From sequence record SRR20825019_1298: 64,000 nucleotides of DNA. One strand, 5' to 3'. Positions 1 to 64,000 of the stretch are shown piece after piece. The notes under the pieces were generated by a model. That model saw only the letters and a program-made list of their open reading frames with translations, did no database searches and had not been told where the DNA came from. Each line of letters starts with the position of its first letter. Within the stretch, counting starts at the first letter, position 1. Both the position numbers and the translations under genes were made by a program.

Positions 1-254
1 GTGGTTTTACCGGAGCTTTCCGGGCCGTATATCTCAATGATACGCCCCTTTGGTAGCCCGCCAATCCCAAGGGCGATATCAAGATTTAGCGAGCCCGTGG
101 AGATCGTCTCGATTTCAATTCCGCTCTCGCGCTGGCCGAGCTTCATGACCGAGCCTTTACCGAAGGCCCTGTCGATTTGGCTCAGAGCCGCTTCGAGTGC
201 TTTAGTCTTATCCATGGATGTTCCCTTTACCAACTGAAGTTCCGGCATTGACAT
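1..254 (-). CDS. recA: Recombinase RecA, 5' part (runs off the window start)
   Basis: Manual minus-strand translation from ATG at 254 gives [40 protein letters not shown]...[34 protein letters not shown], the RecA N-terminus with Walker A. Not in the ORF track. Confidence 0.98.
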
Positions 255-305
255 GATTGGGTCCCTCTTATTCCACAGGCTGATATCCCTTGCAATGCTC
301 GTTTT

Positions 306-352
306 GTACTCTATTTGTTCCAATTAGGCAAATAGAAATTCACCTTTTGTTC
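306..352 (-). promoter_or_regulatory. Two alphaproteobacterial LexA (SOS) boxes upstream of recA
   Basis: GTAC-N7-GTTC at 306-320 and ATTC-N7-GTTC at 338-352, i.e. GAAC-N7-GTAC and GAAC-N7-GAAT on the recA strand. These match the alpha-type GAAC-N7-GAAC direct-repeat SOS box. Confidence 0.8.
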
Positions 353-397
353 TCATTCAGCAATGATTGGCGGAAAACAGCGGTATTCAGGCCCGTT

Positions 398-2785
398 CTA
401 ACGCAGGATAATTTTCACCTGTTCCGCAAGGTCCTTGAGAGAAAACGGTTTTGGCAGGAAGGAGAACTCTTCATTCGCGAGGTTTTCGCGGAACATGTCT
501 TCCGCATAGCCGGAAACAAAAATCACTGGCAGGTCGGGGAGTTTTTTCCGTGCTTCTTTCACCAGCGTCGGCCCATCCATATTGGGCATGATGACGTCTG
601 AGATCAGCAGATCGATCTTGTCTTCGCCTTCCAGCAGTATTTCAAGCCCTGCCTCACCCGAGGCTGCCTCCAGCACCCGGTATCCCTTATTTGAAAGTGC
701 CCGGCTCGCGAACATGCGCACGGGGTCTTCATCTTCCACAATCAAGATGGTGCCCTTGCCGGTGAGGTCTTTCGCTGACGCTTCCAGTTTCTTGTTCACC
801 CCTGCATCTTCCGCAGCACCCGAATGGGCTTTAAAGAACAGCCTGAAATTGGTGCCAACCCGTTCTTCCGATTCTACAAACACAAAACCGCCGGTTTGCT
901 TGACGATCCCGTAAACAGTCGCGAGCCCAAGGCCTGTGCCCTGCCCCACTTCCTTGGTGGTAAAAAACGGTTCAAATATCTTGGTGAGATTGTCTTTCGG
1001 AATACCGCACCCGCTGTCGATCACCTCCACGAGCACATAATCGTCCGGCACAATCACATCATACTCTTCAACAAGCTTATGGTCTGGCCCTATCATGCTG
1101 GTTTTTATCTCAAGCTTACCGCCGCCCGGCATGGCGTCCCGCGCATTCACAGCCAGGTTGATGATCACCTGCTCGAGCTGGCCCTGATCAACCTTGATCG
1201 GCTGCAAGTCACGGCCGTGCACCACCTTGAGCTCAATATTTTCGCCAATAAGGCGCCGGATTAGGTTGGAAAGCTCCGCCAGCACATCTGTCATCATCAA
1301 AACCTTGGGCCTAAGCGTCTGCTGGCGCGAGAACGCGAGCAACTGGCGTACAAGGTTGGCCGCCCGGTTAGCATTCTGCTTGATCTGGATGATGTCTGAG
1401 AAAGATTGGTCACCGGCGTCGTGGCGCACGAGCAATAGATCACAGAAGCCAATGATGGCCGTCAGCAAGTTATTGAAATCATGCGCAACACCGCCAGCCA
1501 ATTGGCCAACAGCCTGCATCTTCTGCGCCTGTACGAACTGGCGTTCCAGACTTTTTTCCTGGGTGGTATCAATAAGGTATAGAATCACGAAGGTCTCGTC
1601 ATCCTTCGAGACGGGTGAGGAAAAGACCTGACCAACACGTTCCGGCTGCGCACTATAGACCACATCAAGCGGCATGGACGATGGCTTGCCACTGTGCGCG
1701 TTTTCAATAAGCTTCTTCAGTTCATCACGATCGTCAAGCTTCACCAGATCAAACACGCTTTTACCCGCCGCGATGCCCTTACCGGCCGCATGCAGCTTGA
1801 GCGGCCTATTGAATTCGAGTATCGCACCATGTCCATCCACAACAGCAACGGCGATTGGTGCCGCATCGAAGATCGGGTCGACCAATATTTCGCGGCCGTC
1901 TGTGATGCGTCCACGAATATGGTCCAGCTTGCGCATGAAACGGTAACGTCCAATCTGGCGGTCACCTTCCCGTGTTTTGAGCGGTACATCGATAACATCA
2001 ACATCAATGCGCTGTGTTCCCCCCACCAGCAGTTGGCTTTCGCCAGCCTTGATCTGGATTTTGACCGGAAACTGCTCATCGGGCAGCTCCAGCCACTCGC
2101 GCAGAATACTGTTGATATACTGGATTTTCCCGTCTGCACTTTCGAGCAGAACACCGCAACCAAGCCTGTCAAACAGTGGCGCTCCCCATTCGCCAATTTG
2201 CGTGCGTTCATGGTCCAGGCGTTGCTGGTCACCATCACAGGCAATATGCCACATGATATGCCGCCTGATGCGCTTGCCGGTCACCCGCAGGTGGGATTTG
2301 TCCTGCTGCCAGGCATCGAACTCTGCTTCACCATCCCCGTCTCGCGCGACGGCGGACACGAGTGCACACAAGGCTTCATACCCCTCATGCCCCCGAAATA
2401 GGTCCTGTACCGTGCGCAGGTTACCGAACGCGAGACGCTCAAAGGCTGTATTTGTCGCCACGGTTTCACCGCGCAGGTCAGTGATGATCACGGCGCGGCG
2501 CTCAAGCGTCACCAGCGCGTTTACGAGGTCACGGTCAATAACACTGGCATCATGAAGGGGATGGTCGATGGAACCCAGTGCCCGAAGGAGCGTGAGAGCC
2601 GTTGCAATCAGGAGCGCGCCCGCAACAGCTAGTGCAACTGCGCTTCCCCATGTCACCCAGGCCAGACCAGCGATACCTGCCGTGCCAATAACCCCGGCCA
2701 AAGCAACGGTAAGCAGCTTGATGCCTGATTTGGCTTCGCTATCAATCAGCGCGTCCTGAACGGGCTGTGGCAAGCGACTTTCCAT
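398..2785 (-). CDS. cckA: Cell-cycle hybrid histidine kinase CckA (2 TM, PAS-like, HisKA, HATPase, receiver)
   Basis: [25 protein letters not shown]-box, [12 protein letters not shown]-box, GTGLGL G2-box, C-terminal receiver (VEDED...SDVIMP...KPF). Conserved flhB-cckA-recA synteny. Confidence 0.93.
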
Positions 2786-2850
2786 ATAATCCCCGTCTCC
2801 GAATGGTTTGGGTGAGCTTAGGCCCTAGCAGCAACGCATGACAAGACCCG

Positions 2851-3933
2851 TTATCGCTTCTGCCTTGAAAAGCCAGCATTTTTCAGTTTCATGATGTAAC
2901 TGATAACACCCGCGACCGCTTTATAATGTTCCGGCGGAATTTCTTCATCGATCTCGACGCCCGCATGCAGGGCCCGCGCGAGCGGCGGGTTCTCAATGAT
3001 AGGAACACCGTGTTCTTCTGCCAATTCCCGGATACGCAGTGCGACTGTGTCCATACCCTTTGCCACCAGCTTTGGTACATCCATTGAGCCATGCTTGTAT
3101 TCAAGCGCAACGGCATAGTGGGTCGGGTTGGTAACAACCACATCAGCTGTAGGAATAGCAGCCATCATGCGCTGCATCGCACGCTCACGACGGATCGCCC
3201 TCAGCCTACCCTTAACCTGCGGGTCACCATCTGACTGCTTGTGCTCGTCCTTGACCTCTTGTTTAGTCATGCGTAAGCGCTTGATATACTGATATTTTTG
3301 GTAGGAATAGTCGATCGCTGCCACGATGGTCAGAAACACCAACACACCGATCAACAACCTCACCGCCATGGTGTAGACCACATCCAACATGTCTATGACA
3401 GACAGGTACATCACAGTGTCTATCAATTCTCGCTCAGGCAGGGTTACCATCAGCACAACGGACGATACCGCTATAAGCTTGAGGGACGTCTTGATAAATT
3501 CAATGAAGATGCGCGTGGAGAAAATCTTCTTGGCGCCCTTGAGCGGCGAAAGCTTGCTGAGGTCCGGCTTGAATTTCTCGAAAGTGAACGTCATGCCGTG
3601 CTGGATATAGCTGGCCGAAAGCGCCGTAACGATAAAAATTGCAAACGGTATGGAGATAATCATGAACACTTCGAAAATGAGTGCCGAGATACTCTCCATT
3701 GCGCCAACCTGCTCTGTATCGAGCAGATGCACAGAGGACATGAAGGCCTGAAGCCGCCGAGTGATACTGCTGGCGATAAAGGGAGACAGGCCAACCACCA
3801 CAGCAGTAGCAGCGGCCAGCATAAACCAGGTTTTAAGCTCCTGACTTGAAGCAACCTCACCCTTTTCCTTCGCGTCGCGAAGCTTTTTCGCGGTCGGTTC
3901 TTCGGTTTTCTGGCTTTCGTCTTCGTCGGCCAT
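2851..3933 (-). CDS. flhB: Flagellar export protein FlhB
   Basis: KTEEPTAKKL N-terminus, NPTH autocleavage motif, PLARAL. Confidence 0.97.
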   Translation of the reverse strand: MADEDESQKTEEPTAKKLRDAKEKGEVASSQELKTWFMLAAATAVVVGLSPFIASSITRRLQAFMSSVHLLDTEQVGAMESISALIFEVFMIISIPFAIFIVTALSASYIQHGMTFTFEKFKPDLSKLSPLKGAKKIFSTRIFIEFIKTSLKLIAVSSVVLMVTLPERELIDTVMYLSVIDMLDVVYTMAVRLLIGVLVFLTIVAAIDYSYQKYQYIKRLRMTKQEVKDEHKQSDGDPQVKGRLRAIRRERAMQRMMAAIPTADVVVTNPTHYAVALEYKHGSMDVPKLVAKGMDTVALRIRELAEEHGVPIIENPPLARALHAGVEIDEEIPPEHYKAVAGVISYIMKLKNAGFSRQKR

Positions 3934-3936
3934 TCT

Positions 3937-4695
3937 CTATCCCAAAAACCCGACCAACAGGTCACTGAATTGATCAAGGAACAATTGCATCATGCCCCCA
4001 AGCAGCAACATCATGATGGCAAAGCCCATAAAGATGTTCATCGGCATACCGATAAAGAACACCTGAAAACCTTGCACCATGCGAGATACGAGGCCGAGGG
4101 CTAGGTTGAACAGCATAGCATAAACAATGAAAGGCGACGCCATATGAAAGCCCAGCAGGAAGCTATCCGACACCATACCCACGATAAGCGTTGCATAGTC
4201 AACGTAGGGTAACGCCTCACCAATCGGGAACTTCTGATAGCTGTGCGCCATACCAAGAATCATCAGGTGATGCAGGTCCATCACCACGATCAGTGTTATG
4301 GCCACATAGGTCATGAAGGCAGCAACCAGTGCACTTTGGGAGCCTTGCGCCGGGTCAAACGACTGTGCTGCACCAAGCCCTGTTTGAAACGCAATTACTG
4401 TACCGGCCACATGGGTTGCGGACATGAGTATCCGGGTCGCCAGGCCCATGATAACACCCACCAGCAGCTCTTTGACCATAAGAGCCAAAAGCCCAAACAC
4501 ACTTTGCGGGATAGGAGGAATAAGCTCACGCACATTGTTATATACAATCAATGCAAAGATAAATCCGAAGGTTACCCTGAACCGCCGCGGGATCGAGGTA
4601 TCGCCAAGCACAGGCATGACCATGACAATGGCCGCCATCCGCACAGTAACGAGCAGAAATCCAAAAGCCTCCATCGGTAAAACTTCGGCGAGCAC
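3937..4695 (-). CDS. fliR: Flagellar export protein FliR
   Basis: Hydrophobic 252 aa with AFQTGL and QVFFIGMP motifs; lies between fliQ and flhB. Confidence 0.95.
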   Translation of the reverse strand: MLAEVLPMEAFGFLLVTVRMAAIVMVMPVLGDTSIPRRFRVTFGFIFALIVYNNVRELIPPIPQSVFGLLALMVKELLVGVIMGLATRILMSATHVAGTVIAFQTGLGAAQSFDPAQGSQSALVAAFMTYVAITLIVVMDLHHLMILGMAHSYQKFPIGEALPYVDYATLIVGMVSDSFLLGFHMASPFIVYAMLFNLALGLVSRMVQGFQVFFIGMPMNIFMGFAIMMLLLGGMMQLFLDQFSDLLVGFLG

Positions 4696-4700
4696 GAATT

Positions 4701-4967
4701 TTACCCGCCAGAAATGATGCGTTCAGAGATCCGGAGCATGAAAGCAGAGAGGTTGCGCCCCATATAGGGCATCACGGCCAACAGTGCCGCGAATACCGCG
4801 ATAATTTTGGGTACAAAGGTCAGGGTCATTTCCTGAAGCTGGGTGAGTGTTTGGAAAAACGCGATAGACAGGCCCACAACTAGCCCAACCCCCAGAATGG
4901 GGCCTGCTGTTAGCAAAAGCGTTTGCAGGGCGTCTCGCGCCACTTCAAGTACATCTGGACCAGTCAT
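4701..4967 (-). CDS. fliQ: Flagellar export protein FliQ
   Basis: QTLTQLQEMTLTFVPKI signature. Confidence 0.97.
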   Translation of the reverse strand: MTGPDVLEVARDALQTLLLTAGPILGVGLVVGLSIAFFQTLTQLQEMTLTFVPKIIAVFAALLAVMPYMGRNLSAFMLRISERIISGG

Positions 4968-5000
4968 TCATCCCCCCAAGGGCCGTGCTGAGCGCACAGA

Positions 5001-5324
5001 CTAGATCGGCATTTTCAGGATATCATTATAGGCTGAGATCACTTTGTCACGCACGCTGACAACCGTGTCCACCACCATTTCAGCGTTGGAAACAGCGGTG
5101 ACAACATCAACCATATCTGCCTGATCAACGAGCGATTTGGCGCTGATAGTCTCAGCAGTTTCCGTTGCTTTTTGTACGTTCCCCACGGCTTGGTCAACAA
5201 GCGCACCAAAAGCGGAGTTTGATTGCAAGCCATCGACCCCGTCGCGTGCGCCAAGACCGCCTGGTTGCATCTGCTTGGTGGCCTGGCTATAGGCGTTGAC
5301 AGCATCAAGTTGTTTAATGTTCAT
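5001..5324 (-). CDS. fliE: Flagellar hook-basal body protein FliE
   Basis: C-terminal VSVRDKVISAYNDILKMPI. Confidence 0.95.
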   Translation of the reverse strand: MNIKQLDAVNAYSQATKQMQPGGLGARDGVDGLQSNSAFGALVDQAVGNVQKATETAETISAKSLVDQADMVDVVTAVSNAEMVVDTVVSVRDKVISAYNDILKMPI

Positions 5325-5335
5325 CGTCTATACTC

Positions 5336-5743
5336 CTAACGCAGCAGATCAAGCGTCATGGTTGCCATGCGGCGGGTCGCCTCAAGTGCATTGAGGTTGG
5401 ATTGATAGGTCCGCTGAGCCTGGCGCATGTCCATCATCTCAATCAAACCGTTTACGTTCGAGGTCTTGATATAACCTGCGGCATCTGCCGCCGGGTTGCC
5501 CGGATCATATTTTTTACCAAACTCTTTCTGGTCGTAAGCGACCTCACCCGGTTTCACGAGTGTTACGCCTGACGCGTTATCAAGTTCGGTCTGAAAGGTC
5601 ACGATTTTACGGCGATATGGGTCCGCGCCCGGTTCCATCGCGATGGAGTCCTGGTTCGCGATGTTCTCAGAAATGACCCGCATACGAACAGATTGCGCCC
5701 GCAATCCCGCGGCAGAGGCCATCATTGCTTTCTGAATATCCAT
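5336..5743 (-). CDS. flgC: Flagellar basal-body rod protein FlgC
   Basis: RMRVISENIANQDS, PYRRK, YDPGNPAADAAGY, EMMDMRQAQRTYQSN. ATG at 5743 chosen. Confidence 0.97.
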   Translation of the reverse strand: MDIQKAMMASAAGLRAQSVRMRVISENIANQDSIAMEPGADPYRRKIVTFQTELDNASGVTLVKPGEVAYDQKEFGKKYDPGNPAADAAGYIKTSNVNGLIEMMDMRQAQRTYQSNLNALEATRRMATMTLDLLR

Positions 5744-5784
5744 CAAGTTACCCTTATATCAAGCTAACCTGGTGCAGGCGATTT

Positions 5785-6207
5785 CTATTGCCCGCCACCC
5801 TTGCCGAGAGCTTTCTTCAAAAGCCCGAGATTCTTTTTATAGAGGTTGACGACCATGCCGTATTTCATCTGGTTATCAGCCAGAGACAGCATCTCTTCCT
5901 CAAGCACGACCGAGTTGCCATTTGGCGATTCTTCCCGGCCCCTTGCTTCCATAACCCGCGACTGACCCACTGAACCACCAGATACATCCAGATGCCGCGC
6001 ATTTTTCGCCCGCATCTGCACGCCCGACGCACCGCCGGACGAAAGCTCGTCAACAAGGCCGGAAAAACTCTGTTTCTCCATCTCCTTAGCGCGGTAACCA
6101 GGGGTATCTGCCTGAGATATATTCTCGGTGATTACGGCCTGATTGTCATTCAACCAGTTGAGGCGCTCCTTGAGCGCTGCCATAATCGGGATGTTGGTCA
6201 GATCCAT
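5785..6207 (-). CDS. flgB: Flagellar basal-body rod protein FlgB
   Basis: ENISQADTPGYRAK and PNGNSVVLEEEM. ATG at 6207 preceded by GGAG. Confidence 0.95.
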   Translation of the reverse strand: MDLTNIPIMAALKERLNWLNDNQAVITENISQADTPGYRAKEMEKQSFSGLVDELSSGGASGVQMRAKNARHLDVSGGSVGQSRVMEARGREESPNGNSVVLEEEMLSLADNQMKYGMVVNLYKKNLGLLKKALGKGGGQ

Positions 6208-6372
6208 CGTTTCTCCATTCCTGCCCACAGCGTTTGACTATCTGGGCCGAAGCTAAATTCAGCATAACATGACACGAATCCAGTTAACAAGTTGCAAACA
6301 TGATAAGTTTTCTTCAGCCCCACCCCGTCGCTCTCTCTTGCTTTTTAAGCGCAACTGTCGCTGAATAGTGGC

Positions 6373-6738
6373 ATGAGCAATCAGGATGCAGACAAGGTTC
6401 CCGATACCAAAGCTGTTGCCATCAAGCGCGATAGCGCTGATAGCGCCCCCAATATCGCGGCCAAAGGCCAAGGCTTTCTGGCGGAAAAGATATTGGATAT
6501 CGCTTTTGCCGAGGGTGTTAAGGTCCGGCAGGATAAAGACCTTGTTGAGCTTCTTGACGCCTTTGATATTGACTGCCCGGTACCGCTTGAGGCACTTCAT
6601 GCCGTATCGCTTATTCTGGAACGCGTGTACGCTGAAAACCGCAAAATGGAGGGGGCAGCCTCTTCCGCATCAGCGGGCACGGCCGTTTCAGTTGACCTGC
6701 CAGTTGCAGAGCGCATACCGCCACAAGAAGGTGAATGA
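6373..6738 (+). CDS. Stand-alone FlhB C-terminal-like protein (FlhX / EscU-YscU-HrcU switch family)
   Basis: KAVAIK...AP.IAAKGQGFLAEKILDIA..EGVKVRQDKDLVELL resembles the FlhB-CC fragment. Confidence 0.85.
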   Translation: MSNQDADKVPDTKAVAIKRDSADSAPNIAAKGQGFLAEKILDIAFAEGVKVRQDKDLVELLDAFDIDCPVPLEALHAVSLILERVYAENRKMEGAASSASAGTAVSVDLPVAERIPPQEGE

Positions 6739-7049
6739 TGGAATATTTGGGGGTTTTTTCAGTTCTTTTCCTGATGCTTGGCGCGCTGGGCCTGATGGCC
6801 TGGATGGTGCGACGCTTTGGGCTGCTGCCCGGCACCGTGAAACACACTCCCGGCAATAAGGAACTTGAAATTGTCGCAAGCAAGGTGCTTGACGCCCGCA
6901 ACCGGCTGGTTGTTGTGCGCTGGCGCGGTCGCGACATCCTGTTGGCAGCTGGCCAGAACGGCGTGCGCACCATTGGCGAGGACAAGCCGGATTTTGCAGG
7001 CATGGTAGAGCTTGAAAAAGGCTCGGAGAATGAAGGAACTCAGGCGTGA
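6735..7049 (+). CDS. fliO: Flagellar biosynthesis protein FliO
   Basis: N-terminal TM, then LEIVASKVLDARNRLVVVRW; directly upstream of fliP. Confidence 0.85.
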   Translation: MMEYLGVFSVLFLMLGALGLMAWMVRRFGLLPGTVKHTPGNKELEIVASKVLDARNRLVVVRWRGRDILLAAGQNGVRTIGEDKPDFAGMVELEKGSENEGTQA

Positions 7050-7840
7050 CTAGCTGGAAAATGCATAAAAAGCTGATCACCCGCACCCTCTTGTTTGTAG
7101 CCCCGCTTTGCCTTGCACTTGTGGCCCTGAGCGCCGCACCTGCACTCGCGCAATCAGTGAATATCGACCTCGGCCAGTCAGGCTCCCTCAGCGGGCGGGT
7201 GGTACAGCTTATCCTCCTGATGACTGTGCTGAGCCTTGCCCCCAGCATATTGGTGATGATGACCAGCTTTACCCGTATGGTGATCGTCTTCTCCCTGCTC
7301 AGAAGTGCTATGGGGACGCAGCAGTCACCACCAAACGTGGTGATCGTCTCGCTTGCCCTGTTTCTCACCGGCTATGTCATGGCACCCACCTTCACGGCCG
7401 TCTGGGATCAGGGTATTCAACCGCTGATCAACGAAGAAATCGACGAGATCGAGGCCTATCATCGAGCTTCTGTGCCGATGCGCAACTTCATGCTCTCGCA
7501 GGTCCGTGAAAAAGACCTCGAGCTTTTCATGACCCTCGCGAACGACCCCATTGAGCAAACGCCAGAAACCGTACCACTCACGACCCTCGTGCCTGCCTTC
7601 ATGATCTCCGAGATCAGGCGCGCGTTCGAGATCGGTTTCCTCTTGTACGTGCCTTTTGTGGTGATCGATATGGTTGTCGCGTCCATCCTTATGTCGATGG
7701 GTATGATGATGCTGCCACCGGTGATGATCGCCATGCCGTTCAAGTTGATCTTTTTCGTGCTGGTTGACGGCTGGAACCTTGTTGCGGGCTCACTGGTGCA
7801 AAGCTTTGGGCAGCAACCGCCCCCAGGGGTTGGGGGATAA
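7046..7840 (+). CDS. fliP: Flagellar export protein FliP
   Basis: MMTSFTR, GTQQSPPN, PAFMISE, MGMMMLPP, FVLVDGW motifs. Confidence 0.97.
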   Translation: MTSWKMHKKLITRTLLFVAPLCLALVALSAAPALAQSVNIDLGQSGSLSGRVVQLILLMTVLSLAPSILVMMTSFTRMVIVFSLLRSAMGTQQSPPNVVIVSLALFLTGYVMAPTFTAVWDQGIQPLINEEIDEIEAYHRASVPMRNFMLSQVREKDLELFMTLANDPIEQTPETVPLTTLVPAFMISEIRRAFEIGFLLYVPFVVIDMVVASILMSMGMMMLPPVMIAMPFKLIFFVLVDGWNLVAGSLVQSFGQQPPPGVGG

Positions 7841-7862
7841 AACCAAACCGACGGAGACGTTG

Positions 7863-8900
7863 ATGCGCAAACTGACCATACTTGGTTTTACACTGGTTGG
7901 CTTATCGCTACCGGTTGCAGCGCGTACTGAGGTATCCGTCGATGCTTCCAACGCACAGGCTATTCTTGCTGAGATTTGTTCCGGAACTGAAATTTCCGAA
8001 CAACAGATAAAAAACGATACTCATATCCAGACCATGCTTCGGCATTTCAGCCAGTTCCGAAGCTACTTCACCATGGAAAACTATATTGCTGAACGCCGCA
8101 GCGCGGCGCTGTGCGAGAAGTCTCAGCAGAATTATTTCCGTTTCAATCAACTTGTTGAAGAAAAGGACAAAATCGCGAGTTTCCTCAACGATGTTATGAC
8201 GCAACGCTCGCCGTCCTCCGAGGTAACCGCCATGATCTCGCCATACGCACCGGCCAACCTTTCCTATGAAGGCACGGCAATGCTTATGGTCGGAACACCG
8301 TCCTGTGGTGGCTGGTCTGCTGGCTCAACATTCTATGTCGATCTGCCATGCATTTCTGACGACCCCAAAGGCCTACTTTATCTCATTGCTCACGAAAGCT
8401 ACCACGGTGTGCAAGCCACGTTCATGCAACAAACATTCACACCCAACACACCGGCCGAACTTCTAAATAACGTCTTGCGAGAAGGATCAGCCCTTCACAT
8501 CGCCAGCTTCAGCAAAATTGAAGGTGGCGGGCGCTATACGGAACTGAGCCGTGAGCAGGAAGCAGACAATACGCGCAGACTTGAGCAAAACTTTGAGCTG
8601 CTCGATATGGCTGTCTCATACCTCCAACGGCATCCCGGCGAGCAGGCCTACGGTGCCGCCAACAACATCGGACTTTCAGGCAGCTATGGCGCGCCATTTT
8701 ACAGCGTGGGCGCAAAGATAATTGAAACCGTCAGCACATCAGACAGCCAAGCTGCAGTCGTATGCTATCTGGAGAAAAATCCGCTCGCCTTATATGTCAG
8801 ATATCAGGAAGTTGCTGAATATTCGGATCAGGTGCCACCACTGGGCCGCGCTCTGCAAAACTATCTTGCTTCTGTGCCACAACAACCTGAGTGTCGCTGA
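7863..8900 (+). CDS. Secreted putative Zn-dependent metallopeptidase (HExxH; DUF5700-like)
   Basis: ATG at 7863 after GGAG; signal peptide MRKLTILGFTLVGLSLPVAA; IAHESYH followed by LREGSA (possible third ligand). Confidence 0.6.
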   Translation: MRKLTILGFTLVGLSLPVAARTEVSVDASNAQAILAEICSGTEISEQQIKNDTHIQTMLRHFSQFRSYFTMENYIAERRSAALCEKSQQNYFRFNQLVEEKDKIASFLNDVMTQRSPSSEVTAMISPYAPANLSYEGTAMLMVGTPSCGGWSAGSTFYVDLPCISDDPKGLLYLIAHESYHGVQATFMQQTFTPNTPAELLNNVLREGSALHIASFSKIEGGGRYTELSREQEADNTRRLEQNFELLDMAVSYLQRHPGEQAYGAANNIGLSGSYGAPFYSVGAKIIETVSTSDSQAAVVCYLEKNPLALYVRYQEVAEYSDQVPPLGRALQNYLASVPQQPECR

Positions 8901-8964
8901 AAGTTCTGCTGGAAATTATTAAAATTAGCCAAAGGTAATGATTTAATTAGCTATACTAACTAAA

Positions 8965-9393
8965 TCATTTAACGTCTTCGGGAGCATCGGAAAGGCTTGG
9001 CGGTTCGCCAATCTGCTCCCAAAGCTCGATCTTTGTGCCCTCAGGATCGACGATCCAGGCAAACTTGCCGTATTCAAATTCTTCTATCTCACCGATCTGC
9101 TCCACGCCTGCGCGTTTTAACCTGTCTACCAAGGCTTCAATGCCACGCACACGCAGGTTGATCATATATTCCTTGCCGGACGGGCGAAAATAGTCGGTCT
9201 CGCGTTTGAAAGGCCCCCAGACAAAATAGCCCAGTTTTTCAGGGTCCGCGTCTTCACGAAAAACGAAGCTCGCACCAATACCGTCAAACGGAAAGCCAAG
9301 CTTCTTGCGGTACCAGTCCACCAGCCCTTCCCGGTCACGGCACTTGAAGAAAATACCACCGACCCCCGTGATAACGCCTTCTTTCTCTGACAT
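8965..9393 (-). CDS. VOC/glyoxalase family protein
   Basis: MSEKEGVITGVGGIFFK...MINLRV...YGKFAWIVDPEGTKIELWE. The start is ATG 9393, not the extended ORF start. Confidence 0.85.
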   Translation of the reverse strand: MSEKEGVITGVGGIFFKCRDREGLVDWYRKKLGFPFDGIGASFVFREDADPEKLGYFVWGPFKRETDYFRPSGKEYMINLRVRGIEALVDRLKRAGVEQIGEIEEFEYGKFAWIVDPEGTKIELWEQIGEPPSLSDAPEDVK

Positions 9394-9477
9394 ATACCCT
9401 TCTCCCAACCGCTTCCGTCTGATCAATAAGTTCATGCATATCACACCGGGCGCGCCCTGCCCATGATGGGGACAAGC

Positions 9478-9513
9478 AAAAACGAAGCCCCGACAGACTA
9501 TGCTGACGGGGCT
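9478..9513 (-). terminator. Rho-independent terminator after prfC
   Basis: Minus strand AGCCCCGTCAG-CATAGT-CTGTCGGGGCT followed by TCGTTTTT. Confidence 0.6.
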
Positions 9514-9547
9514 GAATACTGGCTGAAACAGTCGACAATGTGACGGC

Positions 9548-11131
9548 CTAGAACACTTCTTCCTTGGTTTTAAGGAACCGAAGGGATGGGTAATCATCCT
9601 TCGCTTTATCAAGGTGCCAATTGTTCCGCGCAAGGTAAACCGGCGCGCCCGCGTGGTCCACGGCCATGGAAGCACGGTTGTGCTCACCAAACTTCTTGAG
9701 CTCCCGCGCTTCACCCTCAACCCATTCTGCCGTCATCAGGCTGGTGGGCTCAAACTTGCACGGTATCTGATACTCAGTCCGAATACGGTCAGCCAGCACG
9801 TCAAACTGCAACGGGCCAACAACGCCAACAACCCAGTCACTACCCAGGTTCGGCTTGAATACACGTGCCGCCCCCTCTTCCGCTAGCTGCTCCAGCGCGC
9901 GGCCAAGGTGTTTGGCTTTCATCGGGTCTTCCGCCCGCACTTTCTGCAAGATCTCTGGCGCAAACGACGGCACACCGGTAAAGCGCACGATTTCACCTTC
10001 AGTAAGCGTATCGCCGATGCGCAGGTTACCGTGGTTGGGGATACCAATGATATCGCCGGCATAGGCTTCCTCGGCCACTTCCCGGTCCTGCGCGAGGAAA
10101 AGCTGTGCATTATGGATGGCGAGAGTTTTACCGCTTCTCACATGCTTGAGCTTGATCCCTTTTTTGAACTTGCCCGAAACAATGCGCACAAAAGCGATAC
10201 GGTCCCGGTGTTTCGGGTCCATATTCGCCTGAATTTTGAACACAAAGGCTGAAAATTTGTTCTCTTCCGGCTCAACAACCCGCTCAAGCGATTTGCCTGC
10301 CCGCGGGCTGGGCGCAAAATCACCCACGCCCTTCAGAAGCTCCTGCACACCAAAATTGTTGATGGCAGACCCAAAAAACACAGGGGTTAGCGTACCTTCA
10401 AGATAAGCTTCCCGGTCAAACGCCGGGCAAAGCTCGCGCACCATCTCAACGTCAGACCGCAGCTTCTCAACCGCGTAATCAGGCAAAAGCTCGTCCAGTT
10501 TCGGGTCATCCAGCCCTTCACATTTGATGCCTTCCGCCAGCAGGTCGCCCTTGCCGCGATCAAACAGGATCAACTGATCATGAATAAGGTCATAACAGCC
10601 CCGGAACTCACGACCCATGCCAATCGGCCAGCTGGCGGGGGAGACATCAAGCGCCAGAGTTTGCTCAACCTCATCCAGTAGCTCAAACGGGTCTTTCGCC
10701 TCCCGGTCCAGCTTGTTGATGAAGGTGGTGATCGGCATATCGCGGAGCCGACAAACTTCAAAAAGCTTGCGGGTTTGCGCCTCGATACCTTTGGCGCTGT
10801 CCAGCACCATCACCGCGCTATCAACGGCGGAAAGCGTGCGATACGTATCTTCAGAGAAGTCTTCGTGGCCCGGCGTATCAAGAAGGTTGAACGTGCAGCC
10901 TTCATAGTCAAACGTCATAACAGATGATGCGACAGAGATACCGCGTTCCTGCTCAACCTTCATCCAGTCAGACCGGGCACGGCGGCGCTCACCGCGTGCC
11001 TTTACCTCACCCGCAGCCTGAATGGCACCGCCGAACAGAAGCAGTTTCTCCGTCAATGTGGTTTTACCGGCATCCGGGTGCGAAATAATCGCAAAGGTAC
11101 GGCGCCGCTTGATGTGGCCGCTAAGTGTCAT
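9548..11131 (-). CDS. prfC: Peptide chain release factor 3
   Basis: RRRTFAIISHPDAGKTTLTEKLLL, DTPGHEDFSEDTYR, FKIQANMDPKHRDR. Confidence 0.98.
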   Translation of the reverse strand: MTLSGHIKRRRTFAIISHPDAGKTTLTEKLLLFGGAIQAAGEVKARGERRRARSDWMKVEQERGISVASSVMTFDYEGCTFNLLDTPGHEDFSEDTYRTLSAVDSAVMVLDSAKGIEAQTRKLFEVCRLRDMPITTFINKLDREAKDPFELLDEVEQTLALDVSPASWPIGMGREFRGCYDLIHDQLILFDRGKGDLLAEGIKCEGLDDPKLDELLPDYAVEKLRSDVEMVRELCPAFDREAYLEGTLTPVFFGSAINNFGVQELLKGVGDFAPSPRAGKSLERVVEPEENKFSAFVFKIQANMDPKHRDRIAFVRIVSGKFKKGIKLKHVRSGKTLAIHNAQLFLAQDREVAEEAYAGDIIGIPNHGNLRIGDTLTEGEIVRFTGVPSFAPEILQKVRAEDPMKAKHLGRALEQLAEEGAARVFKPNLGSDWVVGVVGPLQFDVLADRIRTEYQIPCKFEPTSLMTAEWVEGEARELKKFGEHNRASMAVDHAGAPVYLARNNWHLDKAKDDYPSLRFLKTKEEVF

Positions 11132-11471
11132 GCGTATCGTCCGATCCTGCGGCCATAAAGGGCCGCTATTGAAACTTGGCCGCACCCTAGCGTTTTTTTG
11201 CCTGAAATAAAGCTGATTTTATGGGAGGGCCTGAGATATTTATTTAGAATTTTAGTAAAATTTTAATAAAGTTCGTTACATATATGCAACGCCGCTGAAA
11301 CAAATAGGCCATACGGGCAACTCCCGCTAAGCTTATCTTGCAACCTTAAATACTTTCATGTACGCAGCGGTCCATTAACTATGTGAGTGGCAGGCACCGC
11401 TCACAGGCGCAGAATTCTGCGATTTATCATCAGGCAACTTGTATTAACTCTGTTAACCATGAGGCTGCCCC

Positions 11472-12359
11472 ATGTCTAATATCCGTGCCCTGTCATTCGA
11501 CACTTGCTTTCACAGTTTCTCCTTTGAAGGCTTCCCTATCCACCTCAAAGAATACTCCCGTGGGAAAACCGATATCCCGCTTGTGTTCATTGGTGGCGCG
11601 TTTCAGAACATCAACCAGGTTGAAAAGCTGAGCACCGCGCTCGCCAAAGAAAGCTGGGTTATTACCATTGATACACCCGGCAATGGCGACACCGGCGTGT
11701 TGCCGCACACCTATTCATTCGAGTTTATCTGCAAGGCTATCCACCATGGCCTCAAGCAGCTTGGTGTTGACGTGATCAACCTGCTCGGCTGCTCTTACGG
11801 CAGCATAATTGCCATGCGTTATGCTCAAACCTACCTTGGCGTTGAAAATCTTGTTCTCGCGTCGGCGATGGAAAAATTGCCAGATGCGCTTGTTTATGAA
11901 TTCAACCTGCTTCTCTTCCTACTGGAATGGAACCGGATGGAAGAGTTTGCAGATGGTTTCACCAACCTGATGACCAACCCAGACCTGCGTGAAAACAATA
12001 AGCTTTGCCGCATCACTGCAGACAAGCTCAAAAACGCGCTCCTGCACTCATCCACCGGCATCAAGGAACAGTTCAAGCACAACACGCTGCGCATCCTCAG
12101 GGACGGCAAGACCGACCTAAGCCTGATGCCCGACGTGAAAGCCACTGTTTTCACTGGTGCACATGATAATTTTGTGCCGGTTGAAGCTAACCAGCGTATC
12201 GCTGACAGCTTCAAGAACGGCCAGTTCATTGCCGTGCCGGACGCTGACCATATGATCCATGTGGAAAAATTCCGCACCATGATTGATATCGTGCTGGGTG
12301 CCATTGGTGTTGGTGCAGTCGCGGATACCGGGCAGAAAGACATGAAAACAGCGGCCTAA
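11472..12359 (+). CDS. Alpha/beta-fold hydrolase
   Basis: Oxyanion region FIGGAFQ, nucleophile elbow GCSYG, acid in TGAHD, His in DADHMIH. Confidence 0.85.
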   Translation: MSNIRALSFDTCFHSFSFEGFPIHLKEYSRGKTDIPLVFIGGAFQNINQVEKLSTALAKESWVITIDTPGNGDTGVLPHTYSFEFICKAIHHGLKQLGVDVINLLGCSYGSIIAMRYAQTYLGVENLVLASAMEKLPDALVYEFNLLLFLLEWNRMEEFADGFTNLMTNPDLRENNKLCRITADKLKNALLHSSTGIKEQFKHNTLRILRDGKTDLSLMPDVKATVFTGAHDNFVPVEANQRIADSFKNGQFIAVPDADHMIHVEKFRTMIDIVLGAIGVGAVADTGQKDMKTAA

Positions 12360-12389
12360 GCTGCGCGGGTGAAGTAACCACCCGCCCTA

Positions 12390-12533
12390 AATGACAGAAA
12401 GCCGGGAAGACAGTGCCAGCCGTCTTCCCGGCTTTCGCCGTTTAATACGCCTGCCCTCGTTCGGGTTTGAGGGGAAAGGGGAGGGAAAACAACCCAAACG
12501 CCAGCAGTCGTAAGTCGCTTTTCAGCGGTATGG
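12390..12533 (-). ncRNA. Candidate trans-acting sRNA with anti-Shine-Dalgarno loop
   Basis: Minus-strand TTGACA(12568-12563)-N17-TAAACA(12545-12540); stem CGUUUGGGUU/AACCCGAACG around a CU-rich loop; 14-bp terminator stem at 12397-12436. No credible ORF. Confidence 0.6.
12397..12436. terminator. Strong hairpin, probably a bidirectional terminator
   Basis: GAAAGCCGGGAAGA-N12-TCTTCCCGGCTTTC perfect inverted repeat. Confidence 0.75.
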
Positions 12534-12754
12534 TTGCGCTGTTTAAGGCGGCACCTGGGGGCTGTCAAGCTTTAATGGACTATATAGTCTAGAAAAAGAA
12601 ACCAACAAGAGCTATGGCAGAAAAATATGTTGCACCTGCCCTTCAAATAACGCGCTTGACAGTTTTCATGCAATCGAGTGCAATCAAGGTATGAAGCGCA
12701 TTTCAGCAGATGCGCCAGCTTATTACCCACAACCATATCTTCAGGAGTTTCGCG

Positions 12755-13009
12755 GTGACCTTCATCACCCTCTTGGGCCTTTTGGCCGGTAGTCTGACCA
12801 CAATCGCGTTTGTGCCGCAGGTCGTCCGCGCCTGGAAAACCAAATCCACCAAAGACGTATCGCTCAGCATGTTTGCTATTCTATGCGCGGGCATTTTCAT
12901 GTGGATTGTTTACGGTATCGCCATTGGCGACGTGCCGGTGATTATAGCCAACGTGGTCACGCTGTGCCTCGCCAGCTCGGTCATCGTTGCCAAACTTCGT
13001 TTTGGCTAA
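12755..13009 (+). CDS. SemiSWEET (PQ-loop) transporter
   Basis: GTG after AGGAG; LTTIAFVPQV..AWKTKSTKDVS...WIVYG...PVIIAN; 3 TM, about 84 aa. Confidence 0.9.
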   Translation: MTFITLLGLLAGSLTTIAFVPQVVRAWKTKSTKDVSLSMFAILCAGIFMWIVYGIAIGDVPVIIANVVTLCLASSVIVAKLRFG

Positions 13010-13022
13010 ACTCACCGCAAAA

Positions 13023-13054
13023 ATGAAAAGGGCCAGAATATCCGGCCCTTTCAT
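13023..13054. terminator. Terminator between convergent SemiSWEET and S9 peptidase genes
   Basis: GAAAAGGGCC...GGCCCTTTCAT hairpin. Confidence 0.65.
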
Positions 13055-13063
13055 CACTTCGCA

Positions 13064-15280
13064 CTATTTAAGCGTTCGCTCAAAGAAACTGAAAGCAGCC
13101 TCATAAAGATGAGCCTGCACCTGCCCCCGGATGCCATGCTTCTTGCCGGGATAGGTCATCAGTTCAAACGGCTTGTTCTTATCCTGCAGCGTCGCCATCA
13201 GCTTCACGGAATTATCAAAAAACACATTGTCATCTGCCATGCCGTGGATAAGCAGCAGCTTGCCGCTGAAATTATCCACATACGGGAACACGCTGGAGCG
13301 GTTATATACATCGCCCGGTGCATCAGGATGCCCGAGATACCGCTCCGTATAGCCCGTGTCATACAGCCGCCAATCGGTCACCGGCGCCACAGAAACACCC
13401 GCTTTGAACACGTCAGGCTCCTTGAAAAGCGCCATTAGTGTCATGTAACCGCCGTATGACCAGCCCCACATGCCAACATTGTCGCCATCAATATAATCAA
13501 GCGTTTTCAGGTAGTTGACGCCCGTGACCTGATCGTCAATTTCCACCGACCCCATGGCATTTTTGATGTGGCTTTCAAATTTCAGGCCCCGGTTCCACAT
13601 GCCACGGTTATCCAGCACCATCACCACATAGCCGTTGCGGGCCAGATATTCGTTGAAGTCCACCTTCCACTCGCGCTTGGCACGCTGGCCATGGGGGCCA
13701 CCATAAGGCGCCATGATTGCGGGGTATTTTTTCCCGTCCTCCAGCACAGCGGGGCGATAAAGCCGGTAATAAAGTGCAGAGCCGTCCGCCGCTTCAATGG
13801 TGCCAAACTCCTGTTTGACAGACCCGTCGTTATACGGCGCAAACACATGGCTATCATCAAGCTTGTTTTCCAGCACCGTGGAGATAAGCGAGCCGTCCGC
13901 CAGCGACCGGATCATGATTTGCGGGGGCTGGGTTGGGCTTGAAAATTTATCCACATAAATGCCGTCACCCACATTCACCTTATGCCAGCCGGCCTCCTGG
14001 CTGATTTTGGTGATCTCGCCACCGTCAAGCGACACTTTATAAAGATGCTGCTCGATCGGGCTGTCTTTATGGCCAGTGAAATAAACCGTACGGTTTTCCT
14101 CATCAACTCCTTCAATCTGGTACATCACCCACTCACCAGAGGTGAGCGCGCGCAGCTGTTTGCCAGACCGGTCAAACAGATAGAGGTGACGATAGCCTGT
14201 GCGCTCATGCGCCCACAAGAATGTGCCGTCCGACAGGAAGTTCAGATTGTTGTGCAGGTTGATCCACACATCAGAGGTTTCACTGAGTTTGGTTTCAGCC
14301 TCGCCGCTCATGTCTGCGAAAATCATATCCAGCCGGGTTTGCGCGCGGTTCAGGCGCTGATACACCACATGCTCGCTGTCCGCTGTCCAGTCAACACGGC
14401 CGAGGTAGATGTCTTTTTCATCACCAAGCGGCATCCAGTTACTTGTGCCGCTTTCAAGGTCAACAACACCGAGTTTCACGGTCACATTGGTGCTGCCCGC
14501 TTCCGGATAGCGCTGTTTGAGCGTTACCACGCCGCCATCCGGCTGTACTTCATAGCGGTCTTTGACAATCACATCCGTCTCATCAAACTGCTCATAGGCG
14601 ATTTTGGTCTCATCCGGCGACCACCAGTAACCGGTGTAGCGCCCAAGTTCCTCCTGCGCGATAAATTCGGCCATACCGTTCGCGACTGTGTCTGACGAGC
14701 CTGTGGTCAGCTTTTTCTCAAGCCCCGTAGCGATATCAACGGTGTAAAGCTCGCGGTCCCTGATGAAAGATACATAAGTACCTTTGGGGCTGAACTTGAT
14801 ATCGGTCTCATAAGCCGCTGTCTCGGTCAGGCGTTTCACCTCACCGCCAAGCGGCAGCACATAAACGTCACCGCCCAGCGGGAACAAAAGGGTCGTGCTG
14901 TCGTTTGACCAGAAATAGCTCACGATGCCAGACTTGCCGGTAAGGCTGCGGTTGCGCTCGCGCCGCGCTTTTTCCTCTTCGCTTAGCACCTCTTTGCTAT
15001 CGCCAAGCAAGTCGTCCGAATCGACCAGCAGCCGCGCTTCACCCGTGGTGGTATCAAATTCCCACAGGTCGAGCTGCGCCTGGTTTTCTTCCTTGCCGCG
15101 CAGGAAAGTGACCCGCTTGCCGTTCGGTGAAAGCTCAAGCTCCTGCACCGAAGGCCCGCTCAGGCTTGGGCTGCCCACCAGCCGCTCAATTGTGAGCTCA
15201 TCTGCACTAACGTGTGTGGAGAATGCCAGTGTTGCCGTTACAGCCAGAGCCGCCGCTGTGCCTAATTTATTATATTTCAT
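13064..15280 (-). CDS. Dipeptidyl-peptidase IV family (S9B) serine peptidase, exported
   Basis: Signal peptide; AQEEL (DPP IV EE motif), YGGP, GWSYGG, HGMADDNV, PGKKHGI triad. Confidence 0.95.
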   Translation of the reverse strand: MKYNKLGTAAALAVTATLAFSTHVSADELTIERLVGSPSLSGPSVQELELSPNGKRVTFLRGKEENQAQLDLWEFDTTTGEARLLVDSDDLLGDSKEVLSEEEKARRERNRSLTGKSGIVSYFWSNDSTTLLFPLGGDVYVLPLGGEVKRLTETAAYETDIKFSPKGTYVSFIRDRELYTVDIATGLEKKLTTGSSDTVANGMAEFIAQEELGRYTGYWWSPDETKIAYEQFDETDVIVKDRYEVQPDGGVVTLKQRYPEAGSTNVTVKLGVVDLESGTSNWMPLGDEKDIYLGRVDWTADSEHVVYQRLNRAQTRLDMIFADMSGEAETKLSETSDVWINLHNNLNFLSDGTFLWAHERTGYRHLYLFDRSGKQLRALTSGEWVMYQIEGVDEENRTVYFTGHKDSPIEQHLYKVSLDGGEITKISQEAGWHKVNVGDGIYVDKFSSPTQPPQIMIRSLADGSLISTVLENKLDDSHVFAPYNDGSVKQEFGTIEAADGSALYYRLYRPAVLEDGKKYPAIMAPYGGPHGQRAKREWKVDFNEYLARNGYVVMVLDNRGMWNRGLKFESHIKNAMGSVEIDDQVTGVNYLKTLDYIDGDNVGMWGWSYGGYMTLMALFKEPDVFKAGVSVAPVTDWRLYDTGYTERYLGHPDAPGDVYNRSSVFPYVDNFSGKLLLIHGMADDNVFFDNSVKLMATLQDKNKPFELMTYPGKKHGIRGQVQAHLYEAAFSFFERTLK

Positions 15281-15346
15281 GTCCCTGCCCTATATCGTGC
15301 TGCGGCTTATAAGTGCCGCAGTTGTTCGTTCAAAATTCAACTGTGG

Positions 15347-16012
15347 TTATTCCTTGGTGCCCGGCACGCAAAGCTGCCTGAAACCCGCCGATACAAATGG
15401 CACCATGCGCTCATAGGCGCCCACCATATCTTCAGATTTGGCGATGCCGTCCGAGAGCTGATCAATCCGGCCCGTGTGCGCAAATGTCAGCGTCAGCGCG
15501 CCGGAGAGAAAATGATAGCTCCAGTAAAGGTTGGCGGGGTCTGCGTCTGGTAGCGCTTTTTTAAGCGCATCCATAAATTTGCGCACAAGCGGATCAAAAT
15601 ATTTGGTCATCAACGGCCCGCCCCACTCGGGGGAGCTGTTCACCTGGGCCACCAGTTCAAAATAGTGCCGCCAGCCTTCGTCTTCCTGATATCCGTGCGC
15701 CAGAAGGGGTTTGAGGAACGCGTCGATAATTGCCTCCACGGTCGGACCTGCTTCGCCTGCTTCCAACTGGCATTTCTCTAGCGCTTCAAGCCGGGTGCCG
15801 TTCAAAACTTCCGCCCGGCGCAGCAGCACTGCATCAAAAAGCCCGCGTTTATTGCCAAAGTGATAACTGGCGAGCGCGAGATCTACCGACGCACCGTCCG
15901 CCACCATACGCATGGACACACCGTCAAAGCCATGTTTGGCAAACAGCGCTTCCGCCGCATCCAATATTCTGTCTTTGCGTTTCAGTCGCTTGCCCGTTGT
16001 GGTTTTTGCCAC
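15347..16012 (-). CDS. TetR/AcrR family transcriptional regulator
   Basis: RILDAAEALFAKHGFDGVSMR...YHFGNKRGLF N-terminal HTH. Confidence 0.95.
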   Translation of the reverse strand: MAKTTTGKRLKRKDRILDAAEALFAKHGFDGVSMRMVADGASVDLALASYHFGNKRGLFDAVLLRRAEVLNGTRLEALEKCQLEAGEAGPTVEAIIDAFLKPLLAHGYQEDEGWRHYFELVAQVNSSPEWGGPLMTKYFDPLVRKFMDALKKALPDADPANLYWSYHFLSGALTLTFAHTGRIDQLSDGIAKSEDMVGAYERMVPFVSAGFRQLCVPGTKE

Positions 16013-16082
16013 GTGTCCTCCCCTCCATTTCCTCCACTAATAGCCCAAGCTTGTCGTCCGCGTAAACGTAAACCATGCATTT

Positions 16083-16136
16083 TTCAATGATCGTTGAATT
16101 TTTTGTTTGACATTTCAACGATTGTTGAATTTTAAT
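16083..16136. promoter_or_regulatory. Two 16-bp TetR-type operators flanking the -35 of the TonB receptor promoter
   Basis: TTCAATGATCGTTGAA (16083-16098) and TTCAACGATTGTTGAA (16114-16129); TTGACA at 16107-16112 and TTTAAT at 16131-16136. Confidence 0.75.
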
Positions 16137-16181
16137 GCAGGCAAGGTCGATAAAACTACTCACAACCCTGGGGAGGGAAAC

Positions 16182-18440
16182 ATGAGACTATCAAACGCAC
16201 TGCGCGTGGCTTTACTTGGCTGCGCTTGTTCCACAGCAGTCGCTGTGTCGCTTCCGGCCATGGCTCAGGACAACACTGAAACCATGATGAGCCTTGAGGA
16301 AATCCAGGTAACGGCACGTCGCCGCACCGAAAGCCTGCAGGATGTTCCTATCGCCGTAACCGCATTTTCTGCTGATGCCCTTGCGCTTCGTGGTGCGGCG
16401 GACATCACGGAGCTTGCGCAAATGGCGCCCAGCGTGACGCTTGAGCCTTCACGCGCCACCAACTCCACCCTCACCGCCTTCATCCGCGGCGTGGGGCAGC
16501 AAGACCCCCTCGCCGGGTTTGAGCAAGGCGTGGCACTTTACCTTGATGATGTTTACATGGCGCGCCCACAGGGTGCTCTGCTGGATATCTATGATGTGGA
16601 GCGAGTGGAAATTCTGCGCGGGCCACAGGGTACACTTTATGGCCGTAACGCCCTTGGCGGTGCGATCAAATATGTCACCAAACGCCTGAGCGACGAGCCT
16701 GAGTTTGGCCTCAAGCTCTCCTACGGCAGCTACAACCAGATCGATGCTGTTGCCAAAGGGTCTGTACCAATCAGCGACAAGGTCCGCGTTGGCGCCACGG
16801 TCGCTTCCCTGAACCGGGACGGCTTTGGCGAAAACCTCACCACAGGCGCAGAGCACTATAACAAGCAGATCCTTGCGGCACGCGCCAGCATCGAGTTCCT
16901 GCCAAGCGATAGCCTGTTTATCCGCATCTCCGGTGATTATACGGATGACGACTCGAACGCTGTTTCGGGCTACCGCCCCTATGCCGGTGCCTTCAGCGGC
17001 ACACCGGTGACCGACAGTGTTTATGACACCTACGCCGGGGCCAGCGAGAATGTTTCAACAGGCGGCATCAACGGCAACAACGAAGTCACTGCAAAAGGCC
17101 TTCAGGCGGCAATTGAGTGGAACGCCAGTGATGCCATCACCCTCAAATCCATCACGGCTTACCGTGAGGATTATACGGAATCGGTAATCGACTTCGACAG
17201 CTTGGCCATTGACGATATGGACGCACCGGTTATCTATGACAACCAGCAGTTCAGCCAGGAATTGCAGCTTCTGTATACGGGCGACAAGCTCGCGGCGGTT
17301 TTCGGCTTCTATTATCTGGATTCAAAAGCCGCCAACGACTTTGACGTGGTACTCGGCCAGCTTGGTCGTATTGCCTACGGCTCCACGCTCGTGGCTTATA
17401 CCGGCGGCACTGTTGATACCAAAGCCTGGTCCTTGTTCGCTGATGTCACTTATGACTTCACGGAAGAATTCTCGCTCTCGCTTGGTGGCCGCTACACGAG
17501 CGACAAACGGTCTGCTGATATCTTCCGCGGCAACTACCTCGGCGACGGGTCGCCCTTCTTTGGCAATGATGACGCAATCTTCCTTGGCGCGTCCAGCGAT
17601 TTTGAAAATGAGCGTACGTTCAACAACTTCTCGCCGCGTATCGCGCTTGATTATAAGTTGAATGACGACACTACCATCTACGCTGGCTTCAGCCGGGGTT
17701 TCAAGGCTGGCAGCTTTGACCCGCGCGGCGCCAACTTCTCATCACCAGAGGTGGTGGACGGTTATGAGCCTGAAAAACTCGACAGCTATGAAGCTGGTGT
17801 GAAAGCCACATGGTGGGATGGGCGTGCCCGCACAAATATTGCTGTGTTTTACAGCAGCTACAAAGACATGCAGATCCCCGGCTCCCTGCCTATCGACACA
17901 GACGGTGACGGGGTAAACGACGGTTTTGTCGGCACGGTAACCAACGCAGGTAAAGCGGAGATCAAAGGCGTCGAGTTTGAAGGCCAGTTCCTGCTAACCG
18001 AAGCCCTGACGCTGCAAACCACCTTCAACGTGCTGGATGCGGAGATCACCGAATGGCTGTTGAACGGTGTGAACGTGGCAGACGACCGCGCGGTGCAGAA
18101 CACGCCTGAGTTCATGTCATATGTTGGCTTGACCTATATGACAGAGATGGCTGGCGGCACCTTGAGCCTGAACGGTAACTGGTCCCACAAAGGGTCCATC
18201 GTCCAGTTTGAAGTCGCGGTGCCCGAGATTGATCAGGACGCCTACAGCCTCTTTAACGCCAGCATTGTCTGGACCGCTGAAGACGGACGCTGGTCCCTTG
18301 GTCTGCACGGTAAAAACCTTGGTAATAAAGAGTATAAAACTGCGGGTTATAACTTCCCGACCCTCGGTCTTGAGAACAACATCACCACATTCTATGGTCC
18401 ACCACGTACGGTGACCGCAACACTCGGCGTTAAGTTTTAA
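16182..18440 (+). CDS. TonB-dependent receptor
   Basis: Signal peptide, TonB box LEEIQVTARRR, plug motif RVEILRGPQGTLYGRN, C-terminal Phe. ATG 16182 after GGGGAGGG. Confidence 0.95.
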   Translation: MRLSNALRVALLGCACSTAVAVSLPAMAQDNTETMMSLEEIQVTARRRTESLQDVPIAVTAFSADALALRGAADITELAQMAPSVTLEPSRATNSTLTAFIRGVGQQDPLAGFEQGVALYLDDVYMARPQGALLDIYDVERVEILRGPQGTLYGRNALGGAIKYVTKRLSDEPEFGLKLSYGSYNQIDAVAKGSVPISDKVRVGATVASLNRDGFGENLTTGAEHYNKQILAARASIEFLPSDSLFIRISGDYTDDDSNAVSGYRPYAGAFSGTPVTDSVYDTYAGASENVSTGGINGNNEVTAKGLQAAIEWNASDAITLKSITAYREDYTESVIDFDSLAIDDMDAPVIYDNQQFSQELQLLYTGDKLAAVFGFYYLDSKAANDFDVVLGQLGRIAYGSTLVAYTGGTVDTKAWSLFADVTYDFTEEFSLSLGGRYTSDKRSADIFRGNYLGDGSPFFGNDDAIFLGASSDFENERTFNNFSPRIALDYKLNDDTTIYAGFSRGFKAGSFDPRGANFSSPEVVDGYEPEKLDSYEAGVKATWWDGRARTNIAVFYSSYKDMQIPGSLPIDTDGDGVNDGFVGTVTNAGKAEIKGVEFEGQFLLTEALTLQTTFNVLDAEITEWLLNGVNVADDRAVQNTPEFMSYVGLTYMTEMAGGTLSLNGNWSHKGSIVQFEVAVPEIDQDAYSLFNASIVWTAEDGRWSLGLHGKNLGNKEYKTAGYNFPTLGLENNITTFYGPPRTVTATLGVKF

Positions 18441-18450
18441 CCCCAGGTAA

Positions 18451-18486
18451 ACGGGGCCGGAGTGAAAGGTCACCTCCGGCCCCGTT
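18451..18486 (+). terminator. Hairpin after the TonB receptor (terminator or mRNA stabiliser within the operon)
   Basis: ACGGGGCCGGAG...CTCCGGCCCCGT with only a short U tail. Confidence 0.55.
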
Positions 18487-18554
18487 CTGCCAACAGTTTA
18501 TATGCCGCTGCGCCGATGCAGCACCTTTGCAATTGTTAGAAGTGAGAAAGTCAA

Positions 18555-20078
18555 ATGGCTGCATTTGATACAAGCGCTCCCCTTCTGCCCGAAATCCTGT
18601 CCTTGCACGGCAAATGGAAGGCAGGCAAAGCCGCCCTTATCTGCGGCAGGGAGATTATCACCTGGGCAGAGTTTGAAGCGCGCACCAACCGGCTTGCCAA
18701 TGCCCTGCGTGCACAAGGCCTTGGCCGTGGCAAAACCATCGGTGTAGTCATGAGCAATGGCACCGCCATGGTCGAAGCGCTGATCGCGATCATCAAATCA
18801 GGCGCTTGCTCGGTACCGATCAACCTTTCGGTGACCGACGAAGCGCTTGGCGCCATGCTGCGTGATGCCGATGTTTCTGCCGTTATCACCACAGATGACC
18901 AGAAACGCCGCATTGACGATTACCTCAAAGCCTCACCTGCCCTTTTTGTGCTTGATGCGGCGGAGATCGAAGCGTTCACAGGCGGCGCGAGCGACACGCT
19001 GCCTGACGCTGGCATCAAGGCGGATGACCCGCTCAATATCATCTACAGCTCCGGCACCACAGGCATGCCGAAGGGCATCCTGCACACACATTCCGGGCGG
19101 CGCGACTGGGCCTATGACCTTACGCTCGCGCTCAGGTATCACTCTGCCGCGAAAACCCTGTTCAGCATCGGGCTCTATTCCAACATCAGCTGGGTCGGCA
19201 TGCTGTGCACCCTGCTCTCGGGCGGCACTATGGTGGTTACGCCCAAGTTTGATGCGCGCGACGCCCTTAGCCTGATTGAAAAACACAGCATCAGCCATTT
19301 TGCCATGGTGCCGATCCAGTATCAGCGCCTGATGGAAGTGCCGGACCAGGCCGATTTTGACCTCTCAAGCATTGAGGCCGTGATGAGCTGCGGCTCCCCC
19401 CTGCATGCGGACCTCAAATCCGCGCTGTTTGAACGGCTGGGCCCCAAGGCGGTGATCGAGTTGTTTGGCCTGACCGAAGGCGTGATCACGACGCTGGACC
19501 CCGAGGAAGCCGAAGGCCGCATGGCATCTGTCGGTAAACCGCTTGTGGGCACGGACATCAAAATCATCGGGGATGATGACAAGGAAGTCACCCCCGGCCA
19601 GTCGGGCGAGATTGTCGGCTGCGGACGTATCGTCATGCCCGGCTACCTGAACCGGCCGGACGCAACGCTAGAAGCCACATGGGTGGACAATACTGGCAAG
19701 GCATGGCTCCGGACCGGCGATATTGGACAACTGGATGATGAGGGCTACCTCTATATCGTGGACCGCAAGAAGGACATGATCCTCTCTGGTGGGCAAAATA
19801 TCTATCCGCAGGATATCGAGGCGGTGTTGATAACCCACAAGGATGTGAACGATGTTGCCGTTATCGGCGTGGCAAGCGAACAATGGGGCGAAACCCCGGT
19901 CGCGGTGATCGTGCCTGAGACGAAAAGCGTTATTGATGAGAAGGCCCTGATAGACTGGGCGAACAAAAAGCTCGGCAAACAACAGCGCATATCCGGCGTT
20001 ATTTTATGCGAGGCCCTGCCCCGCAACGCCAACGGCAAGATATTGAAGCGTGAGCTGAGGGAAATTTACGGGGGTTAG
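18555..20078 (+). CDS. AMP-forming acyl-CoA ligase (class I adenylate-forming enzyme)
   Basis: YSSGTTGMPKG, FGLTE, LRTGD, DRKKDMI, PRNANGK. Confidence 0.93.
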   Translation: MAAFDTSAPLLPEILSLHGKWKAGKAALICGREIITWAEFEARTNRLANALRAQGLGRGKTIGVVMSNGTAMVEALIAIIKSGACSVPINLSVTDEALGAMLRDADVSAVITTDDQKRRIDDYLKASPALFVLDAAEIEAFTGGASDTLPDAGIKADDPLNIIYSSGTTGMPKGILHTHSGRRDWAYDLTLALRYHSAAKTLFSIGLYSNISWVGMLCTLLSGGTMVVTPKFDARDALSLIEKHSISHFAMVPIQYQRLMEVPDQADFDLSSIEAVMSCGSPLHADLKSALFERLGPKAVIELFGLTEGVITTLDPEEAEGRMASVGKPLVGTDIKIIGDDDKEVTPGQSGEIVGCGRIVMPGYLNRPDATLEATWVDNTGKAWLRTGDIGQLDDEGYLYIVDRKKDMILSGGQNIYPQDIEAVLITHKDVNDVAVIGVASEQWGETPVAVIVPETKSVIDEKALIDWANKKLGKQQRISGVILCEALPRNANGKILKRELREIYGG

Positions 20079-20082
20079 CCGC

Positions 20083-20946
20083 ATGGCCGAGTATAAAGAC
20101 TGTTTTTTCACCAACACAGACGGCCTGAAGCAGCACTATAGGGACTATAATACCGCAGGCGACGATGCCCCTGTTGTGCTGTGCATGCCTGGCCTGACCC
20201 GCAATCCTAAAGATTTCAGCGATATCGCCGATCATCTGGCTGACCGCTGCCGTATCATTGCCATTGCCAACCGCGGACGCGGTAAATCCGACTATGACCC
20301 TGACCCAAGCCGGTACAAGCCTGTCACCTATGTGGCAGACGTAATGGAACTCTTGGGTCAGCTTGGCATCAGCAGCGTTGTCGCCATTGGCACATCGCTT
20401 GGCGGGCTGATGACAATTCTCATTCAGGCGCTGCATCCGGGTACGCTCAAGGCTGCTGTTATCAATGATATCGGGCCAGAAGTAGACCCATCCGGCATCG
20501 CACGGATCAAAAGTTATGTGGGCAAGGGCACACCGCCTGAAAGCTGGGCTGAGGCCGTTGAGGGCGTGAAACGCGCAAACGCTGGTGTGTACCCTGATTT
20601 CACGGAAGAAGACTGGCGCTGGTATACCCATAACCTCTATGAAGATGTGGGCGGCAAACCAGTGATGCAATATGACCCCGCCATCAGCCAGAACTTTGAA
20701 AGCGCGGACGACCAGTCAGCCCCGGACCTGTGGCCCTTCTTTACTGCCATGCATTCTATCCCCACCGTTGTGCTGCGGGGCGAGCTTTCAGATATCCTCT
20801 CCGCGCCCACGCTCAAGCGCATGGCCAATGAGCACCCGGACCTCGTGCCCGTGACCGTGCCCAACCTCGGGCACGTGCCGCTTATGCGTGAGCCTGAGTG
20901 CAAGGCTGCGATTGATACGCTCATCGCGCGGGTTTCCCAAGGCTGA
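20083..20946 (+). CDS. Alpha/beta hydrolase (esterase-like)
   Basis: PGLTRN, GTSLGG nucleophile elbow, RGELSD, GHVP. Confidence 0.9.
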   Translation: MAEYKDCFFTNTDGLKQHYRDYNTAGDDAPVVLCMPGLTRNPKDFSDIADHLADRCRIIAIANRGRGKSDYDPDPSRYKPVTYVADVMELLGQLGISSVVAIGTSLGGLMTILIQALHPGTLKAAVINDIGPEVDPSGIARIKSYVGKGTPPESWAEAVEGVKRANAGVYPDFTEEDWRWYTHNLYEDVGGKPVMQYDPAISQNFESADDQSAPDLWPFFTAMHSIPTVVLRGELSDILSAPTLKRMANEHPDLVPVTVPNLGHVPLMREPECKAAIDTLIARVSQG

Positions 20947-20953
20947 TATTGCT

Positions 20954-21454
20954 TTAGCGTGCGACTTTCGCAACATGGCGCGCCAGCTTATCCAGCGTTT
21001 GCCCGCCATATTCAACAGCGCCAAAGCCGATAGCCCCTTCCCGTTGCTCCTTGGAAGGATGCATCTGGCGGAGTGTGACCACGGTCTTGCCGTTGCTTTG
21101 CTCGTCAAAGGTAACCAGCATTCTGAAGCGACCGGGGTCATCATCCTGATCTGTACCGTGCTCAACCTCAATAAATGCCGGTGCTTCAAGGCTGAGGAAA
21201 ACCATACGGTTGCTGTATCGCATGCCGTCAGTGGTGACCATGTCAAATCGCCACCTGCCCCCTTGTGTGAGGTTAATCTCGTGGGTTTCGATCTCCATGC
21301 CTTCCGGCCCGAACCACTGTTGTATCTGCTCAGGGTCGCTCCAGGCCGCATAAACAATATCCCTGGGGGCATCGATCAACCTGCTCAACACAATCTCACG
21401 GTCAAGAGGCCAGGATTGCCACGGAGAACCGGCATTATTACTTGCTTCGCTCAT
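20954..21454 (-). CDS. SRPBCC / AHSA1-like (START fold) protein
   Basis: DREIVLSRLIDAPRDIVYAAWSDPEQIQQWFGP. Confidence 0.9.
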   Translation of the reverse strand: MSEASNNAGSPWQSWPLDREIVLSRLIDAPRDIVYAAWSDPEQIQQWFGPEGMEIETHEINLTQGGRWRFDMVTTDGMRYSNRMVFLSLEAPAFIEVEHGTDQDDDPGRFRMLVTFDEQSNGKTVVTLRQMHPSKEQREGAIGFGAVEYGGQTLDKLARHVAKVAR

Positions 21455-21794
21455 CGTCTAGTTTCTTTCTTTTCATACGTTCAATGTGCCGTTCCATGCG
21501 GTCAAGGCGCTCTTCCCAGGCCATGATATGCTGGTTGATCCACGCTTTGGTCGCATGAAGGGCATTTGGCTCAATCTTGCAGGTTCGAACGCGCCCAATC
21601 TTTTCCGTGCTGACAAGCCCGCTCTCTTCCAATATGCGCACATGCTTCAAAAGCGACGGAAGCGCCATCTCGAACGGTTCTGAAAGCTCGGTGACGGATT
21701 GTGGCCCTTCGCATAAACGACTGACGATCGCCCGTCTGGTCGGGTCTGCGAGGGCGGAAAAAGCACCATCCAAATCTGTTGAAAACTTAGCCAT
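21438..21794 (-). CDS. ArsR/SmtB family transcriptional regulator
   Basis: FSALADPTRRAIVSRL...HVRILEESGLVSTEKIGRVR; ATG at 21794; typical ArsR-SRPBCC pair. Confidence 0.92.
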   Translation of the reverse strand: MAKFSTDLDGAFSALADPTRRAIVSRLCEGPQSVTELSEPFEMALPSLLKHVRILEESGLVSTEKIGRVRTCKIEPNALHATKAWINQHIMAWEERLDRMERHIERMKRKKLDDERSK

Positions 21795-21856
21795 ATGTGA
21801 AACTATTATCGTATTCACGGCATCCGTCAAGAAATACTTTCACAAACGGCTAAGTT
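21784..21856 (-). promoter_or_regulatory. ArsR autoregulatory operators and probable leaderless promoter
   Basis: Inverted 21-bp copies at 21784-21804 (AACTTAGCCATATGTGAAACT) and 21836-21856 (reverse complement AACTTAGCCGTTTGTGAAAGT). Minus strand reads TTGACG-N17-AATAGT-N7-ATG. Confidence 0.6.
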
Positions 21857-22042
21857 TTTATGTTCGCATATCACAACCGTATCCGCGCCTGAACTCCCCT
21901 ACCCGGTTCACAGATTGGTCTATCGATACAAGGATACCGCCGATTTTCAGGCCTTTAGCCTAACAAAATTCACCTTTTTATGGACACTCAAACCTGTCTG
22001 TGGCAAAGGTGCAGGCCGTATTTTTATTTCAAGGAGTGACTT

Positions 22043-23263
22043 GTGAGTGAACAATTATTGCCGATATCGGCACAAGATGTTTACGATGCTGAAATAGCCA
22101 TCCGGGGTAGCGTTAAGCGGACACCGATGGAAAAATCGCGCACACTCTCTGAAATTACCGGCGCCGAGTGCTGGTTGAAGTTTGAAATTTTCCAGTTTAC
22201 TGCGGCTTATAAAGAGCGTGGAGCGCTCAACAAACTACTCTCGCTCCCCAAGAACACCAAAGGCGTGATCGCAGCCTCCGCTGGCAACCACGCGCAGGGT
22301 ATCAGCTATCATGCTGGGCGCCTTGGCATCCCAGCCACTATCGTGATGCCTGAGGGCACGCCTTTCAACAAGGTTAAACGCACGGAAGAGCTGGGCGCGC
22401 GGGTTGTGCTGACGGGCGCAAACTTTGAAGCTGCCACCCAAGCCGCTTATGACCTTGCGGACCGTGAGAACCTCACCTTCATTCACCCGTTTGATGATCC
22501 GCTGGTGATGGCAGGCCAAGGCACCGTTGGCCTTGAAATGCTTGCGGATGTGCCTGACCTGGACACGCTTGTGGTGCCTATTGGCGGCGGCGGGCTGGTA
22601 TCAGGCATTGCGACTATCGCGAAGCATATCAACCCGAAAATCCGCATCGTAGGGGTGCAGACCGAAGCTTTCCCGGCCATGAAGGAAAAGATGGACGGCA
22701 CATCGCTGCGCGGCAACAATATCTCCATCGCGGAAGGCATTGCGGTCAATAAGCCCGGCAAACGCACGCAGGATGTGGTGCGCTCGCTGGTCGATGCCAT
22801 TGTGACCGTGCCAGAGCGGCATATCGAAGCCGCCATTGTTTCCATCATGGAAATTGAAAAAGTGGTGGTTGAGGGCGCGGGCGGCATTGGCCTTGCAGCT
22901 GTGATGCATCATCCGGAGCTGTTCCGTGGCCACAAGGTAGGCATCGTGCTTTCAGGCGGCAATATCGACAGCCGGTTGCTGGCCAGCGCTATCATGCGCG
23001 GCATGGCCCGCGACGGCAGGCTGGCGCGCCTGCGTATCACCATGATGGACCAGCCGGGTGCCCTCGCCCTCGTGACCGAGGTTGTGGCCCAGATTGGCGC
23101 CAACATTATAGAGATGCGCCACCAGCGCGAGTTTGGCGCGCTGTCGCTCAAGCAAACCGAGATGGAACTGGTGATCGAAGCCAAAGACCGTGACCATGCA
23201 CAAGCGCTTGTTGATGCGCTCGAGGAAGCAGGCTTCAAGGTCGATTACGCCAAAACGGTTTAG
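22043..23263 (+). CDS. ilvA: Threonine ammonia-lyase (medium form, C-terminal ACT domain)
   Basis: PLP lysine in FQFTAAYKERGA, ASAGNHAQG, PIGGGGL, SGGNID, ACT motif DQPGAL. Confidence 0.9.
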   Translation: MSEQLLPISAQDVYDAEIAIRGSVKRTPMEKSRTLSEITGAECWLKFEIFQFTAAYKERGALNKLLSLPKNTKGVIAASAGNHAQGISYHAGRLGIPATIVMPEGTPFNKVKRTEELGARVVLTGANFEAATQAAYDLADRENLTFIHPFDDPLVMAGQGTVGLEMLADVPDLDTLVVPIGGGGLVSGIATIAKHINPKIRIVGVQTEAFPAMKEKMDGTSLRGNNISIAEGIAVNKPGKRTQDVVRSLVDAIVTVPERHIEAAIVSIMEIEKVVVEGAGGIGLAAVMHHPELFRGHKVGIVLSGGNIDSRLLASAIMRGMARDGRLARLRITMMDQPGALALVTEVVAQIGANIIEMRHQREFGALSLKQTEMELVIEAKDRDHAQALVDALEEAGFKVDYAKTV

Positions 23264-23451
23264 CTGTCTTTCAGGTTTTGCGGGTTTCGCCACACCCTCC
23301 ATGTGTGGCGTTTTCCAGTTAACCCAACCCTGACAAGGTGTTACGTGCCAAATAGGCACTCAAAACGCCGCCACACCCACGCCTCACATACGCCGCACTT
23401 TCGCGCACACTTTTCATCAAAGTGTGGCGTAAATTCAGCCCCAAAATGAGA

Positions 23452-23481
23452 CAAGGCGGCAGATATTCACCTGCCGCCTTG
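23452..23481. terminator. Terminator hairpin downstream of the RND permease
   Basis: CAAGGCGGCAG-N8-CTGCCGCCTTG. Confidence 0.65.
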
Positions 23482-23505
23482 CCTGATTTTTGAGGGTGTT
23501 TTTGC

Positions 23506-26500
23506 TTATTCCGCCGGTATGCCCTTGGCTTCCTTGTCCTCAAATTCCTTGAGCTTTGAAGCAACATGGCCCGGTGATTTGGTATATTTCGCGAACATGT
23601 CGAAGAATACCGGCACGATGAAAAGCGTGAAGAAGGTCGCGATAATAACGCCCCCAAACACAGTCACACCAATGGTTTGACGGCTTGCTGAACCCGCACC
23701 GGACGCCAGCATGAGCGGCACTGCACCCATCGCTGTCGAGAGCCCTGTCATCATGATCGGACGCAAGCGAAGCGTTGACGCTTCTATCAGCGCTTCACGA
23801 ATTGGCTTGCCTTCATCCCGCAACTGGTTCGCGAATTCCACGATCAGAATACCGTTCTTCGCGGCCAGGCCGATCAGCATGATAAGGCCAAGCTGGCTAT
23901 ATATATTGAGCGTACTTCCAGCCCAGTATAGCCCCAGAAGGCCGCCCAGAACCGCCAGTGGAACCGTGAGCATGATAATGAACGGGTGTATGAAACTCTC
24001 AAACTGAGCCGCCAAAATCAGGAACACAACAGCGAGTGCCAGCGCGAAGATGAAATAGATATCATCGCCCGCTTCTTTGTACTCGCGGGTAGCGCCCTTA
24101 TAGTCGATCGTGGTGACATCAGGGATCACCTCACGCACCATTTCTTCCATATATTCAGTGACTTCGCCGATGGTATAGCCCGGCGCCATATTGCCTGAAA
24201 CCGTGAGCGCCCGCACACGATTGAAGCGGCGCAGGTCGCCTGCACCAGACACTTCTTCCACATCCACAAGGTTTGTGAGCGGGATAAGCGCGCCGGTACG
24301 CCCCGAGGCAACATAGATGTTTTCCATATCCAGAGGCTGCTGCCTGTCAGACTTCCGTGCCTGCAGGATCACATCATATTCTTCACCGTCGCTCACGAAG
24401 GTTGTAACCCGCCTTCCGCCCATCATGGTCTCAAGCGTACGGCCGATTTCACGGATGGAAACGCCCATATCCGCTGCGCGGGCACGGTCGATCCTAACAT
24501 TGAACTGTGGCTGGGTTTCCTCGTAATCTGTATCAACGTTCACAAGGCCCGGGTAGTTGGCAAGCTCATCCAGCACAATCTGTTTGAACCGGCCAAGGTC
24601 GTCATAGGTGGACCCACCAATCACAAACTGGAAGCTTTCCGAGCTGCCACCCCGGCGGGAAAGGCCTGATGTTTCAATGGGGATAGCCTGAACGCCCGGC
24701 ACATTGTTGATCAGCTTGGGGCGAAGTTCCTCCAGAATTTCAGTCGAGCTACGCTCGCGTTCATCCCAAGGTGTGAGGATGATAAAACCCCAACCGCCAC
24801 CACCGTCAACCCGGAGAAGGAAACGGGTCAGCTCACCTGTATCGAGAAGTGGCAACACCTGCTCTTCAATCTTGAGTGCCTGCTCCACCATAAACTCATG
24901 GCTTGCACCTTCCGGCCCTTTAACCCGCATGAACAGGCCGCCACGGTCTTCTATTGGTGCAAGCTCGGTCGGGATGCGAGACTGCACGCCTGCGATAAAG
25001 ACAAAACACGTTAAAAAACAAAGCGTAACGATCATTTTGTTGGCAAGGCAAATGTTCAATAGCCGGGCGTAACCAGACTGAATGCGCTTGAAAACACGGT
25101 CCAACATTTGGGCGAATTTTGGCTTCTTGTTCCGGCGCCGCACAAGGATGGAACACATCATCGGGCTAAGCGTCAGCGCAACAAAGCTAGAGAACACAAC
25201 GGCTGCCGTCATGGTAATCGCGAGCTCACCAAACAAACGGCCCACATTACCCGTCAGGAACATGATCGGTACAAACACACCAATTAGCACCAGTGTGGTG
25301 GCAATCACCGCGAAGCCAACCTGGCTCGCACCCCGGTAGGCGGCCAACAGGCCGGGCTCACCCTCTTCCACGCGGCGGTAGATGTTCTCTAACACAACAA
25401 TCGCATCATCCACCACAAGCCCGATGGCCATAACAAGGCCGAGCAGTGTGATCAGGTTGATGGATACACCGGCAAGGTTCAGCACCCAGAAACTCGCAAT
25501 AATACAAACCGGCACGGTAACTGCGGGAACGAGTACCGTTTTGATGTTGCCAAGGAATAGATAGAGCACCAGAACCACAAGGCCCATAGCCACGGCCAGC
25601 GTGAAGTAAACCTCGTCAATCGCCTTATCGATAAACACAGAGCTATCGTAGGCAACCATAAGCTCCATGCTTTCCGGTAATGTCTCCCGGATACGTTCTG
25701 CTTCAGCTTTCGCGGCTTTTGCAACTGCCAGCGTATTCCCTGTCGACTGTTTCACGACGCCAAGGCCGATAACCGGAATACCGTTCCCCCGGAAGGTACG
25801 CTCGTCTCGTTCTGAGCCCAGCTCAACCTCGGCAATATCGCCAAGGCGCACAAAACCATCGTCTGTACCCTCTTTGATCACCATGGTGGCAAAGTCTTCA
25901 GGGCGGGAGTATTCCCGGTTCAGCCGCACGATTGTGTCGCGCTTGATGCTTTGGATCTTGCCTGCTGGCAGCTCCACGTTTTCTGCGCGCATCACCGCTT
26001 CAATGTCTGACACCGTCACACCGCGCGCGGCCATTGCCTGCCGGTCGAGGTGGATACGGATAGCGTAACGTTTCTGCCCGCCGATACTGACGCCGGAAAC
26101 ACCATCGACAACAGATAGGCGGTCAACGATGTTGCGTTCCGCATAATCGGTAAGCTGCAGAATATCCATCACAGGGCTGGTGAGGTTGAACCACAGGATT
26201 GGCCGTGTATCGTTGTCTGCCTTTGATATCTCAGGCGGTTCGACCTCTTCCGGCAGGTTGTTCAAAACACGGCTAACGCGGTCTCGCACGTCATTTGCCG
26301 CAGCGTCAATATCTCGACTGAGCATAAACTCAACGTTGATGCTGGACCGACCGTCATTGCTGGTCGATTCGATGGTTTTGATGCCCGGAACGCCGGCAAT
26401 CGCACTTTCGATAATCTGTGTAACCCGCGTCTCAACAACAGCCGCGTTCGCACCGGGATAATTTGTCCGTACACCCACGACCGGTGGGTCAACGTCCGGC

Positions 26501-26610
26501 AATTCCCGCACGGAGAGCTGCTGGAAGGATATCAAACCAAAGGCGATCAACAGCAAACTGACAACAACGGCAAAAACCGGCCGTTTTACCGAAACATCCG
26601 AAAGGATCAT
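23506..26610 (-). CDS. RND efflux permease (AcrB/MexW-like)
   Basis: KRPVFA, GLVVDDAIVVLENI, AAKNGILIVEFA, RLRPIMMT; 1034 aa. Confidence 0.96.
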   Translation of the reverse strand: MILSDVSVKRPVFAVVVSLLLIAFGLISFQQLSVRELPDVDPPVVGVRTNYPGANAAVVETRVTQIIESAIAGVPGIKTIESTSNDGRSSINVEFMLSRDIDAAANDVRDRVSRVLNNLPEEVEPPEISKADNDTRPILWFNLTSPVMDILQLTDYAERNIVDRLSVVDGVSGVSIGGQKRYAIRIHLDRQAMAARGVTVSDIEAVMRAENVELPAGKIQSIKRDTIVRLNREYSRPEDFATMVIKEGTDDGFVRLGDIAEVELGSERDERTFRGNGIPVIGLGVVKQSTGNTLAVAKAAKAEAERIRETLPESMELMVAYDSSVFIDKAIDEVYFTLAVAMGLVVLVLYLFLGNIKTVLVPAVTVPVCIIASFWVLNLAGVSINLITLLGLVMAIGLVVDDAIVVLENIYRRVEEGEPGLLAAYRGASQVGFAVIATTLVLIGVFVPIMFLTGNVGRLFGELAITMTAAVVFSSFVALTLSPMMCSILVRRRNKKPKFAQMLDRVFKRIQSGYARLLNICLANKMIVTLCFLTCFVFIAGVQSRIPTELAPIEDRGGLFMRVKGPEGASHEFMVEQALKIEEQVLPLLDTGELTRFLLRVDGGGGWGFIILTPWDERERSSTEILEELRPKLINNVPGVQAIPIETSGLSRRGGSSESFQFVIGGSTYDDLGRFKQIVLDELANYPGLVNVDTDYEETQPQFNVRIDRARAADMGVSIREIGRTLETMMGGRRVTTFVSDGEEYDVILQARKSDRQQPLDMENIYVASGRTGALIPLTNLVDVEEVSGAGDLRRFNRVRALTVSGNMAPGYTIGEVTEYMEEMVREVIPDVTTIDYKGATREYKEAGDDIYFIFALALAVVFLILAAQFESFIHPFIIMLTVPLAVLGGLLGLYWAGSTLNIYSQLGLIMLIGLAAKNGILIVEFANQLRDEGKPIREALIEASTLRLRPIMMTGLSTAMGAVPLMLASGAGSASRQTIGVTVFGGVIIATFFTLFIVPVFFDMFAKYTKSPGHVASKLKEFEDKEAKGIPAE

Positions 26611-27698
26611 GATGCATCTCCCGCCGCAGCATCTGCTGCCATATCCCGCACTTTCATGCCTTGCCTGCCAAGGCGCAACGTACCCTCAACGACCACACGG
26701 TCACCTACCGAAAGACCCTCTGTAACCTCCACATAACCCGGGCGCCTGAGCCCGAGCTGCACTTCTCGACGTTCGGTCGTGTCACCATCCATCACAAAAA
26801 CAAAATGTCGGCCAGCGGTCGGCACAACGGCTTGTTCCGGCACCGCAACAGCTTCCCAAGCGCGGCTCAAAACCTCAACTCGCATGAGAAGACCCGGCCG
26901 TAATGCGTTGTCTTCATTTAGAACTTCTGCGCGAACGATCACTGATCGTGTGACGGGGTCCACACGGCTATCAATGGTCCTCACGATCCCTGTGAACAGC
27001 CGGTCCGGGTACGCCGACACACGTGCCTCGACGGTCTGCCCGGGGTTGAGCGTAGAGATAAAACGCTCAGGTACGGAGAAATCAAGTTTGATAAGGTCGA
27101 TCGCATCAATTGTCGTGATAGGCGCATTTGAGGAAAGCAACGTTCCTTCGCTCACCTGCCTGAGCCCCAACATGCCGTCAAAGGGCGCTACAACCCTCTG
27201 GTCTTCCAGCCTCGCACGGGCCGCTTGTAGGCGAAAACGCGCTTCATCGAGACGGCGTTGCTCTGTATCAAGCGCTGCGGTCGATGCATTGCCCTGATTG
27301 ACCAGATTTTTGATCCGCTCAAAGCTACGCTCTGCCTCTTTGAAATTAGCTTCAGCTTCACGAAGCTGCGCGATTTCCTCATCATCTTCCAGCTTGATGA
27401 GAATGTCGCCTTTTTTGACAATCTGACCATCCTCAAACAGCACGCTGCGTACTGTGTCAGACACGCGCGCCGTAAGCGTAACAGACTCCCTCGCCCGCGC
27501 TGTTCCAAGAGCCTCGACAACATCGGCAAAACGCCGCGTATCAACTTCCTGGCTCACCACTGTAACGGCGCGATCACCACGCATACCGCGGTCAGCGTCT
27601 GCACCGTCATCCAATATTAGCCAGCCAGAGATGCCCACCAAAACTACAAAAATTACTACCAGCACCAAACGGCCAGAATTCATACCACCCTCGTTCAT
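26607..27698 (-). CDS. RND periplasmic adaptor (membrane fusion protein); alternative ATG at 27683
   Basis: N-terminal TM, APFDG lipoyl-like motif, DSRVDPVTRS, LRPG; overlaps the permease start. Confidence 0.93.
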   Translation of the reverse strand: MNEGGMNSGRLVLVVIFVVLVGISGWLILDDGADADRGMRGDRAVTVVSQEVDTRRFADVVEALGTARARESVTLTARVSDTVRSVLFEDGQIVKKGDILIKLEDDEEIAQLREAEANFKEAERSFERIKNLVNQGNASTAALDTEQRRLDEARFRLQAARARLEDQRVVAPFDGMLGLRQVSEGTLLSSNAPITTIDAIDLIKLDFSVPERFISTLNPGQTVEARVSAYPDRLFTGIVRTIDSRVDPVTRSVIVRAEVLNEDNALRPGLLMRVEVLSRAWEAVAVPEQAVVPTAGRHFVFVMDGDTTERREVQLGLRRPGYVEVTEGLSVGDRVVVEGTLRLGRQGMKVRDMAADAAAGDAS

Positions 27699-27893
27699 CT
27701 CGACCCCTAAAACACTTTACCTAAACACTATACAGACCCAGAGACGCAAACCCTTCGAAAAAAAGAGTAGGTGCCTCTGGTTACGTAAATCTTTGCCGTC
27801 TGGTTTGCCCCAAGCTTCACCAAGATAGCCGATATCGGATGCAACAATACGATCAGCAGCGTTTATGACGATCGTTTATTGAAGCGAAGACAT

Positions 27894-28781
27894 CTAGCCG
27901 ATGGGCTGACCAGTTCCCCAGTGATTTTCGATATGACGTTCGAAATCGGCGGCGAGTTGAGTGTTGCTATCGGCCAGTTGATACCGTGGGCGAAATAATG
28001 CCAATTGCCGACGATAGTCAAATCCCTTTAAGCGCACAACATCCACCCGTTCATCGACAAGGCTTTCAGGCACAACGGTTCCCCCTAGTCCGGCTGCAAC
28101 CATTGCTATCGCACGGCTGTCATTCGGGGTTCTATACACCAGCCTTGGCCGTACATTATGGTCGGTGAAATACCGACTGGTTTCCGAGAGAACCTCGCAC
28201 CGGCTGCGGACGATCATATAGTCCCCAGCGAGGTCTGACGCAGCAACAGTCTTTCGGCCAGCGAGCCTGTGTCCATGCGGCAGGATAAACACATAATCTT
28301 CATCAAAAAGTTTAACTGCCCGCTCCGCACTCTCGCCGCGGTAAACCGAAAGTGCATAATCCAGGCTACGGTCATCCAGCCGGTTAGTTAGTTCCTGCTC
28401 CGTACCATCATAAACTTCAATAGTTACCTTGGGCTCCGCAGCCTTAAAGCCCGCCAATAGTTCGCCAACAGCGCGGTTCGAAAGGGTCGTGAGCACGCCG
28501 AGGCGCAGCACCGGCGCGCTCGCGTTCTCCTCCAGCGCCTGCATAGCCAAGTTGCACTCATGCAAAATAGCCTTGGCGCGCGGCAGGAAACGTGTCCCGG
28601 CATCGGTAAGGAATACACGGCGGTTTGAGCGCTCAAATAACGCCTGCCCGACCTGACCTTCGAGCTTCTTGATACCGGCAGAAAGCGTGGGTTGCGTGAC
28701 AAAGGTACGGTCCGCTGCCCGGGTAAAACTACCCGTCTCAACGACCGCAAGAAAATAGCGAAGGAGATAAAGATCCATCAT
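27894..28781 (-). CDS. LysR family transcriptional regulator, divergent from the liu operon
   Basis: LRYFLAVVETGSFTRAA...TQPTLSAGIKKLE. Confidence 0.95.
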   Translation of the reverse strand: MMDLYLLRYFLAVVETGSFTRAADRTFVTQPTLSAGIKKLEGQVGQALFERSNRRVFLTDAGTRFLPRAKAILHECNLAMQALEENASAPVLRLGVLTTLSNRAVGELLAGFKAAEPKVTIEVYDGTEQELTNRLDDRSLDYALSVYRGESAERAVKLFDEDYVFILPHGHRLAGRKTVAASDLAGDYMIVRSRCEVLSETSRYFTDHNVRPRLVYRTPNDSRAIAMVAAGLGGTVVPESLVDERVDVVRLKGFDYRRQLALFRPRYQLADSNTQLAADFERHIENHWGTGQPIG

Positions 28782-28794
28782 AGACGTTATCTAT
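28780..28794. promoter_or_regulatory. LysR recognition site (ATAG-N7-CTAT, T-N11-A)
   Basis: ATAGACGTTATCTAT abutting the lysR start codon. Confidence 0.7.
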
Positions 28795-28909
28795 GGTTTC
28801 CATTTTTGCATTCGATTTTACCAATACCACCCTTTTCCATATATTGCCAGCACATGGCAACAGATGCTTCGCAGTTCCAGTCGGAAAAGCGACCTCAGGA
28901 GACTTTTCT

Positions 28910-30517
28910 ATGGCAGTGTTAACTTCCGCCATTCGACCCGGCAGCCCGGATTTTGAAACCAACGCCGCTCACATGCAGGCTCAGGTTGACGATCTCAAAG
29001 AAAAAGTGGCCATCGCTTCACTTGGCGGACCAGAACGCTCGCGGGAAAAACATCTCTCCCGTGGCAAACTACTGCCAAGAGACAGAGTGAACACCCTACT
29101 TGACCCCGGCACACCGTTTTTGGAGCTATCCCAGCTCGCAGCCTACGGCATGTATGACGCGGATATCGCAGCCGCAGGTGTGATCACCGGCATTGGCGTA
29201 GTTGAAGGCGTTGAATGCATGATCGTCTGCAACGATGCGACGGTTAAAGGCGGCACTTATTATCCCGTAACGGTGAAAAAGCATCTGCGTGCGCAAGAAA
29301 TTGCCCGAGAGAATCGGCTGCCCTGCATCTATCTTGTTGATAGCGGCGGCGCGAACCTGCCCAATCAGGACGAAGTATTTCCGGACCGCGAGCACTTCGG
29401 GCGCATTTTCTATAACCAAGCCACCATGTCAGCCATGGGCATCCCACAGATTGCTGTGGTGATGGGAAGCTGCACAGCTGGTGGTGCGTATGTGCCTGCG
29501 ATGGCGGATGAAAGTATCATTGTGCAGAAACAAGGCACGATCTTCCTTGGTGGCCCGCCCCTTGTGAAAGCGGCAACTGGTGAAGTTGTATCAGCAGAAG
29601 ACTTGGGTGGCGGTGACGTTCACGCCCGCACGTCTGGTGTTGTGGATCATCTGGCCAAAGACGACTATCACGCCCTTGGTCTTGCGCGGCGTATTGTGGC
29701 TAACCTGAACCGCCAGAAGCAGGTTCCCGTCAAGCTGCGCGAAAGCAAAGCTCCCTTATACGATCCAAGCGAGGTTTACGGTGTTATCCCGAAAGATACC
29801 CGACAGCCTTATGACGTGCGCGATATCATCGCCCGCGTTGTCGACGGCAGCGAGTTTGACGAATTCAAGAAGCTCTACGGCGAAACCCTTGTATGCGGTT
29901 TTGCGCATATTCACGGCTTCCCGGTTGGCATTGTGGCCAACAACGGCGTGTTGTTTTCCGAAAGTGCACTTAAAGGGGCGCATTTTGTTGAGCTTTGCGC
30001 ACAGCGCGGCATCCCGCTGGTGTTCTTGCAAAATATCACCGGCTTCATGGTTGGGCAAAAGTACGAAAACGGCGGCATCGCGCGCGATGGTGCCAAGATG
30101 GTGACAGCCGTTGCCTGCGCGAACGTGCCCAAATTTACCATTCTGATCGGTGGTAGTTTCGGTGCCGGAAACTACGGCATGTGCGGCCGGGCCTACCAGC
30201 CTCGCTTCCTGTGGATGTGGCCAAATGCGCGCATCTCGGTTATGGGGGGTGAACAAGCGGCAGGGGTGCTCGCGACCGTCAAGCGTGACGGCATGGAAGC
30301 ACGCGGCGAGAGCTGGTCCGACGAAGACGAGGCTGCCTTCAAAGCGCCAATTCGCGATATGTATGAAGAACAGGGCCACCCCTATTACGCCAGCGCCCGC
30401 CTGTGGGATGACGGGGTGATTGACCCCGCAGACACCCGCCGGGTGCTTGGCCTTGCCATTTCAGCCACCATGAACGCACCGATCGAAGCGACGCGCTTCG
30501 GCGTCTTCCGGATGTAA
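28910..30517 (+). CDS. liuB: 3-methylcrotonyl-CoA carboxylase carboxyltransferase subunit (MccB)
   Basis: [47 protein letters not shown] 28910 after AGGAG. Confidence 0.93.
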
Positions 30518-30528
30518 GGAGTATCACC

Positions 30529-31323
30529 ATGGTAGACACACTTATTACCAGCATTGATGATCGCGGCGTCGCTACTGTCACCCTTAACCGGGCCGATGTG
30601 CACAACGCATTCAACGACGACCTTATCTGGGAGCTGAACAACGCTTTTGGCAAGCTGGACAAGGACGAGAACATCCGGGCTATTGTGCTTACAGGCTCCG
30701 GCAAAAGCTTTTCTGCAGGCGCTGACCTCAACTGGATGAAAGCTGCCGCTTTATATTCAGAAAAGCAAAACATGGAAGACGCAATGCGCCTTTCAGATAT
30801 GCTCTCGACACTGAACTCCTGCTCCAAACCAACAATAGCTATAGTGAACGGCGCGACATTTGGTGGCGGTGTCGGCCTTGTATCCTGCTGCGATATTGCC
30901 ATCGCCGTCGAAGGGGCCAGGTTTGCCCTTTCAGAGGTTCGTCTGGGCCTCACACCCGCCACCATCTCACCCTATGTGGTTGCCGCAATTGGGGAGCGGG
31001 CTGCGCGGCGGTATTTCCTGACGGCAGAACGGTTTGATACTGAAGAGGCGCACCGTATCGGCCTTGTGCATGAAACCGCACCGTCGTTGCAGGACGCATT
31101 CAGCCTCGCCCACGTGATGATCAAGAACATCCTGGCAGGTGCCCCCGGCGCACAGCGTGACGCCAAACATCTGGTAGCTGATGTTGTCGGCAAGGAGATC
31201 ACCGTGGATCTGCGCACTGACACGGCGAAACGCATTGCCGCAAGACGCACCAGCGATGAGGGCCGCGAGGGCCTTGGCGCTTTCCTTGAGAAACGACAAC
31301 CAGCATGGAGTTTGGACGCATGA
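30529..31323 (+). CDS. liuC: Methylglutaconyl-CoA hydratase (crotonase fold)
   Basis: FSAGADLNWM, GGGVGLVSCCD, SEVRLGLTPATISPYV; lies between the MCC subunits. Confidence 0.88.
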   Translation: MVDTLITSIDDRGVATVTLNRADVHNAFNDDLIWELNNAFGKLDKDENIRAIVLTGSGKSFSAGADLNWMKAAALYSEKQNMEDAMRLSDMLSTLNSCSKPTIAIVNGATFGGGVGLVSCCDIAIAVEGARFALSEVRLGLTPATISPYVVAAIGERAARRYFLTAERFDTEEAHRIGLVHETAPSLQDAFSLAHVMIKNILAGAPGAQRDAKHLVADVVGKEITVDLRTDTAKRIAARRTSDEGREGLGAFLEKRQPAWSLDA

Positions 31324-33326
31324 GCAATCGTATCAAAAAACTCCTGATCGCTAACCGTGGCGAGATCGCTTGCCGCATCATTGGCACATGTGAACGACTG
31401 GGCATTAAAACCGTTGCCGTATATTCGGACGCGGACGCGAGCGCGCTGCATGTGGAAATGGCAGATGAAGCCGTGCATATCGGGCCGTCAAGCGCCTCAG
31501 AGAGCTATCTGCGCGCGGACAAGATACTGGCTGCTGTTAAACTTACTGGCGCTGATGCGGTGCATCCTGGTTATGGCTTCATGTCAGAAAACCCTGATTT
31601 TGCAGAAGCTTGCGCTGAAGACGGTATTATCTTTGTTGGCCCATCAGCACAGTCAATGCGAGCAATGGCGCTCAAAGGTGCAGCCAAAAAACTGATGACT
31701 GATGCTGGCGTGCCCGTAGTTCCGGGCTACCATGGCGAAGACCAGTCGCTTGCGACCCTACAGGCTGAGGCCGATAAGATCGGCTATCCAGTGCTCATTA
31801 AGGCCGTCGCCGGTGGTGGCGGCAAGGGTATGCGCAAGGTGTTCAAGGCGTCCGACCTGCCCGCAGCCATTGAGGCCGCAGCACGAGAAGGTAAAAACTC
31901 CTTCGGCAACCCCGAGCTACTCATTGAGAAATACATCCAGAAACCACGTCATATCGAGCTTCAGGTTTTTGGCGACAGCGACGGCCATGCAGTACACTTG
32001 ATGGAACGAGACTGCTCACTGCAGCGCCGCCACCAGAAAGTGGTTGAAGAAGCCCCTGCCCCCGGCATGAGCACCGAGATGCGCCGGGCCATGGGTGATG
32101 CTGCGGTCAAAGCAGCTGAAGCCATTAACTATCAAGGCGCTGGTACCGTTGAGTTTATCGTGGACGTGGAAAACGGGCTCGACAAAGCCCCCTTCTACTT
32201 CATGGAGATGAACACACGGCTGCAAGTGGAACATCCTGTAACCGAGATGATCACCGGCCAGGACCTTGTTGAGTGGCAAATTCGCGTCGCCGAAGGCAGA
32301 CCTCTGCCTTTGTCTCAGGACGAAATAGAAGTTTTGACCGATGGGCACGCCATTGAGGTACGGCTATATGCGGAAGACCCCTATAACGACTTCATGCCTT
32401 CTATCGGCACGCTCGGCATGTTCGACCCGTTTGCGGATGCCGGCCCCACAGGCCGCATAGACGCTGGCGTGCGTGCCGGGGACACGGTCTCAATCCATTA
32501 TGACCCGATGATCGCAAAACTGATCGCCTGGGGTGAAGACCGTGAACAGGCGATTGATGCGATTACAACGCTGGTTCGCGAAACCCCCGTCACCGGCCTT
32601 GCAACAAACCGGGATTTTCTGCTGCGCGCGCTTCAGGAGTCTGACTTCCGCAGCGGTGATGTTCATACAGGTTTTATTGAGAACCACAGCGACAGTCTGC
32701 TGACAGCCAACAAGCCAAACGCTCAGGACTATGCGGTCGCTGCTTTCGCGGTCGCTGCCAACCGGCGCAACCAAACTGATGGCACCGACCCATGGGCCAT
32801 TCCTGACGGCTTCCGGCTGAATTTGAATGCAAGCGAACTGCTTTGGTTCGACGGGGAGGAAGATGACCTGATCACCGTGACACTGTCCGGCAGCGACCGG
32901 TCTCTCACCGCAAGCCTCGGCGACCAGCGCACGAGCGCTGAAATCATCTCGTTTACCGGTAATGTGCTCACCCTCACTCTTGAAGGCAGGCGCGAGCGCT
33001 TGTTTGCAGAAGTCAGCGCTACTCACGTCACGCTCGTTCGCGGTGACGCAACACTCACGCTGCCCCGCCATGCGCGAGATGGCGGCAGTGATGACGATGC
33101 GGACGGCCCCGGCACTATCCTTTCTCCCATGCCCGGCAAGATCTTGGACGTAAAAGTTAAAGACGGCGATGTCGTCACCAAGGGCGCGCCCCTTATCGTC
33201 ATGGAAGCCATGAAAATGGAGCAGACAATCGCCGCACCACGCGACGGCGTTGTTGCCAACCTTAACCTCAGAGAAGGTGACCAGGTGACCGGCGGCGCTG
33301 TGCTCCTGACCATAGAAGACCAATAG
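31320..33326 (+). CDS. liuD: 3-methylcrotonyl-CoA carboxylase biotin carboxylase / biotin-carrier subunit (MccA)
   Basis: [31 protein letters not shown], biotin site EAMKME. Confidence 0.9.
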
Positions 33327-33363
33327 AAAAGCCCACTACAGGACCCAAGAAGGACCCCTAATC

Positions 33364-34530
33364 ATGTTCGAGTTCCCACACCTCAAGTTTGGTCATGATG
33401 AAGAGATTGAAATGCTGCGCGAAACGATCGCACGCTTCGCGCGTGATGAGATTGCACCCCGCGCAGCCGAGATTGATGAAACCAACCTGTTCCCAAGTGA
33501 CCTGTGGGCAAAAATGGGTGATCTCGGCATTCTTGGCATGACAGCGCCGGAAGAGCACGGCGGGGCTGACATGGGGTATCTGGCCCACGTTGTTGCGATG
33601 GAAGAAATCAGCCGCGCATCTGCCAGTGTCGGCCTCAGCTACGGTGCCCACTCCAACCTGTGCGTAAACCAGCTCACCAAGAACGCAAACGACGAGCAAA
33701 AAGCGAAGTACCTGCCAAAGCTTATTTCAGGTGAGCATGTTGGTGCGCTGGCCATGTCTGAGCCAGGTGCGGGCTCCGACGTCGTATCGATGCGACTTCG
33801 GGCCGAAAAACGCAATGATGGTTTCATCCTAAATGGCAACAAGATGTGGATCACCAACGGCCCAGACGCCAACGTGCTGATGGTCTATGCCAAAACCGAC
33901 CCCGATGCGGGCCCTCGCGGCATTACGGCATTCATCATTGAGAAAGGCATGGAAGGTTTTTCAACTGCACAAAAGCTGGACAAGCTCGGCATGCGCGGCT
34001 CAAACACATGTGAACTGGTGTTTGAAGACTGTTTTGTGCCGTTTGAAAACATCGTTGGCGAAGAAGGCCGTGGTGTGAATGTGCTGATGTCCGGCCTTGA
34101 TTACGAACGCGTTGTGCTCTCGGGCGGTTCTCTCGGCATCATGCGCGCCTGTCTTGATACCGTGATTCCTTATGTGCATGAGCGCGAACAGTTCGGCCAA
34201 CCCATTGGCACATTCCAGCTGATGCAGGGAAAACTGGCCGATATGTATGCCATTTGGGGTGCCGCCCGCGCCTATGTATATGCCGTGGCTGCTGCTTGTG
34301 ACCGTGGTGAAACCACCCGCAAAGATGCTGCAGGCTGCATTCTCTTTGCTTCAGAAAAAGCCACATGGATGGCAGGAGAAGCCATTCAGGCACTCGGTGG
34401 TAACGGATATATCAACGAATATCCCACCGGCAGGCTATGGCGCGATGCAAAGCTCTATGAAATTGGCGCAGGCACTTCTGAAATTCGCCGCATGCTGATC
34501 GGGCGCGAGCTGTTTAACGAAACAGCCTGA
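33364..34530 (+). CDS. ivd: Isovaleryl-CoA dehydrogenase (LiuA)
   Basis: [37 protein letters not shown]. Confidence 0.95.
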
Positions 34531-34770
34531 TCCGCCCCTCCTGAAGACAATGCTTCCGGTATGCCAACGGGTGCACCGGAAGCGCGCCCTTCATCGGCCA
34601 TCTTGTGTCAAACCCAGGCGCAGACCAGGCCACAATCATACCAAAGTCCCTTCCGTTGCATTGTAAGACGCTCTCGCGAAAGACCATCCCAAATTTGATC
34701 AAAGTGGTGCGTCAAAATCAACATCATGTGACTTTAATGCACCACCAAACCGAAAAGCCTGCGATTGCTT

Positions 34771-34838
34771 TTCAGAATGACTTGCAGCTAAACAGCCCGA
34801 ATGTTAGCTCGAAGCGGAAATTTGCAACTCATTCTTAA
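34771..34838. promoter_or_regulatory. Two inverted Fur-like boxes upstream of an iron-type TonB receptor
   Basis: AGAATGACTTGCA on + (34774-34786) and TTGCAACTCATTCTTAA (34822-34838; contains AGAATGAGTTGCA on -). Confidence 0.55.
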
Positions 34839-34853
34839 GTATCGGAGCAGTTC

Positions 34854-37070
34854 ATGCGCGCACGTTATCTTGGCGGAGCTTCCCTTTTCACTCTTGCGCT
34901 GGTAGCCCCGGCGACGGCCCATGCCGAAGCAGTGGAATATATCGATATCGAACGCATTCAGGTCGTTGGCGAACATGCCGAACGCGCAAAAATTCCCGGG
35001 GCGGCTACCCGCCTCAATGACGAGGACCTTGAGGTTTTCAAATACCAGGACATCCTGCGCACACTACGCCTCGTGCCTGGCGTTAATATCCAGGAAGAAG
35101 ACGGTTTCGGCCTACGCCCAAACATCGGCCTGCGCGGCTCCGGAGTGGACCGCTCAGCCAAAATTACCCTGATGGAAGACGGCGTACTGATCGCCCCCGC
35201 CCCCTATGCTGCGCCGGCAGCCTATTATTTCCCGACCGCCGCCCGCATGCAGGCTGTTGAGGTCCGCAAGGGGTCGGCGGCCGTGAAATTCGGCCCGCGC
35301 TCCGTAGGCGGTGCCATCAATCTCGTGAGTCGCTCAATCCCGGACGAATTTAGCGGCTTTGCCGATGCGCGCATTGGCGAAGACAACCTCTTTTCCACAC
35401 ACGGCAGCATTGGAGCGTCAGGCGAGAATGTTGGCGGTATGGTGGAGTTTTTCAGTTCCTCAAGCGACGGCTTCAAAGCGCTGCCGGGTGGCGAAAACAC
35501 TGGCTTCGAGATTGAGGATTACCTTGGCAAATTCCGCATCAAAACGGATGAAGATGCCGAAATCCAGCAGTCGCTCACCATCAAACTCTCGAAAACCGAC
35601 AATGACTCGGACGAGACATATCTTGGTCTTACCGACAGTGATTTTGAAGCTGATGCATACCAGCGATACGCCGCAAGCGCGCTTGATCATATGGACACAA
35701 ACCACGAGCAGATCCAACTCACTCACCAGATAAAAATCGGCGATGTCGAGATCGTTACCACAGCGTACAAAAATAGCTTCGAGCGCGACTGGTTCAAGTT
35801 CAACGACCTGCGTGCAACGACAGCAAGCTGCAACAACACAAGCGGTGCCTTTGTGCTCGCCAATGAAGACATCTGCGCGACCGAACTGGCGTGGCTCAAG
35901 GGCGAAGAAGACAGTCCAGAAGGCGCGATCCGCATCCGTCATAACGCTCGCGCCTATGAGGCCAAGGGCATCCAGTCGCTTGTGGCCTTCCCGTTCACGA
36001 CCGGTTCTGCGGAACACGACCTCGAGTTTTCCGTGAGATATCACGAGGATTCAGAAGACCGGCTGCAGAATGACGAAACTTTCACCATGACCAGCGGAGA
36101 ACTGGTTTTCTCGACCGAGACCGCACTGGGTTCTGCAGGCAACCGCCTTGTTGAAGCTGAGGCTTGGGCTTTCTTCGCGCAAGACACCATCACACTCGGC
36201 AAATGGACCATCGTTCCCGGCATCCGCTTCGAGAGCATTCATCTGAACCGCACCGACTGGGCCGCCACCGATCCGAACCGCGCTGGCACGGCGACGATAA
36301 GGCCCGAAACCAAAGTGGATGCTGTGGTTCCGGGTGTGGGCGTAAGTTACGCGCTGAATGACAACCTGACCCTGACGGGGGGTGTATTCAAGGGCTTCAA
36401 CCCGCCCGGTGCAGGCAATGCAGACACCCGTGAAGAAAAAAGCCTTAATATTGAGGCCGGTGCAATCTATGACAAAAACGGCTTCTACATCGAAGGCATT
36501 GCCTTCTTCTCGGACTATAGCAATATCCATGGCGACTGTACCGCCGCATCAGGCCAGCCAGGCGACTGCGAGATCGGCGACCAGTTCAACGGTGGCAAGG
36601 CTCGCATCTTTGGCCTTGAAGCAATGGCCGGATACACGGTGATGTTGGATGGTGGCTGGAACCTGCCCGTGAACGCCAACTATACCTTTACTGACGCAGA
36701 GTTTCGCACAAGCTTTGATGACGAGTTCTGGGGCGGTGTAGTTCGCGGTGATGCCTTCCCTTACCTCTCACGTCACCAGTTTACGGTGAGCGCAGGCCTC
36801 CAGAACGAAGTGTTCAGCGCAACCTTTCAGGTTAATTATGTCTCCGCCGCGCGCACAGAAGCGGGTTCGGGCAACATCCCGGAAGCAAGCCGTGTCGATG
36901 GCCGCATTGTCGCTGACCTTGCCGCGCATTATCGCCTTACGGAAAACCTTGAACTGTTTGCAAGCGTGGACAATCTGTTTGATGAAACATATTCGGTCGC
37001 GCGCCGCCCAATGGGCCTTCGCCCCGGCAAACCGCGCACAATTATCGGCGGGGCGAAATTCACATTCTAA
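34854..37070 (+). CDS. TonB-dependent receptor, FecA-like iron/metal family
   Basis: EEDGFGLRPNIGLRG, LMEDGV..APAPY..PAAYYFP, VGGAINL, C-terminal Phe. Confidence 0.9.
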   Translation: MRARYLGGASLFTLALVAPATAHAEAVEYIDIERIQVVGEHAERAKIPGAATRLNDEDLEVFKYQDILRTLRLVPGVNIQEEDGFGLRPNIGLRGSGVDRSAKITLMEDGVLIAPAPYAAPAAYYFPTAARMQAVEVRKGSAAVKFGPRSVGGAINLVSRSIPDEFSGFADARIGEDNLFSTHGSIGASGENVGGMVEFFSSSSDGFKALPGGENTGFEIEDYLGKFRIKTDEDAEIQQSLTIKLSKTDNDSDETYLGLTDSDFEADAYQRYAASALDHMDTNHEQIQLTHQIKIGDVEIVTTAYKNSFERDWFKFNDLRATTASCNNTSGAFVLANEDICATELAWLKGEEDSPEGAIRIRHNARAYEAKGIQSLVAFPFTTGSAEHDLEFSVRYHEDSEDRLQNDETFTMTSGELVFSTETALGSAGNRLVEAEAWAFFAQDTITLGKWTIVPGIRFESIHLNRTDWAATDPNRAGTATIRPETKVDAVVPGVGVSYALNDNLTLTGGVFKGFNPPGAGNADTREEKSLNIEAGAIYDKNGFYIEGIAFFSDYSNIHGDCTAASGQPGDCEIGDQFNGGKARIFGLEAMAGYTVMLDGGWNLPVNANYTFTDAEFRTSFDDEFWGGVVRGDAFPYLSRHQFTVSAGLQNEVFSATFQVNYVSAARTEAGSGNIPEASRVDGRIVADLAAHYRLTENLELFASVDNLFDETYSVARRPMGLRPGKPRTIIGGAKFTF

Positions 37071-37095
37071 CCAAGCCTGAAAATCCAGCCTTAAG

Positions 37096-37131
37096 AACCG
37101 GGGAACGACTGTCGTTTCCCGGTTTTATTTT
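37096..37131 (+). terminator. Rho-independent terminator
   Basis: AACCGGGGAACGAC / GTCGTTTCCCGGTT followed by TTATTTT. Confidence 0.75.
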
Positions 37132-37535
37132 ATCTGGACGGTCTATATTGGCATGATATTCGAGAATCAGCAGAAACGCTTTTTCCAGAAAGATCTAGCG
37201 AGTATTTCTTCAACAATCGCTGAAGCTTTTCTCCTCACATTTCAAAAATTGCAACTGAGCCCGACACTACGACCGCATGATTGCGAAAAGCAGCCATGTA
37301 TGAAAGCTTATTTCATACAGACTCTGCCATAATGAACGCGAACCAAAGTGGCGGTTCACAAGGGATTGAGGGAATATAGCTGACTACGGCTGGTCCTTGG
37401 ACGCAAGATCACGTTATAGTTGCGCCCATACAGGCGGCAACCGCTAAACCAAAGCATAAAATCCACCTGGACACGCCGCAGAGAAAAAGATTGATTTCTT
37501 CGGAAAATAAGTCAGTATTACTGACATATTTTTAA

Positions 37536-38789
<1,254 letters not shown>

Positions 38790-38791
38790 CC

Positions 38792-39805
38792 ATGCCGCGT
38801 ATGTCAATGATCGAAGCCATCCGCGATGCGATGGATGTGAAACTTGGCCAGGATGACGACGTCGTCGTATACGGCGAAGATATCGGCTATTTTGGCGGTG
38901 TTTTCCGCTGTACGGCTGGCCTGCAGAAGAAATATGGCACCAACCGGGTGTTCGATAGCCCCATTAACGAAAGTGGTATCGTTGGTACTGCAATCGGCAT
39001 GGGCGCATACGGTCTCCGCCCTTGCGTGGAAATCCAGTTCGCAGATTACATCTATCCGGCATATGACCAGATCGTCTCTGAGGCCGCACGGTTACGGTAT
39101 CGTTCCAACAAAGACTTTACCTGCCCAATCACCATCCGCACGCCCTGTGGCGGCGGCATCTTTGGTGGGCAAACCCATAGCCAAAGCCCGGAATCGCTGT
39201 TTACGCACGTATCTGGCGTAAAAACGGTCATTCCGTCAAATCCATACGACGCCAAGGGGCTGCTTATATCTGCTATTGAGGATGACGACCCCGTGATCTT
39301 CTTTGAGCCAAAGCGCCTTTATAATGGGCCGTTTGATGGCCACCATGACCGACCTGCAAGCAACTGGTCCAAGCATCCGCTCGGCGAAGTGCCTGAAGGG
39401 CATTATACCGTGCCGATTGGCAAGGCGTCCGTCTTCCGTGAAGGCGCAGATGTTACAATCCTGACCTACGGCACGATGGTTTATGTTGCCGAGGCTGCGG
39501 TAAAAGAGACCGGCATTGATGCTGAGATCGTGGATCTACGCACCCTGCTCCCGCTTGATATTGATACTATCCTCGACTCTGTGAAAAAGAACGGACGCTG
39601 CATGGTCCTTCATGAAGCAACTCTTACGTCTGGTTTTGGTGCTGAGTTGGCTGCACAGGTGCAGGAACGCTGCTTCTACCATCTGGAGGCACCTGTGGTG
39701 CGCGTTGCAGGTTGGGACACACCATACCCTCACGCGCAGGAATGGGACTATTTCCCTGGTCCCGCACGTGTTGGTAAAGAACTTAAAGCAATGATGGAGG
39801 CTTGA
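38792..39805 (+). CDS. bkdA2: Branched-chain 2-oxoacid dehydrogenase E1 beta
   Basis: GGVFRCT, EIQFADY, GGQTHSQSPE. Confidence 0.95.
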   Translation: MPRMSMIEAIRDAMDVKLGQDDDVVVYGEDIGYFGGVFRCTAGLQKKYGTNRVFDSPINESGIVGTAIGMGAYGLRPCVEIQFADYIYPAYDQIVSEAARLRYRSNKDFTCPITIRTPCGGGIFGGQTHSQSPESLFTHVSGVKTVIPSNPYDAKGLLISAIEDDDPVIFFEPKRLYNGPFDGHHDRPASNWSKHPLGEVPEGHYTVPIGKASVFREGADVTILTYGTMVYVAEAAVKETGIDAEIVDLRTLLPLDIDTILDSVKKNGRCMVLHEATLTSGFGAELAAQVQERCFYHLEAPVVRVAGWDTPYPHAQEWDYFPGPARVGKELKAMMEA

Positions 39806-39807
39806 TC

Positions 39808-41103
39808 ATGGGTGTTTATAAAATACGCATGCCCGATGTTGGCGAAGGCATCACCGAAGCCGAGATCGTTGAGTGGAATGTAAAAGTGGGGGACGTTGTC
39901 AAAGAAGACGACGTACTCGCCGGGGTCATGACGGACAAAGCTACGGTTGAGATCCCTTCTCCGGTTGACGGGACCATTAAAGAGCTTCTTGGTGAAATCG
40001 GCGAGATGACTGCGGTTGGTACCGTTATTATCGCGCTTGAGGTTGAAGGGGAAGGCAACAACATCCCCGACACGCCAAAGGCGGAAGAAAAAGCTGAAGA
40101 AACACCGGCTGACGACACCAAGGCCGAAGCGCCAGCTCCAGCCCCTGCGCCCAAACCTGAACCCAAGAAAACGCCGGTGCCAAAACCCGCTACAGTAAAA
40201 CGCCCTAGTGGTGCACCGCGAGCCGAAGGCGAAAGGCCGCTCGCATCACCCGCCGTGCGCAAGCGAGCAATGGATGCCGGCATCAAGTTGCAGTATGTTC
40301 ACGGCACGGGCCCTGCGGGGCGCATCAGCCATGAAGATCTGGACGCCTATATCTCTGGCGAAAGTGCGCCAGCAGTTGGTGGGGCAAGCCGTCGTCCGAA
40401 CACGGATGTTGAAGAAATTCGTGTTATTGGCCTGCGCCGCAAAATTGCAGAACGTATGCAGGACGCAAAGCGCCGCATCCCACACATCACATACGTTGAA
40501 GAAGTTGATGTGACAGAGCTTGAAAGCCTGCGTGAGCACATGAATGCGAGCAAACGTGATGATCAGCCCAAGCTGACCATCCTGCCATTTATCATGCTTG
40601 CGATGGTGAAAGCCCTCAAGGACTATCCCAAGCTTAGCTCGCACTATGACGATGACGCAGATGTGCTCTATCAATACGGCGCGGCGCATATTGGCATGGC
40701 AGCCCAAACGCCGGGGGGCCTGATGGTCCCCGTAATCAAGCATGCAGAGGCTCTTGATGTTTGGGGCTTGGCTGAGGAAGCTAAGCGGCTTGCTGGTGCG
40801 GCGCGCGATGGTTCAATCAAGCGCGAGGAACTCACGGGTTCCACGATCACACTGTCAAGCCTTGGGCGCATGGGCGGCATCGTTTCCACGCCGGTCATCA
40901 ACAGTCCTGAAGTTGCCATTGTGGGTGTCAACAAGGTCGCAGTCCGCCCTGTGTTCCAGGACGGCGGTTTTGTGCCTCGCAAGATCATGAACCTCTCGTC
41001 CTCCTTCGATCACCGTATTGTTGATGGTTGGGACGCAGCCGAGTTCATTCAGCGTATCCGCGCATTGATGGAAAACCCCGCCACACTGTTTATGGAGGCG
41101 TAG
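39808..41103 (+). CDS. bkdB: Branched-chain 2-oxoacid dehydrogenase E2 (dihydrolipoyl acyltransferase)
   Basis: Lipoyl motif TDKATVE, Ala/Pro-rich linker, ASPAVR binding domain, DHRIVDG. Confidence 0.95.
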   Translation: MGVYKIRMPDVGEGITEAEIVEWNVKVGDVVKEDDVLAGVMTDKATVEIPSPVDGTIKELLGEIGEMTAVGTVIIALEVEGEGNNIPDTPKAEEKAEETPADDTKAEAPAPAPAPKPEPKKTPVPKPATVKRPSGAPRAEGERPLASPAVRKRAMDAGIKLQYVHGTGPAGRISHEDLDAYISGESAPAVGGASRRPNTDVEEIRVIGLRRKIAERMQDAKRRIPHITYVEEVDVTELESLREHMNASKRDDQPKLTILPFIMLAMVKALKDYPKLSSHYDDDADVLYQYGAAHIGMAAQTPGGLMVPVIKHAEALDVWGLAEEAKRLAGAARDGSIKREELTGSTITLSSLGRMGGIVSTPVINSPEVAIVGVNKVAVRPVFQDGGFVPRKIMNLSSSFDHRIVDGWDAAEFIQRIRALMENPATLFMEA

Positions 41104-42501
41104 ATGACCGAGACGATCAATTGTAAAGTTCTGATCCTTGGCGCAGGCCCAGGCGGATATGTTGCTGCTATTCGCGCCGGACAACTTGGCCTTGATACGG
41201 TTATTGTCGAAGGTGAAAACCCTGGTGGTACATGCCTGAACATCGGCTGTATCCCTTCAAAAGCCATGATCCACGCTGCGGACGAATTCGAAAAGGTCAT
41301 GCACTTCACCGGGGAAAACGCGCTTGGCATCTCTCTTGAAAAACCAAAACTCGACTTCAAGAAGACCGTCGCATGGAAAGACGATATCGTTAGGAAGCTG
41401 ACTGGCGGCATCGCTGGCCTCTTCCGCAAAAACAAGGTCAAGCATATCGCCGGTTGGGGCACGATGATTGACGGCAAGACCTGTGAGGTCAAAACCAAAG
41501 ACGGTGTTGTGACGGTCAAGGCAGAAAATGTTATCCTGGCAACAGGTTCTGTGCCGATCGAGATTCCGAGCTTGCCATATGGCGACAAGATCATCTCCTC
41601 AACAGAAGCACTGTCGCTTGACAAAGTGCCGGGTAAACTCGTGGTTATTGGTGGCGGTTACATCGGCCTCGAGCTTGGTATTGCTTACGCAAAGCTGGGT
41701 GCAAAGGTAACCGTTGTAGAGGCGCTTGAGCGAGTTTTGGCACAGTATGACAAAGAGCTGACCAAGCCCGTTGTCACTAGCCTCAAGAATCTCGGTATCG
41801 AAGTGCTGAGCAACACCAAAGCAAAAGGCCTCTCCAAAGACGGCAAATCCCTTCTCATAGAGACCAAAGATGGCTCAGAGGAGAAAATCGCCGCAGACAA
41901 GATCCTCGTTACCGTCGGTCGTCGTGCCAAAACGGAGGGCTGGGGGCTTGAAGGCCTTGATCTCACCATGAATGGCCGTGTTGTCGCTATTGATGATAAA
42001 TGCCAGACATCGATGACCGGGGTTTATGCAATTGGTGACCTGACAGGTGAGCCAATGCTTGCGCACCGCGCAATGGCACAGGGTGAAATGGTGGCAGAGA
42101 TCATTGCGGGGCAAAACTGCACTTTCGACAAGGTTTCCATCCCTGCGGTTTGTTTCACTGACCCGGAGATTGTAACCGCAGGCCTTTCACCAGACCAGGC
42201 ACAAGATGCCGGTTATGAAACCAAGGTAGGTGTGTTCCCCTTCTCCGCTAACGGTCGCGCCATGACCATGGAATCCGAAGACGGCTTTGTTCGCATTGTC
42301 GCCCGCAAAGACAACCATGTTGTGCTAGGTATCCAGGCCGTCGGCAAAGGTGTATCAGAACTGTCCGCCGCTTTCTCTCTGGCCCTCGAAATGGGAGCAC
42401 GGCTTGAGGATGTAGCGGGTACTATTCACGCGCACCCAACCCAGAGCGAAGGCTTCCAGGAAGCCGCGCTGAAGACACTGGGGCACGCGCTCCATATCTA
42501 A
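41104..42501 (+). CDS. lpdV: Dihydrolipoamide dehydrogenase E3
   Basis: [27 protein letters not shown]. Confidence 0.95.
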
Positions 42502-42522
42502 AGTTTAGTGAACAGAATTGAT

Positions 42523-42551
42523 AAAGGGCGTCCTGTTGGACGCCCTTTTTT
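42523..42551 (+). terminator. Terminator of the bkd operon
   Basis: AAAGGGCGTCC-TGTT-GGACGCCC followed by a T run. Confidence 0.85.
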
Positions 42552-42894
42552 GTTGCACATGCAAAAGACCTTTGGGCCTTTGTTTCCGTAGCGTTACAGC
42601 CAACTTGAATGAGAGAAATTTGTCGTTTGGAACGATATTTCTTACTGTTATTCACAAATTATAAAAATGGCAGAAAAACTATCTGAAGATTGCAAAAATC
42701 GCCAAACTTCGAAAGCTCATTTCGTGAGAAGAGTGCAATACTCCGCGCAACTCAAATCCCGTGAGGTATAATAAAATACGCGGCAAAGCCTGTGATAGTT
42801 TGCAGGCAGGACCGAAGGAGCAGGCGGGAGTTTGAGGTGCGTTCGTAGGGGGCGTTGCCCCCGAACGGGACTTCAACTTGGAAGGGATTATAGT

Positions 42895-44019
42895 ATGCCC
42901 GTATTCGATTCACGCAGCTTCAGGAACCACGAGCAGGTCGTATTCTGCTCCGATGAAGCTTCAGGCCTCAAAGCAATTATCGCTGTGCACTCAACAGCGC
43001 TCGGCCCCGCAACCGGCGGCACGCGCTTCTGGGACTATGCAGCCATTCACCGCCGCTCTGCCCCGATTGATATTGCGGAAACCCGTGGAGAGCAGGACGC
43101 CGTATACGACGTTCTTCGCCTCTCACGCGGTATGTCATTCAAAAACGCCATGGCTGGGCTTCGTCTTGGCGGCGGCAAGTCCGTCATCATTGGCAACCCA
43201 AAAGAACTTGGCACTCCTGAGTTGATGCGCGCGTTTGGCCGCATGATCAACCGTCTTGGCGGCAGCTACTACGCAGCGGAAGACGTTGGCACAAGCCCGG
43301 ACATGCTCGCCGCTGCTTCCGAGACCACTGATTTTGTTTGTGGTCTTGATGGCGGTGACTTTGGTACCGGCGACCCCTCACCACATACAGCACTTGGTGT
43401 GTTTACCGGCATTCAAGCGTCCGTAAAACACCGCCTCGGCCGGGATGACCTGAACGGCGTTCGCGTTGCGGTACAAGGCCTTGGGCACGTTGGTCAGTAT
43501 CTGATCGATCATCTGCGTCGTGCGGGTGCAAAAGTGATCGTCACAGATATCGTTGACGCCAACATCCAATCGGTACTCGCTCGTGGTGAAGCAGAAGTTG
43601 TTTCGCCGGATGTTATCCACGCTGTGGACTGCGATGTATACGCACCCTGCGCACTTGGTGGTACGTTGAACCCGAAAACCCTTGGCGATATCAAAGCCAC
43701 AATCATTGCCGGTGCAGCTAACAATCAGCTGGAAACAGAAGGCAAGGAAGACGAGCAGCTTCGTCAACGTGGCATTCTATACGCGCCTGACTATGTAATC
43801 AACGCAGGTGGCATTATCTCAGTTGAATCTGAGGTCTACAAAGAGAAGATGGATGCCATCGCCCGTGAAGCCAAGGTGCTTCGTATTGGCGAGACGCTGA
43901 CGAAAATCTTTAACGCCAGCGACAAAGAAACACGCCCTACCGGTGTTATCGCCAACGAAATGGCCGAGACCATTATTCGTAAGGCGAACGAAGCCAAGCT
44001 GGCGAACGCAGCTGAATAG
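42895..44019 (+). CDS. Leucine dehydrogenase (Glu/Leu/Phe/Val dehydrogenase family)
   Basis: GLKAIIAVH, GPATGG, GGGKSVI, AEDVG, GLGHVG, GAANNQL, PDYVINAGG. ATG 42895. Confidence 0.92.
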   Translation: MPVFDSRSFRNHEQVVFCSDEASGLKAIIAVHSTALGPATGGTRFWDYAAIHRRSAPIDIAETRGEQDAVYDVLRLSRGMSFKNAMAGLRLGGGKSVIIGNPKELGTPELMRAFGRMINRLGGSYYAAEDVGTSPDMLAAASETTDFVCGLDGGDFGTGDPSPHTALGVFTGIQASVKHRLGRDDLNGVRVAVQGLGHVGQYLIDHLRRAGAKVIVTDIVDANIQSVLARGEAEVVSPDVIHAVDCDVYAPCALGGTLNPKTLGDIKATIIAGAANNQLETEGKEDEQLRQRGILYAPDYVINAGGIISVESEVYKEKMDAIAREAKVLRIGETLTKIFNASDKETRPTGVIANEMAETIIRKANEAKLANAAE

Positions 44020-44040
44020 TTTAAGGCTTTAGCCTCACTG

Positions 44041-44074
44041 AAAGCCCCTGCCTTTGAGCGGGGGCTTTTTATTT
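44041..44074 (+). terminator. Terminator after leucine dehydrogenase
   Basis: AAAGCCCCTGC...GCGGGGGCTTTTTATTT. Confidence 0.75.
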
Positions 44075-44100
44075 GCACGCGGCATAGTTAATCTACTGGT

Positions 44101-44430
44101 ATGGAAGCTAATATTGCAGAACCTGAGACACTTGGACGTAACGTCCGCGAAGCTCGCCAGGCATTGGGTTGGAGCACTATGGAGCTTGCTACCAAAGCGT
44201 CCCTTAACGTGGACATCGTCACAAAGCTCGAACGGTCAAGCGACTGCAGCAGCAATGATTTGGAGCAAATATCCCGTGCGCTTGGCATCCCTCCCGCAAT
44301 CCTGAAGCCCGGTGAGCATCAGGATGAGAGTAACAAACCACCGAGCAAGCGCATCAAATGGGCGCCAGCCATCATCACAACCGGGTTTATGCTTGTATTG
44401 ATCAAACTCATGCTTCCCAGCCTGCTCTAA
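44101..44430 (+). CDS. XRE/Cro-like HTH protein with C-terminal transmembrane segment
   Basis: LGRNVREARQALGWS..ELA..ASL...KLE...ISRALGI followed by a hydrophobic C-terminus. Confidence 0.65.
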   Translation: MEANIAEPETLGRNVREARQALGWSTMELATKASLNVDIVTKLERSSDCSSNDLEQISRALGIPPAILKPGEHQDESNKPPSKRIKWAPAIITTGFMLVLIKLMLPSLL

Positions 44431-44432
44431 TG

Positions 44433-44460
44433 AAAAAGGCGGCGCAAACGCACCGCCTTC
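44433..44460 (-). terminator. Terminator after the minus-strand TonB receptor
   Basis: Minus strand GAAGGCGGTGCG-TTTG-CGCCGCC-TTTTT. Confidence 0.7.
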
Positions 44461-44482
44461 TCCAATTCTAATAACCGAAAAC

Positions 44483-46876
44483 TTAGAAGTGTTTACGGAT
44501 CAGCATACCAAAGGTACGTGGCTGGTTGGTCCGGAAACCAAGACGCGCCCGGCCGCCACGCTCACGGTCGAATGAAAGGTTTGCGTTTTCATCCGTCACG
44601 TTCGTCACATACGCCATAAACTCGAGGTCATCCCAGTTGATGCCAAAGCTGAAGTTCAGCGTTTGGTATGGGTCGAGCTCTAGATCAAGCGTGGTTGCGT
44701 CCGTACCTGGTGCACCGCCAAACGCGAGACCGGACACAAACACACCTGCCCCCGGCTCTTGGTCAGACGGCTGCGTGAACAAGCTGCCGCGGTGCTGGAA
44801 GGTTGCAGAGAAGTAAGCCTCTGCACCATCACCCGCAACTTCAAACGGGAAGCTATAGGTAGCGGTTGTACCGAAGTTGAACTTAGGTACAGACGCCAGC
44901 CTGTTATCTTCACGAACACCACCAAGCACAGCGCCGTTACTATCGATCACGGTTGAATCGAACTTGGCTTCGAGCAAGCTACCTGCGAAGGACAAGTTGA
45001 GACCTTCAACCGGACGGGCTTTAAACTCAAGCTCGATACCCTGAGTGTGTGCTTTAGGTACGTTGAAGGAGATACGCGAAGAACACGAACCCGCATCAAG
45101 CGTAACCTGGAGGTTTTTGATCTTTGTATAGAAAGCAGCAGCGTTCAAGCTGAACTTACGGCCACTCACCTTCACACCAGCTTCATAGTTCCAGAGGGAC
45201 TCGTCGTCATAATCCTGGAAGCCACCAAAGACTTTAAGGTCATCGGCATTACAGAGAGCCGTGTTAAGCGGGTCATTCACGCCGCCAAGACGAAAACCTT
45301 TGGAAACCTGGGCGTTGATCGTAACACTGTCGCTTGCCTCATAGCTGGCCAACAAGCGCGGCGTAAAGCCATTTGATGACGTTGTATCGACTTGGTCAAC
45401 TACACCGTTACCAAAAAGGCCAACCTGAGTTACGCTACGCTCTTCTTTGTAGTCATAGTAACGACCACCAGCTGTCAGATGCATCCGATCAGAGATGTCG
45501 TACGTTGCTTCACCAAAGATCGCGACCTGCTCAAGTGTATATGGAAGCACCGAATAGAAAGGTGAGTCGGCTGGAGCGACGCCCATACCAACAGCAGCAG
45601 CCGTCCCTGCCCCCAGTACCGCATCGGTTACAGCGTCATAACCCGGTGTTGGCAGGAATTGCTCATAGTAACGATCGGTTTTGGAGTAGAAACCGCCCAC
45701 AATCCACTGCAGCGCGCTATCGCTGTTTGAACTCAAACGCAGTTCCTGAGTGAACTGTTCAACCTTCGTGGTGTCACGAAGGTTCGATGGAAAATTAACC
45801 GCCGCTGTCGGGAAGCCAAGGTCAACAGACACACTGCCGCTTAGCGCGCTTGCATCACGGCTCACAAGGATATCCCGGTCCGTGTAGCTGGTCACAGACG
45901 TCAGGTCGATGCTGTCGAAGTTCACTTCGGCAGTGAGGTCCAAAATCAACGTCTCGTCCTTGAAGCCTTCACGAAGCTTCAGGAACTGTTCGCGCTCTTC
46001 AAATACAGTAGGCTCACTCATGAACGGGTTAGCATAAAGGTTGTAAACCTCCTGCCTGTTGAAACCATTCATATCGATCTCTTGATAAATCACCCGCGGT
46101 GTGAGCGTGATGTTCTCTGTTGGCTTAACTGTCAGAGCAACACGACCGCCAGTCCGGCTGCCATCGTTCACGTCTTTGTTGTATCCGCCATTCGGGCGAT
46201 GGGCGTCAATATAACCCGCATATTCCGTATGATACGCAACAACCCGCAGTGCTGAACTGCCTTCGGAAAGCGGCACGTTTGCCATTGCTTTCACGTGGCC
46301 GCCATTGCTGCCGCCGCTAACGGTGTTGAGGTCTGCCTCAACATTGCCCTCGAACTCCTCAAGGTTGGGCTGGTTCGTAATGTAACGAATTGTACCACCA
46401 ACAGAGCCGGAGCCAAACAGCGTACCTTGTGGTCCGCGCAGAGTTTCAACGCGGTTGAGATCATACAAGTCAAGGTCTGGCGTAAACAGCGAAAGCGAGA
46501 TAACAGATTCGTCGAGATATACGCCGACCTGTTCTTTCACGCCCGGTTGGTCACGCACCACCTGGCCCGCAGATACGCCGCGGATAGCAACCTGGCTCTG
46601 TCCTGGTCCCAAATTCTGGATCATCAAACCCGCGACGTTACCTGAGAGGTCTTCCAGGCTTTTCGCGCCGGAACGACGGATGTCATCCTGAGTTTGCGCG
46701 TTAATCGAAAACGGTACATCCTGAATGGATGACGCGCGTTTCGTCGCTGTTACAACAATTTCCTCAAACTCAACTCCCGTGTCTTGTTGAGCTGACGCTG
46801 CCGCGGATACGCCGCACGCAAGCGACAAAGCCAACATGGATACACCTGATTGCTTAATCATGTTTTTGTGTCGCAT
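44483..46876 (-). CDS. TonB-dependent receptor
   Basis: Signal peptide, TonB box FEEIVVTATKR, RVETLRGPQGTLFG, C-terminal Phe. Confidence 0.95.
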   Translation of the reverse strand: MRHKNMIKQSGVSMLALSLACGVSAAASAQQDTGVEFEEIVVTATKRASSIQDVPFSINAQTQDDIRRSGAKSLEDLSGNVAGLMIQNLGPGQSQVAIRGVSAGQVVRDQPGVKEQVGVYLDESVISLSLFTPDLDLYDLNRVETLRGPQGTLFGSGSVGGTIRYITNQPNLEEFEGNVEADLNTVSGGSNGGHVKAMANVPLSEGSSALRVVAYHTEYAGYIDAHRPNGGYNKDVNDGSRTGGRVALTVKPTENITLTPRVIYQEIDMNGFNRQEVYNLYANPFMSEPTVFEEREQFLKLREGFKDETLILDLTAEVNFDSIDLTSVTSYTDRDILVSRDASALSGSVSVDLGFPTAAVNFPSNLRDTTKVEQFTQELRLSSNSDSALQWIVGGFYSKTDRYYEQFLPTPGYDAVTDAVLGAGTAAAVGMGVAPADSPFYSVLPYTLEQVAIFGEATYDISDRMHLTAGGRYYDYKEERSVTQVGLFGNGVVDQVDTTSSNGFTPRLLASYEASDSVTINAQVSKGFRLGGVNDPLNTALCNADDLKVFGGFQDYDDESLWNYEAGVKVSGRKFSLNAAAFYTKIKNLQVTLDAGSCSSRISFNVPKAHTQGIELEFKARPVEGLNLSFAGSLLEAKFDSTVIDSNGAVLGGVREDNRLASVPKFNFGTTATYSFPFEVAGDGAEAYFSATFQHRGSLFTQPSDQEPGAGVFVSGLAFGGAPGTDATTLDLELDPYQTLNFSFGINWDDLEFMAYVTNVTDENANLSFDRERGGRARLGFRTNQPRTFGMLIRKHF

Positions 46877-47228
46877 TTCGAACCCTTCTCTTGGTCTTAG
46901 TTTCTTGTTTTAAGTTTCATATGTAATCATTATTCGTAGCATTAACCTACGAAACAGGAATAAATTCCAGTAAGCAAATGGCGTCCTGAGGGGTCGGCAT
47001 ATACTTCTTCCAAAACCTGTGTCCTTTAAGACACGAATACATACCCGATTCGCTATAAAGCTTAAATTTTACAGATAGTTAAAGTGTTGCCTGTATGCAT
47101 CACCTACCGCACCGCCCGGCGACCTGGCAAGTAATGGTCGTCCTGAAATATAACTTTAGATATACGTTGTATGTATGACTTCCTCCTTGGACCATTCCCT
47201 ATAGAATAAGACGAAGAGGAGAGGTCAG

Positions 47229-47679
47229 ATGAGAATGTTTTTTTGTGCAATTACAGCATTAAGTGCTGTGACACTGCCTGTTTGGGCAAATGACGAAGAA
47301 ATAATGAATATTGACCGCGCTTTTGCGCGCATGTCGATGGATCAGGGCATCGCTGACGCATTCGACCATTACCTTTCAGATGACGCGGTTAAGCTTGATG
47401 GAGGTTCGCATCCGCAGGTGGGGCATAGCACTATCATCACCGGCATGAGGCAAATCCCCGAAGACGCGACACTGGACTGGGAACCTGCGGGCTGGCAAAG
47501 TCGCGGCATCCGGTGATCTGGCGTACACTTGGGGCACCTATGTGCTCACGTTTTTGAGCGGTGGTGAACGCAAGGAAGCGTTTGGAAAATACATCACCGT
47601 TTGGGAGAAACGAAACGGTGAATGGAAGGCTGTGCTGGACGGCGGCAACGCAAGCCCAGGCGCATGGGACGGAAACTAA
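47229..47679 (+). pseudogene. NTF2-like / DUF4440 (YybH-type) exported protein with a +1 frameshift
   Basis: Frame 1 reads to ...LDWEPA (47489). Skipping one G resumes AGKVAASGDLAYTWGTY...GKYITVWEKRNGEWKAVLDGGN to TAA at 47677-47679. Confidence 0.8.
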
Positions 47680-47690
47680 CGCACCCCACA

Positions 47691-47722
47691 ATAAAAAGGG
47701 GCCACCAAACATGGCAGCCCCA
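47691..47722 (-). terminator. Terminator of the Phe/Tyr operon
   Basis: Minus strand GGGGCTGCCA-TGTT-TGGTGGCCCC-TTTTTAT. Confidence 0.7.
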
Positions 47723-47748
47723 AGTCCAGCCCATTTTATAGTTATTAT

Positions 47749-48633
47749 TTAGCTCGCGGCCTTGGCCAGGCGTCCACCTGCTTTGGCATAGGCCTGTGTG
47801 CCGTCGTTATGAACGTGATCTCCCTCAAGAACAGCGTCCACAGGGTAAACGGTTTTGTCAGCTTCCAAGCCGTCATAGAGCGGCCCGAAATCCTGATAGG
47901 TCGCTTCCAGAAGCTCCTCAAAGCTATCAATGACCCAATAGGTTTGCTGGAAGTCATCAATCCGGTAATCAGTCCGCATCAGCCGAGTAAGGTCAAAGTG
48001 GATACGGTTGGGGCTATTGTCTTCAAGACAAAAAATACTCTCGGATTTTGAGCTGACAATACCAGCACCATAAATGCGCATGCCTTTTGGTGTATTGATG
48101 AGCCCAAACTCAACGGTATACCAGTATAGCCGCGCGAGGTTTTTGAGCACACCGCGCCCCATGGCGCGCTGCCCGCCCTTACCATAAGCTTCCATGTAAT
48201 CCGCGAATACCGGGTTGGCCAGAAGCGGCACGTGCCCAAATACATCATGGAATACATCGGGCTCCTGCAGATAATCCAGCTGGGCTTCACTACGAATAAA
48301 ATTACCCGCGGGAAAACGCCTGTTTGCGAGATGATCAAAAAACACTTCGTCCGGCACAAGGTCAGGTACAGCAACCACTGTCCAGCCTGTTCTTTCCATC
48401 AATTTAGCAGACAAGTCTTCAAATTTTGGAATGCCGCCGTCAGACAATTTCAGCAGTTTGAGGCCATCCATAAACTCATCGCACGCCCTGCCTTCAAGCA
48501 TCTCTGATTGGCGGGCATAAAGCCTGTCCCAACGGTCATGCTCTTCTGCGGTGAAGTGGTCCCAATTCTGGTCAACGGTATAATCGTCGTTCACCTCAAC
48601 TTCGCGGCCTTGCCGTGTCTTAATTTTCATCAT
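47749..48633 (-). CDS. phhA: Phenylalanine 4-monooxygenase
   Basis: EPDVFHDVFGHVPLL, RLYWYTVEFGL, YGAGIVSS, YRIDDFQ. Confidence 0.97.
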   Translation of the reverse strand: MMKIKTRQGREVEVNDDYTVDQNWDHFTAEEHDRWDRLYARQSEMLEGRACDEFMDGLKLLKLSDGGIPKFEDLSAKLMERTGWTVVAVPDLVPDEVFFDHLANRRFPAGNFIRSEAQLDYLQEPDVFHDVFGHVPLLANPVFADYMEAYGKGGQRAMGRGVLKNLARLYWYTVEFGLINTPKGMRIYGAGIVSSKSESIFCLEDNSPNRIHFDLTRLMRTDYRIDDFQQTYWVIDSFEELLEATYQDFGPLYDGLEADKTVYPVDAVLEGDHVHNDGTQAYAKAGGRLAKAAS

Positions 48634-48650
48634 TACTCTCCCAAAAGGCC

Positions 48651-49304
48651 TTAGTTTACAGGCGTATCTGGCTGATTTTCGGGCGCAGCCGCCTTAAAAG
48701 CCTCAAGATCGTTACATGCAGTGTCTATGCGTAGAAGCGTGGGGAAATCTTTGAGCGGCACATCAAACCGCCGCGCATTCCATATCTGCGGCGCGAGATA
48801 TACATCTGCCAGCCCCGGCGTATCACCGATGCAGAATTTTCCCGTGCGGTTATCGTGCGAGAGTGTCTTCTCAAGTGCCTTAAAACCTTCAAGCACCCAA
48901 TGAGTATACCACTTTTGGACCGCACTTTCATCTGCACCTAGGTCGGCTTTCAGCCACATCAGAACAGACAGATTGTTGAGCGGGTGGATATCACAGGCAA
49001 CGACATTTGCCAGCTGGCGCGCGTATGCTCTGTCCGCCACACTTTTTGGCAAAAGCGCCACATCAGGATAGGCTTCCTCCAGATACTCGATAATAGCCGG
49101 AGACTGAGATATCCGCACATCACCATCCACGAAGAATGGTACACGCCCTTGCGGGTTCAACTTCAAGTATGCGTCAGAACGTTGCTCAGTTACGCCCGGC
49201 TTGAGGTTTATGGCCTCATAGACGTAATCAAGCCCCTTGAGCGCAAGTGCTATGCGCACACGGTAAGCGGCGGATGAGCGAAAATAGCCAAAAAGTGTGC
49301 GCAT
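48651..49304 (-). CDS. maiA: Maleylacetoacetate isomerase (GST zeta)
   Basis: YFRSSAAYRVRIAL, NPQGRVP, CDIHPLNNL, PENQPD. Confidence 0.95.
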   Translation of the reverse strand: MRTLFGYFRSSAAYRVRIALALKGLDYVYEAINLKPGVTEQRSDAYLKLNPQGRVPFFVDGDVRISQSPAIIEYLEEAYPDVALLPKSVADRAYARQLANVVACDIHPLNNLSVLMWLKADLGADESAVQKWYTHWVLEGFKALEKTLSHDNRTGKFCIGDTPGLADVYLAPQIWNARRFDVPLKDFPTLLRIDTACNDLEAFKAAAPENQPDTPVN

Positions 49305-49312
49305 CTTAGCTA

Positions 49313-50320
49313 TCAGCCCTTCTCGACAACCTGATCAATCGCACCAAAGATCGATTGGCCATCTTTTCCAAACATCTCAATGCGGATTGTATCGCCAAAC
49401 TTCATAAAGCTTGTTGTCGGTGCACCGTTTTCAATCATCTCAATCATGCGAATTTCTGCGATACAACTGTATCCGACACCGCCCTCAGCGACAGGCTTAC
49501 CGGGGCCTCCATCAAGCTTGTTTGAAACTGTACCCGATCCGATTACAGCGCCAGCGCCAAGCGGACGCGTTTTTGCCGCGTGCGAAACCAGCTTGGCAAA
49601 ATTGAAGGTCATATCAACTCCGGCTTCCGGCTTGCCGAACATGTCGCCGTTATATCGAGACACCAAAGGCAGGCTGAGCTTCGTATCTGCCCAGACACCG
49701 TCGAGCTCGTCAGGCGTTACACAAACCGGGCTAAAAGCACTGGAAGGTTTAGACTGGAAAAAACCAAATCCTTTTGCCAGTTCACCCGGAATCAAACCTC
49801 TAAGCGACACATCGTTTACAAGCATAAGAAGCTTGATATGATCACCAGCGTTGCCTTCCGATACACCCATCGGCACATCGTCAGTGATCACAGCGATCTC
49901 TGCCTCGAAATCGATGCCCCATCCTTCATCCTGCGGCATCACAATTGCGTCACGCGGGCCGAGGAAAGTGTCAGAGCCACCCTGGTACATCAGCGGGTCA
50001 GTCCAAAACGTGGCGGGCATCTCAGCGTTGCGCGCCTTGCGCACAAGCTCCACGTGGTTCACATATGCGGAGCCGTCTGCCCATTGATAGGCGCGCGGCA
50101 GTGGAGAGGCGCAAGCAGCTTCATCAAAGGCTTCACCCTTCACGTCACCCGCATTGAGGGCGCTGTAGAGTGCCTGCAGCTTTGGAGAAGAGTTCGCCCA
50201 GTCATCAAGGGCGGCCTGTAGAGTTGTCGCAATGTCATCAGCAGGTATGCACCGGCTCAAATCCTTTGAAACAACAACCAGCTTGCCATCACGGCCATGC
50301 TTAAGGGAGGCGAGTTTCAT
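49313..50320 (-). CDS. fahA: Fumarylacetoacetate hydrolase family protein
   Basis: WADGSAY, DFEAE, NDVSLR, GFGFFQSKP, GSGTVSN; operon context. Confidence 0.85.
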   Translation of the reverse strand: MKLASLKHGRDGKLVVVSKDLSRCIPADDIATTLQAALDDWANSSPKLQALYSALNAGDVKGEAFDEAACASPLPRAYQWADGSAYVNHVELVRKARNAEMPATFWTDPLMYQGGSDTFLGPRDAIVMPQDEGWGIDFEAEIAVITDDVPMGVSEGNAGDHIKLLMLVNDVSLRGLIPGELAKGFGFFQSKPSSAFSPVCVTPDELDGVWADTKLSLPLVSRYNGDMFGKPEAGVDMTFNFAKLVSHAAKTRPLGAGAVIGSGTVSNKLDGGPGKPVAEGGVGYSCIAEIRMIEMIENGAPTTSFMKFGDTIRIEMFGKDGQSIFGAIDQVVEKG

Positions 50321-50362
50321 GGTATAGATTCCTTAAAGCTTTGATTTATCAGAATTTATTTC

Positions 50363-50911
50363 TTATTTTGCGCCCACGCTCTTGAATTCACCTTTCCCGT
50401 GAATCCATGCTGCGTGCTGAGGTGCTTTTTTGGTCTGCGACCATTCCTCGAGCATCGCAGGAGCAACGCGTTTCAGCTCATCCAGCATGCCCGGCATTGC
50501 CGTGTTAGCCGCCAGTTCAAGCCGATGCCCATTCGGGTCAAAGAAATAGATGGACTTGAAAATTGTATGGTCGGTCGGCCCAAGCACGTCAACGCCTGCA
50601 GCCTCGAGGCTCGCTTTCGCCTCCAACAGAACATCCATGCTTTCAACCTCAAAGGCAATATGCTGCACCCATTCAGGCGTATTGCCATCGCGACCCATTT
50701 CCGGCTGCTCAGGCAACTCAAAAAATGCAAGGACATTGCCGTTGCCCGCGTCCAGAAACAGATGCATATAGGGGTCGTAGGCACCAGTTGAGGGCACATG
50801 GTCTTCAGCAATCGCCAACTGGAAATCCATCTTCAGGTGCTTCTGGTAGAACTCGACGGTTTCCTTAGCATCCTTACATCGGTATGCCACATGATGAATA
50901 CGCTTTAACAT
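50363..50911 (-). CDS. VOC-family metalloprotein in the homogentisate operon (candidate ring-cleaving dioxygenase)
   Basis: MLKRIHHVAYRC...YMHLF...LAFFE...WVQHIAF...TDH..FKSIYFFDPNGHRLEL. ATG 50911. Confidence 0.8.
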   Translation of the reverse strand: MLKRIHHVAYRCKDAKETVEFYQKHLKMDFQLAIAEDHVPSTGAYDPYMHLFLDAGNGNVLAFFELPEQPEMGRDGNTPEWVQHIAFEVESMDVLLEAKASLEAAGVDVLGPTDHTIFKSIYFFDPNGHRLELAANTAMPGMLDELKRVAPAMLEEWSQTKKAPQHAAWIHGKGEFKSVGAK

Positions 50912-50981
50912 CTTCAGCTTGCCTTTCACTTTAGTCCAAGGTCGGTGTGGTTGGGGCCGCAAGTGCAGCCCCACGCGCGAC

Positions 50982-52070
50982 TTAAGCGGCGCTCTCATCC
51001 ACCTTAAGGGCACCACGACGGATTTGGTCACGTTCCATCGATTCAAAGAGCGCCTTGAAGTTGCCCTCGCCGAAGCCTTCATCTTTCTTACGCTGAATAA
51101 ACTCAAAGAAGATCGGGCCAACTTGAGTTTCGGAGAAAATCTGCAAGAGCAGGCGGTTGTCACCCTCTTCTGTTGAGCCATCCAGCAGAATGCCACGCCT
51201 TTTCAGCTCATCCACTGGTTCGCCGTGACCAGGGAGGCGCTCTTCCAGCATCTCATAGTATGTCTCAGGCGGTGCTGTCATAAACGGCACACCCTTGGCT
51301 TTCAAACGGTCCCAGCATTCCAACAAATTATCGCACGAGAAGGCGATGTGCTGAATACCTTCGCCATTATAGGCCATCAGATATTCTTCGATCTGCCCGC
51401 TGCCGCCCGCAGCTTCTTCATTGAGCGGGATACGGATCAAGCCGTCTGGCGCCGTCATCGCACGTGACGTCAGACCGGTATATTCGCCTTTAATGTCGAA
51501 GTAGCGAATTTCGCGGAAGTTGAAGAAGGTCTCATAGAACTTCGCCCAATAATCCATACGGCCGCGATAAACGTTGTGTGTCAGGTGGTCAATAACATTG
51601 AAACCACATCCGGCCGGATGGCGATCCACGCCTTCGATCCACTCAAAATCGATGTCATAGATGCTTTCACCATCCTTGAAACGGTCGATCAGGTAGAGAG
51701 CTGCACCGCCAATACCCTTGATGGCAGGCAGGTTCAGCTCCATTGGGCCAGTTTTCATATCAATCGGCTGTGCGCCCAGTTCCAACGCGCGCTTATAAGC
51801 GACGTGGCTGTCTTTCACACGGAACGCCATGCCACATGCTGAAGGGCCGTGCTCTTCACCATAATATCCAGCCGGGCAGTTTTTTTCATAGTTTGCGATG
51901 AAGTTGATATCGCCCTGGCGCCATAGCTCAACATCTTTTGAACGGTGCCGCGCTACCTTTGTAAAACCAAGCGTTTCAAACACGTTTTCGAGCATACCTT
52001 TTTCAGGTGCGGTAAATTCCACAAACTCGAAACCACAAAGGCCCATCGGATTCTCGAAAAGATCACCCAT
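50982..52070 (-). CDS. hppD: 4-hydroxyphenylpyruvate dioxygenase (alternative ATG at 52076)
   Basis: [42 protein letters not shown]. Confidence 0.97.
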
Positions 52071-52180
52071 GTTCATTCACTCCATCATTCTCTATATACA
52101 GTTTTGGGGTAAGGCCAATTGCTGTTTGCAGCAGATCGCTTTTTCGCGATTATAGGCCCACACAAATTAGTTGCCACCAT

Positions 52181-52202
52181 ATTAGTTACATTGGAAACTA
52201 AT
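52181..52202. promoter_or_regulatory. Palindromic MarR operator between hppD and its regulator
   Basis: ATTAGTTAC-ATTG-GAAACTAAT; an extra half-site ATTAGTTGC lies near 52166. Confidence 0.7.
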
Positions 52203-52223
52203 TGCAAGGGCGTGAACGAGGAT

Positions 52224-52676
52224 ATGATGAAAAAAAACGAAGACACGCTGCACTTGGGGGACTTTCTACCGTACCGACTTTCGGTGCTCTCCAACCGCAT
52301 TAGTCGTGCTATTGCAGATGGTTACGAAGAACGCTTTCAACTTGGCCTACCTGAGTGGAGAGTTATGGCTGTTTTGGGTGGCGAACCTGATCTTTCTGCA
52401 GCGCAAGTGGCTGAACGCACTGCAATGGATAAGGTTGCAGTGTCTCGGGCCGTAAACAAGCTGCTGGAAAATGGCCGATTGGAACGTCACTTCTCCCCGG
52501 AAGACAAGCGGCGCTCTGTACTCGCGCTGTCCGAAGAAGGCCTCAAGGTATATCGAGAAATCATTCCCATCGCGCTAGGCTATGAGAGCCGCATCCTGGA
52601 AAAGCTCACCGCTGTGGAGCGTCAGGCACTTGCCACCCTGCTGGAGAAGCTCGAAGATATCCAGCTCCACACCTAA
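52224..52676 (+). CDS. MarR family regulator of tyrosine/homogentisate catabolism
   Basis: FLPYRLSVLS, EWRVMA, MDKVAVSRAV, DKRR; divergent from hppD. Confidence 0.92.
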   Translation: MMKKNEDTLHLGDFLPYRLSVLSNRISRAIADGYEERFQLGLPEWRVMAVLGGEPDLSAAQVAERTAMDKVAVSRAVNKLLENGRLERHFSPEDKRRSVLALSEEGLKVYREIIPIALGYESRILEKLTAVERQALATLLEKLEDIQLHT

Positions 52677-52688
52677 GCGGCAGAGTAT

Positions 52689-53738
52689 TCAAAGCGGCGC
52701 ATCTGCCGGATACCCAAAAAGGTAACCCTGAAGGTAGTCAACACCTGCACTCTCAAGCATACGTGCTGTCTTTTTGTCCTCGACACCCTCAGCGATTACC
52801 TTGATGTCCGACTGCTTAGCAGAATCGACGATATTCGCCACAAGCGTCCATTTACGACCATCCGTAATCAGGTCTTTCGTGAGCGACTTATCGAGCTTTA
52901 TAAAATCAGGTTGGATCTGGGTAATCGTAGCCAGATTGTTGAACCCTGTCCCAAAGTCATCAAGCGCTATCCTGATGCCTCTCTCCTTCAGGCGCTGGAC
53001 AAGCGCTTGAAGGGTTTCAAAATCTGGGAATTGCTGGCTTTCAACGATTTCCATAACAAGCTGCTCAGGCTTAAAACCATGCTCACCCAGCACAGTATCG
53101 AACCAAGCGCTCAAACCAGATTCGGTATCAATGCTATAGGGCAACACATTTACAAACACACATTCCTGCAAGCTAAACCGTCGCGCTGTGCGGACGGCGC
53201 TCTCTCCCGCAGCCATATCCAGCGCATAGAGCATACCTGCCGCCTCTGCTGTTTCAAAAAGTGCCGGCGCAGGGATTTCAGTTCCGTCCGTGTGAAGGCC
53301 GCGGACCAAAAACTCGTACCCCAGAACCTCGCCATGATCAGCCGCGTGCACAATTGGCTGCATGAGCGATTTATAGCGACGCTCAGCTAGCATTTCGCCA
53401 AGCCAACGCGCAGATAGGCGAAGACCTAATTCTTCAACAGATTGCATCGTACCGTATTCGCTCAGTGCTGGACGCGCGCTGGCAGAAAGGAGCGCCCGAA
53501 CATCGCGGCGCTCGGCCAAGGACAGTTTATCCTCAAGAACGGGCAAAAGGCTTTCCATATCGTCGGCCAAAAAGCAGACAACACCAGCCTCACCCAGCGG
53601 TACCTCAATAATGTCAGCGGAGGACAAAGCTGCACGAACTCGGTCGCGCAACGCAATGTCCGGGCACCAGAAAAACGCATGCCCAAGCCCGGTGACATGC
53701 GGATATAGTGAATCGTCAGGCAACACTCGACCCCTCAA
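52689..53738 (-). CDS. EAL-domain c-di-GMP phosphodiesterase (start codon uncertain)
   Basis: QPIV, EFL (EAL site), FVN, EIVE, ALDDFGTG, IKLDKS, AEGVE, QGY. Confidence 0.9.
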   Translation of the reverse strand: MRGRVLPDDSLYPHVTGLGHAFFWCPDIALRDRVRAALSSADIIEVPLGEAGVVCFLADDMESLLPVLEDKLSLAERRDVRALLSASARPALSEYGTMQSVEELGLRLSARWLGEMLAERRYKSLMQPIVHAADHGEVLGYEFLVRGLHTDGTEIPAPALFETAEAAGMLYALDMAAGESAVRTARRFSLQECVFVNVLPYSIDTESGLSAWFDTVLGEHGFKPEQLVMEIVESQQFPDFETLQALVQRLKERGIRIALDDFGTGFNNLATITQIQPDFIKLDKSLTKDLITDGRKWTLVANIVDSAKQSDIKVIAEGVEDKKTARMLESAGVDYLQGYLFGYPADAPL

Positions 53739-53771
53739 GCTGTCTGCAACTATTATGTGTCTTTTTTTTAC

Positions 53772-54737
53772 TCAAACACTTTTAACGGCAGCCGTAAAGG
53801 TCTCTTTCCAATTCTTATCGCCCTGCCCCAGTAGCAACGACAAAAGGATGCGGGCTTTCCGCCCCCTTAGTCCGCCAGATGGCAAGAGGCCCCGTTCGAT
53901 CAGGTCAATCTCGGCACCTTTATATCCGTATGTTCCCTCAAACACCCGGCCCGCCCGTGCACGTGATGCAAGAATCACAGGCATTACCTTGCCAAGCGCC
54001 TCGGCCTTATCTGCCCAAACCTCCGATAGGTGTCCGGCACCATAGGCCTCAATAACGAGACCTTTGTACCCCAACTCGATGATATTTTGGATCATGCGAC
54101 CGTCATCATCCAGCACTGCAGATAAGAGCGCCACCGGCACAAATTTGCCGCCTTTCATTCCGGCACCCATCCGAGCGTTCCGCCACCAGCGAACCTCGCC
54201 TTCCACCACACCACCTATCGGGCCATGTTCCGAGGTGAAGGCCTGCAGGCTAGACGTATGCTCCTTGGCAACCAGCCATGGGTCGTGCACCTCGCCGTTC
54301 ATCACCAGGCTAACGCTTCCCGCATCTGCCGCAAGAGCCACGAGGGTTGCGTCGTAAAGATTGGCTGGTCCGTCTGCACCGGGCTGGTTTGAGGTTCGCA
54401 TCGCCCCCGTGAAAACAAGCGGCTTCTTACCCGAATACAGGAGGCTGGCCAGAAACGCCGTTTCCTCCATCGAGTCTGTGCCCTGGGTTATGATTATACC
54501 ATCAGCCGATGATCGTTCCGCCATCCGGCATACTTCTGCGACCAACGAGAAATCCAGATTGGCGCTACCTTTCTGGGCAACGGTTTCGGCCTCGAAATCA
54601 GCCAGACTCTGGAGAGCCGGCACAGCCCTGATGAGGTCTGCTGCAGATAATGTAGGCGTGACCCCCGATTGATCACCGGGGGTCATCGCTATGGTTCCGC
54701 CAAGAGCGAAAACCTGAATTACGGGCGTCTTTGTCAT
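53772..54737 (-). CDS. Asparaginase/glutaminase family protein (cytoplasmic)
   Basis: GGTIA, TQGTDSMEETA, TGAMR, DGPANL, YGAGH. Confidence 0.9.
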   Translation of the reverse strand: MTKTPVIQVFALGGTIAMTPGDQSGVTPTLSAADLIRAVPALQSLADFEAETVAQKGSANLDFSLVAEVCRMAERSSADGIIITQGTDSMEETAFLASLLYSGKKPLVFTGAMRTSNQPGADGPANLYDATLVALAADAGSVSLVMNGEVHDPWLVAKEHTSSLQAFTSEHGPIGGVVEGEVRWWRNARMGAGMKGGKFVPVALLSAVLDDDGRMIQNIIELGYKGLVIEAYGAGHLSEVWADKAEALGKVMPVILASRARAGRVFEGTYGYKGAEIDLIERGLLPSGGLRGRKARILLSLLLGQGDKNWKETFTAAVKSV

Positions 54738-54761
54738 GCCCGTCTTTTATACTAATTGTGC

Positions 54762-55880
54762 TTATGCGCCAATAGCTTCTAGTGCGGGAACGTAATCAAG
54801 ATTCTGATCGCGTGCGACAGCTTCATATGTGATCTTGCCTTCACATGCGTTAAGGCCTTCAAGCAGATGTTTGTCATCCGCCAGCGCTTGTTTCCAACCC
54901 TTGTTGGCGATGGCAACAGCGTGACGAAGGGTGGCGTTATTAAGTGCAAGCGTAGAAGTACGCGCAACACCGCCCGGCATGTTTGCCACACAATAGTGAA
55001 CCACCTCATCAACAATGTAGGTTGGGTTTTCATGAGTCGTCGCCTTGGAGGTCGCGAAACAGCCACCTTGGTCAATCGCAACATCAACAAGCACAGAGCC
55101 GCGCATCATCTTGCCAATCTGCTCACGTGAAACCAGCTTAGGCGCAGCTGCACCCGGAATAAGAACCGCTCCAACAACGAGGTCTGATGCAAGAACATTC
55201 TCTTCAACAGCGTCATTAGTGGAGAATACGGTCTTAACCTGACCTTTGAAAATATCGTCAAGCTGCTGCATGCGGCGAATAGAACGATCCAGAATGGTTA
55301 CATCTGCGCCCATGCCAACAGCCATGCGAGCGGCGTTAGTGCCTACCACGCCACCACCGATGACCGTTACTTTAGCCGGCGCAACACCCGGTACGCCGCC
55401 AAGCAACATGCCCCGACCGCCCTGGCTCATTTCAAGTGCATGAGCACCAGCCTGGATAGACATCCGGCCTGCAACCTCTGACATTGGCGCGAGGAGTGGT
55501 AAACCGCCAAACTGATCAGTAACAGTCTCATAAGCGATTGCAATCGCGCCAGACTTGATCAGCCCCTGTGTCTGCTCGGGATCTGGAGCCAGATGCAGGT
55601 ATGTATAGAGAATCTGGCCCTCACGGAGCATCTCGCATTCTACTGCCTGCGGCTCTTTTACTTTGACGATCATGTCGGCTTTGGCGAATATTTCAGCCGC
55701 TGTGTCGATAATCTTTGCGCCAATGGCTTCATACATGTCGTTAGTAAAGCCGATCTCAAAGCCTGCGTTATTTTGCACAATAACTTCGTGGCCATTTTCA
55801 ATAAGCTCACGTGCGGATGCTGGCGACAGGCCCACCCGATATTCACGATTTTTAATTTCCTTAGGAACACCTACAAGCAT
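54762..55880 (-). CDS. ald: Alanine dehydrogenase
   Basis: [52 protein letters not shown] 55880. Confidence 0.97.
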
Positions 55881-56060
55881 ACTGCCCTCCTCAAAAATAA
55901 TACTGATTGCCTGCATGGATGAAAGGCACCCGCCAGCCCTCCCTGCTTGACGGCGAATTTACTGCAAACAATGCAGAATGTCCTTGCAAAGAGGAGCGTT
56001 CCATCGCACATTTTCACAATAATAATCCTATTATGATAAATAATAAGCAAGATTCTGCGA

Positions 56061-56531
56061 ATGATTGAAATTGATAAGATTGATCGTGCGATACTGGACG
56101 CCCTCCAAAAAGATGGACGATTATCAAATGTCGAGCTTGCCAGACATGTAGGGCTTTCCGAAAGCGCCTGTCTGAGACGCGTTAAAAACCTCGATGAAAA
56201 AGGTGTCATTACTCACTATGCAGCGCACCTGAATGCAGCCTCGGTCGGGCTACCGGGATCTGTTTTTGTGAGAGTCTCACTTGTAGATCAGCAAGAAGAA
56301 AAACTTCGCACGTTTGAGGAATCTGTGCGTTCCGTGCCCGAGGTGATGGAATGTTACCTTATGAGTGGAGACGTGGATTATATGATCCGGGTTGTGGTAA
56401 AAGGCGCCCCCGATTATGAGCGCATTCACAACACGCTCACCCGCCTGCCAGGTGTGGCACGCATACACTCAAGCTTTGCGCTCAGGACTGTCCTGAAACG
56501 CACCCGACTACCCCTACGCTCGCAGGCTTGA
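56061..56531 (+). CDS. aldR: Lrp/AsnC family regulator, divergent from ald (AldR)
   Basis: DKIDRAILDALQKDGR...VGLSESACLRRVK...ECYLMSGDVDY. Confidence 0.85.
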   Translation: MIEIDKIDRAILDALQKDGRLSNVELARHVGLSESACLRRVKNLDEKGVITHYAAHLNAASVGLPGSVFVRVSLVDQQEEKLRTFEESVRSVPEVMECYLMSGDVDYMIRVVVKGAPDYERIHNTLTRLPGVARIHSSFALRTVLKRTRLPLRSQA

Positions 56532-56532
56532 T

Positions 56533-56949
56533 CTAATCCTGCTCAGGCTCGCCCTTTGGCGCCTCGCCCATAAGGAGAAGCCAAGCCTGCCCAATGATGA
56601 TGAACAGAGCACAGCCAGACAATATAAAGGGGTCGATATAGATCGCTTCGTTGAAGGTAAAGGTACCGCCTGAGATTTTCTTCCAACCCATAAAATTCTG
56701 TGACGCCGCGACAAATGCACCAAAAAAGGCAAGTACGCTCCCTACATACCTCAGTATCCAGTGCCTGAAGTTTGGCATCATCAAAATAATACCAAGTAGG
56801 CCAATCACAGTTCGCTGACTTCGACAGTAAGGGCATTCATATACAACCCCTGTGAGATCCACTGCCCAGGCTGCCACACCAATCACCAAGGATACAAAGC
56901 CAATATATCTAACATTATTGGCATAAAAACCCAGATCAAACACCTTCAC
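56533..56949 (-). CDS. Small DsbB-like membrane protein
   Basis: About 4 TM segments with ECPYCRSQR, resembling the DsbB C-x-x-C-x-x-QR motif. Confidence 0.65.
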   Translation of the reverse strand: MKVFDLGFYANNVRYIGFVSLVIGVAAWAVDLTGVVYECPYCRSQRTVIGLLGIILMMPNFRHWILRYVGSVLAFFGAFVAASQNFMGWKKISGGTFTFNEAIYIDPFILSGCALFIIIGQAWLLLMGEAPKGEPEQD

Positions 56950-57057
56950 GGCAATTCCTTTACTATCTTCAAGAAGAAATGCAGAATAATGAAGTCGCCT
57001 GAAAAATCAAGACATACAAACAGTATGGGCTTTTGCCTCACCAGGCCCTGAACACAC

Positions 57058-58074
57058 TCAAAGCCAATCAGGGACAGGCAAGTTCTTACCTCTCAAAAAA
57101 TCTGGGTTGAAGAGTTTTGACTGGTAACGCAGACCACTATCGCAAAGTAGCGTCACAATCGTATGTCCAGGCCCCATTTGCTTTGCCAACCGAATAGCGC
57201 CCGCCACGTTAATTCCGGTAGATGACCCAACACAAAGCCCTTCTTTCCGAAGCAGATCAAAAGCTATAGGCAATGCCTCTTCATCAGCGATCTGGAAAGC
57301 TTCGTCAATTAGGGCACCTTCGAGGTTAGCGGTTATCCGCCCTTGGCCAATTCCCTCCGTAATCGAGCTACCTTCTGCGCTTAACTCACCGTGCTTGACA
57401 TAATTGTAAATGGCGGCTCCCATCGGGTCTGCGAGAGCAATCACGATATCCCTGTTGTGCTCCTTCAGGCCCATTCCCGTACCAACCAAAGATCCGCCGG
57501 ACCCCACAGCGGTAATGAAGGCGTCTATTTTTCCATCGGTTTGAGCCCAAATTTCCTGCGCTGTTGTCTTGATATGAGCTTCACGGTTAGCAACGTTGTC
57601 AAACTGATTTGCCCAGATGACGCCATGCTGTTCACTTGCAGATAATTCCTCTGCCAACCGCTTCGCTACATGATTAAAATTACCCGGATTTGAGTATGGT
57701 GCAGCAGGCACAAGTTTCAGCCTCGCGCCCATAATACGAAGTGTATCTATCTTTTCTTGCGACTGGGTCTCGGGCATCACTATTAGGGTGCGATATCCCT
57801 TGGCGTTCGCAACAACGGTTAACCCAATGCCTGTGTTCCCCGCGGTACCTTCTACTATCAGTCCGCCAGGTTCAAGCAGTCCACGGCGCTCCGCATCTTC
57901 AATAATATTGAGTGCGGGACGATCTTTAAGTGATCCACCCGGGTTCGCATACTCAGCTTTACCAAGAATGGTGCAACCGGTGAGTTCGGACGCATATTTA
58001 AGCTTGATCAGAGGCGTATTTCCGATGCCCGCAAGTGCCCCAACTCTTTCTGTCATAATACTCTCCGCATACAT
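57058..58074 (-). CDS. cysK: Cysteine synthase A-like PLP enzyme
   Basis: IGNTPL, NPGGSLKDR, EGTAGNTG, NQFDN, VGSGG, EGIG, LCDSG.RY. Confidence 0.9.
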   Translation of the reverse strand: MYAESIMTERVGALAGIGNTPLIKLKYASELTGCTILGKAEYANPGGSLKDRPALNIIEDAERRGLLEPGGLIVEGTAGNTGIGLTVVANAKGYRTLIVMPETQSQEKIDTLRIMGARLKLVPAAPYSNPGNFNHVAKRLAEELSASEQHGVIWANQFDNVANREAHIKTTAQEIWAQTDGKIDAFITAVGSGGSLVGTGMGLKEHNRDIVIALADPMGAAIYNYVKHGELSAEGSSITEGIGQGRITANLEGALIDEAFQIADEEALPIAFDLLRKEGLCVGSSTGINVAGAIRLAKQMGPGHTIVTLLCDSGLRYQSKLFNPDFLRGKNLPVPDWL

Positions 58075-58471
58075 ATTTTCCCTCGTACCGCATCAGGTTA
58101 AAAAGAAACAAGATTCTTAATTGGCGAGGCGATGCAACATTTCAAGGCTACTTTCAAGACAATATAAGCAGAATGGTGGAATATTTTTTTAAAGAAAGTG
58201 AAATTTGCTCAGATACAAAATTGTATCTGTCCGGACAATTTTGCCAATAAACGGAAGGCAAAGCGTATCATAAGATCCAAAACTGCGGTCCGGCGCCCAG
58301 ACCATCGGCATACCTAAAATCAGCATAGGTTCAAGATGATACGCTATCCATCTGGCGCGCTAGAGAAGCGCACCAGTGTTCAAGACCTCAGGCATCCCTA
58401 TCTGCAGCATGGCATGCGCGAATGTTGAACCGAGCCCTTCCTCTACTTGAGCTGTAGGCGTCCAGCGGCAA

Positions 58472-60280
58472 CTACATGCCACCCTGCTCCTGAATTTCCG
58501 CTTTGCCTTCTTTAATCAGCTTGTTGATATGAGCTTCAAGAATGAACAGGGGCAAACCGCCATTTTCCAATACTGCGTCGTGGAATGCCTTGACGTCAAA
58601 AGCCTCGCCAAGCTGGGCGCTAGCACGTTCTCGCAATTCCACAAGCTTCAACTCACCCATCTTGTATGCAAGCGCCTGCCCAGGCCATGAGATATAGCGA
58701 TCCACCTCCGTACGAATATTGTGGGTCGAGAGTGCCGAGTTCTCTTCCAGCAGCTTTATGGCCTGATCTCGCGTCCACCCTTTAGAGTGGATACCCGTAT
58801 CGATAACAAGCCGGCAGGCACGCCACATTTCATATGTCAGGCGACCAAACTGCTCATAAGGCGTCTCGTATATATCCATCTCAAGGCCCAAGCGTTCGCT
58901 GTATAAGCCCCATCCTTCACCAAAGGCATGAGGATAGATACCTAGACGAAAGTCTGGTACGCCCTCTAACTCTTTAGAGAGTGCTATCTGCAGATGATGC
59001 CCCGGCGCAGCCTCGTGCAATGTGAGGGCTGGCAAAGTATAAAGCGGGCGCTTGTCCAAGGCATATGTATTCACCCAGTAATAGCCGCCGCGCGGGGCAT
59101 CCAGCGGCGCACCGGAATAGCGCCCGGTTGTATAGTTGGGCGCCAACACCGCTGGCACAGCCTCAACGCCATACGGCTGACGGGGCATCTTGCCAAACAG
59201 TGATGGCAGCCGTCCGTCAATCTTTTTCGCGATATAGCTAGCGTGCATAAGCAGTTCTTTTTCCGTCTTAGCGTAGAACTGCTCATCTGTACGCAGGAAG
59301 TTCAGGAATGCCGCGAAATCGCCCTCAAAGCCAACTTGCTTGATAATCTCTTCCATCTCGGCACGAATACGGGCCACTTCGGACCGGCCAATCTCATGCA
59401 CTTCATCAGCGGTCAGATCTGAAATTGTGGTGTAATATTGCACCATCGCTTCATAATATTCCGCGCCACCTGGCATCTCGGACGCACCAAGGCTCTCCCG
59501 TGCAGCCGGATAATATTCATCCTGCATAAAGTCACGAAGTGCAGTATAGGCGGGCATCACTTTGCCCATGATCACATCTTTTGCCCTACTGCGCAGGTCT
59601 TCCTGCACATCTGATGGCACCACATTGTTCATTACGGCGAAGGGTTGATAGAAAGGACTGTCTTCAGCTTTCTCCTCAATAATCGCGTCAAAACTAGGCA
59701 ACAAGCCGTCAAGCACCACCTTTGGCATTGTGAAACCTTCAGCAATACCTGTACGCAGGTTGGCTATATTCTCTTGCAGGTAACGCGGTAGATCTTCAAG
59801 GCGACGAAGGTGCGCCTCGTAGTCTTCGACCTTCCTGAAGTTTACAGACTGCCCCATCCGCACCGGCCATGTATGGAAACCGCTGTCGGAAAATAGCGGC
59901 ATACGCCAGGTACGAAACTTCGCCTCTGTAAGGTCGCTTTCAATCATGAAGCGGAACATGTCATAATTTAGCTGATCTTCCTCGGAAAGCTTGTCACGTT
60001 TGATTTTGTCTAGCGCCTTGAGGAAGCCTTCGCTTGTCGCTTGCCTACGCACTTGGTCGGCTGGCGTAACCGTTGGCATGTGGTCTGCTACAGGGCGCGG
60101 CTTTCCGCGCGGACCAGTGCCAGGGTTTTCCGCATAATGATGATCACGTTCTTTTTGAAAGAGAATATAGAGCGCGTCCGTCGCAGATTTACTTGGTGCG
60201 GCATAAGCACTCGCACTCATCAGCCCAACGGCGCAGAATAGCGCTACAACATGCTTTATCAGTTTTGGTCCCACGATCAC
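58472..60280 (-). CDS. DUF885 family exported protein (putative metallopeptidase)
   Basis: Signal peptide; LHEAAPGHH, EGWGLYSE, RACRLVIDTGIH, PGQALAYK. Confidence 0.9.
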   Translation of the reverse strand: MIVGPKLIKHVVALFCAVGLMSASAYAAPSKSATDALYILFQKERDHHYAENPGTGPRGKPRPVADHMPTVTPADQVRRQATSEGFLKALDKIKRDKLSEEDQLNYDMFRFMIESDLTEAKFRTWRMPLFSDSGFHTWPVRMGQSVNFRKVEDYEAHLRRLEDLPRYLQENIANLRTGIAEGFTMPKVVLDGLLPSFDAIIEEKAEDSPFYQPFAVMNNVVPSDVQEDLRSRAKDVIMGKVMPAYTALRDFMQDEYYPAARESLGASEMPGGAEYYEAMVQYYTTISDLTADEVHEIGRSEVARIRAEMEEIIKQVGFEGDFAAFLNFLRTDEQFYAKTEKELLMHASYIAKKIDGRLPSLFGKMPRQPYGVEAVPAVLAPNYTTGRYSGAPLDAPRGGYYWVNTYALDKRPLYTLPALTLHEAAPGHHLQIALSKELEGVPDFRLGIYPHAFGEGWGLYSERLGLEMDIYETPYEQFGRLTYEMWRACRLVIDTGIHSKGWTRDQAIKLLEENSALSTHNIRTEVDRYISWPGQALAYKMGELKLVELRERASAQLGEAFDVKAFHDAVLENGGLPLFILEAHINKLIKEGKAEIQEQGGM

Positions 60281-60384
60281 TCCTCCCCGGAAGTCCTAAA
60301 TTATTGTGTGCCGACAGCGTTTCCGGCCTTGAAACTATTTCTTCCATGCGAAACAATCGCGCGCAAGTCAAAAGGGAGGGATAT

Positions 60385-61434
60385 ATGTGGCTCAAATCTA
60401 TCGCAAAAACAGCTGCTATCGCAGCACTAACACTCGCGGGAGGCACCAGCATGGCCTCGGATAATGAAAAACCAGAGTATGCGCTCGTGATTCATGGCGG
60501 CGCTGGCACCATCACGCCAGACAAGCTAACACCCGAACTGGATAAAGAAATCCGAGGGACTTTGCTCAAAGCTCTTAGCACAGGACAGGAAATTCTCGCG
60601 TCCGGGGGCACGTCTCTTGATGCCATAACCGCAACCATTCAGGTTATGGAAAATTCCCCCCACTTCAATGCTGGCAAAGGCGCTGTTTTCACCGCAGAAG
60701 GCAAAAATGAGTTGGATAGTTCAATCATGGACGGCGCCACATTAAACGCTGGCGCAGTCTCAGGCGTTAGCAATGTTAAAAATCCGATCACCCTGGCCCG
60801 TGCGGTGATGGAGAAATCTGTTCACGTAATGCTGCAAGGGCACGGCGCAGAGAAATTTGCCGATGAACAAGATATTGAACGCGCGGACGACGACTATTTC
60901 TACACCGAATACCGCTGGGGTCAACTGCAGGATGCCAAGGCTAAACAACAAGGCCCCGTTCTTGATCATGACGGTAAAGAACATTCCAGCGTCGAAGACA
61001 AGACAGCGGGCGATTATAAGTTCGGAACAGTCGGTGCGGTCGCGCTCGACAAACATGGTAACTTGGCCGCAGGCACGTCCACAGGCGGTATGACCAACAA
61101 ATCACATGGCCGTGTTGGTGACAGCCCCATCATTGGTGCTGGCACCTATGCCAACAACAAAAGCTGCGCGGTTTCAGCAACCGGGCACGGTGAGTTTTTC
61201 ATTCGCGCAACTGTCGCCCATAGCATATGCGCGCTAATGGAATATGGCAGCCTGAGCCTCGAAGAAGCCTCAGACCGCATTGTCATGAAACAACTCGTCG
61301 AAATGGGCGGTGATGGCGGCATCATCGCCGTCGACAAGGACGGCAATATGGTTATGCCTTTCAATACCGCAGGCATGTTCCGCGGCAAGGTCAGCAGCGA
61401 TATCGAAGCGGATGTCTCAATCTATAAAGACTGA
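60385..61434 (+). CDS. iaaA: Isoaspartyl peptidase / L-asparaginase (Ntn hydrolase) with signal peptide
   Basis: IHGGAG, FNAGKG, autocleavage G-TVGAVA, TSTGG, RVGDSP, TGHGE. ATG 60385 after GGGAGG. Confidence 0.92.
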   Translation: MWLKSIAKTAAIAALTLAGGTSMASDNEKPEYALVIHGGAGTITPDKLTPELDKEIRGTLLKALSTGQEILASGGTSLDAITATIQVMENSPHFNAGKGAVFTAEGKNELDSSIMDGATLNAGAVSGVSNVKNPITLARAVMEKSVHVMLQGHGAEKFADEQDIERADDDYFYTEYRWGQLQDAKAKQQGPVLDHDGKEHSSVEDKTAGDYKFGTVGAVALDKHGNLAAGTSTGGMTNKSHGRVGDSPIIGAGTYANNKSCAVSATGHGEFFIRATVAHSICALMEYGSLSLEEASDRIVMKQLVEMGGDGGIIAVDKDGNMVMPFNTAGMFRGKVSSDIEADVSIYKD

Positions 61435-61459
61435 TCTCACCGAACATTCATGAAAGCTT

Positions 61460-61487
61460 AAAGAGCGGGCATTTGCCCGCTCTTTTT
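61460..61487. terminator. Bidirectional terminator between iaaA and the ZnuD-like receptor
   Basis: AAAGAGCGGGCA-TT-TGCCCGCTCTTTTT. Confidence 0.8.
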
Positions 61488-61502
61488 CTATATGACTAAG
61501 TT

Positions 61503-63710
61503 CTAAAATGTGGCTTGGAAGGATATTTTCACATTACGCCCCGGAAGCGGCACGAGGTCCTTCAGGAAGCTCGTATGCTGGCGTGCGTCGACGTTGCCCA
61601 GGTTGCTGCCCCTTACCTCAAACGACAAGTTCTTGTTGTCGAAAGGCCGAACCGTCAGGTAGGCGTTCCAAAGCATATAGTCCTCTGTTGGTAACTCATT
61701 TGCTGTGACTCGTTTTTGCTTGGCTGAATATTCCAGCTCGGTACGCAGATCAAAAAGCTCTGCTCGCGCCTCAACCCCAAACAAAGCCGACATTGGCGGA
61801 ATACGCGGCAAGTTATCATTGCCCGCAATATTCTTAAGTTCCGCACGAACCAGATCGGCTTGAGCATCCAGATGCAAGTCTATTTCGCCGAACGCAGATG
61901 TCTTGTACGTACCCGCATGCAACTCAGCTTTGGCTTCGAAACCATAAAGAGCCACATCGCTGACCCTGAAGGCAAACACGGGCAGCTCATCTTCTTCATC
62001 GCCCGTAGCCACCTCATAGATAAAGTCATCATACGAGGTGTAAAAGCCGTTCAGTACAAAGCTAAATGGACCTGTCGCATAGTTGAAGGTGGCCTCTAAC
62101 CCCAAGGCCGTTTCCAGGCCCAGAGTTGCATCGCCAAGCTCGTAGGCGCCCGTGGCAAGGTGGGGACCATTTGAAAACAGCTCTTCAGTTGAAGGCGCAC
62201 GCTCAGTCCTGAACAGTGACAGCCCGACAAAAGCAGCGTCAGAGATATCATATCCAGCGCCCGCCGACAGGCTGATGCCATCAAAGGATCGCCCATCCTG
62301 CTCTGATGTTACATCCTCGATAGTATATTTGGTGTGTTCATACCGTGCACCCGCCTCAAACTGCCACGCGCCCGCTGAGAAGTCTTTCACGCTATACAGG
62401 CCGTATTGTGTACTCACTGTCGGAGGAACAAACGCTTCTTCGCCAATCGCAGAAAAATCACGACGTTTGATTTGAATGCCTGTTGCCCCGTTCCAGCGTT
62501 CACCACCTTTCTCAATCAAATCCAAACGGCCTTCCCAACCTTCGTTGGAAAACACGGTACCAATTTCATCGCCTTCAAGCTCTGTGTGTTTATAATCGGC
62601 ATATCCAAATCGAATTTTCGCCTTCTTGAACCAGCCGAAGTCACCATTGAACTCTCCATGCAGGTCATAGCGGATCTGGTCAAGGTCGATGGTCACGGCC
62701 TCGTCGTCATGCTCGTCCTCGTGATCGTCGTGGTCTTCATCTTCGTCATGTTCTTCATCATGATGGTGTTCATGGCCACCGGGCACGCCGTAGGTGCTAT
62801 CCATCTTGCGAACATTGAAACCAAAAAAACCATTGTCGAAAATGAAGCTCAATCCCGCAGAGCCGCCCTTGCTCTCTGTTGCAGAATTTTCGGCAATACC
62901 GAAGACTTCCTCATCCTCGTGTTCTTCATGATCGTCATGGTCATCGTGTTCTTCATCTTCCTCGTGCTCATCGTGCTCTTCTTCCTCTAAAGCCCGAAAA
63001 GCCTCGGATTCTGCGAACCCAGGTATTTTGTAATCGTCGGTTTTGCGGTACATCGCATCACCGTGGAAAACGATATTTGCATCTCCAACACTGCCAATAT
63101 TCGCTGTAATGGCGCCCGTCACCTCATTGCCGTGGTTTACCGTGCTGTGCCCATAACGCACACCGCCATCTACACCGCCTTCCGGTACTGCAGTAGCGAT
63201 CCGGCCGTCAAACACGTTTACCACCCCGCCAGCGGCAGAGCTGCCATACATCAGCATGGCTGTGCCGCGAAGTATTTCGATCCGTTCCGCAAGCGCAGGT
63301 TCAACCGCTACAGCGTGGTCCGGGCTAGTTGACGAGGCATCTATTGATCCAATGCCTGCATCAAGCACCCGAATTCGGTCTCCACCCAGCCCCCTGATAA
63401 TTGGACGGCTGGCGCCGGGACCAAAAAAAGTTGACGACATACCGGGTTGGCGACGTAAAGTTTCGCCAATCGAACCGTCGAGCTGGCGAAGGATTTCCTC
63501 TTTGCGCATGACCGTCGCACCCAGGATCGTTTCTCCGAGCTTTCGCCCCTCAAACGCACCTGAAACTACGATCTCTTCAAGCTGTTCATCAAGTGGTGGC
63601 GCCAAAGCCAGCGTCCCTGTTGTCGGGACAGTGGCGAATGTCACCGCAACTGTTGCAAGCAGGCGTTTCTTGTTGTTGCGATATATTGATTTGATTATTT
63701 TACTGGACAT
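61503..63710 (-). CDS. TonB-dependent receptor, ZnuD-like, with His/Asp/Glu-rich loops
   Basis: FGPGASRPIIRGLGGDR, SPDHAV, YGVPGGH, DYKHTE, LFSNGPHLAT, ARQHTSFLKD, C-terminal Phe. Confidence 0.9.
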   Translation of the reverse strand: MSSKIIKSIYRNNKKRLLATVAVTFATVPTTGTLALAPPLDEQLEEIVVSGAFEGRKLGETILGATVMRKEEILRQLDGSIGETLRRQPGMSSTFFGPGASRPIIRGLGGDRIRVLDAGIGSIDASSTSPDHAVAVEPALAERIEILRGTAMLMYGSSAAGGVVNVFDGRIATAVPEGGVDGGVRYGHSTVNHGNEVTGAITANIGSVGDANIVFHGDAMYRKTDDYKIPGFAESEAFRALEEEEHDEHEEDEEHDDHDDHEEHEDEEVFGIAENSATESKGGSAGLSFIFDNGFFGFNVRKMDSTYGVPGGHEHHHDEEHDEDEDHDDHEDEHDDEAVTIDLDQIRYDLHGEFNGDFGWFKKAKIRFGYADYKHTELEGDEIGTVFSNEGWEGRLDLIEKGGERWNGATGIQIKRRDFSAIGEEAFVPPTVSTQYGLYSVKDFSAGAWQFEAGARYEHTKYTIEDVTSEQDGRSFDGISLSAGAGYDISDAAFVGLSLFRTERAPSTEELFSNGPHLATGAYELGDATLGLETALGLEATFNYATGPFSFVLNGFYTSYDDFIYEVATGDEEDELPVFAFRVSDVALYGFEAKAELHAGTYKTSAFGEIDLHLDAQADLVRAELKNIAGNDNLPRIPPMSALFGVEARAELFDLRTELEYSAKQKRVTANELPTEDYMLWNAYLTVRPFDNKNLSFEVRGSNLGNVDARQHTSFLKDLVPLPGRNVKISFQATF
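62700..62990 (-). repeat. Two low-complexity His/Asp/Glu codon tracts inside the ZnuD-like gene
   Basis: EEEHDEHEEDEEHDDHDDHEEHEDEE and HEHHHDEEHDEDEDHDDHEDEHDDE. Confidence 0.8.
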
Positions 63711-63788
63711 GGTTGTTTCCTGTAACCCTGATTTACGGTGTTGACAGTGAGTCCTCTCACTGGGCCAACAAAACTGAATTTTCGGTAT

Positions 63789-64000
63789 TTAAAGGGGGGT
63801 TACAAAGGATGGCGGCGCGCGGATCGCACCAATGCTGTCAAGAAATATGCGGCTTAGGCTACGAAGCGCTATTACCCATGTCACCTGCTCATTTTCTGGC
63901 AGGATCAGGTTTGTGCTTTGGGGCTTAAGCGTTGGGGTTTGATCAGAAAATTTGCACAATGCACAAACACGGTCATAAGGCGCGTCGACCTCATGATCTG
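63789..64000 (-). CDS. DUF2946/CruR-like upstream ORF with CxxC and RAPP motifs, 3' part (start is outside the window)
   Basis: Manual translation from 63998: DHEVDAPYDRVCALCKFSDQTPTLKPQSTNLILPENEQVTWVIALRSLSRIFLDSIGAIRAPPSFVTPL*. Not in the ORF track. Confidence 0.8.
   Translation of the reverse strand, partial: DHEVDAPYDRVCALCKFSDQTPTLKPQSTNLILPENEQVTWVIALRSLSRIFLDSIGAIRAPPSFVTPL

Follow-up and report, generated by a model that had tools for sequence, protein, structure and literature searches.

Gene organization of the locus

The window analysed here, a stretch of 64,000 nucleotides (sequence record SRR20825019_1298), corresponds to G000:C1:161808-225807 in the complete 4.18-Mb genome of a marine Kordiimonas. 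Its minus strand encodes a TonB-dependent receptor of 735 aa with plug and barrel domains (61503..63710). The receptor scored 350.4 bits against the ZnuD family NF038289, far short of its equivalog cut-off (950) but well ahead of the second-best family (126 bits), and its best solved relative was ZnuD (4RDR; E 6.9e-48; the next at 3e-11). By these scores it is ZnuD-like, not ZnuD. Two of its loops are crowded with His, Asp and Glu residues, and the second of them, His-rich and acidic, is kept in the 13 related receptors that we read.

The preliminary description of this DNA had pointed to an overlooked reading frame ending 78 nt before the His-rich receptor. This frame, here called uORF-A, is real. 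Direct reading placed its TAA stop at 63791-63789 (minus strand), 78 nt from the receptor ATG at 63710, and its 3' two thirds at 63789..64000; orthologues occur in seven Kordiimonas genomes. An in-frame stop, or a missing start, just beyond the window had been named as evidence against such a gene. In the flanking DNA (L001), the frame stays open past the window edge, to a GTG at L001 2092 (100 aa) and to an ATG at L001 2125 (111 aa), both beyond the end of the window. The GTG position is the start common to the relatives, being GTG or TTG in all six orthologues, each behind a purine-rich stretch, and uORF-A of G012 has no ATG at all. uORF-A encodes ...DHEVDAPYDRVCALCKF...IGAIRAPPSFVTPL, and its N-terminus, MRQGSFFQIGIR-LFAVIAYFVVTAAASA|HV, resembles a signal peptide as judged by eye (K/R, a hydrophobic run and ASA|HV).

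The uORF-A product carries H..H..CALC and, six codons before the stop, IRAPP. The His...CALC...IRAPP arrangement had been described before with five codons to the stop; the arrangement stands, and the count becomes six sense codons (S F V T P L) after RAPP. The CALC codons, a candidate metal-binding motif, occupy 63954..63965, and 44 residues further on the R-A-P-P codons CGC GCG CCG CCA (63810..63821) form the predicted arrest site. The coordinates given earlier for RAPP (63821-63810) and for the strand that follows it (63809-63797) were right. Alignment of the orthologues revealed H29, H33 (codon at 63995-63993), P38, C43, P65, I90, R91, P93 and P94 as invariant residues, with R, P and P of the arrest motif kept in 6/6 aligned orthologues. 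The second Cys of CALC was found in five of the six. The CxxC motif had been proposed as the metal sensor; this is an unsafe assignment, because the second Cys varies while the two His and the first Cys do not.

A search against the Pfam family DUF2946 (PF11162), which the preliminary description had suggested, gave a match to uORF-A of 15.9 bits for the 111-aa form and 16.3 bits for the 100-aa form, both under the gathering cut-off of 23.7. Five of the six orthologues matched the family at E<=1 (best E 1.4e-4). On these profile scores, uORF-A is a peripheral relative of the DUF2946/CruR family.

A second leader, uORF-B (107 aa; L001 2208-2531), lies just outside the window, upstream of uORF-A, with a spacer of 82 nt to the ATG of uORF-A and 115 nt to its conserved GTG. 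Its start is likewise signal-like by eye (K/R, a hydrophobic run, AHA|AA). It bears the motif HTHDGHPCIIATAC (HxHDGHPC) with a C-x5-C arrangement, and 42 residues separate the second Cys from the RGPP of the C-terminus, ARGPPSL-stop, in which RGPP stands two residues from the end. The second Cys is missing in G020, in G042 and in the clade with a single leader described below. The residues invariant in the uORF-B alignment were H46, H48, D49, G50, H51, P52, C53, I54, I55, K60, D66, R102, P104 and P105. None of six uORF-B sequences matched Pfam DUF2946. The profiles of the two leaders, however, could be aligned along 75 columns that start where the signal ends, pass through H..C..CK and reach RxPP (hhalign probability 83.8%, E 7.9e-6), and this suggests that uORF-A and uORF-B are probably paralogues; uORF-B is, by profile comparison, tied to the DUF2946 family only via uORF-A.

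Upstream of uORF-B, and preceded by the end of a hybrid kinase/receiver gene, we found the promoter-like sequence TTGAAA-17-TAAATT, whose spacer holds CGTAATATTATAGCG. No terminator-like site was seen in the leader spacers, and Rfam gave no match at E<=1 over L001 1600-2700. On balance, we favour reading the locus as one minus-strand transcription unit composed of a promoter with its operator, leader B, leader A and the ZnuD-like receptor.

Relatives of the leaders and the candidate operator

With uORF-A as query, six of 41 genomes matched, all six of them Kordiimonas, and none of the 16 genomes from other genera of the order did. The uORF-B alignment matched 15 of 32 Kordiimonas genomes. Leader B, leader A and the ZnuD-like receptor follow one another in seven genomes (G000, G012, G008, G013, G018, G020 and G042), and a single B-type leader precedes the same receptor in six (G001, G007, G023, G010, G014 and G015). 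G022 has an RGPP leader before a different receptor, and in G011 a His-rich leader with RAPP precedes zigA (599.5 bits, cut-off 600). Farther away, 17 of 400 other alphaproteobacterial genomes contained distant B-type matches, most of them ending in RAPP; Pfam gave nothing for the proteins of about 450 aa that follow the distant leader homologues.

R[AG]PP was present in every leader that we read, two to seven residues from the stop, and neither alignment showed any change in its R, P and P, in contrast to the poorly conserved 40 residues ahead of it. Such a combination of invariant His/Cys and R[AG]PP with a freely varying body fits a nascent-chain sensor with an arrest motif better than a folded protein. 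Chance as the whole explanation is ruled out, since R[AG]PP is invariant and the synteny is conserved. The two leaders are, on comparative evidence, a real conserved leader system of the CruR/CutF type (DUF2946-like), a kind that has been published.

A search upstream for a Zur box, as proposed in the preliminary description, uncovered a Zur-box-like palindrome in the promoter spacer; the Zur-like gene of this genome (C1:504918-505274) scored 142 bits, under its cut-off of 167. The palindrome reads GTAAT-ATT-ATAGC here, and the consensus is GCTAT-AGT-ATAGC (5-3-5). With up to two mismatches, G[CT]TAT-N3-ATA[AG]C occurred at a fixed spacing after the TTGA -35 element in 12 of 13 ZnuD-type loci, and in the thirteenth the palindrome was seen by eye. 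Caulobacter Zur sites are reported with the same layout as this 5-3-5 palindrome (PMC4176598). A genome-wide scan for the operator core, again with up to two mismatches, returned 80 sites that were mostly noise, the sole perfect one lying inside a gene. A GTTATAATATAAC box precedes a tonB-exbD pair in this genome, and the sister leader of zigA in G011 sits behind GTTATTGTATAAC.

These features bear on which metal may be sensed. The same genome has a separate locus of the copper kind, where a receptor and YcnI/DUF1775 accompany a DUF2946 leader of the Cys type (HECDC...SRAPP, 22.7 bits), and a second copper system is therefore less likely. ZnuA (PF01297) gave no match in this genome, and the three matches to cobW/COG0523 (20.7-22.5 bits, cut-off 20.7) included no clear ZigA. 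Circumstantial pointers to zinc, the most likely metal on this comparison, are the ZnuD-like character of the receptor, the predominance of His among the invariant residues, the zigA sister leader and the Zur-box-like operator. Against zinc stands the receptor's score, well short of the ZnuD cut-off, and its His/Asp/Glu loops could serve Ni, Co or Cu instead.

Predicted pairing between leader tails and start regions

The last six codons of uORF-A contain a strand, UCCUUUGUAACCC (63797..63809, minus strand), that is complementary to GGGUUACAGGA (63718..63728), the strand which holds the AGGA Shine-Dalgarno (SD) sequence of the receptor. Both strands were identified by direct reading and in the minimum free energy (MFE) fold. 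UGUAACCC pairs with GGGUUACA through 8 contiguous bp, and beyond a UU bulge the pairing resumes with UCC/GGA. The complementarity that had been noticed from the letters, 8 bp with a UCC/GGA extension, was thus found again, and the MFE contains the helix. In the 78-nt spacer between the strands lies a hairpin, CAGUGAG-AGGA-CUCACUG, with no U tract after it; it had been reported earlier with coordinates one base off and occupies 63762-63745 (63745..63762, minus strand). The relatives have a hairpin at the same place of the spacer with a different sequence.

The MFE fold of 63690-63830 had -36.3 kcal/mol (z -2.84), and none of 200 shuffled sequences folded as well. The duplex between the uORF-A tail and the receptor start reached -14.9 kcal/mol (p = 0.038 against 500 dinucleotide shuffles; p = 0.045 with a wider target) and ranked second among 72 windows of uORF-A. 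The helix in this one sequence is therefore moderately, not overwhelmingly, unusual. It is the relatives that give the helix its weight.

At 22 junctions, we set the 27 nt that begin with the second Pro codon against the start region of the following gene (-20 to +6). The post-stall duplex was better than 95% of dinucleotide shuffles at 14 of the 22, and at 13 of 20 when the near-duplicate G042 was left out, against about one expected. With the wider target (-30 to +6), 11 of 20 junctions passed each test. Among the roughly 72 windows of uORF-A, the one after RAPP was the best in 4/6 tandem loci and the second best here. The pairing of uORF-B with the start of uORF-A in this genome was no better than in shuffles (p 0.52, and 0.31 with the wider target), and G020 and G042 have no tail-SD helix before the receptor. 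A count of tail-to-start pairs in the MFE was less discriminating: at least five such pairs were observed at 19 of 22 junctions against 13.4 of 22 expected from shuffled tails, and just six of the 22 beat 95% of their own shuffles. This count is a poor statistic. Pyrimidine-rich tails match purine-rich start regions easily.

The pairing partners differ among the genomes. GGGUUACA/UGUAACCC is found in G000 and G012, and GGGAAACA/UGUUUCCU in G008, a swap of both strands. In G013 and G018, CAGGAAA pairs with UUUCCUG, the stop codon included; in the single-leader clade ACACG pairs with CGUGU over the GUG start, and in G011 UCCUACAGA/UCUGUAUGGA form over the zigA AUG. RNAalifold found no consensus for six tandem-locus junctions, because MAFFT misaligned the short tails. 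At five single-leader junctions it found an outer helix, which is invariant and therefore carries no covariation. Of the covariation that the preliminary description had looked to in relatives, these provide essentially one compensatory swap. Conservation across the orthologous loci, the other property it had named, was complete for R[AG]PP and extended to most loci for the helix, with G020 and G042 among the exceptions.

A constrained fold with and without a stalled ribosome had also been suggested. The helix is in the MFE, but the predicted opening of the SD was small. When a ribosome footprint was imposed in the model, the mean unpaired probability of the start regions rose from 0.39 to 0.49, and for the receptor start of this window from 0.52 to 0.54. 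With the upstream RNA included, the modelled value for this receptor went from 0.34 to 0.41, compared with 0.31 under a control footprint. The gains are small in both designs, since in silico the start region finds other partners. Taken together, the comparisons give moderate statistical support, short of proof, to tail-to-start pairing as a recurrent design.

Proposed regulation and comparison with known systems

We consider it somewhat more probable than the contrary that each of the two leaders is exported, binds metal as a nascent peptide in the manner of CruR/CutF and unmasks the next start by a predicted arrest. In such a scheme, the two Pro codons of R-[AG]-P-P would occupy the P and A sites of a ribosome arrested on a leader. 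Directly past the stall, 10-20 nt form the strand that would otherwise pair with the start region of the next cistron, so that the stalled ribosome would free that region. A stalled ribosome would cover about 12-15 nt downstream, here UCC UUU GUA, and its footprint would take up the nucleotides that pair with AGGA, together with half of the 8-bp stem, leaving UAACCC/GGGUUA alone. Because the AGGA partner and half of the stem would be covered, a long-lived stall should free the receptor SD, and a ribosome running through to the stop, 18 nt on, would open it only briefly. The proposal of the preliminary description that stalling unmasks the SD is partly backed by the conserved leader of the CruR/CutF kind and by the complementarity, and the small opening under the modelled footprint counts against it.

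The geometry of uORF-B and the start of uORF-A is alike in most relatives, which suggests a relay: a stall on B would permit translation of A, and a stall on A would permit translation of the receptor. The sensed metal, most likely zinc, would release the arrest by binding to the nascent His/Cys motif, about 45-60 residues behind the stall; the motifs of the two leaders stand 47-62 residues from it, compatible with a position at the tunnel exit or in the SecY channel. After release, the ribosome would terminate, the helix would re-form and receptor synthesis would stop. The economical sign for an importer is that of CruR, in which metal releases the stall and synthesis is shut off, and the Zur-type operator in the promoter spacer would add transcriptional control. 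Stalling, its link to the freeing of the SD, the identity of the metal and the direction of the response are inferred from the anatomy of the locus and from precedent. The complete form of the proposal, in which the relay senses zinc and not copper, uORF-A needs arrest on uORF-B and the receptor needs arrest on uORF-A, is tentative, and we would rather doubt it than rely on it. If true, the relay would give a two-step (AND-type, steep) response to the loss of envelope zinc, layered on Zur repression, and would provide the first zinc-responsive arrest peptides as well as the first natural arrest peptides wired in series.

The leaders may also act differently. As in CruR, the stalled ribosome may keep Rho off the RNA, and release of the stall would then lead to Rho-dependent termination before the receptor gene. 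CruR, the one DUF2946 leader studied so far ahead of a TonB receptor, has been shown to work through Rho (PMC9426467), and uORF-A contains a C-rich, G-poor stretch of 60 nt (33% C, 12% G; about 63890-63950) and a 3' end that likewise has more C than G; spacers that lack an intrinsic terminator agree with it too. However, the spacer here is 78 nt and mostly folded, compared with 162 nt in cruR-bfrG, and the recurrent complementarity between leader tails and next starts has no role in a Rho model. We regard termination by Rho as an unlikely account of the locus, although the two mechanisms could coexist. Less probable again is a response of the opposite sign, in which the metal or a periplasmic metal chelate prolongs the stall and receptor synthesis depends on the presence of the substrate, under Zur de-repression. 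CutF, which combines a DUF2946 domain, a Sec signal and an SD-masking stem-loop, is reported to stall on copper (PMC9973294; bioRxiv 10.1101/2025.02.05.636593), and both leaders here have export signals and motifs 47-62 residues from the stall, compatible with the SecY exit. Repression by its own metal is the expected logic of an importer, as CruR shows, and no sequence feature favours either sign; we hold the CutF-type sign to be improbable.

The small proteins could, finally, be functional in the periplasm, as metal-binding chaperones or accessory factors of the receptor, with an RNA pairing that is incidental or concerns mRNA stability only. Their export signals and conserved His/Cys motifs would suit such proteins, and the control with shuffled tails indicated that pairing is easily obtained. 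R[AG]PP, however, is among the most avoided bacterial tetrapeptides and is enriched at the C-termini of small exported uORF products (PMC12992588); it is invariant near the stop here while the body between the metal motif and RAPP is poorly conserved, and neither CruR nor CutF was detectable as a stable protein in the reports on them (PMC9426467, PMC9973294). A purely periplasmic role is accordingly very unlikely, and arrest leaders that unmask the next start remain our preferred reading.

The class of metal-sensing arrest peptides is recent, and its two studied members respond to copper through different couplings. A zinc-linked branch, if true, would extend the principle to a second metal, and the present leaders would be compact natural test cases for the release or prolongation of RAPP arrest by a ligand and for what is gained by a serial arrangement of two leaders. 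Since leaders of this kind have been described before, the practical value is modest. We found no literature joining CruR, zinc and translation arrest, none relevant on ZnuD with RAPP, and none on serial arrest leaders before TonB-dependent genes, the word 'tandem' being absent or irrelevant in three key papers. In the main text of PMC12992588, 'tandem', 'Shine-Dalgarno' and 'zinc' each have 0 occurrences. The main texts searched likewise yielded nothing on zinc, on tandem leaders or on SD pairing ahead of a receptor; their supplements may list the family.

RAPP and RGPP are described as arrest motifs (PMC12992588, PMC10951233) and as the strongest and most avoided arrest tetrapeptides (PMC12992588). 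According to the same survey, uORFs ending in RAPP or RGPP occur before TonB receptors throughout Gram-negative bacteria, with receptors over-represented downstream (PMC12992588). The closest precedent is CruR (Bp2923) of Bordetella pertussis, a DUF2946 uORF that heads the operon cruR-bfrG(crtA)-bp2921; its product has a CXXC motif, 45 residues and then RAPP three residues from the end, and it stands before the receptor BfrG (PMC9426467). Stalling at RAPP is reported to prevent Rho termination across a spacer of 162 nt, copper relieves the stall, and CruR homologues commonly head receptor operons (PMC9426467). In vitro, CruR also causes arrest, and the P and A sites of the stalled ribosome then hold the Pro codons (PMC12992588). 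The present system has in common with it a small exported uORF as the first gene ahead of a TonB receptor, a Cys motif followed by RAPP near the stop at a similar distance (44 residues here, 45 in CruR), and an importer expected to be turned off by its metal. It differs in the coupling, which relies on Rho across 162 nt in CruR and would here involve 78 nt with a tail-SD helix. Moreover, the receptor of CruR is a copper transporter of the CrtA type followed by PepSY_TM (PMC12914433), whereas the receptor here is ZnuD-like with His-rich loops and has no PepSY_TM gene after it. Other differences are the invariant residues (His, His and one Cys), the two leaders in series and the sub-threshold Pfam score.

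CutF of Rhodobacter capsulatus (cutFOG) is a DUF2946 protein exported through Sec (PMC9973294). Copper is reported to prolong its stall at a Pro-rich end, which melts a stem-loop over the cutO SD (PMC9973294; bioRxiv 10.1101/2025.02.05.636593). The SD-unmasking logic put forward in the preliminary description is therefore already in print for CutF (PMC9973294). Likenesses are the Sec-exported leader, the metal motif, the Pro-rich stalling end and an SD-shielding stem-loop thought to be melted by the stalled ribosome. As in CutF, an SD-sequestering helix with one strand right after the stall motif is predicted here in the MFE (63809-63797/63728-63718). CutF differs by its CxxxC motif, its PPP-type end and its single leader, and by the fact that copper turns on a detoxifying oxidase, a polarity opposite to that expected of an importer. 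Some clusters of the CutF-like kind have His-only motifs and neighbours of the Ni/Co type (PMC9973294).

More distant parallels are ApdA and ApdP, small exported uORF products whose C-termini likewise carry RAPP or RGPP but which monitor Sec/YidC function, not a metal. In SecM-secA of Escherichia coli, similarly, arrest near the C-terminus of an exported leader opens an SD-masking helix, and force on the nascent chain releases the arrest; SecM, however, relies on RAGP plus an arrest sequence that extends further upstream, and what it senses is secretion capacity, not a metal (established knowledge; PMC9973294). Set beside these systems, the points that appear new in the present locus and its relatives are the leaders in series, the His-based motif, the receptor of the ZnuD type, the Zur-box-like operator and the sister leader before zigA.

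The second leader, uORF-B

A second leader of 107 aa, uORF-B, is encoded on the minus strand just past the window end (L001:2208-2531 in the flanking DNA, G000:C1:226014-226337). It has a signal-like N-terminus, an invariant HxHDGHPCII motif and the C-terminal end ARGPPSL-stop. No Pfam match was found for uORF-B, and at the profile level it is related to uORF-A, the small leader that ends in RAPP before the ZnuD-like TonB receptor gene. The minimum-free-energy (MFE) fold paired the uORF-B tail CUCUGAUUA with UAAUCAGAG, which adjoins the uORF-A start, but this pairing was no better than in shuffled sequences. Directly upstream of the leader operon, and oriented like the leaders, lies, in G000, G012, G008, G013 and G018, a hybrid histidine kinase/receiver gene (L001:2630-3499, minus strand; homologous position in L003-L006), whose product has the C-terminal sequence ...DPLDALLDELG.

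Leaders before zigA and in other families

In the relative G011, a His-rich leader (HVHGDPDHHHDHEGHTTEECDFC...PRAPPVLQT-stop) lies immediately 5' of zigA (599.5 bits), which codes for a zinc chaperone, on the minus strand (L021, G011:C1:1982262-1985549), and a perfect GTTATTGTATAAC palindrome precedes the pair. Around the AUG of zigA, the mRNA is complementary to the tail of this leader and pairs with it (p = 0.012); none of 60 shuffles reached the pair count of the tail.

Distant B-type leaders, with an H.H.G..C motif and RAPP close to the stop, were found in other alphaproteobacterial families (L039, L040, L042-L045, L047, L049, L051 and L056). The genes that follow them encode proteins of about 450-490 aa with a signal peptide and an N-terminal coiled-coil-like repeat (...EIQAMRQTYESRIAELE...); a Pfam scan of four of these proteins yielded no match for any. 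They may represent an unnamed outer-membrane family controlled in like manner by leaders.

Zinc- and copper-related loci in the genome of the window

The genome that contains the window encodes a Zur-like Fur-family protein (L032:1456-1935, G000:C1:504873-505352, minus strand), for which the Zur model gave 142 bits against a cut-off of 167; no match for ZnuA was found in this genome. A GTTATAATATAAC box at about L037:3112 lies 56 nt ahead of a tonB (TonB_C)-exbD pair. Elsewhere in this genome, a distinct copper-type locus (L057:1359-4481, G000:C1:2590058-2593180, minus strand) comprises a DUF2946 leader (22.7 bits; a 155 aa frame with HECDC... and the end SRAPPAALQTA-stop), a TonB receptor of 685 aa, whose best solved relatives are YncD and the PQQ transporter, and a DUF1775/YcnI protein.

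Start codon and C-rich stretch of uORF-A

In each of the six uORF-A orthologues compared, the start codon is GTG or TTG, not ATG (L001:2090-2092; same position in L003-L007). In this genome, an in-frame ATG upstream of the GTG is placed inside a local hairpin by the MFE fold. Within uORF-A, a C-rich, G-poor stretch of 60 nt (33% C, 12% G; window about 63890-63950, minus strand) could be a Rho loading site, if control of the type described for the copper-sensing leader CruR also operates at this locus.
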